Source: Mytilus trossulus
Lineage: Eukaryota
DNA length: 64,000 bases
NCBI RefSeq assembly: GCF_036588685.1
Contig: NC_086382.1
Coordinates: forward strand, 70,680,001-70,744,000
Direction: 5' to 3'
Below, piece by piece: positions 1 through 64,000 of the stretch. Under the pieces are notes generated by a model. It was not told the DNA's origin, ran no database searches, and saw only the letters and a list, made by a program, of their open reading frames with translations. The position numbers and the translations under genes were made by a program. Position 1 is the first letter of the stretch. Every line of letters starts with the position of its first letter.

Positions 1-487
1 TGTACTAAATTTCCCACTTCCATCTTAAAGATGATCTTAATTGCAAATAATCTTTAAAAGATATCAATTTCTGTTATTCTTTCTTTATTGGGTTGCTGTT
101 TTGATAGCACCTACATCATACTTTCTACTTTATTGCACTTAAAAGAAATATGATTTGTCATTAAATAAAACAGCACCTCGATCATCCTAAGTTGAAGATG
201 TTAGGCTTTAAAAGTTTTACACAGCACTTCATATAATCAATATTTACAAGGGACACAACTCTTACAAAACTAATTGATGGGCACACTTAAGATTTTCCAA
301 CTTGTTAGAGACATTGCTGACAGAAATTAACCTATGAGATAAATATATTTGTCAAGAATTTTAAACATGAGAGCTAGTGATAACAAGACCAGATGAACAG
401 ACTCATGGATGATGCCTGATCATTTGATCTTACCCACCATGTGTCGTGCTGGGGACAATATTGGTCATCAACATGCACCCCTAAAAA

Positions 488-637
488 CATAGGCAGATCT
501 AGGGTGGGGGGGCAGGTCCCCTTTTCGTGGAAAAAATTTGGTTGATTTTATAGGGAATCACTGAGGCATGACTGGAGCAGGCCCCTCCTTAGTTCAGTCA
601 GTGCCCACCTTTATGAAAAGTTCTAAATCCCCCACTG
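488..637. mobile_element. GC-rich MITE (CAGTGGCGGATCC...GGATCCGC family)
   Basis: Inverted copy of the 1961-2099 element. Ends are CATAGGCAGATCTAG and AATCCCCCACTG, with AAAAA on both sides. Confidence 0.7.
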
Positions 638-1960
638 AAAAATGATTTTGTTTCCGTTGGCTTTGTATGCAGAAACTTCCAAACTCACAAAATCAAATAT
701 ACACAAAAATGAAAGTTTTCCTAAATTTATGAAAATTGAAACCCAAAAAATAAATGAATCCACAATATAAGAATCCTTAAACCTTAAATCTAAAAAAATT
801 AAGTAAACAATGTTATTATATCTTCAAAATTAACTAACTTTGAACATTATCTTGGGAAAGACAGTTTGTTAATCTAAACCAATCTCTTTTAGCACCTTTC
901 CCCGCCCCCCTCCTCAATAACTCTTTTGTAAACCATGTTAAAATACCACAGAAAAAAACTCACCTACCAGCCAATTTGTTTCTCTTGTATTATAGAGATG
1001 TTCCAGAGAATAAAGCCAGGTTAATTACAGGTGTAAAAACATCATTACATCCAATTGTATACAAAAAATTCTAGGTAGGAACAGAAAATCACTCAATATC
1101 CTATATCACGGAAATTTTATTACCACTAGTAATGGCTAATCATGTAATAATTGTTAGGTCACTGCACATCAAAACTCACAATTCATTGGAATTCATTCAT
1201 TTGGATTTTGGATAAAAATGAAATTCAAGCATTTATTAAAAAACAAAGTTTGAAATTAACATCGCCTGAATGAAATATGTCGTATATTAGTTACATTTAT
1301 TTGAATCATAACGGATAAATTAATGCACTAAAAGTCCCATCAAAACTTCACACAATGACTATCATCACCATAAAAGTAATATGATTAAAGAAATCTAATA
1401 AAATTTGAAATTTTAATCTCTAACTACAAGTTTTGTCCATTTATAACTCCTCCTTGAATCGATATCTGATTGATAACTAACACATACTTTATAAAGTATC
1501 ATAATATCCACGTTTTGTGATAAAAGTTCAAATTCACATGTATTCCAACTATCAGGTTAATTAATAAATGTCATTAGAACTATAAAATAACAGGGATAAG
1601 TCAGGCGATGACTATTTAATACACATCTGTACCCAGAACAATATAAATTGATTATTTATGGCAATTATAATATTTTGTTCCTCCTAATTATTCCAGTATT
1701 ACCCTATAATTGAATATATGATGTTTGGGACATAGTTCTTCTTTCCACTGGTCACATAAACTTAATGGAATTACAGTATTTGTTATAAGTTATTGGCTTT
1801 TGTTGAGAGACATGAGATAACCCAGTACTCCACAAGATATCAATACTGATAAATAATTCATTTTAAAAATTCTACCTTTACACTGAGACTATCTATCAAA
1901 CCATTTCAGGGTTATACTGGCTGACTTTTGTTACTCCAAAATATATGATGATGATCTAAA

Positions 1961-2099
1961 CAGTGGCGGATCCAGAACTTTTCCTAAGGGGGGGCCTGCT
2001 CCAGTCATGCTTCAATGATTCCCTATGTAAGCAACCAATTTTTTCCCACGAAAGGGGGGGCCCGGGCCCCCCAGCCCCCCCCCCCTGGATCCGCATATG
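1961..2099. mobile_element. GC-rich MITE with 5-bp TSD
   Basis: TIR CAGTGGCGGATCCAG ... CTGGATCCGCATATG, with CTAAA on both flanks. A third, more decayed copy is at 13133-13275. Confidence 0.75.
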
Positions 2100-4029
2100 C
2101 TAAAGGTGACCTTCATAAAATATAGGAATTGTGAATGAAGGGTTGAAATAGAACTCCTTATATGGAGTGTAAAAGATGATATATATAATGGTGTCACAAA
2201 ACGCTGCCATTTTCAAAAACAGGTTACAAGTTGGCTGAGGTTGCACTCAAGAAGCAGGTTGTTAAAAAGCTAAATATATTGAAGCACTTTTGATCTGATT
2301 CCAGAAGCAATAACATCTTACCCAAATTTACTTTCAGAACATTTCACTTTTCCATTTATTGTATTAAACACTTTCATTAACATGAATATTGAACACAGCA
2401 GAAAAAGAACTGTCCTTTAATTTACCTTAAGCTTCTAAGGTCAAAACTTCTAAAAATAAAGTGCTGCGCCATGAGCACACCTGTCATTTTTTCAAAGAAT
2501 GAAGTTCCATAACTCCTCAATGTCATATCAGAGAATTTATAGTAAAACTAAAGGTAGGTTATTTCAAAAGGTGTAAACCAACCAGTCTCCACAGCAATTT
2601 TGAGTTATTGTCGGAAAACATTCAAATCCCCCCTTTTTTATGAATAAAATCTCACAACTGGAAAATGTAAAATGTAAAATTTAAAAAAATTGAAAAGGGA
2701 GCTTAAATCAATAACTATAAAAAATACACCAAAGTTTGATGCAAATTAATTGGTTAAAGAGTTTTAGAGTTATTGTCCAATATGTTGACAGATCGACTGA
2801 GGGAGGGACAATGGACTATACCATAATACATCCGGCCAGTATTAAAGTTGATAAACTATATAGTTTTGCAGCCTCACCAGACATTGTCATGCAATGTTGA
2901 TGCTTTATTCACTCTTGATATCAAGAACAATAAATGTATATTGGTAAAACAAATCTGGTGACCTCCATTTATTTTCCTTTCATTGAAATGTCAAAACATA
3001 TTTTTGGATTTTCAATTTTATAATTCTTGATCATGTTGATAGTCCAATTGAAATTAGTTTAGACAAGTAAATAAAAATTATCAAGTGAACTGAATTTTAA
3101 GTGAATCATCCAGAACCTTAAATCTGTAGCTTAATCATTTTATGCCTAGCTATTTCATAAATTGTACTAAAATTCATTGAAGTTAAACTCTCTAGATGTT
3201 TGAAGAGTTTCCACTAATCACTAAAGATCATGTCATGCTTCAATTGTTTGTCTGTATACAATCAATTGCTTCAGGAACCCTATAATCTTGTCATCTTTAT
3301 ATTTATATTAATCATGATTGATATATTTATGACTGACATAAGTGAAAAAAGTACAAAATACAACACATGATTTAATATTACTATAAACAGCAATTTAAAA
3401 GTGACACAGTATTTTAGGAGAAAAGTCACAGTTTGTTAGTTATAAAGATCAATATAAATGTGAAATAAACTTTGACGTCTTTGTTTTCAGATAAATATTT
3501 ACCTTTAAGTTAAAAAATCCAATGTTAAAATCAAAACAGTCAAGATTAAATCTTCTTGACTGACTAATACTTTAGTGAATCGTGTTACATAAATGTGTAG
3601 TATTTGTTTTGGGAGGACTAACAACGATATAGAACACAAATACAAATTCATAGGGTTAAAATATCTTAATTGCGTGTTCTCATATGATAAGGGTGTTGAT
3701 ACACTTATGTTTTAAATGGGTGTACCTGAAATCCAAGATTCGCCAATTAAGATTTCACCTTCAATCAGATAAATATGTGATATCTATTGTGTAACTTTAT
3801 GATACAGTATAAACAGCCTCATTTTTAGGCCCTTTATATAATTATAGTGCTTGCTGTTTGGTGTGAGCCAAGGCTCTGTGTTGAAGGCCTTAGTTTGACA
3901 TATATATTTGTTTACTTTTTATACATAATGTGACTTGGATGGAGAGTTGTCTTATCGACACTCATACCACATCTTCTTACTTATTTCTCATAATTTCAGT
4001 GAAGAAGTTGTGTTTTACTGTTACTGTAA

Positions 4030-4310
4030 TAGTTATTATCGCTATTTTGTGCATTTTTCCTTTGGTCTTTTTTTGTGATAATTTTCATATCATGCTTCAC
4101 GCTTGATATGGAAAAATTATCGCCAGAAACTAAGGAAACCACGTGGTGTTGCTAACGAAATTGACATTGAAATTGACAACGTCGTCATAGGTAAAATAGC
4201 GATAAACAGATTATCATTGGTCATCTCAACTCGATTGCTTTTCTCACTTTCGCTGTTCCAGCTCAAGTGAGAAAATCAATCTTGTTGAGATAATCAACGA
4301 TAATCTATAA
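4030..4310. mobile_element. Element ending in a ~100-nt imperfect hairpin
   Basis: AGATTATCATTGGTCATCTCAAC...TTTTCTCACTT pairs with AAGTGAGAAAA...GTTGAGATAATCAACGATAATCT (4209-4306). Richer in CpG than its flanks. Confidence 0.55.
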
Positions 4311-5857
4311 TTATTGTTAGTTATTATGACACCAACATCACAGATACTTCCTTGAATTAATTCAACAAAGGCAATTGGCCCCTGTCTCAAAACGTTTTTT
4401 TATAAACTGAATAATCAGCAGCCACTATATATATGTGACAGTTCAAGTTTATTCAAACCCTTTCAGATCACCTGATATAACAGCCATGTTTTAGCATCAT
4501 ATTGGATTATATAAATCCCATTCTGATTGAGTGACATTCCATCGCTAGAACAGCACTTACTAGTTTATACAGCAAAAAGCAAAATTTGCATATATATGTA
4601 TAAACAAGTCTAAATTGAAAATAAGGTTCAAATGTATGATCGTGTTGGATAAAAACATATATATATATATATATCAGTTAATGAATAATAGTGCCATTTC
4701 ATATGATGCTGAGTTATATAACTGCTGTACTGTTAATTAGGAAATTATTGCCCATATTTATTGCGAAAAAATTGGGACAGGGTTGTATAATGGCATTAAC
4801 TTACTGACATTTTGTTTTTTTGATATCTCATTAATGAGGGAGATTTTTCTTAGTATTGCAAAAATAATAATGACATTTTAGTGTAAAATTACACAATTGC
4901 AAAAAAAACCTGAATTTACAGTATTCAATGTCAAATAATACAAATTATTTTTGGATCTATGCACTTTTAGAACAAAAAGAGTTGTCTACACTTAAATATA
5001 CCAATACATCATGTTTTAAGTTAAAATAAAGCTGCTACTTTTTCTATTAATTTTTAGTTTTTTAAGAATTAAAGATTTGGGATCTTTGACAAACTGTTTA
5101 GGTTACACTCACAATGAGATCCCCCTCTTCATTGTAGAAAATCATCAGCTAAGCTTTCGATACATTTCTGTATACTAAAAGAAGCATGAAATTCATTCGA
5201 TTTCTATATATGTTTCCTTTTTCAAAACTTTTTTAAATACATATATGTAAATAAATGCATATTTGTAAAAGATATTGAAAGACCATCTATGTATTATATT
5301 ATTAGCTTACATTGACCTCATGGGGACTTTTTTCAATCATTTACTGTAACCAAACAAAAAAACATTATGCCTGAACTTAGTTTGACTTACCACTTGTGTG
5401 TTTGGGAATCATGATGAACACTTCAGTATAGAAGACTCAGAAAAATATGTCTTGTTTAACTTTGTCACATCCAATGGTCTACAATATAATAAACACAGTT
5501 GTTTAAAATATAATAAATATACCTGGTACTGGTAAAAAAAAATAACAGTATAATGCTATAAAATAACCTGTAACTCGAATTTTATTTGTGTTAACTAATT
5601 TGAATTAGTTTAATTCACATTCAAATTATTATACATCCGAACCTAATTTCTAATTGCAATGCTCATCAAATTGACATTATTGTTTGAACAGCATAACTTT
5701 TAATTCAAATATCAATCAATTAATTATAATTTAATTTGAATTACAATTTAAAGTGTCCACAACACAGTTAAATTAGTGAATTTACCCATTTGTATCAACA
5801 AAAATACATTTACAATGCGATTTAGTCAGTTCAAATTTGATTTGAATTAAAAAAGAT

Positions 5858-6710
5858 TGTAAGGGTTCTGCAGAACCCAGTGTCTCGCCTAATTTTGCTG
5901 AAAATCACAGGCTCAACAAAAATGAGTGAAAAAAAATAAAATCTTCTTCTTGATACTATCTTTTGATAATTGTCACAAGAAGCTTCTGTCCAAGTTTGGT
6001 AAAAATCCAGGATAGTTTATGAATCTAACTAATGCAGTCTGTATGTAATGTTAACTAGAAGAAAAACTAAGTCCATTTATAAATAATACAGATACCTAGG
6101 TACAAAATATTAACAAAATTTTCTTCTAGATACTAGCTTTTGATCATAAACAATCTTCTATCTAAGTTTGGTACAAATTAAAAGTAGTATAAGAAAGTTA
6201 TTATTTTTTTTTTAATTTAACCACAGAGTGAATGTGTTGTTTCTTGGAAGAAAATCTAAGTCCATTTAAAATTAAGTAAAATACGGAAAAAAAAGGATTT
6301 ATTTTTTTACAAAATTTACTTCTTTATATTATCTTTTGATCATAAACAAGCATCTGTCCATGTTTGGTACAAACTCAGGATAGTTTAAGAAAGTTATTAA
6401 AATTTTAAAAACTTTAACCAGAGTCAATGTAATGTTTCCCCACAGAAAAACTAAGCCCATTTATAAGTAAAATACGGAAACAATGGAATTTTATTTTTAC
6501 AAAATTAACTTCTGAAAACTATCTTGTGAATATAAACAAGCTTGATCTGTCAAGGTTTGGAAGTAATCCAGTATAGTTTAAGAAAGTTATTATAATTTCA
6601 AAAACTTTAACCACAGAGTGAACATTTGTGGGCGCCGCCGCCGCGGACAACGACGGAATGTAGGATTGCTTAGTCTCGCTTCGTCGACAAAAGTCAAAGG
6701 CTCGACAAAA
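5858..6710. mobile_element. Helentron/HINE-like non-autonomous element nested in an older MITE
   Basis: About four 170-195-bp core repeats (AAGTTTGGT motif near 5990, 6163, 6360, 6555), a GCC/GAC microsatellite, GTCTCGC near both ends and a terminal hairpin. The flanks (5570-5855, 6711-6790) match the 42415-42696 element. Confidence 0.7.
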
Positions 6711-8732
6711 AAAGGAGAAGTGTGTGAACTTGATTATAGCTAATACGATTCCCATTCGATTCAAACTCAATTTGAATTTGATGTAAGTGTTGAAGAGGCA
6801 AAAATACCAATTATAAATGTACACGCAAAGTGGAAAGGGATTAATATAAGTTGCAAAACTTGTTTCCCAATCCACTATAAACAAATATGTTTAAACTAAA
6901 TGTACATGTACAGTAAGTATTTTGTTATATCTAATGAATGTTGTTCCTTTTTTTATTATTGTTTTCGTCTTTGAATCCTGCCTGCAGTATATTTTTGGCT
7001 GTTGTTTAGGTCTTAAAGAAATTAACTTTATGTATTTCAGGGTCTTTTATAGCAGACTATGTGGTATGGGCATTTCCTCATTGTTGAAGCTGTACAGTTA
7101 TCTAAAGCTGTTAATTTCTTAAGTCATTTGGTCTCTTATGAAGAATTGTTTCATTGGCAGTCATACCACATCTTCTATTTTCTATTTTTTTGGATCATAG
7201 TCATAGCTTTCTGATAAACAACCGTCCAAGTTAAGGGCAAATTTATATAGGTAGAATAATAATCATCAAAAGTGAAAGTAGAACAGGGAGTTGTTAGATC
7301 CAATATAAACAAGGTGTGGATACAGGAGAGGAATTTATTACAATCAGATTGAAGAATACACATTAAAGTTACTAATGCTTAGGCAAATAATATAACTTAC
7401 ATCATAACTTATTTATCATTTTAAAATTATATTTTAAAGCTTTTAAAATTCAAGTTCATTACTTAGGCCGATCGTACAATATTTCGTGACCTGAAATTTT
7501 GTTTTGTATTTTGTATTTAAATTCAATGTGTGCATTACTACTGTAAATATAATATTTTATGTTTTTAAACCTCAGGCTATTGGAGTTTTACTTGTAGAAA
7601 GGGAAAAATAATGGTATATATCCATTACAACTTTATGATTTAAAAAAAAAAGATTTCATTGAAAGATTGAATCTGGTCTCCATAACAATAATATAAATGT
7701 TACATACATGTTTGTTGTACAGGCAAAATATCTCTTTCAAAATCACAGAAAAAATAAATCCATAGAAAAAGTAAGAGATAACTAGATGACAGTTCCTACA
7801 TTGAAAACATTTCTCCAGTATATCATAACATAGGAGAAATAACTTCACTTTAAATATTTGAAAAATCTTGTTTAAATTCTTTAATCATATTATCTTACAG
7901 ATAAATATAGACTGATCTGTACGAAAACAATACATTGATTTTTAAAAAGTATTATATCATTCAAATAAGTCTAACATTTAAATTTTTGCTGATTGTTTGC
8001 TGTTCAGAATATTAGAAAGAGTCAAATTAGCTAGAAGGTTAGTCTATTCAACCATTCTGTTCACACCTTTTAAATCTTCCTGTGTCATAGCTCAACAAAA
8101 GTTAGATATTGTATCTATCACAATCTATTAACTTGTCTACCAGGTAATGGGATTTACCTCATATATCTAAAACCAAATAATTGACCATTGGTTTCTCCAA
8201 ATAGGTAAAATTAAGAGCACATTTCTTTCTTAAACAAACGGTGCAAACAGTTGAGCACACTTATGTTTTGATCATTAGTTTGCAAAGTTTATGCAAACTT
8301 CGACATACTATGCACTCGCTTGAAATGCATCTGCAGTTTGTTGTTTGTAAGTGCAAATGCTACATTTGTTTCTAACTTCAACGTGATTGAAAGAAGTATT
8401 TGTTTCTTCCTTTTTTGTTAACCAACAACATGTGCATGCATTATTGAAAGTACAAACAGGGTCAGTAAAGACTTATTAAACGATGTATTTGTTTCTACTT
8501 TTGTAGCGTTTAGAAAACAACAACAAACGCGACACTTTGTTTACAAAATTTTGATTAGAAAGAAATGTGGCCTGAATATCAATGTACTTTTACACTTTTG
8601 AAGTATGTTTAATAAAAACTCAGGGAACAGTTGCATATTGACACATCACAACCATTACTTTCAATGCATATTTAAGTTGGGTTCATGGTTTCAATCTTTG
8701 GTTTTATGAAATGTTTTGTGGGCTGTGTTTAT

Positions 8733-9055
8733 TCAGTCCAGAAAGGACAAATGAATACATTGTCAGTCCAGAAAGGAAAAATGAATACATTAATGTCAGT
8801 ACAGATAGGACATATGAAGACAATGTCAGTCCATATAGGACAAATGGATACAATGTCAATCCATATAGGACAAATGAATACAATGTCAGTCCATATAGGA
8901 CAAATGAATACAATGTCAGTCCATATAGGACAAATGAATACAATTTCAGTCCATATAGGACAAATGAATACATTGTCAGTCCAGAAAGGACATATGTTTA
9001 CAATGTCAGTCCAGAAAGGACATATATGTTTACAATGTCAGTCATTTAGATAGGA
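8733..9055. repeat. 30-bp minisatellite, ~10 copies
   Basis: Unit CAATGTCAGTCCATATAGGACAAATGAATA. Confidence 0.95.
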
Positions 9056-12000
9056 CATGTGTATATAATCATGTCAATCAAGTTTACTAGTCCAATTTAT
9101 AATTTCTGTAAAGTACAAAAATCATTCAAAATAATGTATAATGTATAATGTATAATGTAAATTACACCTACCCCATATAATAGCTCACTGTTTTCCTTTT
9201 GATTGATTATATAAAACTTCTGTTTTTACCTGTTAGACATTGAAAGATTTTTAAAACTGATTTTAACCGGCTGTTTTTTAAATCTTGAGTGAGTCCATAA
9301 AACTACTAATTGAGTTGGAGAATAGATATCCCTTTGAGACATAAAAGTGTTGCAAGGAATAAAATTCTACGCAGAGTGATAATTATTCTCCTTTTTGGTC
9401 TTCATCTAATTATAAACTCCTGATAGCTGTCTTCATAAAACTCAACTTTTTAAAAGTTAATCATATTCCTGTTGGAACTAATATTCAAAATGTAACAACC
9501 ATTGGGTTGAAACGGCAATATAATAATTGTCAAGTAAATGAATAAATAATCATTTTCTTATACTTTTGTACTAATATACTTTTGAAGAGCTTCTGCAATA
9601 CAATAAAAGCCATATAAAATACATAATAATATGCTCATAAACAGAAATCTTCTATATTTAATAAAGTGCACCTTTACATAAGATAGTTAGCTGTCGCCAT
9701 TTGTCAGACTTTGATCCTTTAATATTGACAGATTTTTATAACTTAACTCATATTTAAAGTAATACAAAAATTGAGGTGTCACAAATGACATTTATGAACT
9801 TGATCATTTTTATTCTGTATTTTTTTTTATTTAAATCATTAATGAAGGTCAAGGTAGTCCTATTTTAGAGTGGACCTTTGTCTCTGAACTTGTTACACCA
9901 ACTGATTATTTAAAGATATTTTCCTTTATGATTATTTGTAGCCAAGATCTTGACGTTTTTGCAAAACTTGATAAAAGCTATATGTACCTTAACCTTAAAA
10001 AAATGTCAAGGTCAACTTTAAAATGCATCTTACAGTAACATAATGTCAAGGTCGACTTCAAAATGTATCTTACAGTAACAGAATGTCAAGGTCAAAATAT
10101 ATTATAATGCACAAACTGACAACAGATAATTTCCTTTTGATGCCAGTGCATGAAAAAAACTGTTTGAGACAGATGGTTAAAAAGAGGAATGTGAGAGACC
10201 AGAAATAATATATATGTGACTGTATGTTCAAGAGACTTGTTTGTTTTTGATTGATCACTATGCAAATATTAGTGATAGGGTTTCATTTAATACAAATGCT
10301 GATCTTTTATTGGCTGAAAGGGGTAATATATGATTCTTCCATATGAAAAGGGCCACTAAATTTGTACTACCTTAAGAAAATGACTAAAGCAGTCCATGCC
10401 ATACAATAGAAACCCAAGTCGTATGAACATGATGAAAGCAACCACAGTCTATAAAATAATTAGATCTGCATACCTTATCAATCAACATTATTTGGTAGTC
10501 TCTGTTTGTTAACTTCATGAGAGTTAGAAGTTTATTTTGACAACAAATTAGCTGTACGTCTTTATTATACATATTTATTTTCATATTTTTTATGGAGGGG
10601 GCCTGCGTCTTTCAGTTGATGTAAAAAATGTATCATAACTGATTTCACTTGGAATGATAATATACCTTTCATTTTTGTGGACAATTGCTGCTGATTGATT
10701 TGCGTTTAAAGCTTAACTTTTTAATTTCAATATAGAAAGGAAAAGAAATATATAATCTGTAAGTCAAAAAAAACATTGCTTACATTTTTATTTATTCATA
10801 TTTAATGTTGCTACAATAATTATCAATTTTATAATTTAATAAAATACAGCACTGTTACTTTAGTACTTTTGAAATACAATCTGAATGTTGAACCATGTAG
10901 AAGCTAGAAGCCTTTGGATATTAATATATTTATAAACTGTCAACTGACTTTATATAAACTCAGAAATATGCATTCCAGTGGTCAACAGAATCTAAATGGC
11001 TTTATGTCTGAAGTATTGTGTGATAAGCATGGACAAAACTTACAGGGATTACTGTTATAGATCTGCTTTCCCAACTGATCAATGTGGATAAATGAATTCA
11101 ATGACTAGTATTTGTACTACTTAAGTATATACAAATCCTTGACCAATTCAATGGAAACAAAACAGTCAACATTAAGATATACCTTTAGATTACCAATGAC
11201 CAGGTCCCTATGTTGGGAATATGTATACTAACAGTTTAATTGCTTAGACAAGCACTGAACCTATACTGAATTCTTCTTTGTCGATGAGTCAAGAAAGACA
11301 ATCCTCTTAACTCTTTGGGCCACATCAGAACAGAAATTGATTTTAGTTAAGTATGAGTTTCTTGGTTTATGGTGTTACTGTAAAGGTATTGATATTTTTT
11401 AACATACAGGTACACCTGTAAATAATGTACATATTACTTACCTAAATGAATCCCATTAGAAGTGACCCTTAGAAAGAGTGAACATACCAGAAAGGTACCA
11501 GGTATTGAATGTATATAGTGCATGTACTAAAACAGTCTTCAATTTAAATATTCCTCTGATATGTGTATGAACTTTTCTTTAATACTAATTCTACTTGATT
11601 TGTGATGTCCAGAACCATTTGTATATGTGTACACTGTTTTAAAGTAGCCTCAGGGTTTCAGGTAAATATTCATGTATGTATGTGTGAATTTTGTTGCAGG
11701 CATGGCCATGGACACTTAATTGACCACCTGGCAAACATATTATGCAACATCTAAAATTTGTTTTATAAAAAAAAATATTTTGACAAGATTTGAATTGATC
11801 AGAACCATGGACTTATAGAACAGAGACATATATACACAGTATATGTCTCTGGTCAGAACAGTAACTACGGACGCCTTCGACATTTACTTCATACTTGTTT
11901 ATCCAACAATTTACTGGAGAAAACGTTTTAACTTCATTTATTATTCACCATCTGTTTTGTTGTTGGCAACTATGGGACTGGTTGTCATTCTACACTGTTT

Positions 12001-14388
12001 TTAACAGGGCTGAGTTTCTTAACTGATTAATCTTTCTTTGCTGTTTCGCTAAATATTTTAATGTAAAAGTCCGATAGTACCCGGGTATTTTCCCGGGGAA
12101 AATTTAGGCACAGACTATTACGACAGTAATATCCTGACAGGTAATAGCTTTTCTGAAAAGCTTGCCATATTTTAGCTTCTTATGTTGAGATCGGTGGTTT
12201 GTGTTTATATATTTTTTTTATTATTGGAATCTTGCACTTTAAGCCCTAAGAATATATAGTGTCTTTTTTCTCCTGGTTTTTGGTTTTAGTTGTAGTAGAT
12301 CAGGGTTATCATGGAAGGAGGAGTACAACTTGGTATGATATATATGAAATACAATATATTACAATTTTTAGCAGTCAATTAACTTGTATATTCATACTGA
12401 CCAGCCTTTAGAGGCTTATGATGCTCTGCCATTTATGTACTGACGAAAAATTATAGGAATACATTTCATATCCTATAATCCTTATCATATCCATTAATCC
12501 TTATCATATCTGAGGCTTAACTTGATTCGTATTAGATACAATTAAGTTTCAATATATCAGTTATGTTAAATAATTAAATGAGAAAATAAGAAAGAAAGTA
12601 ACCTAATAATGTTTGTCTTATTATTTCTCTCTGCAGAAAAGGCAGGACACTGAATCAGAAAATGCATCTCGTCCTCAACAGCTCGATTATTGCATGCTTT
12701 ACAGAGTCTTTCTGATATAGTTTTTTTTTGTCAGTAGCGACCTACTTCTATTTCTACAGGAAATGTACCACTTCTAAGCTTTTGAAATGATAGATCGTTG
12801 CTTTGATGACATGGTTTAATTAATAATTAGTTCTTGACAGTAATGTTCTTCAATGTTGATATATGTCCTAAGTTTCGGAATCCCGCTCACATTGGTTTTC
12901 AATTTCTTTGAATATATATATATGGTTTATAATAGCTAGAGTAACGGGATCAACACTGTATTCCTTTGTTTTGTGGAATATGATTCATTTTGTTTACTCT
13001 ATATGACAGTGCTAGTAGTTTTAACATGCATACTATGTCTTGACAGTTATGTTATAGTTTTCAAGGTTATAAATCAAGTTGATAAGAAAAACGTTATATT
13101 TACTTTGAGGATTACTGCTGGACAAAATGGACTAGTGGCAGATCTAGAATTTTCCATAAGAGGGGACCCGCTCCAGTCATGCTTTAATGATTCACTATAT
13201 GTATAATGCATGATTAATCAAATTTTTCCCACAAAAAGGGGGGGTCCACTGGAAAACTATCTAAATCCGCCTCTGACTACTAAAGTTGGCCGTATAAATA
13301 TGAGAATATTACATCATATATGTGTAGAAGTGATTAAGATATTAGCTGGCTTTTGTCTTAAGAAGAAGCAGTTAAATTTGACTGAGTACGTACAGGTTGT
13401 TGTTATGGTAGTAATATTGTAAATAGATGGTTTGTGCCAATAGATTTGGAATGAAATAGTAATTGGAAATAATGTTCTAGAACATGTTGTCAGCTGGTTT
13501 CTTATATTGTTTAATATTTTGTTGTGGTTTGTAATCTTGACATGCATGGTAAGTTCTATAGATGAGAGCTTCATATTGGTATTAGCATTTAGTGCTTTAT
13601 ATTTGGTTGCATGTGAAAGCATACGCGTTTGTTAGTTGGAGTAGTTATATTTTCATTTTGATGGCAACCAGTTCATGCAATGCATAAAGTCAGGATTAAT
13701 ATTAGTAAGCGATAGTTCTTTTATTTGTTTATTTTCATTGTCATGATTAATATGGACTATATAGATTGCTGTTTGATGTGAACCAAGGGCGTAGGCTTCA
13801 TGCTTTCCCCGTGTACATATTTACATGTACTGTCCTTGCCTTATAGTGTGTAAACGTGTGTAAAGTTTCATGTATCATGTGATGTTCCTTTTTGGATACT
13901 TTTAAGTTGTTAGTTTTAAAACATATTTTATTGTTCAAAATGACAAAAGAATCAGACACAAGTTTTACCACTTAGTAACGTCTTCTCCAAATATGTTAAT
14001 TATACAAGACGTATGCATCCTATGGGAGAGTTTACCATGCGTATCGAATCTTCCTATATCTATTATGTGTGAGTTTGTAATTACTATAAACAAAGGAATC
14101 CCATGGCCAACCACGACCTAAACCGTCTTGAGTAAATACATGTAGTTCAGAGTCCAATGAGGAAACTGGTCAATATGAAAGATCCCTCCTATTGGATTCA
14201 GTCAGTGTCCAGACCAATATGGACTGATTTCTGTGAAGCAAACAAGCCTCAGCTGTTATCCAACACCACAACTGTAATTATTCAGTACCCCATAGCCCCG
14301 TATGCATACGTCTTGTGTTATTATTATATTTGGATTAATAATATATTCAACTAAATACCCAAACTAGACTAGAGAATTCTCCATCTGA

Positions 14389-14991
14389 GTGAAGTTATTG
14401 AAAAGTGCGTATGCTGAGTTAAAAAGGACTGAGAGTAAAGCTCAATCTAGCTCCAATAATTCATGGCTCTCTAATATCATTTTCTACAGTGAAAAATTGG
14501 ATATTGACCTTAATATATGTCAAAATTTAGGCAAAAATAAATTACAAAATTTACTGAAAAAACAGCTCAAATCAAATTTTCAAAATGATTGGGAGAAAAT
14601 GCAAAATTTGTATTTACAGAATCAAGGCAAATTGGACACTTATTTTTCATTCAAAATGTCATTTGACTATGAAAATTATTTAGATTTAAAGCACCCACAA
14701 AAACATTTGTTAACGAAATACAGACTCAACAATCACTGTTTAAGAATAGAAACTGGCAGACATGAACGAATTACCAATGTACATGTATATGGTAAACATG
14801 AAATTTTACCTCGACATGAGAGAATATGTTTATATTGTTATTCAAATTGTATTGAAAACGAAATGCACTTTCTTCTGGAATACCCTCTTTACAATAACCC
14901 CAGAAGAGATATGACTAATTATATAAAAAAAATATACCACAGTTTAGATAATTCAAACAGATGTTTTTTTTTCATGGATCATGATTTATGA
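14389..14991 (+). mobile_element. 3' fragment of a non-LTR retrotransposon ORF2
   Basis: C-terminal motif LRIETGRH...RHERICLYC...IENEMHFLL, the same motif type as in the 17700-18821 ORF. No RT core. Confidence 0.85.
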
Positions 14992-15123
14992 GGATAGCAG
15001 ATTTTTATCTATTTTATGTGCATACCTTGATAAAGACCTGCAACTTAAAAAATCAGAAAATTAGTTAACTTAAATACTCTAAAAGATATCAAAATTAGCT
15101 CCCCTTGACCACTGATCTTTCCT

Positions 15124-15305
15124 NNNNNNNNNNNNNNNNNNNNNNNNNNNNNNNNNNNNNNNNNNNNNNNNNNNNNNNNNNNNNNNNNNNNNNNNNNNNN
15201 NNNNNNNNNNNNNNNNNNNNNNNNNNNNNNNNNNNNNNNNNNNNNNNNNNNNNNNNNNNNNNNNNNNNNNNNNNNNNNNNNNNNNNNNNNNNNNNNNNNN
15301 NNNNN
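15124..15305. other. Assembly gap (N run)
   Basis: Run of N. Confidence 1.
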
Positions 15306-15564
15306 TATCTAAAAATACTGAGTAAGAGATAGTTTACTTGATCATGTTGATTGCTATTACCAATAACGAGTGGTTGGAACTAATGATTACAGCTATAATA
15401 CACAATTTTTGTTATTATAACTCTGCGACTGGATATATTGTTCTAAAATTATGATGTTTGTGTAAAACATGGATTATGCATTAATTAGTTACTAAGAAAA
15501 GGTAATTTTATCAAACTCAGACAATATAATTTCATCAAACTCCATAGCTCATGAAAAGGATATT

Positions 15565-17312
15565 TTATCTCAAAGATATATTAAATTTTTCCAAGTAAGT
15601 GCCATAGGAATTACTTATAAAACCTGAAGACTTGTTACGTTTAAAGCAAATTAACAAACGTTCGTGCAGCAGTTCATCCTGTCCACCGATCAGTACTTTA
15701 CCATCCCGTCCACTATTCAGTACTTTACCATCCTGTCCATCTTTTGGTACTACTATTATACGATCCTTGTCTGTTACAATAATGTTACCATAAGTATCTG
15801 AACAGAGTCCCCATGGTCCTGATAAATCATGTGTGTATTGCCAGATCAGTTCACCTGATTCATCCACACAGTTTACTGTTTTACCATGAAAGTCACTATA
15901 GATTACTCTGTTTTTACTGTAAACAAGACTACAAAGGTCTTGTTGGTTTCCATAAACTTTTAAAACTTCTGGACATTTTCCTTCAAGTCTATAATTAAAA
16001 TGTGAAAACGACCGTATCCTACTGCCAGAGAATTATTTGAGAACGATAATCCCATGAAATAATCGGGTGAATTTTCTAACGTGTTTAAATGGATAACTTT
16101 GATAAGTGTTTCTTTCTCCATGTTGAGAATCCTAATGAGGGTCATTTCAGGATATAGTACAGCAATAGTATTGTAATTGATCTGTGTAACACTGTATGAT
16201 TTAGGTATTGCAAAATGTTTCTGTACTTCAATTTCAATCTGTTTCTGAAAGATGCCATTAGATGTAAATAGGTTAAGTTTACCAAGCCATTCAACTACTA
16301 TAACTCTTCCGCCCATCAGACAAATTATGTCACTAATCTTCTTATTTGTGTTGATCTCTATCTTTGTCTCAATATTCATGGTCATGTTGTTTATGTTGGA
16401 TTGTTCACGTGATTTTACTTGTGGGTCCGTCCTTCCACTTGTGTCTCTTTTTAGGGTTATTTCAGTTTCATCAACCATTACCTCTCCTAATGATTCTTAT
16501 TGCTCCAATTTGCTCAGCACCTTTTCTAGTTCATCATTTTGCTTCATCTTGATGTTAAATAGGTTGGTCCTGTCGTCATATTCTAGATCATCAACATATC
16601 GTTGACATTGATGTACTTGTTGTTCAATCTGATGTACGCCCAGAAATGATTGTAGTTTTGGAGTATGTATTACAACTGCATGTAAATGCTTGCTCATTTC
16701 TTTCAAGTTTTTCCTTTTCTCTTTTATTTCAGAAATAAAATCTATGGCTGCTAATTTTTCCTGATTCCAGATTCTGTCTATTTCTTGGCATAGTTTCTCC
16801 TCCAGCTTATCCAATTGTTTGTTAATTGTCTGCCTAATTTTGATCATTGATTTCTTTATGCCCTCACACTTTTGTTCTCCTGTTTGTATGTTGGTTGTTT
16901 TGTTATTTATCATTTGATTCAAGAGATCTAAGATGGAGTTGATATCTTCCTCTACGGATTCTTTGGATTTTTCAATCTTAGTATTCTCAATAATGTTAGC
17001 TAAACTTTTTATCCCAGTACAATTTGAATGATTAACAGAAATACATTCATCACAGCAAGGCATTAAATGACTGGGGCAGTATAAGTTAAGTTGTTGACCA
17101 TGTTTGTCACATTCTGTTTTGATAGTTTTGGTAGATGGTTTATAACTTGTGATACTGATTGTCTTATGATTGAGTGTTCCTTTAAATCTTTTGTGATGAC
17201 CAGAACATGTTGAGCATAGTCCTTCATCACAGTTGTAACACCAGATGTCAGCTTCAGTGTTATTATTTCCTATTTGACAAGGTCCACATAGTACCGGTTT
17301 GCTGGTTGCCAT
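15565..17312 (-). pseudogene. Intronless B-box x2 / coiled-coil / NHL-like beta-propeller (TRIM-like, no RING), disrupted
   Basis: ATG at 17312 (MATSKPVLCGPC...CYNCDEGLCSTCSGHH; CDKH...YCPSHLMPCCDECISVNHSNC), then a coiled coil and propeller motifs (GPWGLCSDTYGNIIVTD). In-frame TAA at 16497-16499 (LEQ*ESLGEVMV) and a frameshift near 15960. Confidence 0.85.
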
Positions 17313-17520
17313 GACCTTTACATAATATGAAGAACATATATAGTAATCAAATTTATTCAGTAACCTTAACATATACAATACATTTATAAATTAGCTTAAT
17401 GAATGAAGTTTGAATGCTTGAGGTTAACTGGATGATATGTCCTATACAATTTGTATATACTAAGTAAATCTTTGTATGTTCTTTCCAACCGGGCCTGAAT
17501 TAGTGGTTATATACTTTATA

Positions 17521-18956
17521 CGCTGTCTTATGTTTGCCGATGATTTACTTTTATTGTCTGAAAGTGCAGAGGGTTTACAGAAGTCATTAGAGAAATTAAG
17601 CAACTATTGTAAAAAATGGCAGTTGTCAATTAACATAAATAAAACTAAAGTGATAGTATTTCATAAAAAAACATACCATACACTAAAGCAGAGTTTACTT
17701 TGGATGGTTATAAATTAGAAAAAGTATTAAAATATAAATATCTAGGTAATATTATAGAGGCTTCTGGTAAATTCCATACATCACATATGGAACTATCAAA
17801 AAAAGGCACAAAAGTTCTATTCAGTTTGTTTAAATATATGAATAATATAGAAAATATACCTATAAATATACATAAAAAACTATTTGAATCTTTAATAAAA
17901 CCAATTTTAATGTATAACTCAGAAATTTGGTATATGGACTACTATGAAAAAGTACTAAGGTCTCAGAGTAGAGCAGTAAATAATGATAAAGATTTTGATT
18001 TACTTACGTCAATTGATAATAGCTTTATTGAAAAGGTGAATTTAAAATTTTGCAAAATAATTCTAGGTTTAAGTAAAAAAGCAGTTAACATTGCATCAAG
18101 GGCAGAGTTAGGACAATATCCAATAAAGGTTCAAGCACTAAAATATATGGCAAGAGTATCTAACACAGAAATTAATCCGTTGTTATATGATGCATACTGC
18201 ACAACTAAACTGTTGGATGAATCAGGAACCTATTCTTGGTATACTTTTGTAAAAAATATAATTCATGAAAATAATTTAAATATATCTGATATACAAAATA
18301 TTGACTTCATAAAAGAAAAATATAAAATGAATAAACACATGAAAGATATTATGCAAGAAAACTACAAAAAGCTGTTCTTTAAAAAATTAAATTCTTTAAC
18401 AGAAAATAATAAATTATTTATCTATAGTAAAATCAAAAAGAAATATGAAACTGAGCCTTATTTACTTAAAGAGAATAACTTTGAAATAAGGAAAAAATTT
18501 ACTAAATTAAGGGTAAGTGACCATATTTTGGAAATTGAAAGGGGTAGATACAAAAATATAAAAAGGGAAGAACGTTTATGTCAACATTGTTGTCAAAATA
18601 AAATAGATGATGAAGAACATTTTTTATTTACATGTATTAAAAATAAAGATTTGAGACTTGAATTTTTACAGAAAGTTAGAAATACCTATTCTGATATAGA
18701 TAATATGGATAATGTGGATAAATTGGTTTTATGTCTTTCGTGTCCGTCAATTATGCAGTATACGGCCCCATTTGTTAAAAAGTCATGGTCACTGAGGAGA
18801 GTGGACTCAACAACTGCATGATAGATACTTAATGTATATAATGTTTGTTCTTTTGTTGTTATTTTTGTATGATGTATTGTGTTCATTTATATATATGCCT
18901 TCAACCCCATTGGGGTATAACTGTGCATTTATTCAATAAACTTTATAAACTTTATA
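17521..18956 (+). mobile_element. 5'-truncated LINE with partial RT, C-terminal Cys/His domain and 3' tail
   Basis: CLMFADDLLLLS RT motif, KYKYLG, frameshift near 17670-17700, ERLCQHC...DDEEHFLFTC, AATAAA at 18935 and a (TAAACTTTA)2 tail. Confidence 0.9.
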
Positions 18957-19707
18957 TATATAAAGCAAGCTAAATGAGTTATCTCTCTTTGTATACTATA
19001 TACATCTATTCATTTATTTGGAGTGGTTTTTTCAATTTAATATTGCGATATGTAAATGAATGTGAACATGTTCTTTTTATTTAAAGTCATCAATAGTATT
19101 GACAAATTAATTCTGTGTCAGAAACAAATGCTGGATTAAATATTTGATCATAATCCAAATTCAGTCCGTCTGAGAGCTGCATCAAGCCTGAATGTAGTGT
19201 CATTGAATAATAATAATTAAAAAAACCAACTAAAACATGGAGGCAAATAAAATCCCTTTACATTATAATATAAATAGATACTAAGTCTGATTGTATATTA
19301 ATGACCAATATGTATATATCTATAAACCTCTTAATTCAGACATAAGTCATTTCATCTCAGTTTTTCAACAATGGCAGATTTAACAGATAGTAAATAAAGA
19401 CATGTTTATGCCTGAATCGGGTGATCAGTTTGCATTTTAAATGACGATTATTATACTAATATATAACATGCGAGAGCTTTAAAGTCGTCAGTCAATGTCT
19501 TTAATCCCCTCCCCTGTAGTGGAAGTCAGTATTAGTTTAATGATATTTTGATCAACAATATTTTATTATTGAAGACCCTATTATGGCTTCTTGTGGATTT
19601 TTTTCTAATGTACCACATCTCTTTATATTGGTTATCTTCCTAATAATAAGGAAATAATATATTGGGTATAAATAAATGACACGAAATCAAAACTCGATCA
19701 AGAAAAC

Positions 19708-21167
19708 ACAAAATACACCTGATACAATGGAACAGTGTGTTATTGCTATTCTTCAGAACAAAATACACCTGATACAATGGAACAGTGTGTTATTGCTTTT
19801 CTTCAGCACAAAATACACCTGATACAATGGAACAGTGTGTTATTGCTATTCTTCAGCACAAAATACACCTGATACAATGGAACAGTGTGTTATTGCTATT
19901 CTTCAGCATAAAATACACCTGATACAATGGAACAGTGTGTTATTGCTATTCTTCAGAACAAAATACACCTGATACAATGGAACAGTGTTTTATTGCTATT
20001 CTTCAGAACAAAATACACCTGATACAATGGAACAGTGTTTTATTGCCATTCTTCAGAACAAAATACACCTGATACAATGGAACAGTGTGTTATTGCTATT
20101 CTTCAGAACAAAATACACCTGATACAATGGAACAGTGTGTTATTGCTATTCTTCAGCACAAAATACACCTGATACAATGGAACAGTGTGTTATTGCTATT
20201 CTTCAGCACAAAATTCTTCAGAACAAAATACACCTGATACAATGGAACAGTGTGTTATTGCTATACTTCAGAACAAAATACACCTGATACAATGGAACAG
20301 TGTGTTATTGCTATTCTTCAGCACAAAATACACCTGATACAATTGAACAGTGTGTTATTGCTATTCTTCAGAACAAAATACACCTGATACAATGGAACAG
20401 TGTGTTATTGCTATTCTTCAGAACAAAATACACCTGATACAATGGAACAGTGTGTTATTGCTATTCTTCAGCACAAAATACACCTGATACAATGGAACAG
20501 TGTTTTATTGCTATTCTTCAGCACAAAATACACCTGATACAATGGAACAGTGTTTTATTGCTATTTTTCAGCACAAAATACACCTGATACAATGGAACAG
20601 TGTGTTATTGCTATCTTTCAGCACAAAACACACCTGATACAATGGAACAGTGTGTTATTGCTATTCTTCAGCACAAAATACACCTGATACAATGGAACAG
20701 TGTGTTATTGTTATTCTTCAGCACAAAATTCTTCAGAACAAAATACACCTGATACAATGGAACAGTGTGTTATTGCTATTCTTCAGAACAAAATACACCT
20801 GATACAATGGAACAGTGTGTTATTGCTATTCTTCAGCACAAAATACACCTGATACAATGGAACAGTGTTTTATTGCTATTCTTCAGAACAAAATACACCT
20901 GATACAATGGAACAGTGTGTTATTGCTATTCTTCAGCACAAAATACACCTGATACAATGGAACAGTGTTTTATTGCTATTTTTCAGCACAAAATACACCT
21001 GATACAATGGAACAGTGTGTTATTGCTATTTTTCAGCACAAAACACACCTGATACAATGGAACAGTGTGTTCTTGCTATTCTTCAGCACAAAATACACCT
21101 GATACAATGGAACAGTGTGTTATTGCTATTCTTCAGAACAAAATACACCTGATACAATGGAACAGTG
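19708..21167. repeat. 50-bp tandem satellite, ~29 copies
   Basis: Unit AAATACACCTGATACAATGGAACAGTGTGTTATTGCTATTCTTCAG(A/C)ACA, with two 15-bp insertions. Confidence 0.97.
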
Positions 21168-21756
21168 AGAAAAATTCAAGGTGAGATCTTCAATGCAAAG
21201 CAAAAAAACTCTCACATCAATCAAGTTTGAGATGGCCCCTTAGCTGAAAAATAGAATTCAAATTGTTTAGTTTTGCCTACGTGAAACTACCCCCCCCCCC
21301 CCCCCACCACCAAAAAAAAAAATCATTTCAATAATTGTTTAAAGATGTTTTTCTTGCTCTAACGTTGTTTCCTTGTTTAAAACATGTAACTTATGTAAAA
21401 TGAAATCTCTACCTAGCTACCCAAACCCACAACCATGGACATGCCACATCAAACACAGATTTCTTTTACGGGTGGCCTAACTTCAATCACACCACAAATG
21501 TATTTTGAAGACAAAAGTTTTGAAGTGAAATATAGATCTATAAATTGTGTCTGGCAAAGCAATTTTATATACACTTTGAATGCTGTCATACACATCCCCA
21601 ATCACATTAAACTTTGCAAACTAATATTATAATATGAGTTTAATATTGCCCTTGAATGATTATTTTAACCCTTTTCTTTAAATAAAAAAGGGATATGCAT
21701 ATGTTATTACTGAAATTAGAAAAAGAACTATCAAAAGAGACTAATTTAAACATTAA

Positions 21757-22260
21757 CATACACCAAACATTTTGATAGCTTAGTCTGGTTAGTCATAAGT
21801 TATGGTGAAGCCATATGGGGCACCAGAGAATTTTCTTGTATTAATGCTGTCCAGAACAGAACTATCCATTTTGGGAGAGTTCCGTTTGCGCCAAAAATGC
21901 GTCCTTTTGCGCCACAACTTTTTCTCTCAAATGCTACGTTTGCGCCACATTTAAATTACATTGTAATTGGCGCAAAAGGACTGCTGCCCCTTTTTTATGG
22001 GTCTTTTTATATACACCTAGTGATGCCATTAATGGAGATATAGATTGGAAAACTCCATGTACGAAGCAGTGGGGTTGTGGGTTTAGACATTGGGCTAAAT
22101 GTAATGTTCTGTCACCAAACAGGGTGAATTGTATAGTATTTCAAAGGACATTTAGAAATGCCATTGATAAAAAGAAAAACTGGTGTTATATAATTATGAC
22201 AAAATTTAGACAATGCAATGTATATTTATACACTAATTTAGATAATGTGTTGCATAAAAA
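21757..22260 (+). mobile_element. Decayed LINE ORF2 fragment interrupted by a ~117-bp MITE (21873-21989)
   Basis: Translates YTKHFDSLVWLVISYGEAIWGTREFSCINAVQNR...FMG...DAINGDIDW. The insert has GGG...CCC ends and internal TTTGCGCCA/TGGCGCAAA motifs. Confidence 0.65.
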
Positions 22261-22279
22261 TGTTATTACATAGTCTACT

Positions 22280-22500
22280 TTTTGTGCTGACATGAATTGT
22301 CATTGATATGGTTATACATGTATTTATATAAATTTACTGTTTACAAATTTTTATTTTTTTTGAAATACTAAGGCTTTTCTACCTCAGGCATAGATTACCT
22401 TAGCTGTATAAGCCAAAACTTTTAGGAATTTTGGTCCTCAATGCTCTTCAATTTCGTAATTTATTTAACCTTTTTAACTTTTTTGGATTCGAGCGTCACT
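22280..22500 (+). mobile_element. Retrozyme-like repeat fragment, truncated at the start of the hammerhead core
   Basis: Colinear with 60305-60514 and ends at GAGCGTCACT. Confidence 0.65.
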
Positions 22501-23530
22501 AAAAATAGTTACTGTCCTTTGAAATTGAAGAAACTACCTACCTATTTGTTCTTTGACCGGATTAGAATGAGTATTTCCCAAATGGACACCAAATAACAGA
22601 TATTACTTAGTCCTTTTATACACCATTTATTTATTCATATTTTTGCTTTTTTACTTTTAGGGTTGGGGATGTGGGTGTCAAAAGAAAGTCAGTTTTTACA
22701 TCTTAATTGCAGAGACAGTGTTATAAAGAATGGCGTGAAGATGGCCTAGGCATTTCGGTGATGGCAAACAAAAATATATCATGATGAAGTAATGATATAC
22801 AATTATAAACATGACTCTATTATTGTTTCTTTCAAACCGTCATACATTTATCATGGCTCTAAAGACCAGATTACATAGGTTGGGCTTTTTGGTTCTGTTA
22901 TACGTCGGCTATCCTCTGTTTTCTCGTTGGGATAAATTGGTGTATGACTCAGCAAACAGTGAATAGATTTATAAAGGGACTTGCCAGCAAATTGGAGTCT
23001 AGGTGGAATAGATGCTGGTGGCAGTTTTGGTAGAGGTCTAGTCACCGGAATGGGTCCAATGACAACGCGTTGAAACATAGTTCAATTAACTATAAGGTAA
23101 TTCATAATAATCGTTATATGATCTTTTATTTGATTTACATATATTTGATAATGGTCTTATTATGTAATTATCATTGCTTACATAACCAAGACTTTTAACA
23201 TCCATTTCAAAGATAATACAGAAATATAGAGTATACTCTTTAAATTTATTTTCTTATATTATATTAAATACAGTTTATTGTGTCACGGCAGAACTAATCT
23301 CCAAGCACAAAACATAATATAATTACACATCATTTTTAGTTACTCTCATAAAAACATAATCTTTGATATGCATACCTTTGAAATTCATTGATAACACATT
23401 TCAAATATGGTTTTCATACTTCATTGATTTTATAAGTAAATCATCAATTATGATCAAAAGCATGTGTACATTGCATGTATTATTTCTCAAATTGTTTATG
23501 GCAGAGGCAACACATGCATAATTGTTGATT

Positions 23531-23851
23531 TTATTTACAATCAAATCCATACAAAGTACATCCCTGATGTCTTACAGCATGGATGACGTCACTAGCTGTA
23601 ACAGTTTTCCTCTTCGCATGGTCCGTGTAAACGATGGCGTCATGTAGAACATGTTGTAAATATACACGCAAAACACCTCTTATTTCCGCGTAAACCAAGC
23701 CAGATATTCTTTTCACACCCCCTCTTCGGGCTAGACGTCTAATTGATGGTTTACTTGGTAACCAGCATGTGCATCGCTTCCTATGACGTTTATTACCCCC
23801 TAATCCTTTACCAGAATGATTTCTCCTATTAGAATCGTTGTCTGCTTCCAT
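23531..23851 (-). CDS. Divergent histone H4-like protein (106 aa)
   Basis: [38 protein letters not shown] and TLYGF. About 50/73 identities to canonical H4 over residues 30-102. Intact intronless ORF, TATA-like element near 23965 and AATAAA near 23275 on the minus strand. Confidence 0.85.
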
Positions 23852-23992
23852 CTCAGAAGATCTCAGAATAAATCCATGTCAAAATAAGTTGCTAAAATTA
23901 ATTAAAGTTCCTGGTTTCAATTTGTGATAACATTCAACTTATACATTGCGTTTAAATTTAGATTTTTATAATAAGGACATTTAACAAAATGT

Positions 23993-24237
23993 CAAAAACA
24001 TTTTAGCTACGAAACGTCATTAAACAATAATTAAAAATTTTATGCATCAAACTAACAACTTTGATGTTACAGTTTTCAATAAAGTGTGTATAATTCCAAA
24101 ATAAATAACAACAAAAACATTTTAGCTACGAAACGTCATTAAACAATAATTAAAAATTTTATGCATCAAACTAACAACTTTGATGTCACAGTTTTCAATA
24201 GAGCGTGTATAATTCCAAAATAAATAACAACAAAAAC
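23993..24237. repeat. 119-bp tandem duplication upstream of the H4-like gene
   Basis: TTTTAGCTACGAAACGTC... begins at 24001 and again at 24120, nearly identical. Confidence 0.95.
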
Positions 24238-24642
24238 GGTCATTTTGTATGAATTACAGAAATCTAAAACACAATAAATAAATGCCTGTTAATTAAGTTT
24301 CATGTAATTTGTCAAAAAGGATAAAATGTAGATACACCTGACCAAAAACTCAATATCCTACATAGAAAAAAATATATATAAAAGGGTCAGTAAAATCGAG
24401 TTTATTCTTCAAATACCACGCTATGAAAAAGTGTGTATGTCAATATATTTTTTTCTCCTCGTTGAAATAAAGGAATTAGGAAAGACAGTGTCCTGGCATT
24501 TCTCCAAATGGCATGTCATTGAGCTACATCTGAGAACATTACAAAAAGTATTTCAATATAATTATGTTCAACAGATTTGCCAGTAAGTTTTAAAGTGGTG
24601 TCCATAAAAAAAGTCCACTTCGGAGCGACAACAAATAAATGG

Positions 24643-25130
24643 AACAAGAATGTGTCCAAAGTACACGGATGCCCCACTCGCACTATCCTTTTGCATGTTC
24701 CATGGACCGTGAAATTGGGAAATAATCTAGTTAGGCATTAAAATTAGAAAGATTATACTTTAGGGAACATATGTACTAAGTTTCAAGTTGGTTGGACTTC
24801 AAATTCATCAAAAACTACCTTGACCAAAAACTTTAACCTGAAACTTCCACTTTCATTTTCTATGTTCAGTGAAACGTGAAAAAAAAACAAAAGACAAAAG
24901 TCTAATTTGGCTTTAAAATTAGAAAGATCATATCATAAGCAACAAGTGTACTAAGTTTCAAGTTGATCGAACTTTAGCTTCATCAAAAACTACCTTGACC
25001 AAAAACTTTAACCTGAACGAACGGACGCACAGACGAACGGACGCACTGACGAACGGACGCACAGACGAACGAACGGAGCCACAGACCAGAAAACATAATG
25101 CCCCTCTACTATCGTAGGTGGGGCATAAAC
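24643..25130. mobile_element. HINE/Helentron-like element (truncated copy at 55681-55893)
   Basis: AACAAGAATGTGTCC start, two core repeats (TACTAAGTTTCAAGTTG), an ACGG/ACAG microsatellite and a 3' hairpin ATGCCCC...GGGGCAT. Confidence 0.8.
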
Positions 25131-25289
25131 ATTTAAATCATTCTCTTATTGAACTTACAGTCTTCAATTTTACGTGTCATTAGAACAGATTATTCTAACA
25201 AATACTAAATGAATGCTCTTCTGCGTATCAAATAAACCTGTGTCTTATACTGCAGTTGCAAGCAAAATAAACTCTTCAGTGTTTAGTAT

Positions 25290-27140
25290 TATTTCTATTG
25301 TCTATTACGTATTTATCCCATATCGATATCATCGTTACTTTTCATTGTTTTTATCTATGTTTCCCTCATTGATACCCTCCCCCTGATTTTTCATTGTCTC
25401 ATAATATTTTCCCCATATTGATAACCAGTGACTTTTCATTGTCTATTATGTATTTATCCCATATTGATATCCTGGTGACTTTTCATTGTCTATGGCGAAT
25501 TTTCCCCATATTGATACCCCCCTGACTTATTATTGTCTATAACGTATTTAACCCATATTGATACCCTCGTGACTTTTCATGGTCTATAGCGTATTTTCCC
25601 CGGAGAGATACCATCGTGACTTTTCATTGTCTATTTCTTATTTATCCCATATTGATACCCTCGTGACTTTTCATTGTCTATTACGTTTTTTCCCCATGGT
25701 GATACCATCGTGACTTTATATTGTCGATTACGTATTTATCGCATATTGATACCCCGTGACTTTTCATTGTCTATTACGTATTTTCCCCATATTGATACCC
25801 CGTGAATTTTCATTGTCTATTACATATTTCTCCCTATTGATACCTCCTAACTTGTCATTGTCTATTACGTACATATCGCGTATTAATACCCCGTAATTTT
25901 TCATTGTTTATTACGTATTTTCCCCATATTGATACCCCGTAACTTTTCATTGTTTATTACGTATTTCCCCCATATTGATACCCCGTGACATTTTATAGTC
26001 TATTACGTATTTTCCCCATATTGACACCCCCATGACTTTTTATTGTCTATTACGTTTTTTCCTCATATTGATACCCCCGAGACTTTTTATTGTCTATTAC
26101 GTATTTTCCCCATATTGATATTCCGTGACTTTTTATTGTCTATTACGTATTTTCCTCATATTGATACCCCCGTGACTTTTCATGGCTACCTTAAATGAAA
26201 TTCCGTTCCGTTCCGTTCCGTTCCGTAAAGTACCAATAGCCCTTTTCATTGTTTATTACGTATTTCCCCATAGTGATACCACCGTGACTTTTTATTGTCT
26301 ATTACGTATTTTCCCCATATCGATACCCCGTGACTTTTTATTGTCTATTACGTATTTTCCCCATATTGATACCCCGTGACTTTTTATTGTCTATTACGTA
26401 TTTTCCTCATATTGATACCCTCGTGACTTTTCATTGTCTATTACGTATTTTCCCCATATCGATACCACGTGACTTTTCATTGTCTATCACGTATTTTCCC
26501 CATATTGATACCCCGTAACTTTTCATTGTTTATTACGTATTTTCCTCATATTGATACCCCTGGACTTTTCATTGTCTATTACGTATTTTCCCCATATTGA
26601 TACCCCCAAGACTTTTCATTGTCTATTACATATTTTCCCCATATTGATACCCCGTGACTTTTTATTGTCTATTACGTATTTTCCCCATATTGATACCCCG
26701 TGACTTTTCATTGTCTTTTACGTATTTCCCCCATATTGATACCCCGTGACTTTTCATTGTCTATTACGTGTTTCCCCCCTATTGATACTCCCATGACTTT
26801 TTATTGTCTATTACGTATTTTCCTCACGTTGATACCCCGTGACTTTTCATTGTCTATTACGTATTTTCCCCATATTGATACCCCCGTGACTTTTCATTTG
26901 TTTATTACGTATTTCCCCCATATTGATACCCCGTGATTTTTCATTGTCTATTACGTATATTCCTCACATTGATACACCCGTGATTTTATTGTCTTTTTTT
27001 ATTAATTTATTCCACATTGATACCAAAGTGATTCTCCATTGTCTCTTATGTATCAATATTATGTATTTTTCGTACATTTATACCACCGCGACTTTTCATT
27101 CTTTATATTTTTTTACCCTTATTGATCTACCGTGACTTTA
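25290..27140. repeat. ~46-47-bp minisatellite with degenerate edges
   Basis: Unit GTGACTTTTCATTGTCTATTACGTATTTTCCCCATATTGATACCCC(C). Confidence 0.95.
26184..26241. mobile_element. 58-bp mini-MITE with 8-bp TSD inside the minisatellite
   Basis: CTTTTCAT|GGCTA...(TTCCG)5...TAGCC|CTTTTCAT. Confidence 0.8.
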
Positions 27141-27149
27141 CATATTCAC

Positions 27150-27375
27150 CAGATTTGTTATAACATATGCATCACGACAGGTGCCACATGTGGAGCAGGA
27201 TCTGCATACCCTTCCGGAGCACATGAGATTACCCCCAGTTTTTTGCTTATTTTTTTTCTTTTATATGTTGTGTCATGTGTACTATTGTTTGTCTGTTCGT
27301 CTTTTTCATTTTAGCCATTCAGTTCATTGATGATTTATGAGTTCGACTGTCCTGGTATCTTTCTTCCCTCTTTTA
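27150..27375. mobile_element. SINE-like dispersed repeat (pieces at 34437-34495, and inverted at 58980-59073 and 63030-63132)
   Basis: Shared CACGAC(A/G)GGTGCCACAT(G/A)TGGAG head and GATTTATGAGTT...GGTATCTTTC.TCCCTCTT tail. Confidence 0.7.
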
Positions 27376-27633
27376 TTGTATCCTACTTAAGTACCACCTT
27401 TTATGTAATTTGTTATCGTACATTAGATGCCCAATAAATCTTAGAATCGTTTATAAATACAGGATACAACGCAGTTCACGAAGGTCAAAGATGATCAGAG
27501 ATAACTGAAAGATAAGTTTGTTGTTTCCGTAACAATACCTCTTTCGATAGGTTTCCTCCAAGGAAATTATTTGAAAGGAAGCTCAGTAGTATGTATTCAA
27601 TATCATTTTAAAACAATTAACTTGTCCGCCAAA

Positions 27634-27790
27634 ATGGAGGCAGCCAGTCCAGTTGGTCAAGCTAATGCGGGAATAGCTGTTTGTCGTGGTATTACAAGTC
27701 TTTGTGTGACTATGATTGCATGGATTCTGACATTATCTGCTATCATTGGAATAGCGAATGATAATTGGAGCATTTTGAATAGCGAACTAG
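27634..27790 (+). CDS. Claudin/PMP22-like membrane protein, exon 1
   Basis: MEAASPVGQ...ITSLCVTMIAWILTLSAIIGIANDNWSIL: TM1 followed by the conserved W. Phase-1 GT donor at 27791. Confidence 0.65.
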
Positions 27791-28231
27791 GTTTGTTTGT
27801 CTTTTTTTAGTATTAGTATTTCACGAAATTACTTACTGAATCTCGATTGTACATAGATATATAAACCCATCAATGGGAAATAGTAGTACACATAAGACAA
27901 AACAAGGTCAGCTAAACGACTCCTACAATGGAAGCGTATACACCGTTCGATATAATAAGACTAAATATATAAGCGACATCTTGTGAAACAACCAAATAGC
28001 TAAAGAAAAAGATTAGATGTTGGTCTCTTGTGGACAGTTGTCTCATTGGCAATCATACGAGATTCATACTACATTTTCTTTTTTATAGGTTGAAAAAAAT
28101 AGTCATCAGAACAAAACCAATAAGTCTTCGACGGAAAAGTAGAAAACATTATAAATAAAGATATTTATAATACTACATGAAGTACATAATGTACTTCTAG
28201 GTTTACTCATCAGATGTTGTTATTTTTCTAG

Positions 28232-28279
28232 GATGTGGACTAAAAGCTGCCTTTGGACTATTCGTTTGTGCGGATAGTT
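28232..28279 (+). CDS. Claudin/PMP22-like protein, exon 2
   Basis: tttttctag acceptor and gtatgt donor. In frame with exon 1: GCGLKAAFGLFVCADS, a GLW/F-xC-like motif. Confidence 0.55.
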
Positions 28280-28439
28280 GTATGTTTTTCCTGATATGTT
28301 GGGATGGAACAAACCTAGTGATATTATGCTATTCACAAACTATGTGTAATTGTGAATGCTATCACATGAACTTCTCCCTTCAGTTAGCTTCTTGTGAGTA
28401 TTCAATAGTATTAAAAGGTTACAATGTACTATATCCAAT

Positions 28440-28820
28440 GGGGTAAAAAAGAAAGAAAAAAAGTTGATGACCGTAACTGCATTCACGGTCATCCCTAGAT
28501 GAATGATGAAAAATTAGGTCAGTTTCTGTTTTGTCTGTTAAAGGCGTTCTATAAAATAAAAAAAGCATTCATTGATACGATGTAAAAGATTCACACGGAA
28601 ATCGAAAATTACTTATGAGAAATGTGTACGAATTCGAACTGGAAATTGGATTTAAAAAAAATCGTTATAAAGATGTTCGTAAATCATCATTATAATATTT
28701 CCAAGATGACCGTAACATATTACAAGGATGACCGTGATTGGTAAACAGATGACCGTAGTTTGAAAAGGATGACCGTAATCTATAAAGAATGACAGTAACT
28801 TTTAAAGGATGACCATCAAT
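28440..28820. repeat. MITE-like remnant with repeated GATGACCGT motifs
   Basis: GATGACCGT...ACGGTCATC hairpin at 28466-28492 and about six direct copies at 28705-28815. Confidence 0.55.
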
Positions 28821-31800
28821 TTAAAGAATTATTCGTACATGTATTTGTCACATGATTACCTCTAATTATCAAATGTTAATTAATAGTGTTGATATAAATC
28901 GTATTTATAAGACAGCATTATCCTTAAGATAGAAGAGACTAAGACGTGCTTCAATTTCATAATTCAAATTTACAACAAAATACAACTGTCTGTCAAAATG
29001 GTTCAACATTATAATCAGGTTGTGAGAAAATTTAGTTTAAAAAGTGTATAGTTTTTGCAACAACAAAAGGCAGATTGCTTCTCGACATTTCAAAGACATA
29101 AAAAATGTAAAGAAACATGACTTTTTCACAAAATTCGAATAAAATAAACTACTTTTTCCGAATAAAAGCATTCTATTTGAATGAATAAAATGGTTCTCAT
29201 CGTTATTTTGTATAATCATAATATGAAACTTGGTAAAAAAAGAAATATTTACACAAAATTGATTTTTCTGATCGTGAAAGAATCCGTACCGCTTTTTTGA
29301 AGATCGTGAACATGATCGTGAAAGATCTGATGCTACGACGACGTTTAGATTGTTCTTCAATTATATAATAATTAACATTTGTTATAGGTACTGAGAAAAA
29401 CTTAATAGGCCGATATCCTCAATTAAATTGAAGCATTTTATGTATAAAAAAATTATATCTATTAGCCTGTAAATAGTTATCAAAGGTACCAGGATTACAT
29501 CCGGCACAATAGCTCTTGTTCAAACATAAACCTCGAGGAGCCAATGAACTAATACTTATAAAGACAATCCATATAATCGCTTGCTCAAGATATAAGCGGA
29601 GTAACAGGAGAACAAAAAATACAAACAAATTATTATTTGTGCATTTGTGAACATGAGAGTTATTTGTATAATAATTGGCTGATTGTAGGATGAAGGTTTT
29701 TATTGTCATGTGAAGTACTCACTTATAACGAGTTATAGGATAACTACATTTTGTATATTAGATCCTATAAATTACATGTCCGTCAGACAGGATTCACCTG
29801 ACCTCGACTTTATCTCATTTCATGGATCAAGAATTAGTTTTGTGGTCAAGTCCGTATCGCGGATTCTTTAAGCTTTGGGATAACTCTGTTGTTATGAGTG
29901 TATGGTGTACATGTTTTACTTCTGCAAGGTTTCAAATAACATTGACCTTATAACCATGCATCATTTGGCAATGCTCGTTTTATGTTGTTTGGCCTTTTAT
30001 ACCTGTATGTTATAACACCACGGTATTTGGTGTATGGTGTACCTGTCTGTCTGCATGTTTCATGTATGACGTCAATTGTATTAGATATATCGAATGATAG
30101 TAAGATGTCCATGTCTGGCCGTCGGTAGGGGTAAATATACTATCGACCTTATGTTCCAAATTAATTGACCAGACCTAACTTTTACATTTGTCAGTTTCTA
30201 AGTGTGAGGATCGGAAGACCTATATTTGGTGTACGGGATGTTTGTAGAGATCTGTATGGCATGGTTTATCTGACCTTGACCTCTTTTTATGAACCATTGA
30301 CAATCTTAAGCGTACATGTATTTGACACTTCTAGTTAAACTCTCAAGTGATATTACAGACGTTGAAAAAATATACTATCATAACTTAAGCAGAAGAGACA
30401 TTTCAGCATTTGCGCTCTGGTATTCTTTAGTCTGTAGTACAAAGTTATCTCATTGGAAATCAATTCACATCTGCAACGTTGTATAACGACAAATAGAACT
30501 TAAGGAAGTACTGTTGAACAAAATGTTGGGTATCCTTCAATCTCAAATTGTTCATGAACGATGCTATTTTTACTGTAAGTGTTTTAAGGTAACACGATAC
30601 CGAATGGCATATCTCCCGATTTCCAAACTTTTTGGCACATGTGTTCTTTGATTCGAGTTACATCAGACTATGTAATAAAAAATGGGGGTCACCATTTTTG
30701 TTTTCTTGGTATTTTCATAAGAAAACGTCAATTTTGGCGACAAATTTACTTAGGTATATAGGGGAAATGCCTATTTTTCGGCTTAAGTTTTTAGATTTTC
30801 CAATGGATGGCTATGTTCTGATATACGGAGAAAAACAAAAAACTAACATAATATCCAGGATTGCATACTGAATCCATACACGTATAGAAACTTATATGTC
30901 ACCATCCTTGTTTTTGAGATAAATGGCTTCAAAGATGATTGATACCATTAGAATTTGGCCGAAAACGTGTGACGTTATTGAATACAGAATGTAACGTTAT
31001 TCCTACTCAGAGAAATGGAAAACAAAATATGTGTCGGAATCTGAATGGTGTTTATTTTATTTAATTTCCCCTGTCGGTAGTCGTAAATTTCCTAGTAATG
31101 CAATATGAAATATTTTGTCCCGCTAATAGAAATTTCATTCAAATGAATTAACATTAATTTTGTCTGATTTTCACACCAAACGAGCATATTGTAATTCAGT
31201 GGTTGTGGTTTGTTTATGTGTAGTCTTTTTCCCGGCCGTTATTGAAATTCTTGATAAAGATGAACATTAAAGCTATTATTTTTTTAATTCAACACTTTAT
31301 CATCGAAAGTTAGATAAAAAAAAAACTAAAAACTTCAAAATAGTTACAGGTTTCAACCAGTTGCAGGTATATAAAATGGTAAACGATATATTGCTTTCTG
31401 ATTACAACATGCATGAGTATGTACCGCAAGACGATAAATAAACGTGTACTTATTTTAATTAAGAAAAGTGAAATAAAATATATGGCAACGTATGGATGTA
31501 TCATTCATGATGATTTTTTTTTAATTCAAATGTCACTTGCTTCAGATATATAAAATAACTCTCAGAATTTGATTCATTGCTGTTGTGCCGAAGTTTGCGT
31601 TAATTCCTAAAACGATCAATATTCTAATTGATACGAATATTATTCAAGTGATATTTAAATTTCCTCGTTGGTCTCTGGAAGATTTGTGTAAAACATGTTA
31701 AATATTTGTTGTCGAGTTGCTGTCTCATTGAAATGTACCCAAATCAGATTTTGTTGAAATATTATGGTATATTAAAACCGGTTATATTAAAAAGAGAAAC

Positions 31801-32382
31801 GCATTTCAACAAGGTGAAATCAAATATTTTATTATTTAATATTTTATATATATATTCTTCGTATGATTTAAGGATATGATATGACTAAAGTAACTGAATT
31901 TCGTATGGTTGTGTAATGTGTACAATGTACAACCAATCTATACTTTTCTCAGGTTGGTTGTATGACTAATATCTTTACATTATATCCATTGGATTAATAT
32001 ATGTGATTTTTGTTTCATACTTTCTGTGCCTAGTCCAAAGCTAATGGGTATAGTCTTTTTTGATGGACTTTTAAAATCAAATGATATGTATACGACTCTC
32101 CGACAAAATGTAAATAAAAAGAGGAAAACCCGCCAATAACGTACCAAAATAGTCACTGTGAATTTTCGAATGGCTTGAAGTTGAATGGTGTCTTATGGCA
32201 AAATTGCCAGTGAAAGAAAAAGTAACCGAATAGCAACAATATATTTTTCTAAATATTCTTTACATATACATAGTTGTATGTTTATATTCTGATGAGGGAA
32301 TAAAGAAGGAAAAAAAAAGAATCCCCATAATGAAGTGTATCATTCACATTTATAATAAAATATAAATGTTTGTTTCTTTCAG

Positions 32383-32594
32383 TTGGAATGCTACTAATTG
32401 GAGCCATAATTCACGGGACTAATGACCCTGATAATATAAATTGGACCTTTTGGTTCTGTTTAGTATCGTCTCTCCTCTGTCTTATACTAGGAATAATGTG
32501 GAAAATTACTCAAAAAATGAAAAGATTTGTGAAGAAAGAAGCAAGTGGGGCTCTAGATGGAATGGGTGCTGGTGTAATTGCAGGAATGATATAA
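32383..32594 (+). CDS. Claudin/PMP22-like protein, last exon
   Basis: ttctttcag acceptor. GMLLIGAIIHG...NWTFWFCLVSSLLCLILGIMW resembles the TM3-loop-TM4 pattern. Stop at 32592-32594. Confidence 0.6.
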
Positions 32595-35098
32595 TGACAG
32601 AACTGAATAAACTTTCTAGGTGTAAATGATTATTAATAATTTTTTTTTTACGCATTATGATAATGGTTAAAAACTTGGCTCAGTAGACTGTTTTAGCATT
32701 ACAAGATTAACTATATTTAATTACAATTCAAAGATTTTCAACATCCAGTTGAAAGATAATCCACATTAATAATCCGTCAGTGGTTTGCAAACGCTTACAT
32801 TGATACTGAGGCATAGTTCATGTAGGACTATGTTCAAGGAGTAAACAGGTTAAAAGGTTCTGAAAAAAGTCGACATATGTTTTGAAGTTAACATAAAACA
32901 TATGTGACTCTCTAGTCGTAACTTTCTGTCTTTAAATTAGTATTCTTGTTAGTTTTTAGCTTTGTATAATGTCGATTCAGTCAACCCCTTTACAATTGGC
33001 TTTATAGATAATAGAAGAAAAAGGATATAGATTATCCATTTAAGTTCCAAAATCAGTCCGTGCACGGCTAAAACACAAGAAGAAAAGCAACAGCGATTTT
33101 ATTAAAGTATTTTGCATTTTTAAATCTCTTTGTCGGGTTAAAGGCTGGTTGGGCTCCCGCAGGTATGGTTCGCGTTGTGCCTGTATCAAAATGTTTAGCC
33201 TGAATTGCATTGATTGTCGTTTGTTGGTGTACACCTGCTCTAAAACACATTACGGGACTATAAAATTAAAGCAACCGGACATCCCTATGTGCCTGTATCA
33301 ATCGTATTCGTTGGCCTTAGCAAATTTTCATCAATACTTTACTCAACCGTGATGGACGTTGACGTGATTAGAAATTCGATAAATGTCTTCATCAACCAAC
33401 TCGTCTTCTTTATCTTTTCTAAATGAACATTAAAAATTAATTGAAAATATTTGAAATTAAAATATGTATGTAGGTAACATTCTATAAGGTCCAAAGTCAT
33501 TAAGTTGAAATTTGCATAATGAAGATGTCGGTATCAAAGTACAATGTACTAGATAGCTCATTAAATATTCATCAAATTTCAATAATTATTATTCATAGAT
33601 ATAAGAAGATGTGGTATGAGTGTCAATGAGACAAGTTGAATTCTCCATTCAAGTCACACTTTATAAAAGTAAACCATTATAGGTCGTCAACACGGAGCCT
33701 TGGCTCACATCGAACAGCAAGCTCTATGTATGAAAATCATACGATATTAATTTATTGTTACTTGTTGATATTGAGTATCCATCTTTAAAGATAATATCAA
33801 CTAGTATTTGGAATGAATAAAATTTACAAATTTTAGAACATGAAATACATTTGTCTCGCAGTTTTATTGTTGAATAAAAATGCATATATAACAATATTTT
33901 AGCAAAATAAAATAATTTTCTTGTTATTATCTCAAAACTAAATTGTGACCTGTTCTTCTTCCCTTGTGACCGTTACGTTTTATTTCCTGAATTCATCGAA
34001 AGTATCCTACGTAAAATATAGCAAATTGGTTTTATATCTTTAATTTCCTTGTTTGATTAGATTTAGTTAAATATTCTCACACTCAAATACAAGTGCTTAA
34101 TATAAATTGTTCAGTAATATTTTATCAGTTGGTCAACTTTCAATAAAACAATGAAATCTTCAGAGGATAACATGTCCATTAATGTAATAAAATAATAAAA
34201 CAGATGTAAAATATAATGTACATGTACCATATAATTTCAAATCTCGGTCTATGACATATTTTATAATACTTTCATAGTAAACACCAATACTTAAAGGAGA
34301 TCTCATGTGTGATTTTAATGGGAGTTCAAACCTTAAAATGCATTTTATAAGTACCAATCATGTGAAGTGAAAAAAACATTGTGAAGGAAGCGAGACCGGA
34401 TGAGTCGGCCATGTGTAAATTTGTACTAAAACGAGCAACACGACGGGTGCCACATATGGAGTCGGATACTAGTATGCTTACCTTCCGAAGCTCAGTGGTA
34501 TGTGCAGATTTACTGGTTAAAAGTGACACAAGTGCTTGATGAAGTATGGCAGTGAGAGAACGTAATTTTGTGAGAATTCTGATTCAAATCAAATATCAAA
34601 TAACAAAATTAAGTCCAAGAGTTGTGCACAATTATCACCTATTGGTATGTCTACTTTTTATGTAAACTACAGACGAAATTAAAACAACAAATTTAAATCT
34701 AAACAAAATGGTGTATTTTATACAAATACGTTTAAAAGTTTAAACTATTACTTTATCCAGGAACATACTGTTCCCAGCTTTATCTGACACACGAACGTTG
34801 CCAGTGAATGACGATAAAGATGAGTTGTTAGCTGGCAAATAAGATTTATTTCAAAAGAAAAATAAATGAGTTGTGGAGTTTACTACAAATTCTACAGTTA
34901 AAAAAATGACAATAGATAAAAACAAATATTCCTTACTGGACAGTTTAATCAGATACATATAGACTTGTCAAGTCTCAGGGTGATACTAAGGTCTGTATAA
35001 TAAAGAGCATCATATATTAAGATGACTTAGATGAATATCCGTGTTAGTTTTTTTTTCATCTTGCTCAAATCTATAATCTGAAGTATCATTAGCATATA

Positions 35099-38000
35099 CA
35101 CCCTGTATAACCCCGATACAGATGAAACCGGACGTTGACGCGTTCGAATCGAACACACCGTGTAACATTGAGTTCAGACAGTAAAGAATTGGTACTTTAC
35201 AGAAAATCCAGTATATATTCTTCGGATATTTTGCACCAATATATTCTTTGCCATAATACTCATTACTTATTAAAAGGTTTTTCAAATATCTGACATTTTT
35301 ATACACGAACATCAAAAAACGCACGACGATATCAATGATAAAACGTGCTTTGTATTTTTAAATATCCAAAACTTAATGAATCTTGTGCCACATAGGTTTT
35401 TAAACATAGATTTTTGAAAATTTCATAGTTTAAATTAACAAACTTATAAAGATCGTAGGTTTATGTTGTATTTAGAAACAAACAAATACACGTTTTAAAG
35501 TGGCTTTATTTTCATATTGTGTATCGCTTCGTTGTCATTACACTTTTTTACACTGTACGCTTCGTTGTGACAATATTGCGTTTGTCAATGACTTTTGCAT
35601 GTATTAATAATGATTTGATATGATTTTAACCAATAAACATGTTTAAAAAAAGATAATTTACCACTAAAACATACAGAAAGTAACCCATAATATCCGTTGT
35701 TCCCACAAGATAGTTATTTCGTTCCCTCAAGATACTATGTCGTTCCCACAAGATAGTTATCTCGTTCCCACAAGATGCTATGTCGTTCCCTCAAGATACA
35801 ATGTTGATTCCTCAAGATGTTATGTTGTTCCCACAAGATAGTTATCTCGTTCCCTCAAGATAGTTATCTCGTTCCCTCAACATAGCAATAAAATTATATT
35901 AATATATTCTTTACATAGTATCTTGAGGGAACGACATAGCATCTTGAGGGAATAACATAACATCTTGAGGAAACGACATAGTATCTTGAGGGAACTACAT
36001 AATATCTTGAGGGAACGACATATCATCTTGAAGGAACGACATATCCTCTTGAGGGAACGAGATAACTATCTTGTGGGAACGACATAGTATCTTGAGGGGA
36101 CGAGATAACTATCTTGTGGGAACGACATAGTATCATGAGGAAACAACATATTTTTTTCTCTTTCATGGCCGTATTCTGCCACCGTTCGAAAGTGTAAATT
36201 GGTAGGACAGTATAATTACTCGACAGATGCAAATATCATAGGCTGAGCATATACAGATAAACAAGTCCGATTTATAATGTCATTTTGATAGCATTTTTGA
36301 AACGGATAACCATACGACATTCAATGTATATGGTTACAGCACTGTCCCAGGTTAGGGGGTGTCACGGAATGGAATTTCCTTTATGGGCGTTTTTCAATAA
36401 AAGCGTATTTTTCAGACCTAAAATAATGGAAAATCAACTTGTCCAAATTTTAATTTCAAGAGTTATTTTGAATACCTCTATAATAGACCTGTTTGTAAAC
36501 AAAAAGTGCAATCTTAAATATTCTTTTAAATGATATTATTTTCATAATTTGTGTACTTCTTCCAAACACACATATTTTTTGCAATTTTAAATGTTTCCGA
36601 TAGACATTCTAGTTTGTTTACTTTAAATACTAGACAAATATCATTTTTTTCTGAATTGGAAAACCATTTTTATCGATTAAGATTAGACAGTAAATTTTGT
36701 ACTTCACACATGAAGGTTCAACTCATGTTACGTAGTGGACATTTTGATGCGTTTCGTAATGGACAAAACCGTTTCGTAGTGGACAAAAAGTTTCGTAGTT
36801 GAGATCAACCCTATTATATGTTAATAACAACATAATAAAAATTGCATGAAGCTAACCCTTGTTATTTGTTTTGCACGAATATAATTGAAAAAAAGATTAA
36901 AAAAAGACTGCATGGTAGTGGTAGTGTCCACTACGAAACGTTTTTCTCCCATTCTTGTTTCGTAGGGGACCGTTTCGTAAGGGACGTATTCGCATGTTTT
37001 ATTTTTTCCCCACAATCCCTATATTGCAATAGTAACAAGACTGATTGTATTCATCAAAGAATTTATCAAACGGTACACTGATATTTTTTTCATAATTTTA
37101 AAACTGTACGGGTTTTTTCTTTGTATCATGTTGTGCTGTAACAGCAGTGCCCAAGATTAAGGAGAGGGTTGAGGGCTCACTGGTTAAATCCCGCATCATT
37201 ATTATTGTGTCTGCCCAACGTCAGGCACCTGTAGTACATTTGTTGTATAGATCTATTTTTTGTAAATGGATAATTCATAAGTTATAAATGTATCACTGTT
37301 AGGTTTCCCGTTTTAAATTTTTCATATATTTTTTTTATTTCGGGGCCTTTTATAGCCGACAATACGGTTTTCCTCATTGTTCAATGCTGTACGTTGGATC
37401 ATAACAATTGCTTTATACACACACTTCATTTAAACTTTGATGGAAAGTTGTATAACCTGTCATCACACTACATCTACAAATTTTGTATGTAAAAAAAAAA
37501 AAAAAAAAAAGCAAGAAAGAAAAAAAAAACAGTTTGACTGTCATCTAAGGCATTTGGCAAACTAGGCCACGTTCAACGAGCTGATATGGGTGCTTTTTAT
37601 AGGCGAATTTGGAACAACATCGGCATTTAGAAGAGCATCTAATTGTGAAAAGTACGAGTCATCAAAGTTGTATTGGCTGTGCTATACTTTTGAAACTTTA
37701 TTTGCTTTAAAATATATTTTTTAACAGTCTATTTCATCTGGAATAACGTTGAAATCTAAAAAAAAATCAATAAAAACATTTTTTTCGGATGTCCGCTAGT
37801 TTGAAATTGCAATTTTGGCTTTAAACGACTTTTTTTTTTTAAGTTCAACTACTTTGATTAAATTTACAAATAAAAAAATACAATACAATATAGGTAAAGG
37901 GTCGCCGATGCCATCTCGAATACCTTAATAAGAAAGTGATTTGTGACGGTTTTTGTCAACGAACTGTACAGTGATTAATTAAAAACGCACAACGAACTCG

Positions 38001-38437
38001 ACACATTTGGAGGAACGAACAATACAGTTAGACAAAAATTATTAAGTATGATATTGCGTTTATTAAAAATTCTAGGTAGCATTTGAAGGCACGTAGTAAT
38101 CCAACGTATAGTTTTATATTATTGCTTGAAGTATTAATACACAAAGGTGTATGCACGAAAAGATATTCAGCATTGTTTATCGCATAAAACGTATGAAATT
38201 GCACCATGCCCGTGCGTTTTGCATCTAGCAGTTTTATCAGACGGTCTATGCAATATCTTGTACTTACAGCAACTGTATAATTGAATAAATAAACTCACAA
38301 TCACATAGACATATTTATATATAAACAAATAAGTTCTAGAGACGCATTCGAAATTGTTGTCATCCCAAATGTTGTCCTGATTATCGCTTCGAACGCGTCA
38401 ACATCCGGATTCATTTGTATCGGGGTTATACGGGGTG
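35099..38437. mobile_element. 3.3-kb non-autonomous TIR element with CAC...GTG ends and ATATA flanks
   Basis: 50-bp TIRs at 35099-35148 and 38388-38437 (46/50 identical). ATATA lies immediately outside both ends. No transposase ORF. Confidence 0.75.
35693..36185. mobile_element. Foldback-type MITE built from two inverted arrays of a 21/22-bp unit
   Basis: (CGTTCCC(T/A)CAAGATACTATGT)n at 35695-35885 faces its reverse complement at 35913-36148. Confidence 0.8.
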
Positions 38438-38475
38438 ATATATAACAAACATTTTTTTCATTTCATTATTGAAAT

Positions 38476-38867
38476 CTACGTGCTCCAACTGTATGACCAG
38501 TTAGTGGTAGGTGTCCCTGAATTTTGTCCACTGGTCCAAACTCTTCTTCTTATGTTCATATTTCTACCCGCGTTCCTATTCCAACTTTGTGGAAGATTCC
38601 AATTCCTACTTGTTCGTGGCTGAGAATTTTGATTGTTTGTTTGCTGACTTCTCCTATTGTTTCCTGATGTCCAGCTCCACATGACTCTACCATTGGGTTT
38701 ATTCTCTCTGGTGGTAGTTATACGTCTGGTTTGGTCAGGTTTGGTACGTTGATTTTCATTGACAATCTTCCAGGGACTATATTTCCAATCGGTTCCTCCG
38801 TTTACGTTACTTCTGCTAGTGACTTTTGTTGGTGTATTCGGGACATTTCGTCCTCCTGTAGCGTGAT
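38476..38867 (-). CDS. CAP/SCP protein, last exon (low-complexity W/R/N/S/T tail)
   Basis: ttctgtattgtag acceptor, phase 1 matching the previous exon. Open frame DHATGGRNVP...NWSYSWST*. Confidence 0.8.
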
Positions 38868-39049
38868 CTACAATACAGAATTAAACAATTACAAGCTGGT
38901 ATTAATTGACTAGAACATGCTACCAGTTATGTCGATCATATTGTTTTGATGAAATGATTGATGACGATTACAAATATATGTAAAAAACTATTTATTCTAC
39001 AATTTAATATTTCATTTTGTCTTCTTTTAAAGTATTAAGTATCTGAATC

Positions 39050-41068
39050 AGTGAATGGTGTGTCTCAAAAATAAAATGATATATCTCAAGAAACTAAATG
39101 GTTCATCTCAAGACGCTAATTGATATATTTCGTCACCAAATGATAAAGACACGAAATTGCATATCTCAAGAACCAAATGATATGCATCTCAAGACACCAA
39201 ATGATAAATCACAAGAAACCAAATGGCATATCTCAAGAAACCTAACGGTATATCTCAAGAAACCAAACGGTATATATCAAGAAACCTAACGGTATATCTC
39301 AAGAAACCTAACGGTATATCTCAAGAAACCAAGCGGTATATATCAAGAAACCTAACGGTATATATCAAGAAACCAAACGAAATATCTCAAGAAACCAAAC
39401 ATGTATATCTCAAGAAACCAAACGGTATATCTCAAGAAACCAAACGGTATATCTCAAGAAACCAAACGGTATATCTCAAGAAACCAAACGGTATATCTCA
39501 AGAAACCAAACGAAATATCTCAAGAAACCAAACATGTATATCTCAAGAAACCAAACGGTATATCTCAAGAAACCAAACGGTATATATCAAGAAACCAAAC
39601 GGTATATATCAAGAAACCAAACGAAATATCTCAAGAAACCAAACATGTATATCTCAAGAAACCAAACGGTATATCTCAAGAAACCAAACGGTATATCTCA
39701 AGAAACCTAACGGTATATATCAAGAAACCAGACGGTATATCTCAAGAAACCTAACGGTATATATCAAGAAACCAAACGGTATATCTCAAGAAACCAAACG
39801 GTATATATCAAGAAACCTAACGGTATATCTCAAGAAACCAAATGGTATATCGCAAGAAACCAAACTGTGCATCTCAAGAAACCAAACATGTATATCTCAA
39901 GATACCAAACGTTAAATCTCACGAAACCACTTGATTTATCTAAAGAACCATAATGGTACACCTTAGGAATCCAAATGGTTTATCTGAAGAAACCGATCGA
40001 AATATCTCAAGAAACTTGATAGTACTAGTATGCTTTGAGATATTCATGGACATATATCGCACGAAACCAATTGATACATCCGATGAAACCATATGACATA
40101 TCTAACGTAAACAAATGGTATATCTCAAAAAAACAAATTGTACATCCCAAACAACTTAACGGTTACGGTATATCTCGAGACACCAAATGATATATCTTAA
40201 GAAATCAAATGGTACATCCCAAGAAATCAAATCGTACATCCCGAGAAATATAATGGTACATCTCAATATCAAATGGTACATCTCCATATCAAATGATATG
40301 TCTCAATATCAAATGGTACATCCCAAGAAATCAAATGATACATCTCTAAATCAAAATGGTACGTCTCGATTTCAAATGGTACATCCCGAAAAATCAAATG
40401 GTACATCCCGAAAAATCAAATGGTACATCCCGAAGAATCAAATGGTAAATCCCGAAAATCAAATGTTATATCTTAAGAATATAAATGATACATCCCGACA
40501 TATCAAATGGTACATCTCAAGTAACGCAATGGTATATCTCAAGAAATCAGATGATATTATATTTAAATCAAAATCAAAACGATTGGTTTATCGCAAGTCA
40601 CCAAATGATATATCTCAAGAAATCAAATGTTACATCTCAGGTAACGATATATCAAGACACCAAATGTTACATCTCAAGAAATCAAATGTTACATCTCAGG
40701 TAACGAAATGGTTTATATCAACAAACCAAATGATAAATCTCAAGAAACACAATTTATGATATATCTCAAGAAACAAAATTTATGATATATCTCAAGAAAC
40801 AAAATAGTTTATCTTGAGAAACCAATTGTACATCGCGAGAAACCAAATAGTACATCGCGAGAAACTAAATAGTACATCGCGAGAAACCAAATAGTACATC
40901 GCGAGAAACCAAATAGTACATCGCGAGAAACCAAATAGTACATCGCGAGAAACCAAATAGTACATCGCGAGAAACCAAATAGGACATCGTGAGAAACCAA
41001 AAAGTACATCGCGAGAAACCAAATAGTACATCGCGAGAAACCAAATAGTGCATCGTAAGAACCCAAAA
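39050..41068. repeat. 22-bp satellite with three sub-arrays in a CAP intron
   Basis: AAACCAAACGGTATATCTCAAG (39220-39900), degenerate AAATCAAATGGTACATCCCG (39900-40800) and AAACCAAATAGTACATCGCGAG (40820-41065). Confidence 0.95.
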
Positions 41069-41214
41069 AGCAAGTGTCTATACAACGGTCAAACTTATAT
41101 CAAACCGAGTAAAGAAAATAAATGATACCCATATTTACTGTAAAAGTTTGTCACCTAAATATAATCTTAGCAATTTAAAACAAGTTATTGAAAAAAAAAA
41201 CCAATTTATTATAC

Positions 41215-41306
41215 CTGAACATAGACCTGCATCACACTGCTGTCCTGAGCGACATCTAGAACATGCCTGTCCATTTATATATGGCTCCCTGTTGTTAAAA
41301 TTTCCT
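41215..41306 (-). CDS. CAP/SCP protein, exon 4 (Cys-rich hinge)
   Basis: GNFNNREPYINGQACSRCRSGQQCDAGLCS, with AG/GT sites in phases 2 and 1. Confidence 0.9.
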
Positions 41307-41370
41307 CTGCAAACAAATATAAAAAATGTATAGCTAAATAACATTACTTTACATATTTTTAACAATATTT

Positions 41371-41727
41371 AATGAATGGCTATTATCTATTTTGAATTTA
41401 TTGAACCATAAAACTAATTTTTGACTCTTCACATTGAATAATCCGCGAAGCGGATTATGTAAAATGTGAAGAGTCAAAAATTAGTTTTATGGTTCAATAA
41501 AATCAAAATAAATTATTGCCATTCATTATAAATAAATTTTCTATCAAAAATAAGTCTCAAAGAACTTTCTATATTATTTATTTTAACAATAAAAACGTGC
41601 ACACATGTTGGCGTATGAATATACAACCGTCAGAGTGGGCGTGTCGCCATCAAAATTGACAACATTGAAAATAAAACTAATAATTTTAACCAATCAGAAG
41701 ACAGTAAATACACAAAATTTATTTATT
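41371..41727. mobile_element. Long-hairpin element (~160-nt palindrome plus tail)
   Basis: Palindrome 41371-41532 centred on CCGCGAAGCGG. The tail contains CCAATCAGAAGAC near its end. Confidence 0.7.
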
Positions 41728-41758
41728 TACAAATATTTAGATATTCAGTATAATAAAT

Positions 41759-41901
41759 TAAATAACACATAGCGAAGAGGGAGATAGAGCAGATTGGTAC
41801 CCCTTGTAAAACAGTTGTTAACCTTGGCTTCGCCGCAGTTGGCAATGTTTTCTCGGGGTAAAAATCTGCACTATCAGCCTCTCAGCTATGTGTTATTTAT
41901 A
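41759..41901. repeat. ~140-nt imperfect palindrome
   Basis: AAATAACACATAGC ... GCTATGTGTTATTT, centred on GGCTTCGCC. Confidence 0.75.
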
Positions 41902-42414
41902 TACTATCACCCGCTGCTTAAGCTCGCTTTCACTAAGGAGGCTGGATGAACGTTAGAGATGCTCCATACAGGCAAAATATCATTTTCAATCACAGATTTA
42001 GTATTTTTTTTAAGATTGGTGAAAAAATAAACATTTCAGTCGTAACCTTTCAAAGACATCTTTTAAAAACATTTTTACCAAACTTGTTTTTTTTTTTTTA
42101 ATTTCTTCCGTTTTTAAGGCTTCCATGCCCCTTGAAAGAAGCACGTGGTTTATAATAACTTACTCTTTTTGCTTGAAGGTCAATCTAATTAAAATATTGA
42201 TCTCTGGTTACGTTATACTGCATATGAAGTATAACTTAATCAGAGATCAATATATACTGAATTCTAAAGCCTTGATTGAGCCAGATTTGATTTATCAGTT
42301 CCTTTTTTTTTAATACAATATAGTGTTCACAAGTCATAGCGATTTTTGTTTAAGGTAAGATCTAGTTGTGACTTGTTTCTCTATAAGTTTTGGATCGATG
42401 CAATGTTATGTTAA

Positions 42415-42696
42415 TTAAATTCGAATTGAATTCGAATGGAATTCGCTAATCGCGTTCACACATTCTTCTTTATTTTTAATTCGAATAGGCTAAATCGCAT
42501 TATCCAATTCGCATTAGAAATGCGTTTTTTTTTAATACGAACTAAAAGTTAACGTCGTTCGGACAGTAAAGCGAATTTGACGCGCATTGGAATTCGAATT
42601 GAGAATTTACGTTTGGACGTAAAACGTTTCGAATTCGAATTAAACTTATTCGAATTAGCTAATGCGAATCGAATTCGAATTATGTGTGAACGCAGC
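42415..42696. mobile_element. TTCGAA-rich MITE remnant
   Basis: GCGTTCACACA / TGTGTGAACGC inverted motifs and many CGAATTCG palindromes. Confidence 0.6.
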
Positions 42697-42809
42697 ATAA
42701 AGATGACAATAGAAACACGAACAAAAGCATACTAAATACATGTATTTCATAGGTAAGTTAGAGTTAGCGTTACATATATATTAGTAGGATACTTGTATTT
42801 CATACTTAC

Positions 42810-42916
42810 GGTGGGTCATAAAAGCATACTAAATACATGTATTTCATAGGGAACTTTGAGTTCGCGTTACATATCTGTACACCACAACCCAGTTGTTTAC
42901 TGTCCGCCCACACCAT
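42810..42916 (-). CDS. CAP/SCP protein, exon 3
   Basis: MVWADSKQLGCG...LVCFYDPP (CAP1 and CAP2 motifs), with cattgtag and gtaagt sites. Confidence 0.92.
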
Positions 42917-43302
42917 CTACAATGTAAAAAAAAATTAAAAAAATAATATATGCAGTATTTTCAAAATCATCTTTGATGTAAAATCACAAAAGTTGTTTGA
43001 ACCTGGACCACATAATTTTATCTCATTAATATTCGTTTCCTCTGAGACGTAGTAATTAAATTAGTCTAACTATAATTTGTATTTTAGACAACATGTACAC
43101 TTGAACTCATCTTCAGTGCAATGAGAATTCTCCTGTCAATCAAAAAGTATATGACAGGAAGTTATAAAAACATCAAAGCCTAGCAATCATATACTATGCG
43201 TAAACATTGTCAAAAATAAAAACAAAATTTATTCCTACAAATTTGGAAATTTTCAAGAAAACCGATAGTGAATTACCTGTTTCCTTTTAGATATAAAATT
43301 CA

Positions 43303-43430
43303 TGCGTCCGAAACGCTTTTCTGGATTTAACTTTATCAGGAATACTCAAAGCCGAGTATTTGAAAGTCAAGAATCAAATCAGTGGAAGAGCTATATGACA
43401 AAAGAAACATAAACAAACAGCCAAATCTAT
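43303..43430 (-). mobile_element. Decayed hammerhead-containing repeat, second family
   Basis: Minus strand reads TTC-CTGATAA-AGTTAAATCCA-GAAA-AGCGTT-TC-GGACGCA. This is a type I hammerhead layout with core mutations. Confidence 0.45.
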
Positions 43431-43514
43431 ATCACATTATGCATTCCATTCAAAATTACAACAAGAAACACATCAAATCAAAAATGGTCAAATTAAACTA
43501 GAATGTCTTAATTT

Positions 43515-44045
43515 CTCCGAATAAACATGTGTCATCGGAGAAGTGAAACAACCCAACGAGTAAATTAACAGCAAAAGGTCAAACAAGTTACAAAAGTGTA
43601 ATTCGAATAAACACGCGGCTTTGGAGCATTGAAACAAACCTTAGAGTAAACAGCGAAAGTTAAAAAAAAAAAATCCGAATATAAACACGCGGCTATGGAA
43701 AAGTGAAACAAACCTTAGAGCAAAAAGCAAAAATTTCTTACAAGCTAATCCGAATAAACACGCCGCATTGGAGCAGTGAGATATTTTCTTTAGAGTAAAC
43801 AGCAAAAGTTCAAAGACATTTAAATAAAAGCGGAACAATGAAAAGTCAACAACCCAAGAGTTAATAGCAAACGTTCAAAGAGTTCGAAAAAACCCACCGC
43901 AACAATGGAGCAGTCAAGCAAACCTTAGAATGAACATTAAAGGTTTAAACAAAATTATCCGAATAAACACGCTGCAGTGGAGTAGTGAAACAAACACAAT
44001 AGTGAACATCATAGTTAAATAAATTAAACACGCGGCAATGGAGTG
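43515..44045. repeat. Degenerate ~75-85-bp tandem repeat
   Basis: Recurrent CGAATAAACACGCGGC...GGAGCAGTGAAACAAACCTTAGAG. Confidence 0.75.
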
Positions 44046-44352
44046 ATATTAGTGTGTGGAATAAAAGGATTGTATTATTTGGGTTAGATTTGACTTATGG
44101 CCAACCTCAATGTTTGCGTCGCAATACAACATTCCAAAAGAATTTAGCCTATTCATTTTTGATCAAGTGCTACGCAGTAATACAATTCAATCTTTAATAC
44201 TTGCAATAAACTTAAAATATCGTCAAAATCAACAAAGTCGCACAAATTAAACGCATCTAATTCTGAAATGTATTGCATAATTTCTAGAGCATTTACTAAT
44301 AAAGGATGCATACTCAGGCTCTGAGATACATACTATGTCACATTATTTTACA

Positions 44353-44608
44353 TATTGACAATTACCTGTGTATAATGTTCTGTATAATGACAATTACCTG
44401 TGTATAATGTCCTGTTTAATGACAATTACCTGTGTATAATGTCCTGTATAATGACAATTACCTGTGTATAATGTCCTGTATAATGACAATTACCTGTGTA
44501 TAATGTCCTGTATATTGACAATTACCTGTGTATAATGTCCTGTATATTGACAATTACCTGTGTATAATGTCCTGTATAATGACAATTACCTGTGTATAAT
44601 GTCCTGTA
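44353..44608. repeat. 32-bp minisatellite made of the exon 2 / intron boundary, 8 copies
   Basis: ATTACCTGTG at 44361, 44393, 44425, 44457, 44489, 44521, 44553 and 44585. Confidence 0.95.
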
Positions 44609-44805
44609 GACATACTAAAGCCACTCCCTGGGGAATAGTCTCTCTTCTCATCAAACCACATTTTAATACCCCGCTTTATCAATACATTTATATCTTCACC
44701 AACACTTTGCATTGCCAGGTTTTCTCCTCTACCGTTCTGCTGATGGCTGTTAGAACATCTGGACGCCCATGCAGTAGCCTCTTGTTCAAGAGTTGTACTC
44801 CAGAC
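44590..44805 (-). CDS. CAP/SCP protein, exon 2
   Basis: VWSTTLEQEATAWASRC...GENLA...WFDEK...GHYTQ; 216 nt, phase 0/0. Confidence 0.92.
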
Positions 44806-45476
44806 CTGGTACAAGTAAGATAAACATGAGCAAATGAAGGTAATAAAATATAAACATGAAGGTCGTTAGACTGAAGAAGAGTACGCAGTAAATGAGATAG
44901 TATTATAGTCATGGAAATATGAACCGGGAGCATAGGCAACTGCCAACCCACTTTTGGGAATATGTTTTTAATTGGAAATATATAAAAAATGAAAATAAAA
45001 GGGACACTTACTTCTAGACCATAAGACTAGAGAACACATTTTTTTTGTGTCACATTCAGAAATGTGTTACCAAATGATACTCTAGCCCTATGCTACAGAT
45101 AGTAAAATATGCCTTACTAGTATTTTACTAATAATATGTTGCCAGTTAAAAACTAAAATAATGTTGAATTCAATATAATTGATTGGTGTCACTACATAAA
45201 CAGGTGTTGAACGGATGACTACTCTAAACGAATTCATACAAATCGACAAAAGGTGGCTTTTTATTTTACATGTAGTCAAGTTGCTTGCATTACTCGTTCA
45301 ACATCGACAAATAAATGTCAAAACGAGTAACCGTAATAAAGTCGACAATTCTTCGATATAACAGGCACTTAATTGATATTTGCTAAATTCTTCTGTCAGT
45401 CTAGTTTTAGATTCACGTTTGTTGTCCATTTGTGTAGCCAATTAGAATTATTAGACAGTGTTAAATTATTACTTAC

Positions 45477-45611
45477 CAATTTCTGCATGTTGGCTGCATT
45501 TTCACTTTTTCTATATCGGTTATGTTCATTTAAAAGCAATGAGCTATATATTGAACCCAAACATGTTCCAAACAATGGTAACAGTACCACGAGGAATGAT
45601 AATACAACCAT
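45477..45611 (-). CDS. CAP/SCP protein, first coding exon (signal peptide)
   Basis: MVVLSFLVVLLPLFGTCLG signal peptide, LNEHNRYR (CAP3) and AANMQKL, then a gtaagt donor. An acceptor just upstream and a GTGAGT donor at ~46230 suggest a 5'UTR exon. Confidence 0.9.
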
Positions 45612-47256
45612 TATCTGAAAAAGAAGCCATCACAATTATCCAATACATTGTATTTGATTAGTACACGGATACACCACTCACACTACTGTTTGCTATGTTC
45701 AGTGGACGAACAGACGGACTTCAAATGATCGGATGCACAGTACGAAATGCAGAATGCCCCTATAATTGGGACATACTAACAAATCTGTGTTTCGTACGTG
45801 ATCCTTATGTGATATCTTTAAATAGACTACGACGACTTAAAATAGGAGAGCTATTTTTAAAACTATTTGACCAGAAAAAACAACAACCCGAGATTACCAC
45901 ATTCAGTCAAAATTTAAGCATTTATATGGAACAGAATAACAACAATTTATCTTAATATGATGTTTAAAGTTAATTCATAAAACAATATGAAGAAAAAGGA
46001 AAGAGCTTTAGCCATTATTCTATATCCCAATATCTTAAGTCGATGCTCAGAGCTGTATTTTTATTGTCATAGGGTGGAACTTTTTACGCTGAACCGTCCA
46101 GCTACTGGTCAATACATCTTTTATGTATGTTAATTTCCTTTGTATTCTATGTAATGCCATTTCCTTTTCATCTTACCCCAACCTCTTCACCCAATGTTCT
46201 GATAAGATTTTAAATAATAACTATACTCACATGAATAAATAGAATTTCTGAATAATTCCGGTATGTTAAAAAATAGTTACTGAAATATTTATAGAAATTT
46301 CAGTTATTCCGCGAAATTATCAAAACCAATTACACCGTAACTATACGAGTTTACTAAACACTCTTTCCTTTTATCCACAAATCATTACTAATTAAAGCAG
46401 AATAATGCGTAATATCAAGTATTATCAATCGGAAAAAAGTGACAAAAACAGTCCTCTGCTGTCACTTTCCCGGGAGTGACGCACAAATAAGATAACACTA
46501 ATAATTTATACAAAATTAAATTAAGTCGCTTTGGTCTGTCATGTTTATAGTTTTTTTAAATTTTGATGTGACACTTGTATACAGTAAACACGAGCTATTA
46601 CACAATTGTTTTTGTAGATAAGATATATGTATTGAGGCACTGCAATGTTTTTAGATTGAAGACGTATCTAAGTATTTTCCTATTGATGCTTAGATATGAC
46701 AATTCATATTTTTCCAATTTTCTTTTAGATTTCTTCTTGTTATAACATTCAAAGTTTCTGCCGTTCTCATGTAAATGTTTGTTGAAATGACAGTTTATAA
46801 AATACTATACATCACATTCTGTGTATTTGTATAAAATGGAACAACATTAAACAAGACAGATTTGAACACGTGTTTTATACAACTATATCGTTACAAGGAA
46901 GCTACAATTAACAAATCATTAAACATGTTCAAGACGGGTGGTATTAGACCTTGGTATAACTTTGTTTGCATTTAAACAGAATAAAAAATATCATATTGCC
47001 TACAGAACATATACTACATATGTTTACAGTAATGATGTATTGGCAAATCAAACGGGACATGCATAGTCACAAACACGTTTCAGGAGGGATATTTGTTTCA
47101 CCGAGACGTTAAAAAACACCATCATAAACCCGCATTTGATATGAAATATAAAATAAAATGTATGTGTGCATGTATTTTCTTGTGAATTCATTCTTTATAA
47201 ATCCAAAGAACCCCCGAGAGACGCGAAACTTAATATATGGTCGTTGAATACATATG

Positions 47257-47500
47257 TAAAATCACAAAAATACTAAACTCAAAACAGAAAAGTCCCTAAT
47301 CAAAAGGCAAAATCAAAGGATAAAACACATCAAACGAATGGACAGCATCTGTCATATTCTAATCTTGACTTGGTACAGGCATTTTCAAATGTTGAATAAC
47401 GGTGAATTTACCTGGTTTTATATCGCTAAACCTCTCACTTTTATGACAGTCGCATCAAATTCCGTTATTTTTACAACGACGCGTTAACAAAACAGAGACA
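47257..47500. mobile_element. Dispersed repeat family (pieces at 48045-48145, 48270-48420, and inverted at 63730-63880)
   Basis: Shared TCAAACGAATGGA.A.CA.CTG.CAT and ACTTGGTACAGGCATTTTC motifs. Confidence 0.6.
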
Positions 47501-48149
47501 AGTCCAAGTCCGTTACTAAGATTCGCCGATAATGTAGTACTAGTAGTTAATTGAAGATTTATGCAATTTCCATTATGGGAGAAATATATCTATCTAATGT
47601 CTAAATTAAAAATGTTCACGCATCGTTGTAAATATAATGGAATATGATGCGACTGTCAAACAAAAAACCGGGGGATCTGATGAACTACGTATACGACAGG
47701 TTTGTCGACAGAATTAAAGTCTCTTGCTATACTGGCATCACTCGTCATGCAAATTCATGCTCAGTCCAAATGTCACAATCGGGAATAAGACACACTCGGT
47801 AAAATTACAGATTGAACGACCTGGTATCTAAGATCTAAGACAACGAAAACATTTTGCTTTTGTGTTGAGACACCGATTTATCCTGTCAATATCAAGGAAA
47901 GATCAATACTTAAAGCAGACCTTCTTTCTACTTTCGGTAGTATCATTAGTTTTTCAGTTCGCTTGTAAATGTCACGGAAATAAGGGTTATTGAGTGACTG
48001 AACATCATCAAAGTGTCTGAAAGTGAAATTACAGAACAATAACAAAATTACCCAACTCGGAGAAAAATTCTAAACGAATAGTCACTGAGTTGATGTCAAA
48101 AATCATAAGCTCAAACATATCAAACGAATGGATAACAACTGCCATTTAG

Positions 48150-48243
48150 CCTTTTAAACGTTTTTGTATTCAAGCATCACTGATGAGTCTTTTGTAGACG
48201 GAAATACAAAATTTTATCTTGGTATCTTTGATGAGTTTATTTC
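48150..48243 (+). mobile_element. Retrozyme-like fragment with the 5' half of a hammerhead core
   Basis: CATCA-CTGATGA-GTCT-TTTGT-AGAC-GGAAA. Stem III and the cleavage site are missing. Confidence 0.65.
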
Positions 48244-48735
48244 ATGACTTATATGTAGGAAATTGTGGACTAAACCTGGTTTAACAGCTAGCGAAACCTC
48301 TCCCTCGTATGACAGTATATATCTCCACCATACCGACAACGATGTGTGAACAAAACCAACAGACAGACATAATAGGTAAAAATGTAAAAAATAAGGGAAC
48401 AGCAGTCAACATTCTGTTAAAATCGAAATCACTATAATACAAGCTCGTTTTGGCATGTAGAGTATTTTTTTGTTTTTGTTTTCTGCGTTCACAACGACTG
48501 CATTCAAGGCCAGGTTGTTCAGGTGTGCACGATGAATTTCGGACCAGGACCAAAGACGGTGAAAAAGAGGTCCACTATCTTACGTCTAGGATAAAATTAG
48601 TTTAGTGTTAAAGGAAAATATTCACTGAATCGATTCATATAAGGTAGGAGTCTATTCTTTTGCATTAATTTAAAGGGTACAAAAAACGTCCGAAGCGGAG
48701 ACTGTCGTGACATAAAAAAAATCGTTAGCTACCTT

Positions 48736-48876
48736 CTTCCATTTATATGGATCGTCGACCTTCCTATGGATAGAAACAAGTACTTCTATTTATATGGATA
48801 GTCTACCTTCCTATTGATAGAAACAAGTGCTTCTATTTATATGGATAGTCGACCTTCCTATGGATAGAACCAAGTG
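48736..48876. repeat. 47-bp tandem repeat, 3 copies
   Basis: Unit CTTCTATTTATATGGATAGTCGACCTTCCTATGGATAGAAACAAGTG. Confidence 0.9.
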
Positions 48877-48967
48877 TCTGTGATACAGACCCTAAGATGT
48901 TAGTCGGCATAACACTCCACCATCCATGATGGGCTTGGAGTGTATGCTGACACGGTTATTTACATAG

Positions 48968-51291
48968 CACTGGTATTAAAGAGATAATAGTAACTGCAAT
49001 TACGATTATCCCAATATGGCGACGACAGATATAGGTAAAATCTTTACAGTCATTTAACTCAAATGTAGCATTTTTTTGTCACTAGTTACTCAGCTGCAAG
49101 GTTTTTCTATACCATTACATCATATTTGAATCGTAACGGTGCACTTTTATTGTCTAAGCGCTTTGAAAATTGCCGTTGAAAAATTCGGGATGATAATCGT
49201 AACTCGGATAAAAAGATAATCGTAATTATGGTATTAAAAAATGCGAAGATAATCGTAACTGGATAGTGTTTTATTGATATTGACACTAAAAACGTATATC
49301 TGATAGCACATGATGAAATTACGGTGATGAACTAATCACGTTTCAACATCTTATGACATATCTTTTTGTGGATATATTATTAATGGTTCTAATGAAAACA
49401 GCTACATACTATTATATCATAAAATTGGAAGGGTGAACAAGTTTTAAGAAATTTGGATATGGGAAAAACACGAACTATGTTAAAATACAGAAAACTCCCA
49501 AGAACTAGGAATGTCACAAAATATGGGAATGAGCGATGAGGCAATTTTATAGGAAGTTATGATATATGGCAATAATTGTCAGGGGAAACGCATGTGTCAC
49601 CCTACATCAGATTTGTGATTAATAAGATTGAGAACGGAAATGGGGAATGTATCACAGAGAACACAACCTGACCATACAAAAAACAACAACAGAAGGTCAC
49701 CAATAGGTCTTCAATATCGCGAGAAATTCCCGCACCCGGAGGCGTCCTTCAGCTGGCCCTAAGACTGTTAGAGAACATTGATTTATCATGAATAAAAACA
49801 TAGTAAATATAATAATAATTGTTTTAAATCATTTAATGCAGGTGGCTATGTGTGATATTTCTTCCCCCGGGAAGCGACTGTTGGTTCAATTCTAGTCCAT
49901 ACCCGTTATGCCATAATGAATGTTTTCTTTAAAAAATAGTTTTTGGTTTTGGAAGATTTAATAGTTTTTAATCAGCTGAACGTAAGTTATAGTTTTGATT
50001 ATCAGTAAAATGAAAATTTTCTTCTAAATAATTAGGAACCATGCCATTAATTGCTTTAAATATAAGTATTGCCTTTTGGTATTGAATTTGTTTTTCCACA
50101 TCTAACCAGTGTAAACTATTCAACAATAAACTGGATGATGTTTGAAATATTGATATCTAAACTGTTTCCAGTTAAACAAAGCCTTTGTTTTGAACCAATA
50201 ATCATTGATTTACACTTTTTGGCATTTAATTTCATACAATTTTGCAAACACCAGTTTTCAATAACACGAATATCATTTTGAAGGTTATAGAAGCTAACTG
50301 AATTGCATCATTACCTCTACAATGTAATGTAGAATCATCTGCATATAAATCTGTTGATGAATGTTCTATATTGAGTGGTAACTCATTGATATATAAAATA
50401 AATAACCAAGGGTCCAGGATAGAACCTTGTGGTACACCAGTTTTTATGCATTTAGTATTAGACATGACGTTATTGACCTTAACTTGTTGGCTTCGTTCAA
50501 ACAAGTATGAATTTAACCAGTCTAGTGTACTATTTGAAACATTATAATATTCCAGTTTTTTCAATAAAATTATATGATTAACCAGATCAAAAGCTATCTT
50601 TAAATCTAAAAATATAGCTCCGTTTATCTCTCCATTATTTATATTTGCTAACCATTCATCTACTAATTTAGTAAGTGGAGTAGTACACGAATGTTTAGGT
50701 CTGAAACCTGGCTGTGTAGTATTAAGAAGGTCATTGCTATTTAAAAATATATGCCAGGAATCCATAGCTTATTAGTTCCTCTTAAAATATTATGTTTCTT
50801 TGCTTAAAAAATGTTAAATCTAATTCCATGTAAAGACTGCACAAAAAAATACTTGTAAAGATCAAACACATTTTTTTTAAAGTGGCTGGGACAAGAAATC
50901 ACGGTTTTTCATTTTCCGTTAATGTTATTCATTAACTGTACATTTGCATTTAAATAAACACAATACCATTAAAATGCTGAAAGACACATTTAACTTTTCA
51001 GTTACTATTATCCGATAAAGAAATTACGACTATCAAACAAGAAAAATTCCATAGAGTTACGATTATCATCCCCAATTTTTCAACGGCAATTTCCAAAGCG
51101 CTTTGACAATTCCAGTGCACCGTTACGATTCAAATATGATGCAATGGTATAGAAAAACCTTGCAGCTGAGTAACTAGTGACAAAAACATGCTACATTTGA
51201 GTTAAATGACTGTAAAGATTTTACCTATATCTGCCGTCGCCATATTGGGATAATCGTAATTGCAGTTACTATTATCTCTTTTATACCAGTG
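48968..51291. mobile_element. 2.3-kb non-autonomous Chapaev/CMC-like TIR element
   Basis: ~238-bp TIRs (48968-49205 and 51054-51291), termini CACTGG...CCAGTG and a 4-bp TSD ATAG. Confidence 0.88.
49860..50765 (-). mobile_element. Decayed CR1/L2-type LINE RT fragment inside the TIR element
   Basis: QPGFRPKHSC, IFLDLKIAFDLVNH, GVPQGSIL and YADD motifs, with frameshifts downstream. Confidence 0.9.
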
Positions 51292-51980
51292 ATAGGTTGT
51301 ACAGCTTTTGATTTGTTACTCTCATCGAAAGTAGTAGGTTGTTGATCCATCTATCAGTAAACAAAACATCGCGGGTCAAGAGGAGCTGACCCAAAACTTC
51401 CTTTCAGTTGTTATGACTGAGACGTGACTGGATTGATTGATTGAATGTTTTGAATCAGTAAATTGAAGGATTGTTAGTGATCTATCTACATTAGTACCTT
51501 GCTAAACGTGATCCATTGACACCTACACATAGATTTCCTACCACTAGTAAATGTACTCAACACATGGAAAATTAATTATATGTTGTTACTGAATCATGTT
51601 TATATCTTTAAAATATAATTAACATACGATCTTTCTCATTGTAGTTTTCTTTGCAATCTAATTTAAATGCGATCTTTCATATGATATATTTGTTTAGATA
51701 TATAGACATGACACAAGTAACCTTTTTAGCATTTCATAATCAACTAATTGTTTCGAGTGACACGATGGCGATTTGATTTTAAATACTTCCCCGCAAATAT
51801 ATATTGACAGAACTGAATTTAAAAGTCAACATTATGTTGATTAAATGGTTTATCAATCCTCGTTAAATGTTATAAAAAAAGATAATAAAATATTAAAATT
51901 TTACTATTAAAATCATTTAAGTGCATAAAAGTTGGAAAGATGATATGAACTACTTAGAACATATAATTTCCGGACAATAA

Positions 51981-52290
51981 TTAAGGAATGATTGTAATAT
52001 TTGTTCTGTCTATGAAGAAATAACATAAAACATTTGGTGCACACTGAAGAACGCGCGTAGCGGGTTATTTAACAGTGTGCATCACATTTTTTTTATGTTA
52101 TTTCGAATAGACAGAATAAATTTATTACAGTCATTTCTTATAGTTTAATTCGAAATTCCATTTCAAACCGTAGAAAACCATGAAAAAACGTCGACGACGT
52201 CACAGTCAAAAGACTAAATTATGTCTATGGGCTCATAACAAAATAACGTCAGCCATTCAGAAGACGCGTAACATCCAAAATTAAATTATT
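51981..52290. mobile_element. Long-hairpin element (~160-nt palindrome plus tail)
   Basis: Palindrome 51981-52142 centred on CGCGTAGCG. The tail contains CCATTCAGAAGAC...CAAAATT, like the 41371 element. Confidence 0.7.
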
Positions 52291-53096
52291 CGAAAATATT
52301 TGGCCAAACAATCATATTAATAGCCAATTATATATATATATATAAAAATAAAAATTTTAAATGCTAAGATCATGGAAAAAAATCCAAAATTAACAAATCG
52401 GAAAAGTTTTTTTTTTTATCTACATTTCTAATGAAAAACGAGGCTCAATAAAAAACAATAAACCAAAAATATATCCCACACCAATCTCGTAAAAGGAAAT
52501 GTTTTTTGGGACCTTTTTGGGTTAAAAACATAAAATAAGTGTAGAATGCACTAATTCAACAGTTCTTGCTTATACATATTTTATAGTTAAAGTGTAAGGG
52601 TTTGACATTTTTGGTGCTTTATTCTCACTATCAATTGTCTATTCATTGTCTATGAAATGATTGGATATTCTAAAGCTATGTACCAATATATTTGTTAAGC
52701 GATTTGTCAGTAAAAAATGGAATTCCCCCTGGCTAATTCAGTCACTGAAATAGAGGCCACAACTAGCATCTGAAGAATGCATTGCAAATTTGTGATTCTC
52801 ATCCCAGATGCATCTGATCATAGTATTACATACTAATATAATTGATATTTTTTTCTTCATTCAATAATCAATGAAAAAATGTATTGACAGTTTTCTAGTA
52901 ATGACTTTTGTAAAAATCTGTCGTCTAAGCCATATGTAAGGTTCACCAGAGGCACCTTCCTCTGATTTCGTCGGGATGCGTCGTCAATGATTTTGTCAAA
53001 GTCAAGTTCAATGTTTTATGCACATACAAAAGTAATAGGGCATTTAAGCGTTGATAAACAAAAATAAGTTTTTATACATATATCATTGATGGGAAA

Positions 53097-53405
53097 AAAA
53101 CTCATCATAGATACCAGGACTAAATTTCGTATATACGCCAGACGCAATTTGTTTTTCTAATTGCAAAGAGATGGGCAAGATTATTGTTTTTAACACAGAA
53201 ACGGCCATAATGTTTTAAAGGCAAAAAATATCAGATACGTATTTTTTCTCTCTCTCAAATATCTCTGACCCTCCACTTTTCGCCTACATTTCTACAAAAC
53301 ACTCATCATTGATGTTCTGATAAAAACAAATAAAAGTCCAAATAATGTACGAAGGTGAAAAGCATTGAGAACCAAAATTCCGAAAGGTTTGTCAAATACA
53401 GCTGA
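53097..53405 (-). mobile_element. Inverted retrozyme-like copy with the hammerhead split by a ~130-bp insertion
   Basis: ACGCCAGACGC at 53135-53145 and CTACAAAACACTCATCA at ~53292-53308. The flanks match 60420-60600 inverted. Confidence 0.6.
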
Positions 53406-53749
53406 TGTGAACTACTTTTTTTATAATCATTCTTGTACAATATTATTCTTAAATAAGTAATGTAGCAATTATGCTCCATGAAGGTGTAATTTTGATAAAT
53501 TTTGCTTGAAGTGATATGTAACATGTTAATGTAAACCTATGTATGATGCTATACTGACGACACGACTGATATTCTTGCATTTACATACTATTGATTGATG
53601 AACAATACTCACTAATGAGTAGTTAAAGAAGAAGATGTTTTTGTATTCTATTTGGAATCAATCATCAACCGCCATTATATTAATAGTTTTTAATAGTTTA
53701 TTTACAGAGAGCCACAATCTAACACATTTTGCAAGAGAAAATATTTTCC

Positions 53750-54904
53750 TTAATGTGTACAAAGCACAACTAGCACTGTAATTGTGGCAATTATAACTAT
53801 TACAGACGTTATCCAAAACAATACCAAATCAAACGACGAAATAACATCACCCCACGTGATCTCTTGTTTACTTTCTGTTTCATTTTTATAATTCGATTCA
53901 ATTTTCTTCACATTTCGGCATTTCATTAGCTTGATTATGTTCTTTGGAACATCGTCTTTACGATGGTGAAACCGAAGTTCTATAATCGTACAGCACACAA
54001 CAAAAGTTCCCATGCCTAGCTGGAACATTAGATAATATCCCAATATTGATCCAGATGTTTTGGGAAGCTCGGAACTGACAATTGTAAGAAAAACGGCAAA
54101 AGAAAGAAACACTGTAATGCAATATCCCATTTTTTCACCGCTGTCAGCCGGAAGTGCAAAAGTAAACACATTTAATACACCGAGTAGAATGATTGGAATG
54201 ATAATATTCATTAAATAATAGGTTGAATTTCTTTTCAAGTTTAATGTAAATATAACCCTAGATTCGGACGACATAACGTCCTCTCGTGCAGCTGTTGACA
54301 CTACTGACCATTCAGCATTATTTTCTAAGCTATTTAAAATAATTCCATTATTCCACAGAGTTACCATCACATCTGCATTACTACTTGACCACACCACAAA
54401 CACAATGTCACAAGATTGTCGGTCATAAGGAAAATATGTAATATCGATTGTACATTTGGATTCAAAAACTTCAAACGGCATCCAGGTAACTTGTCCATTA
54501 CTTCCTACCTTAGCTTTTATAAAACTGCTTCCAAGTTCCCTCAATTTTGTAAATCCATTTTGTAATGTTATATCAGGTATCCAAATATCTGCTTGTGGAA
54601 CATAAACGTGACCTAATTCGCCAAAGTCAGCTGAAGTCCAATTCAAATACTCATCTATCCATCCAATATTTAAATAACCGGTTGTTGTCAGTTTCTGTTT
54701 TAGTTCGTCCAATTCGTTTATTCCCACAAGGTAAAGATCTAAATCTAAGATCATAGGTTGTCGTTGATCCATATTTGGTCGGACTTGCTTTTTATAATCG
54801 TTTGTTGTAAACAATTGTTTGATAAGATTTTTAACATTATCGCCACTCTGTCCTTCAATCTTTACAAACAGTAGTAGAAAAACGAAATACCCCAAACCCA
54901 ACAT
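53750..54904 (-). CDS. Intronless nicotinic acetylcholine receptor-like Cys-loop channel subunit (non-alpha, 384 aa)
   Basis: Signal peptide, WIPDI, Cys-loop CTIDITYFPYDRQSC, four TMs and LPADSGEK before M2. No vicinal Cys in loop C. Confidence 0.95.
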   Translation of the reverse strand: MLGLGYFVFLLLFVKIEGQSGDNVKNLIKQLFTTNDYKKQVRPNMDQRQPMILDLDLYLVGINELDELKQKLTTTGYLNIGWIDEYLNWTSADFGELGHVYVPQADIWIPDITLQNGFTKLRELGSSFIKAKVGSNGQVTWMPFEVFESKCTIDITYFPYDRQSCDIVFVVWSSSNADVMVTLWNNGIILNSLENNAEWSVVSTAAREDVMSSESRVIFTLNLKRNSTYYLMNIIIPIILLGVLNVFTFALPADSGEKMGYCITVFLSFAVFLTIVSSELPKTSGSILGYYLMFQLGMGTFVVCCTIIELRFHHRKDDVPKNIIKLMKCRNVKKIESNYKNETESKQEITWGDVISSFDLVLFWITSVIVIIATITVLVVLCTH

Positions 54905-56324
54905 TTTACCACTCCATTTTTATGTTCAAATGAATATTCGCCTATATTGCATCTAATTTCCAATATATTTAATCCAAAAAAAATAGTTTTAATTAGACAC
55001 GTAGTTGCTGCATTTAAAATTGTATATCCAATTTACGTGTACCATTATTCTCTCACAAAATTTAAAATGCATGCGTATTTATTACATAATGATTCTTATG
55101 GGAATTCATATTTGACATGTATCTATGAGTATAAAATCACAATACTAACAATAAAATTGAAATGCATATCAAGTATTACTTTTTTTATCTATTTTGTGAG
55201 AAAAATCTATTATGAAAACTTTATTATTTTATGTTAACAAACCCAAAACTCACTGTGCAATCGATGTAAACAAATTATCTAATGGTTTGCATGATCGATT
55301 GTGAATGGAAGAGTTAAGGTATCAAAATGAATACACGGAGTTGAAAGCCAATTTGAGTCGATCAAAAAGTATAATGGTCACGGAGAAGCTTTGAGAGAAT
55401 CCGTGTTTCATTCTTTTTGATATTTAAAAGACGACGAATATATTAATAAAGGAATTCAAATGATTGTATTCCTAACCATCTGTGGCGTAAGTATCGTAGT
55501 TCTTTAAAATCATAAAGATATTTTTTTACACTATTAAATCTCCAAAAAACTTCAGGCAGCATTAGTCTACCAGCAGTCAACATAAAAATAAAAAAAATAT
55601 AGAAAACAGTATAACAAAAAAACTTTATCTACCGTACGTTAATTAGCTGAATTTGATGCCGGACTTTAACACATATCTAAAACAAGAATGTGTCCTCAGT
55701 ACACGAATGTCCCACTCGCACTTTCATTTTCTATGTTCAGTGGACCGTGACATTGGGATAAAACTCTAATTTGGCATTACAATTAGAAAGATCATATCAT
55801 AGGGAACATGTGTACTAAGTTTGAAGTTGATTGGACTCCAACTTCATCAAAAATTACCTTGACCAAAAACCTGAAGCGGGACAGACGGACGAACATACTA
55901 AGAGATGTATGTGGTATGAATTTTACAGTGACTTGACTGATAGTGTTGCTCTCCACCACTTGCAACTCCTCATTCAAAATTTTGTCCATAAATGCAATTT
56001 GTTTTATTAAACTAAATGATTCAACTGGTCAGAATATTTAACAAATTGTTCAGTCAAAATGTGAAAGTGCAAGGAGATAACATAAAGCATACTTACAATC
56101 CTATAAGACTTTAACTCCACTTAAATGATGTTGTGACAAAATTAGTCACATTATGTTTTATTTTATCCCCTTGCACCTTCATGACTCGGTTGTGGTTTTC
56201 TACAGCAGTTAGTTCAAACTTCTGACCATTTACACTGTAATATGACACGCAACAATGCAATGTTCAAGTGAAGTGGATCAAAATAATTATATGGCCACCA
56301 TATGATAATTTATAAAAGAAAAAC

Positions 56325-56712
56325 TTTTTTATAGTTCGTTCTTATGTTGTACTGTTATACCACTATCTTAGGTTAGGGAGAGGGTTGGGACCCCGCTAAT
56401 ATGTTTAACCCTGCCAAATTATTTATGTATGTGCCTGTCCCAAGTCAGGAGTCTGTAATTCAGTGGTTGTCGTTTGTTTAAGTGTTACATATTTGTTTTT
56501 CGTTCATTGTTTTACAATAATAAGGCCGTTAGTTTTCTCATTTGAATTGGTTTACATTGTGTTATCGGGGCCTGTTATAGCTGACTATGCGGTATGGGTT
56601 TTGTTCATTGTTGAAGGCCGTACTGTGACCTATACTTGTTAATGTTTGTGTCATTTTGGTCCTTTGTGGATAGTTGTCTCATTGGCAATCATACCACATC
56701 TTCTTTTTTATA
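56325..56712. mobile_element. Near full-length abundant SINE-like repeat (fragments at 3826-3980, 7040-7180, 28020-28088, 37110-37480, 59455-59503, and inverted at 33598-33722)
   Basis: Shared CATTGTTGAAGGCCGTAC and AGTTGTCTCATTGGCAATCATACCACATCTTC blocks. Confidence 0.8.
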
Positions 56713-57976
56713 TAATTATACATCTCTCGTTTTCAACTTGTTTGGTATGAGCACTCTTCATAAAGTAAAGCTAGTTATTAACTGTAAATTTAATGTACAC
56801 ATATCCGAGTCGATTGACAAAAAATTTACAATTCCAGTGTATTTATTTCATAGTAATTCTTCAAAATAAATAGAGTTACGAATATATTTTATTATCAGCC
56901 CTAACATTGACAAAAAATTATAGTTATTCTTGATAAAATTTAAAATTGCTTTTGTCTTGATTATAAATATTGCACATATACCTTCAACTTTCGAAATTTC
57001 TGTAATCTGAACCTTATCCTTTTGATACCAATACATTTTTTTTAAAGAAGAACTTCTAGATATTCGTATCATTTAAATATTAAATGCAATACAAACTCAA
57101 TTAAACAGTAATAACTTAATTTTGCACACTCTACACTCCTATTCTCAAACCTCATATGGATTTTCAATTGTTAAAAGCCATCATAACCTTTTGTGCCTAT
57201 CATGGTCCTATTCAGTTTATTATTGACTTTATTATATTTTGCTTTGTGTAAAAGGATCAACGAGATTTTATTTACATGTACATACATTTTCAGTATATAC
57301 TGGGAATTATACTCTGTTATTTTTTATTGTATTTGGTTAATCAAACTTTAATATAGCTCATAAACAATACATGTTAAGCTGCCAACCTTGGGTTAATCAA
57401 AACCCTAATATAAAACCGTTCAACCTGTTGACGATAACAACCTGTCAACCATGTCGACCTGTCAACTATGTCGACATTATCAACCTGCAGACCGTGTCAA
57501 TTTGTCAACCTCAGTGAGTACATTATTAAAATTGTCGACCTGTCAACATGTCAACCTGCCAACCTATCAATAATATGCAAAACCAATTTACTTAAAATAA
57601 AAATACAGTTCTGCACTATTTGTTCCGTATACTTCATTTTATCCGAAATTTCTCCGACTACGCCATCTCATTTATAGCAATTGCCTACGCTAAAAATATT
57701 TTTTTTTTTATCTCCTAATGGCTTGTCCAAATCTCTTTTTTTTATGATTCTTTCCAAATACAAAAAAGATAGAATAAAGGAGGGAGGAAGGAAAGAAGAG
57801 AAAAGATAAAAAAAGACACTGAACAGTAATACATTGAAATTGCTCAAGATCAAGTACTGCAAAAAAAAAATTCAAAATCAAATAGCAGATCATGTATGTT
57901 TTATTCACATAATTATCAGGAACAACACTATGAACACACAACTCAAACATTTTTGTTAATGCTTTTCGAATTAATT

Positions 57977-58272
57977 TCATATAAATTTGAATTCAATTAA
58001 ATATTCCGGATACGCTTGTGAATCTTTAAATATGACAAAGATTTTCGGGTTTTTAATGTCATCTACAACGCTGTCACATAATATATGGTTTTCATGTTGT
58101 CCAAATTTTGATGGTGGATCAATAATACCTGGACGCCCCTGTGCAAAATCTCCGACAAGCACCTTGCATAGATAGACTCTCTTGTGTCCATTTGAATCTT
58201 GTCTACTATATACATCTTGCGCAGAATACGATAACTCTTCATCAAAGTAAACACCGTTCCCATATACAGTAG
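57977..58272 (-). CDS. PARP catalytic domain (mono-ART type), last exon
   Basis: ATVYGNGVYF...YLCKVLVGDF...DSVVD...IFVIFKDSQAYPEYLIEF; aattacag acceptor, phase 1. Confidence 0.92.
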
Positions 58273-59611
58273 CTGTAATTATACAGTCTGTTTGTAGATA
58301 TCATTGAGTACTTGGCATTTGCAAACTTGTACTCATTATACAGTTAAAAAAGTAATTTTTTTAAAGGTACCTATAAATTAACATTATTTAGATTATTCAA
58401 ATGAAGATTTTCTGATGGCATATTCATAAATTATTTAAAGACGATTTTCTAATGGCATATTCACACACTATTTGAAGACGATTTTCCAATTGCATACTTA
58501 TACATAATCTAAAAATGTAAAGAAACTAGGCTTTAATCAATGTTTGCTTACGAACAGAACAGAGATAAAGTTGACATATTGACCTGATATGTTTGCATAT
58601 CCTTTTTTGGCATGTCAATCTCTGTACCATTGATTGTAGTAATAGTTTTTTTTTTCTCGAAAAAAATGTTTTATAGCTTTGAAGTGGAAATGCTTCATTT
58701 AATCCTTTCATTGGAAGGTTGGTATTGAAGTTGGTTTAAAATGCCATTAATACATTTGTCTGACAAGCATTCGAAATTTGACATATATATGCTAAGGCAT
58801 AATAAATTATACTGATCTTTTAAGAAATTATAAATTCTATTGTGAGAAATATAACATTCGCAAATGATTGATATTATGAATAAATCTCTTACTCTTTAGT
58901 TTTGGTCTTTTCATATGTATTTCATTGCGAAGCTTGGAATACGAACTAAAAGACATGATTATTTTGCTTTTGGTTATTAAAAGAGGGACGAAAGATACCA
59001 AAGGAACAGCCAAACTCATAAATCTAAAACAAACTGACAACGCCATGGCAAAAAATGAAAAAGACAAACAGAAAAACGGCTTTCTTTCAGCTTTGCATGA
59101 ACTTTTTTGCAACTGCGAGTACTCACGGATCTGTATCGTGGGTTATATGTCTTTTGGTGTTTGTGTGTTTGTATTTTGTTCGTCGTTCTTTGTTATCGAT
59201 CTGATTAGTTCAGCCCTGTTCAATTATTTTTTTTCGGATAGCACTTATGTTATGCTATTACAATACTTTTTCCTAGAAAAACAGGAGGATGAGGCGTCCT
59301 CAAACACGTTTAGCTTCGTCACCTTCTGGATGAGTAGACTTTATTCAGAAGGCAGTTTTTTGCTTTATATCATATTTGATGTTAGTTTATTGTTTTCAAA
59401 ATAAATGAGATTGCTAGATTTCTGATATGAATTGTTTTAAGATTTTTTGTAGCTTGATTTTCGGCTTGTGTATTGGTCATTGTTGAAGGCCGTACGCTGA
59501 CCGTAAGGCGCCAAAATTCTACTCTCAAATCCTCTTATCTTTGCGATAATGATGAAGATGGTTTATAGCTTCAATTGTATCATGTTATTTTGGCTTTATG
59601 AGTTCACTAAC

Positions 59612-59789
59612 CATTTTTCCCACAATAGCTTCTGTTAAATCCATTGTGATTTATCTTATCTATAGCATCTCTGGAAGTTCCATGCCACAATCTGGTTTCA
59701 TTATCAATTCCAACTGTATTGTGGCTATCCATATGTTTTTTTAAGACAACATACTGGTCGTGTAAAGTTTTATTCTGAATTCTTTCGAT
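59612..59789 (-). CDS. PARP catalytic domain, middle exon
   Basis: IERIQN...NETRLWHGT...INHNGFNRSYCGKN; phase 0/1. Confidence 0.92.
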
Positions 59790-60194
59790 CTGCAACAACA
59801 AAAAGTCAAACTGAAAAATTCGCATGACTCCTAGATTTGTCAAATATGTTTGTTTAAGAGGTAGTTTTACGGTCGTGGTTCATGTATCACACTTTTTATC
59901 TTTATTCAAGTTAGAGTCCGTTCAATGATGACGTGATGTGTTTTTGGTTCTTTTAAAATCGAATAAAGAACAATTGATTACACGAAGTCATTGCCATTGA
60001 CGGAGACATTTCCATTGATAGGAGAAAAACCTCCTACACATTCGAAAGGCAAACTTTTGTCAGACAATAAAGTACTTTTATTTAAAAAAAATTGCATATC
60101 TTAAATACAATTTAAAATATTACCTCAACGTTGCGTTTTTTAAATCCATCAGTACTGTCTTTTTAACATTTTTTTATTTGAACGTCAAACGTGC

Positions 60195-60600
60195 AAACAC
60201 AAAATTTCAATCCTTGTATCTATGATGAGTTTATTTACAACTACTGGGTCGATGCCACAGCTGGTGTTTTTCACTGAGGGTTTCACCAGCCAAGTAGTTT
60301 TCACTTCTATGTTGACATGAATTATCATTGATATGGTCATAATTATAAATAATCTTTTTACAAAACTTTTTTTTTAAAATACTGAGGCTTTTCTACCACA
60401 GGAACAGATTACCGTAGCTGTAATAAGCAAACCTTTAGGAATTTTTGATTCTCAGTGTTCTTTAACTGCGTACTTTATTTCGCCTTTATAACATTATTTA
60501 ATTTGAGAGTTACTGATGACTCTTTTGTAGACAAAACGCGCGTCTGGCAATATCAAAATCCTCATATTTCAATCCTGGTTTCCACGAAGAGTTTGTTTAT
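60195..60600 (+). mobile_element. ~370-nt retrozyme-like unit with a type I hammerhead remnant at 60505-60550
   Basis: CTGATGA-CTCT-TTTGT-AGAC-AAAA-CGCGCG-TC-TGG. The block ATTTCAATCCT...GAGTTT occurs at both ends (about 60204 and 60566). Confidence 0.7.
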
Positions 60601-60790
60601 CAGTGTATACATGAAAACTTTCAAACGAATCCGTATTTGAGTTAATGTCGTTATGCTTTTTTCTTTAAACAACATTTCTCTTAAAAACCTCCTTCAATTA
60701 AACTTCTTTTGTTTGAATAAAAAAAATCAGAAAGAAACACAAAAGACAAAATATTATCATAGCTGTATTCATAAAGAAATACTAGTATAC

Positions 60791-60921
60791 CTTTTTGAAT
60801 ATTACCCTTCCAGGAAAATAATGTTCAAAAATGCTACTTATTGCTTGGTACACTCCGTCACTTGGGTCCAAAATTACTGCCAGGAAAGTATTATTCATTG
60901 ATGTCCAGTTATTCGGCATTC
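60791..60921 (-). CDS. PARP catalytic domain, N-terminal exon
   Basis: MPNNWTSM...ILDPSDGVYQAISSIF...KK then gtatac. The PxxW...L..(S/D)..Y pattern opens PARP14/15-type domains, and phase 0 joins IERIQN. Confidence 0.75.
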
Positions 60922-61540
60922 CTTTTGCAATAGAAAAGAAACGTACATTAAAGGAGCGACCTTTTGATTTTATGGAAGGGGCTAGGAGGATGAGACACTT
61001 TGCCAAAAAAAGACTGGATGACAATTTTGGTAAAAGAAAAGTCAGGACAGAATAGAGAGGAATATAAAAAGACAGGACAGAGATAACAACCAAATAAAAA
61101 ATGAATAAATGCGAACAAAAATTTTCAAGCAAGCACCCCCACAAATCAAATTGTAGCTCCCTTCTATGTATGTGATAACACTTATTGTATTTTTACTTCA
61201 GTTGTCAAAACATGGAGGGAAATAAAACAGTCCATTTCTAAAAAAAAAATATTTCTGGACTCAATTTTTTTTTGGTTTGATTAAAAGTTTATGCTGATTT
61301 GAAACATATATACTGATTAAAAAAAAATTTGCATCTTTTAGGGGATATCAATCCAGGAAAATTGAAGGATATCATGTTTACTGAAAATATTTAAACTAAC
61401 AGCCGCATTCGTTCGAGATGACGTTTTTCAATTATCGGAAACAAATAGCATTCTAAAAATCAACTACTGTCCTACCTGTTATTGTGTTTCAACTGTTTAA
61501 TCCTGACTTTCACATTATCGAAGAATCTTTTCATTGTTAA

Positions 61541-61993
61541 GGTGTAATACCACCAAATCATAGTACGTCACATACGAAAGTAGGCCTAAAAAAATATTCC
61601 CTTGAGTTTGACAGTTGTAGAAAATTAACCCTGCATTTCAATGCACTTAAATTTTTCTGAGTCGTAAATATGTATGTTGGATGTCTGAAAGCATCATTCT
61701 TTTTTTATTTGATGGTCTTATAAAATATTTTGGAACGTTAAGGTTACATAGTAACCAAAGCAGGTAACCAGTAAATAACAGTGTAAAAATTGGGTTGTTT
61801 ACTTCCGGTGATGATTATTTTCTTATATGCAATAAAATGTAGTGTGAAATTGTCACTGTATCACTGGAAAGGATTAAACTTTACACATGCAAAGTATTTC
61901 TTTGGTTGAAATAAAGGTAAATACTGTACAATTTTTTTAAAAGTGCCAATTTAACAAAGACTAATAGGGAAAAATCAATGGTGGTATTACACC
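61541..61993. mobile_element. Kolobok-type MITE
   Basis: 15-bp perfect TIR GGTGTAATACCACCA and a TTAA TSD on both sides. Confidence 0.88.
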
Positions 61994-63269
61994 TTAAACC
62001 GCCATCTCGGTTTTTCTGAGGATCCCTTATTACAATCAACAATTAATGAATGAACTATTTTGTTGTTATGCATTATGGTGTCGTACTAAATGGAATTAAT
62101 ATGGATTTAAATGCACGATTTCTTAATCACTTAATATTAAATATTATATTATAAACAATTAGTTGTGACATTTCCTGTTTTTTTCATAATGATGGATGAC
62201 AGTTACAGAAGGTGAGTTTGAGGATTGTTGTTGTCTTGTTTGTGTCTTCTTCTATGAATTTTGGATTCTCATTCCCCATATCAAAATTTAAAATGGCCGA
62301 CATATCATATCGTTTGATAAATATGGTGGTTTAATCACGATTAAATGATTGGTAGTTTGTTTCTTACAGCAAACCTTAGCACAAAATTACGATACGATTC
62401 GTCTATATTGCAACGTTTGAGAAAAATAATTTCCGAAGTATAAGATATTAGGTAAAAACAAAATCATCTAGCTCTACATTTATCGATTGCGCCATATTAC
62501 TTATTGCCGCACACTTGGCTGAGATTTCTTCTAAAGCTGATAATGCATGTCAGGATACATTTATTTTGTTGGGATAAAGTCTCGCGTTGTTTATATTATT
62601 TGCCTAAAAAACAATAATTTCAAGAAATTGTATCAATGCGTATAAAAATGAATATAAACAAACTAATCTTCTAAATTATGAGTTTGAAGTTAAATTTATA
62701 GTAATTTACTTAGAAACTTTCTAGGTAACAATCAATTTGAACAACAATAATCTACAAGGAATTAGGTTAGGATACATATATAATTTGGAATTAAGAACGA
62801 TTGAAAAAAGAAGTTTGAGTGTCTACGTTTGCTTAAAGACAAATATAATTAAAACTGATTATTTGAATACAAGTATGACAGATGAATCTATATCTGATTT
62901 CAATTTGAATCTTGCAATTTCAAAACAGGACGTAAAATATAGAAAGAGGAAATTAAAACAACTTAAAGTCAAAGAAAAATGACAACGCAAGGCAAATCAT
63001 GAAGAAAAGTCAATAATCAGCAACATTGGAAACTAAAGATAGAGCAAAACGATATCCATTTAAAAAAAGGTTGCTAAAAAAACATGTGCTTCAGAAGAGT
63101 AAGCTGTTCTTGTTCCACATGCTGCACCCGTACAATTAAACTTACAACATTTTGTTTTATTACAATGAGTAACAATCTAATTTGTTTTTTTTTCCTCTCA
63201 TATTTTACAATACCTGATTAACACTAATTATGTTCTGTCTTTATTGTCCAAATCAATTCAATTCAGCCA

Positions 63270-63970
63270 TTTGTTTTTTAAATATTAAGCAGTGCAGCTG
63301 ATACCCAGATCAATACAACATTTAACGATGGAATTACATCACTCCATGTCAACACCTATTCGCGTTGTGTTTCATTTAGATTTTTTATTTTTGCAATTTT
63401 ATCAAGATTTTGGCATTTATTAGCCTAATGATGGTTCTGGGAACATCGCCTTCACGCGGGTTAGCCGAAGTTCTAGACTTGTAAAGCATATAACACAGTT
63501 TCCATGACTAAATCAAACATCAAATACCATCCCAATATTGATCTAGATGTTTTGGAAGGCTGGAATTAACTATTGTAAGGAAAACTGCAAACGAAAGAAA
63601 CACCGTTGTAAAAAACTCCATTTTATCGCCCCTGTAAGCCGGGGTGCAAGTGTAAACATATTAAACATACTCAATCAGATAATAGGAATGATAATGCTAA
63701 TTTTATAATAGGCTGCAACTGAATCCATCATTTTCTACATGAGAAAATGCCTGCACCTAGTCAGGTATATGTCAGTTGTAACTTGTTCGTGTTTAAGCTT
63801 TTCATTTTTCCATTTGCTAAGGGATATTCCGTTTAACTTTCTTCCTCGGAGTTCTATATTTTCATTGTTTTATTTTTAAACTTCATGCTGTCAAGTGTGA
63901 TTTCATTATTCTGTAGGGTTACAATCACATCTGAAGTGCATCAGCTAGTGTCAGATAAGCTAAACAGATA
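63270..63970 (-). pseudogene. Decayed paralog of the nAChR-like gene
   Basis: Colinear with 53790-54400 (ATCCCAATATTGATC.AGATGTTTTGG; TTAC.ATCACATCTG; LTWSDVIPSLNVVLIW). Contains 1-bp deletions and a repeat insertion at ~63715-63880. Confidence 0.8.
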
Positions 63971-64000
63971 TAAACTGTATAGTTCTTTTAATTGACATAT

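What the first reader, a model, noticed from the sequence alone, without database searches (positions are those of the whole stretch)
23531..23851. Solitary, intact and strongly diverged histone H4 that lacks the deposition-linked lysines and has gained cysteines
Seen: a full 106-aa ORF outside any histone cluster, about 68% identical to canonical H4 in the fold. About 10 of 23 changes are conservative (I/V, K/R, F/Y, E/D), and the [14 protein letters not shown] and HAKRKT segments are unchanged. It has an acidic N-terminal extension (MEADND). K8, K16 and K20 equivalents are kept, K5 and K12 are lost, K59 and K91 become R, and there are four Cys. I saw no histone stem-loop, but AATAAA lies ~250 nt downstream. 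Known: metazoan H4 is nearly invariant, K5/K12/K91 acetylation accompanies chromatin assembly, and divergent H4s occur in some viruses such as bracoviruses. Inference: either a selected, polyadenylated H4 variant (possibly germline and disulfide-forming) or a histone mimic carried by a virus or transposon.
Basis: partly seen in the sequence, partly recalled or inferred. Interest (0 to 1): 0.85.

Follow-up and report, generated by a model that had tools for sequence, protein, structure and literature searches.

The report
Highly divergent mussel histone H4 variant
Beside about 149 ordinary histone H4 genes, this mussel genome carries one intact, solitary H4 gene that differs at 20 of 70 core residues in a pattern that shows selection, so it is likely a working H4 variant (rare in animals), predicted to bind H3 and DNA but to hold H2A-H2B more weakly, possibly in the germ line.

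Summary
Confirmed: an intact 106-aa H4-like ORF on the minus strand (23851-23531), the only H4 found outside the two histone clusters of this genome. It lacks the histone stem-loop and has two AATAAA signals. A Mytilus galloprovincialis orthologue is intact (92%).

Against the genome's own H4, synonymous sites are saturated (pS 0.76-0.83) while pN is 0.18. Simulated neutral decay never gave such conservative changes. The DNA-binding loops are unchanged and H3-facing changes are conservative. Less conservative ones fall on the H2B-facing and solvent surfaces (Y88H, R92H, R95C, T71V) and in a fast-evolving tail without K5/K12.

Contigs from four studies cover the gene, but the runs are only guessed to be RNA, so expression and tissue are not shown. 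One contig may carry a frameshift. A viral or transposon origin has no support.

Best reading: a selected, replication-independent H4 variant that likely makes looser nucleosomes, perhaps in the germ line. The genome also holds an equally divergent H3.3-derived gene, an untested candidate partner.

The parts
23531..23851 (-). Coding sequence of the divergent H4 variant, 106 aa, no intron
   Evidence: best PDB matches are all histone H4, E 1e-34; Pfam CENP-T_C 32.4 bits, cut-off 28.1
23543..23752 (-). Histone fold and C-terminal strand (canonical residues 31-100); 50 of 70 identical, loops L1 and L2 unchanged
23753..23836 (-). Remodelled N-terminal tail: K8/K16/K20 kept, K5 and K12 lost, two 2-residue deletions, Cys-x-Cys-Trp in place of residues 21-28; fast evolving
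   Evidence: 7 of 9 differences among the three proteins lie in residues 1-33
23837..23851 (-). Five-codon N-terminal extension, likely recruited from the 5' UTR of a C9-cluster-type H4 gene
   Evidence: 10 of 12 nt match the 12 nt before the C9 H4 start codon; P 0.0016 against random window segments, test chosen after seeing the alignment
23863..23877 (-). Short out-of-frame upstream ORF (4 codons), ending 11 nt before the main ATG
   Evidence: effect on translation untested
23938..23970 (-). Two TATA-like words upstream of the gene (putative promoter)
   Evidence: sequence only, AT-rich DNA, may be chance
23274..23279 (-). Polyadenylation signal AATAAA, 252 nt after the stop
23245..23250 (-). 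Second AATAAA, 281 nt after the stop; two laid contigs end 11 and 19 nt beyond it
23205..23921 (-). Extent covered by contigs of four public runs from four studies (putative transcript)
   Evidence: table 8; the runs are only guessed to be RNA or are of unknown kind

Best explanation
This is an intact, single-copy histone H4 gene whose protein has been under purifying selection since it left the histone clusters, and it likely acts as a polyadenylated, replication-independent H4 variant that is predicted to pair with H3 and bind DNA normally but to dock H2A-H2B more weakly, likely loosening nucleosomes in the male germ line. Shown: intact ORF, single copy, no stem-loop, poly(A) signals, an intact orthologue, and a selected substitution pattern that spares the DNA-binding loops and keeps the H3-facing surface conservative. 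Inferred: origin as a displaced copy of a C9-type cluster gene that took five codons from its old 5' UTR; transcription and polyadenylation; escape from K5/K12 acetylation and possibly K20 methylation because the tail is remodelled; a weaker H4-H2B four-helix bundle through Y88H, T71V, K91R and R92H. The germ-line role is by analogy only. My odds: a gene shaped by selection 0.95, still functional 0.75, looser nucleosome 0.55-0.6, germ line about 0.45.
For: Selection: pS 0.76-0.83 against pN 0.18 versus all 4 canonical CDS types, Fisher p<1e-13; the two clusters differ from each other by pS 0.40-0.44. In 6 x 4000 neutral-decay simulations run to the same 20 changes, 21-36% had no stop, and none of those reached the observed mean BLOSUM62 of +1.05 (neutral -0.35 to -0.57, sd 0.37), also when started from a parent already carrying the variant's synonymous codons. 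Changes fall on positions that vary in other H4s (0.148 vs 0.060, p 4e-5; 85 non-canonical cores, a set biased by how it was fetched). Intact orthologues: P0002 (M. galloprovincialis, 92%) and P0122 (Logan, 7 contigs). Listed fold differences in the laid contigs are 4 synonymous to 1 non-synonymous (p 0.015). H3 binding: complex model score 0.85, best of 3 controls 0.00; this mark was reached by 51 of 78 solved complexes and 2 of 108 mismatched pairs; runs agree in at least 93% of contacts, partner pLDDT at least 73; H3-H4 is a textbook pair, so the pass may be from memory. The 12 changes on the modelled H3 face average +1.75 BLOSUM62, the 8 others 0.0 (p 0.012); L1 0 of 7 and L2 0 of 6 changed, helix 3 6 of 11. 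H4 Y88 is named as a stacking residue of the H4/H2B bundle in 10.1101/2024.12.31.630874 (passage). One 691-nt contig spans the whole ORF and 3' flank.
Against: No holder is on record as RNA and no DNA run was laid as control, so transcription, strand and tissue are not shown. One contig of organism B (depth 5.4) lacks a net 10 letters between 23562 and 23769, which would be a frameshift if real (my reading of tables 3 and 8). One contig carries K79E in the DNA-binding loop and two carry G18W; P0002 has two fold changes. An upstream ORF may dampen translation. No orthologue outside this 90% cluster was found in three protein searches and one profile-library search, although saturation implies an old gene. 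The fraction of changed positions is the same on and off the H3 face (12 of 40 vs 8 of 30, p 0.80). Y72, H75 and the 96-100 strand that help bind H2A-H2B are kept. No octamer model was run.
Confidence: 0.5

Rival explanations
1. The gene was a selected H4 variant for a long time but has recently lost its job and is now decaying or dispensable, still weakly transcribed.
For: Possible 10-letter deletion in one organism-B contig, K79E and G18W alleles, a fast-changing tail, an upstream ORF; no orthologue found beyond the 90% cluster.
Against: Intact ORFs in the window, P0002 and P0122; 4 synonymous to 1 non-synonymous listed fold difference; P0122 is identical to the window protein over the whole fold; the deletion rests on one contig at depth 5.4.
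Confidence: 0.2
2. The variant works as a dedicated partner of the divergent H3.3-derived gene on contig C3, forming a variant H3-H4 tetramer rather than pairing with ordinary H3.
For: The genome holds one other unexplained, intact, single-copy core-histone variant, and it is an H3: two exons, GT-AG intron at the H3.3 position, 33 of 58 and 33 of 41 residues identical to H3.3, pS 0.69 and saturated against pN 0.29 and 0.15. H3 and H4 are obligate partners (established knowledge).
Against: The genes are unlinked. No co-expression or binding data. The model with canonical H3 passes, so a special partner is not required.
Confidence: 0.2
3. A histone mimic brought in by a virus or transposon, or by transfer from another eukaryote.
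For: Synonymous sites are no closer to the mussel's H4 (0.30-0.32 identical codons) than to 88 foreign H4 loci (median 0.30, max 0.46); narrow known range; the protein tree is unresolved.
Against: The block is single-copy, and the repeat scan showed only short, imperfect AT-rich inverted matches around it. No viral family among the 11 long frames of the window scanned. Viral H4s are no closer than canonical H4 and share at most 2 derived residues. GC3 of 0.31 matches the host. The 5' flank resembles the own C9 H4 UTR. The lysine-rich extended tail with K5-K20 kept, described for bracovirus H4 (PMC9145170, passages), is absent.
Confidence: 0.04
4. An orphon pseudogene that has drifted neutrally since it left the cluster and is open by chance.
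For: Orphon histone copies are common (established knowledge); no stem-loop; CpG-type changes R67H, R92H and R95C.
Against: Neutral decay gives pS about 0.15 (max 0.36) at this protein distance and never the observed conservative spectrum. Three Arg codons changed at two bases yet stayed Arg.
Confidence: 0.02

Closest known systems
Human H4.7 / H4G (H4C7) (PMC6895281: passages and section 17; PMC8015243: section 8)
   Same: Lineage-restricted metazoan H4 variant, polyadenylated, with changes in helices 2 and 3; binds H3 but does not form a stable nucleosome in vitro, the mechanism predicted here.
   Different: H4G is 85% identical, lies inside the histone cluster, lacks five C-terminal residues and has changes in helix 1. 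The mussel gene is solitary, 71% identical in the core, keeps the C-terminal strand and has a rebuilt tail. No shared origin is implied.
Oikopleura dioica H4t (PMC3156773: passages)
   Same: Invertebrate H4 variant; testis-enriched and found in sperm, the tissue proposed here by analogy.
   Different: Only three residue changes, and it lies in a male-specific cluster; the mussel protein has 20 core changes and its tissue is unknown.
Oryza H4.V (PMC7617672: abstract and section titles), ascomycete H4E (PMC10878826: abstract, introduction), Trypanosoma cruzi H4.V (PMC13052989: search listing only)
   Same: Genus- or clade-restricted H4 variants; H4E binds H3 and diverges in its termini; rice H4.V forms less stable nucleosomes; the T. 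cruzi gene is single-copy and apart from the arrays.
   Different: Not animals. H4E has its own introns and no knockout phenotype, a warning that a conserved H4 variant may have a subtle role.
Cotesia bracovirus H4 (PMC9145170: passages)
   Same: An H4 with an altered N-terminus derived from a host gene.
   Different: About 87% identical in the fold, keeps K5-K20, adds 38 residues with nine lysines and sits in a provirus; none of this holds here.
Canonical replication-dependent H4 of the same genome (clusters on C6 and C9)
   Same: Intronless; helix 1, L1 and L2 nearly identical; same stop position in the alleles of three laid runs.
   Different: Clustered, stem-loop-bearing, invariant protein in all 4 CDS types seen.

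Membership tests
Histone H4 | H4-type histone fold by sequence | tested here: met
   All 60 shown of 93 PDB matches are H4, best E 1.4e-34; Pfam PF15511 above cut-off
Histone H4 | DNA-contacting residues of helix 1, L1 and L2 (R35, R36, R39, R45, K77-T80; positions recalled) | tested here: met
   Residues 34-49 and 75-83 unchanged; one laid contig has K79E
Histone H4 | Heterodimer with H3 | tested here: inconclusive
   Model supports binding (0.85 vs best control 0.00), but this is a textbook pair and may pass from memory
Histone H4 | Incorporation into nucleosomes | not testable with these tools
   Needs reconstitution or chromatin proteomics
Canonical replication-dependent H4 gene | Cluster location | tested here: not met
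   Only non-cluster H4 among 150 scored matches
Canonical replication-dependent H4 gene | 3' stem-loop (RF00032) | tested here: not met
   None at E<=10; present in cluster genes
Canonical replication-dependent H4 gene | Invariant tail with K5, K8, K12, K16, K20 | tested here: not met
   K5 and K12 lost
Replication-independent histone variant | Solitary gene with distinct, selected protein sequence | tested here: met
   orthologue intact
Replication-independent histone variant | Polyadenylated mRNA | tested here: inconclusive
   Two AATAAA; two contigs end 11 and 19 nt past the second, but the runs are not on record as RNA and no tail was seen
Replication-independent histone variant | Expression outside S phase | not testable with these tools
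   No cell-cycle data
Testis-specific histone variant (H4t-like) | Testis-enriched expression and presence in spermatid or sperm chromatin | not testable with these tools
   Run tissues are not given
Viral or transposon-borne H4 mimic | Lies in a viral or multicopy mobile element with defined ends | tested here: not met
   Single-copy block; no viral families nearby
Viral or transposon-borne H4 mimic | Closer to viral H4 than to host H4 | tested here: not met
   Viral cores 45-49 of 70 identical versus 50 for host H4; tree otherwise unresolved
Histone pseudogene | Stops or frameshifts | tested here: inconclusive
   None in the window, P0002, P0122 or the contigs of three runs; a possible net 10-letter deletion in one contig of the fourth
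Histone pseudogene | Neutral substitution pattern | tested here: not met

The most novel reading that the evidence does not exclude
Mytilus mussels build a private, fully variant H3-H4 tetramer from this H4 and the divergent H3.3-derived gene on contig C3. It is deposited without K5/K12 acetylation in the germ line, where it sheds H2A-H2B and opens chromatin for protamine-like proteins or marks the sperm regions that keep histones.
Probability: 0.15. Interest if true: 0.92.

Novelty: new variant of a known kind. Interest (0 to 1): 0.7.

Why it matters
H4 is the most conserved histone and its variants are described as infrequent (PMC8015243, section 8). The animal examples I read about differ little from canonical H4: one residue in coral H4.S, three in Oikopleura H4t, 15% in human H4G. 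A survey of 28 molluscs listed 77 H2A, 76 H3 and 3 H2B variants and no H4 variant, and did not include Mytilus (PMC12210499). This gene differs at 29% of the core yet is selected. It is a natural experiment on which H4 surfaces an animal can give up (deposition lysines, Y88, K91, R92) and which it cannot (L1, L2, helix 1). Mytilus sperm chromatin keeps about 20% histones beside protamine-like proteins (PMC10046793, passage), so unique peptides and primers make the variant directly testable in an established system.

Tried and rejected
No RNA holder listed: 24 runs from 10 studies hold part of the stretch, none on record as RNA. In the four laid runs the bins 22570-23117 and 23940-24076 had no cover. 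Without a DNA run, and because holders were chosen with this gene, this is not counted as evidence. No splice joint at the gene was listed; an acceptor-like word 40 nt upstream is read through by one contig.

Distant orthologues: none (longer proteins: 31 hits, all with canonical-like or protist-like cores; metagenomes, best 80 of 503; viral, 8 loci) or 43. Small single-exon genes are often not annotated, so this is weak.

The single-chain AlphaFold model was poor (pLDDT 61.5, pTM 0.31), so its viral fold search (no hit at E<=0.001) is uninformative. The protein tree (39 rows, 70 columns) supports only the three Mytilus sequences as a clade. A remnant stem-loop in the 3' flank was not significant (P 0.11 and 0.04). 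A solitary canonical-protein H4 that could be the parent was not found (a gene with an intron inside both motifs would be missed). No solitary H2B by one pattern; the H2A pattern gave an H2A.X-like and an H2A.Z-like gene and one non-histone match.

The disulfide idea could not be tested. Santisteban 1997 is not held. Earlier scan notes had nothing on this gene.

Full report
OBSERVATION. The stretch 23531-23851 encodes, on the minus strand, an uninterrupted 106-aa protein. All 60 shown of its 93 PDB matches are histone H4 (best E 1.4e-34). Against the genome's own canonical H4 (read from a cluster locus), residues 31-100 are 50 of 70 identical, and residues 34-49 and 75-83 are unchanged. In the tail K8, K16 and K20 are kept, K5 is His, K12 falls in a two-residue deletion, and residues 21-30 are replaced by a shorter Cys-x-Cys-Trp segment. 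There is no RF00032 stem-loop (positive control). AATAAA words lie 252 and 281 nt after the stop.

COPY NUMBER AND CONTEXT. A protein search of the genome scored 150 of 158 candidates: this gene, and 149 matches in two clusters on C6 and C9. Patterns that exclude a codon used by both clusters match exactly only here. The 22510-24640 block is single-copy: of 40 scored (57 candidates), the rest are two short repeat fragments and 37 canonical H4 genes at 68%. The window is ordinary AT-rich animal DNA with a B-box gene remnant, a CAP-domain exon, a ligand-gated ion channel, a PARP exon and a reverse-transcriptase fragment (11 frames scanned, 5 with a family). No viral family appeared. The only N stretch (15124-15305) is far from the gene.

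ORTHOLOGUES. The best database hit is an intact 106-aa M. galloprovincialis protein at 92% (P0002, annotated as hypothetical or simply Histone H4). Its cluster has 3 members, the third from 7 Logan contigs. So the window is from a Mytilus-like mussel. All three proteins keep the four Cys. Seven of their 9 variable positions are in residues 1-33 (p 0.005). No more distant orthologue turned up. This is unexplained: saturation suggests an old gene, so either annotation misses it in other mussels or its range is narrow.

SELECTION. Against all 4 canonical CDS types recovered, pS is 0.76-0.83 and pN 0.18 (Fisher p<1e-13). The two clusters differ from each other by pS 0.40-0.44, and H3.3 versus cluster H3 gives pS 0.80-0.84. 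Synonymous divergence alone could come from an old parent that decayed later, so I simulated neutral decay to the same 20 amino-acid changes, from the cluster gene and from a parent already carrying the variant's synonymous codons (6 settings, 4000 runs each). Only 21-36% of runs stayed stop-free, and none of those reached the observed mean BLOSUM62 of +1.05 (neutral -0.35 to -0.57, sd 0.37). The changes also sit on positions that vary among other H4s (p 4e-5; that set was fetched by likeness to the variant, so it is biased). Neutral pseudogene decay is rejected. Some changes (R67H, R92H, R95C) are of CpG-deamination type, while R35, R45 and R55 lost their CpG by two-base synonymous change.

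TRANSCRIPTION AND PRESENT-DAY CONSTRAINT. Twenty-four runs from 10 studies and two organisms hold part of the stretch; none is on record as RNA. I laid 4 of the 24. Their contigs cover 23234-23921 (one 691-nt contig), 23318-23839, 23226-23783 (three contigs), and 23205-23403 plus 23540-23877. Two end 11 and 19 nt past the second AATAAA. The assemblies are 60-95 million letters against a 1.3-Gb genome, which looks transcriptome-like (my inference). This is a hint, not proof: no DNA control, no strand, no tissue. Of the differences listed (40 rows shown, 110 not), those in the fold are 4 synonymous to 1 non-synonymous (p 0.015). Three runs have a stop at codon 106, the canonical stop position. 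Against function: one contig has K79E, two have G18W, and one contig of organism B (depth 5.4) lacks a net 10 letters between 23562 and 23769, a frameshift if real (read from tables 3 and 8). A four-codon upstream ORF ends 11 nt before the ATG.

ORIGIN. Codons 2-5 match 10 of the 12 nt before the start codon of the C9-cluster H4 (P 0.0016 against random window segments; 85-nt alignment P about 0.005; no such match to the C6 type). I chose this test after seeing the alignment and made four such comparisons, and it sits uneasily with saturated synonymous sites, so it is a lead. It suggests a displaced cluster copy that took a new upstream ATG. Viral H4 cores are no closer than host H4 (45-49 versus 50 of 70) and share at most 2 of 20 derived residues. 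The tree resolves only the Mytilus clade.

MECHANISM. A model with the genome's canonical H3 scored 0.85 against a best control of 0.00 (mark reached by 51 of 78 solved complexes and 2 of 108 mismatched pairs; contact agreement at least 93%, partner pLDDT at least 73). H3-H4 is a textbook pair, so this shows likeness, not binding. Using that interface, the 12 changes facing H3 average +1.75 BLOSUM62 and the other 8 average 0.0 (p 0.012), though the share of changed positions does not differ (p 0.80). L1 and L2 are untouched, while helix 3 has 6 of 11 changed and the C-terminal half of helix 2 has 7 of 14 (segment limits recalled). The H4/H2B four-helix bundle rests on stacking of H4 Y72 and Y88 with H2B Y83 and L80 (10.1101/2024.12.31.630874, passage), and Y88 is His here. 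That T71, K91 and R92 also face H2B, and that K5/K12 are the HAT1 deposition marks, is recalled knowledge. I infer a protein that forms DNA-binding H3-H4 dimers or tetramers but holds H2A-H2B less well, as reported for human H4G, which binds H3 but forms no stable nucleosome by salt dialysis (PMC6895281, section 17). The germ-line step is analogy: Oikopleura H4t is testis-specific, and mammalian testis variants give less stable nucleosomes (PMC3156773, passages); Mytilus sperm keeps about 20% histones (PMC10046793, passage). Disulfide formation is untested.

A CANDIDATE PARTNER. The same codon-exclusion approach on H3 gave 4 matches (control pattern: 4). Three are real H3-family exons: H3.3 (C7), a cenH3-like gene (C2) and a further, single-copy gene on C3. 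That gene has two open exons and a 3000-nt GT-AG intron at the H3.3 position, 33 of 58 and 33 of 41 residues identical to H3.3 in the fold, and pS far above pN. No test links it to the H4 variant.

WHAT IS KNOWN. Ten literature searches (open-access PMC and bioRxiv only) found no description of this gene or of a molluscan H4 variant. PMC12210499 (abstract; sections 5, 10 part 1 of 2, and 18; supplement table part 1 of 7 and a term search) lists 77 H2A, 76 H3 and 3 H2B variants in 28 molluscs without Mytilus. Its FASTA supplements could not be read, so a divergent H4 filed there as canonical in Modiolus or Gigantidas cannot be excluded. PMC5550673 (passages) names H2A.X, H2A.Z, macroH2A and H3.3 as the studied bivalve variants. 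Other papers seen: PMC8015243 (section 8, passages), PMC10878826 (abstract, introduction), PMC7617672 (abstract, outline), PMC12311784, PMC12153100, PMC13525598 and PMC9145170 (passages), PMC13052989 (listing). Subscription papers on Mytilus histone genes were not searchable.

VERDICT. The gene is a member of the H4 family by sequence, not a canonical replication-dependent gene, not a neutral pseudogene and not a viral mimic on present evidence. It is a new, unusually divergent animal H4 variant. Selection is shown; expression is hinted; the mechanism and tissue are inferred. Interest 0.7.

Noticed in passing
G000:C3:57419229-57422639, minus strand (L149:2229-5639): A second strongly divergent, intact, single-copy core histone: an H3.3-derived gene with one 3000-nt GT-AG intron at the H3.3 position, about 48% identical to H3 in exon 1, a rebuilt tail, and pS far above pN. 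No description of it was found; candidate partner of the H4 variant and worth its own follow-up.
   Followed up: partly
G000:C7:64134327 (L145), C2:54812487 (L143, L152), C5:3588138 (L159), C7:72181452 (L160): H3.3, a cenH3-like gene, an H2A.X-like gene (ends in SQEY) and an H2A.Z-like exon of this genome.
   Followed up: partly
G000:C6:33.64-34.10 Mb and C9:27.63-28.03 Mb: Two arrays of H4-H3-H2B-H2A units of about 5.6 kb with many inversions; their H4 genes differ by pS 0.40-0.44 but encode the same protein; a few copies are truncated or frameshifted.
   Followed up: partly
window 27634-32600, plus strand: Small multi-exon gene for a hydrophobic, Cys-rich protein, starting about 3.8 kb upstream of the H4 variant and pointing away from it; no Pfam match for its first exon. 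Useful synteny anchor.
   Followed up: no
window 15565-17390, minus strand: B-box/coiled-coil (TRIM-like) gene split over three frames, probably a broken copy.
   Followed up: no
window 53750-54919, minus strand: Intronless 389-aa frame for a neurotransmitter-gated ion channel subunit (Pfam LBD and membrane domains).
   Followed up: no
window 22290-22500 and 24643-25129: Dispersed repeats with very high contig depth in the laid runs; the second has two 122-nt internal repeats and a short microsatellite.
   Followed up: no
window 19707-21167, 23993-24237, 25292-26994, 39161-41045: Tandem arrays with units of 50, 119, 46-47 and 22 nt; the 119-nt duplication lies just upstream of the putative promoter.
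   Followed up: no

What the first reader, a model, noticed from the sequence alone, without database searches (positions are those of the whole stretch)
44353..44608. A VNTR that multiplies a 5' splice site eight times
Seen: the 32-bp unit is the last 18 nt of CAP exon 2 (encoding TGHYTQ) plus the first 14 nt of the intron, so there are eight CAG|GTAATT donors in tandem. Using the second donor shifts the frame. Any later donor includes an in-frame TAA (VIVIIQDIIHR*). Only the first donor is productive. Inference: copy number could tune productive splicing against NMD, acting as a heritable expression dial.
Basis: partly seen in the sequence, partly recalled or inferred. Interest (0 to 1): 0.7.

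Follow-up and report, generated by a model that had tools for sequence, protein, structure and literature searches.

The report
Repeated splice donor in mussel gene
In a mussel gene for a secreted CAP-family protein, a 32-base piece covering the end of an exon and its splice signal is repeated eight times; only the first copy is seen in use, and the same oddity is already described in several human genes, where copy number did not act as a splicing dial.

Summary
Eight 32-bp units (44352-44607, minus strand) each carry the last 18 nt of the second coding exon of a Mytilus CAP/SCP gene plus 14 nt of intron, giving eight identical CAG|GTAATT donors. Only donor 1 (44590) gives the 313-aa protein; donors 2-8 give premature stops. 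The array is real and seems variable: DNA runs from two studies show multi-unit alleles, while public read-through ORFs ending VIVNM*/VIANM* imply one-unit alleles elsewhere. The dial idea is unsupported. Both RNA-type runs laid (2 of 6 listed) give one contig each, joined at donor 1, with no depth over the array. Their array genotype is unknown, and contigs or NMD would hide rare forms. This architecture is known: F7, CBS, IFI6, LMNB2, PDGF, ABCA7. In F7 minigenes, 1-12 units did not change donor choice (PMC1557585). In ABCA7, second-donor use was about 2% and independent of length (PMC5954066). This scan has noted the same kind on other DNA (LIG1, CUL2, EMILIN1, TOR; unchecked notes). Verdict: a new member of a known kind, most likely a tolerated slippage repeat.

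The parts
44352..44607 (-). 32-bp x 8 minisatellite; each unit = last 18 nt of coding exon 2 + first 14 nt of the intron; unit 1 straddles the real junction (44608-44353 is an equivalent register, one shared T)
   Evidence: TRF; units listed; three variable positions (5, 29, 32 of the unit)
44584..44592 (-). Authentic 5' splice site (donor 1, last exonic base 44590), CAG|GTAATT
   Evidence: RNA-type contigs of X21 and X22 join 44590 to 42916, CT..AC on the plus strand; the model equals P0006 with 0 differences
44360..44560 (-). Seven identical downstream donor copies (44558, 44526, 44494, 44462, 44430, 44398, 44366); use of any gives a premature stop
   Evidence: zero RNA-contig depth in the bins 44365-44586
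44554..44556 (-). TAA within the second donor copy; stop codon of the read-through frame (VIVIIQDIIHR*)
44590..44805 (-). Second coding exon (216 nt, phase 0-0), core of the CAP domain, VWSTT...TGHYTQ
   Evidence: Pfam PF00188, E 4.8e-07; covered by RNA contigs
45477..45614 (-). First coding exon (ATG at 45611; hydrophobic N-terminus, signal peptide inferred by eye)
   Evidence: RNA joint 44803/45475 (cut +2) in X21
46231..46260 (-). 3' end of an upstream non-coding exon, donor CAT|GTGAGT at 46231 (its start not mapped)
   Evidence: loose end of the X22 contig behind 45614 matches 46231 onward with one mismatch
42810..42916 (-). Third coding exon (107 nt), MVWADS...YDPP
41215..41306 (-). Fourth coding exon (92 nt), cysteine-rich segment
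   Evidence: loose ends of X21 and X22 before 42810 resemble its start (compared by eye)
38476..38867 (-). Last coding exon (392 nt to the stop), tail without a Pfam match
   Evidence: protein identical to P0006

Best explanation
A young, length-variable minisatellite that arose by slippage or unequal exchange across the exon/intron junction of a Mytilus CAP/SCP (GLIPR1/PI16-like) gene. The ancestral state is one copy. A 32-nt stretch holding the donor was duplicated, and further rounds of expansion spread a point change among the units (inferred from the unit variants). The allele is tolerated because the spliceosome takes the most upstream of a run of identical donors, here the one giving a 216-nt exon, so the mRNA and the 313-aa protein are unchanged. 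The seven extra donors are pseudo-sites: usable in principle, used little or not at all. Any small leak, most likely to donor 2, makes stop-bearing transcripts that are noise and does not scale with copy number. Shown: anatomy, frames, donor 1 use in two RNA-type runs, multi-unit alleles in two DNA runs. Inferred: direction of change, first-site priority in mussels, neutrality.
For: Gene model with donor 1 is identical to a RefSeq protein (P0006, 0 of 313 differences), and the orthologues P0001-P0005 run straight from GHYTQ into M/LVWADSK. RNA-type runs X21 and X22 (2 studies, 2 of the 6 RNA-guess runs listed) each give one contig joining 44590 to 42916, with no other joint at this intron and zero depth over 44365-44586. 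P0008 ends TGHYTQ-VIVNM*, which is what the exon followed directly by the flank after donor 8 reads; after donors 1-7 the frame reads differently. Four 31-mers of that one-unit form are absent from the 8-unit haplotype. Tandem arrays cover 12% of the window (23 arrays, 7814 bp), so slippage is common here. In F7, constructs with 1-6 and 8-12 units always used only the first site (PMC1557585). In ABCA7, one-unit retention was about 2% and not affected by VNTR size (PMC5954066).
Against: The RNA contigs differ from the window at 6-7 letters in this exon, so they come from other alleles whose unit number is unknown and could be one; they then do not test donor competition at all. Contigs drop rare forms, and NMD would deplete exactly the forms sought. 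RNA status of those runs is a guess by the tool, though the joints at GT-AG ends fit spliced RNA. IFI6 and CBS use one or two downstream pseudo-sites (introduction of PMC1557585), and CBS copy number is reported as associated with lower enzyme activity (paper title in reference lists; paper not read). The F7 rule was shown in mammalian cells, not molluscs.
Confidence: 0.78

Rival explanations
1. One reading: each added unit diverts a share of splicing to a stop-bearing donor, NMD removes those transcripts, and productive mRNA falls with copy number.
For: [quoted passage not shown] All give stops more than 55 nt before the last junction. Copy number appears to vary. Downstream pseudo-sites are used in IFI6 and CBS and in ABCA7, where cycloheximide raises stop-bearing forms.
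Against: No downstream-donor contig in 2 of 2 RNA-type runs (weak). F7 choice was unchanged by unit number. In ABCA7 the authors found no effect of length on retention or NMD and ruled this route out as the cause of lower expression. Where pseudo-sites are used, it is the nearest one or two, so the leak would saturate at 2-3 units and not grade to 8 (inference).
Confidence: 0.08
2. Indirect effect: the array changes splicing or expression in another way, for example by promoting skipping of a neighbouring exon or by binding splicing or transcription factors. Skipping the 216-nt exon keeps the frame and removes the CAP core.
For: In ABCA7, length correlated with skipping of the next exon and with lower expression. 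In F7, exon skipping rose as the first usable site moved away. The exon here is symmetric, so a skip would escape NMD.
Against: No skip joint in 2 of 2 RNA-type runs. The ABCA7 effects involve arrays of up to kilobases; this one is 256 bp. No stable fold over the array (z = -1.11, 11 of 100 shuffles fold as well).
Confidence: 0.1
3. Assembly artefact, or unit number misjudged by the assembler.
For: Short-read contigs cannot span the array. The summed depth over it in X1 (156) and X2 (23) is below a simulation of two 8-unit alleles (261-275 and 52-55).
Against: Units differ at three positions in a nested pattern. Both DNA runs, from two studies, pile up depth on the array (403 and 76 at 44559 against roughly 35-60 and 5-15 in unique flanks). 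A second-haplotype contig in X1 runs 63 nt into the array without gaps with 8 differences, where one- and two-unit alleles would give 33 and 13. The depth shortfall fits one long and one shorter allele. The exact number 8 rests on the window alone.
Confidence: 0.04

Closest known systems
Human F7 intron 7 37-bp VNTR (PMC1557585; I read the abstract, introduction, most of the results and the discussion)
   Same: First unit spans the exon/intron junction; 5-9 identical donors in tandem (8 here); polymorphic; only the most upstream site is seen in use.
   Different: F7 unit holds 4 exonic nt, this one 18. In F7 two pseudo-sites would keep an open frame; here none does. Mammal versus bivalve. F7 was tested by minigenes; this locus was not.
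Human ABCA7 intron 18 25-bp VNTR (PMC5954066; passages and one results section read)
   Different: ABCA7 alleles run from 300 bp to over 10 kb. Retention (about 2%) did not vary with length; the length effect was on skipping of the next exon and on expression. No expression data exist here.
Human CBS intron 13 31-bp VNTR, c.1444_1467+7(16_21) (seen through PMC1557585 introduction, PMC2630376 and PMC1395315 passages; the primary paper was seen only as a title)
   Same: Closest in geometry: 31-bp unit made mostly of exon end (24 nt) plus intron start (7 nt); variable copy number; single-base variants among units.
   Different: 15-21 units; two pseudo-sites reported in use; reported association with enzyme activity. 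Here no pseudo-site use was seen.
IFI6 (6-16), LMNB2 and PDGF junction-spanning minisatellites (as summarised in the introduction of PMC1557585; primary papers not read)
   Same: Donor reiterated through the start of the intron.
   Different: IFI6 uses the two nearest pseudo-sites; LMNB2 and PDGF use only the authentic site; units of 81-100 bp in the last two.
CAP/SCP superfamily (Pfam PF00188), Mytilus GLIPR1-like/PI16-like protein
   Same: Host gene: PF00188 over residues 27-148, E 9.6e-23; identical to P0006 (M. trossulus label), 13-15 differences from P0001 and P0003.
   Different: Nothing unusual in the protein; the 'venom protein-like' names are source annotations, not tested functions.

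Membership tests
Junction-spanning donor minisatellites (F7/CBS/IFI6 type) | Head-to-tail tandem array whose first unit spans a real exon/intron boundary | tested here: met
   Unit 1 = 44607-44576; junction at 44590 used in RNA-type contigs
Junction-spanning donor minisatellites (F7/CBS/IFI6 type) | Donor sequence repeated intact in the intronic units | tested here: met
   8 of 8 units carry CAG|GTAATTGT
Junction-spanning donor minisatellites (F7/CBS/IFI6 type) | Copy number is polymorphic (VNTR) | tested here: met
   Indirect: one-unit read-through ORFs P0007 and P0008, 8 units in the window, a second haplotype of at least about 3 units and a +3-nt variant in X1. Whether the variation is within or between Mytilus species is not resolved.
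Junction-spanning donor minisatellites (F7/CBS/IFI6 type) | Most upstream donor dominates | tested here: inconclusive
   2 of 2 RNA-type contigs use donor 1, but their array genotype is unknown and rare forms are dropped
Junction-spanning donor minisatellites (F7/CBS/IFI6 type) | Pseudo-sites become active when the first site is lost | not testable with these tools
   Needs minigenes
Splicing-coupled NMD regulators / splicing-QTL tandem repeats | A stop-bearing isoform is actually made and rises when NMD is blocked | tested here: inconclusive
   None seen; no NMD-inhibited or raw-read data were available
Splicing-coupled NMD regulators / splicing-QTL tandem repeats | Isoform share or expression tracks repeat number | not testable with these tools
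   No matched genotype and RNA
Splicing-coupled NMD regulators / splicing-QTL tandem repeats | The unproductive site is conserved across relatives | tested here: not met
   One-unit alleles lack the extra donors altogether; intactness among units is within chance, P = 0.36
CAP/SCP superfamily (host gene) | PF00188 above the curated cut-off | tested here: met
   81.7 bits against 21.1

The most novel reading that the evidence does not exclude
Unit number at this locus segregates from 1 to 8 or more among blue mussels and measurably tunes the output of a secreted CAP protein by diverting splicing to stop-bearing donors. That would be a natural allelic series showing that first-site priority is leaky and graded in an invertebrate, unlike F7 and ABCA7.
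Probability: 0.08. Interest if true: 0.55.

Novelty: new member of a known kind. Interest (0 to 1): 0.2.

Why it matters
The architecture and the dial idea are both in print for human genes, and the direct tests I read were negative for a copy-number effect on downstream-donor use. The modest value here is practical. This locus appears to have one-copy and many-copy alleles in a genus with abundant sequence data, so it offers a natural test of whether the 'first donor wins' rule, shown in mammalian cells, also holds in a mollusc, and of how such arrays are tolerated. If a graded effect were found it would be a clear case of a repeat acting as a splicing rheostat, but nothing seen here points that way.

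Tried and rejected
No whole genome is held for this window, so paralogues and a genome-wide rate could not be examined; within the window tblastn finds no second CAP gene. JGI metagenome scans: the exact 27-nt junction gave 0 matches; a degenerate pattern gave 4 loci (L001-L004), none a mussel orthologue: L003 shares only 25-27 nt at 63% GC, and L004 and L002 give only distant protein matches. A search for truncated or read-through proteins of 45-146 aa found no candidate, and exact look-ups of two read-through peptides found 0 of 2 in the collection; weak evidence, as only representatives or exact sequences are searched. The run search listed no holder on record as RNA; 6 of 24 rows were RNA guesses, of which 2 were laid. 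Only 4 of 24 runs could be laid (one call). Unit number from contig depth was tried and set aside as a measure: the first simulation placed long contigs without gaps and is unreliable for short alleles; the second is rough. A hairpin masking donors 2-8 was rejected (z = -1.11). Micro-exons inside the units (an AG lies 14 nt before each donor) were rejected: 18-nt introns are too short to splice (general knowledge). Selection on the extra donors was not detected. Literature: two broad searches returned 0 papers; a Mytilus + minisatellite + intron + splice search listed 2 papers, neither on this locus by title and abstract start. PMC10078293 (passages) covers motifs up to 20 bp and gave nothing specific; PMC6627357 and PMC6660495 (passages) only restate F7 and ABCA7. 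No supplements were read. Earlier notes of this scan hold nothing for this place or protein.

Full report
Observation. Tandem Repeats Finder reports a 32-bp array at 44352-44608, 8.0 copies, 97% matches. On the minus strand each unit is 18 nt that encode TGHYTQ followed by 14 nt that begin GTAATT. Eight donors CAG|GTAATTGT follow at 32-nt steps from 44590 to 44366. Units vary at only three positions (5, 29, 32), none in the donor. The window is rich in such repeats: 23 merged arrays cover 12% of it. This is the only one of the 23 with a strong donor word in every unit.

Host gene. A five-exon coding model on the minus strand (45611-45477, 44805-44590, 42916-42810, 41306-41215, 38867-38476) gives a 313-aa protein (one search had off-by-one boundaries and is superseded). 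It has a CAP domain at residues 27-148 and is identical to P0006, labelled Mytilus trossulus by its source, and 13-15 residues from the M. galloprovincialis and M. edulis proteins.

Frames. Donor 1 is the only productive one. Donor 2 gives 151 aa with the stop 126 nt before the last junction; donors 3-8 give 128 aa ending VIVIIQDIIHR*. All cut the CAP domain after residue 117. The TAA needs no special explanation: it is part of the GTAA of donor 2, placed in frame because 32 is 2 mod 3 at a phase-0 intron. Skipping the 216-nt exon would keep the frame.

Is it real and variable? Of 24 runs listed, four were laid. Both DNA runs, from two studies, pile up contig depth on the array (403 in X1 and 76 in X2 at 44559). 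X1 may be the source of the window and is not independent; X2 is. In X1 a contig at single-haplotype depth runs from the exon 63 nt into the array with 8 differences and no gap; one- and two-unit alleles would give 33 and 13 differences, so that haplotype has about three units or more. X1 also shows a 3-nt insertion in one unit that is not listed for X2. No one-unit deletion joint was listed in either run, which does not prove absence. Separately, two short public ORFs read exon 2 into the intron and end VIVNM* (P0008, 1 contig) and VIANM* (P0007, 2 contigs). VIVNM* is what follows only donor 8, the last unit and its unique flank, and the one-unit form needs four 31-mers that the 8-unit haplotype lacks. 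I read these as one-unit alleles, with the caveat that I could not see their DNA and that collapse of some other allele by an assembler is not fully excluded. They carry the PGRG variant found in the M. edulis and M. galloprovincialis proteins, so the array may be lineage-biased. Summed depth fell below a simulation of two 8-unit alleles and near one long plus one short allele, but this is too rough to count units.

Which donor is used? Runs X21 and X22 (RNA by the tool's guess, two studies) each give one contig that covers the exon to 44590 and joins 42916, with no depth over 44365-44586 and no other joint at this intron. This confirms donor 1 as the real site. It is a weak test of the dial: the contigs differ from the window at 6-7 letters in the exon, so their unit number is unknown; contigs drop rare forms; and NMD would remove them.

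Mechanism. The best reading is a slippage-born minisatellite that happened to include a donor and is tolerated because the most upstream of identical donors is taken. The donor is a good U1 match, 9 of 11 against 6-9 of 11 for the gene's other donors. No RNA fold masks the copies. The extra donors show no sign of being kept by selection (P = 0.36), and alleles without them appear to exist.

What is known. PMC1557585 describes the class: minisatellites whose first unit spans an exon/intron boundary in F7, IFI6, CBS, LMNB2 and PDGF. [quoted passage not shown] IFI6 and CBS use one or two of the nearest pseudo-sites. CBS copy number is reported as associated with lower activity (title only), which keeps a small effect possible. 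Earlier notes of this scan describe the same architecture in LIG1, CUL2, EMILIN1 and TOR genes of other animals (unchecked AI notes, seen after I had reached the F7 comparison). My searches found no paper on this mussel locus.

Verdict. Observation confirmed; interpretation partly supported (frames and variability yes, dial no). New member of a known kind. Interest 0.2. The novel reading, a graded splicing/NMD rheostat, is not excluded (probability about 0.08) and can be tested directly because one-unit and many-unit alleles appear to exist.

Noticed in passing
window 42723-42777 (minus strand): A 55-nt copy of part of coding exon 3 (42874-42820; 51 of 55 identical, reads ICNANSNLPMKYMYLVCF) lies just inside the next intron; it lacks the exon's donor. 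A second local duplication at an exon end of the same gene.
   Followed up: partly
window 19707-21167: A 50-bp x about 29 array whose unit holds both a CAG|GTGTAT word on the minus strand and a TTCTTCAG word on the plus strand; no host exon was identified, and it fails the 8-of-11 U1 match per unit.
   Followed up: partly
window 39161-41067: A 1.9-kb array of 22-bp units fills most of the last intron of the CAP gene.
   Followed up: no
window 43590-44020: A degenerate repeat of about 70-90 bp, several copies at 77-90% identity, in the same intron as the donor array.
   Followed up: no
window 43277 (minus strand): A ninth, lone CAG|GTAATT in the same intron, at the edge of a very high-copy dispersed repeat (43290-43350; summed depth above 100,000 in X1).
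   Followed up: no
window 23531-23878 (minus strand): A divergent, intronless histone H4-like ORF (histone-fold Pfam hits; H4 likeness by recall) with an altered N-terminal tail; a variant or a decayed copy.
   Followed up: no
window 53750-54919 (minus strand): An intronless 389-aa ligand-gated ion channel subunit (PF02931 and PF02932).
   Followed up: no
window 15565-17390 (minus strand): A B-box protein gene in three adjacent or overlapping ORFs (16497-17390, 15960-16496, 15565-16032), apparently broken by a stop and a frameshift.
   Followed up: no
window 42947-43348: One X1 contig at single-haplotype depth skips about 400 nt here, a possible intronic indel polymorphism (only 22 letters on the short side).
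   Followed up: no
window 50232-50768 and 57977-58300 (minus strand): A reverse-transcriptase fragment (PF00078) and a PARP catalytic-domain exon (PF00644).
   Followed up: no
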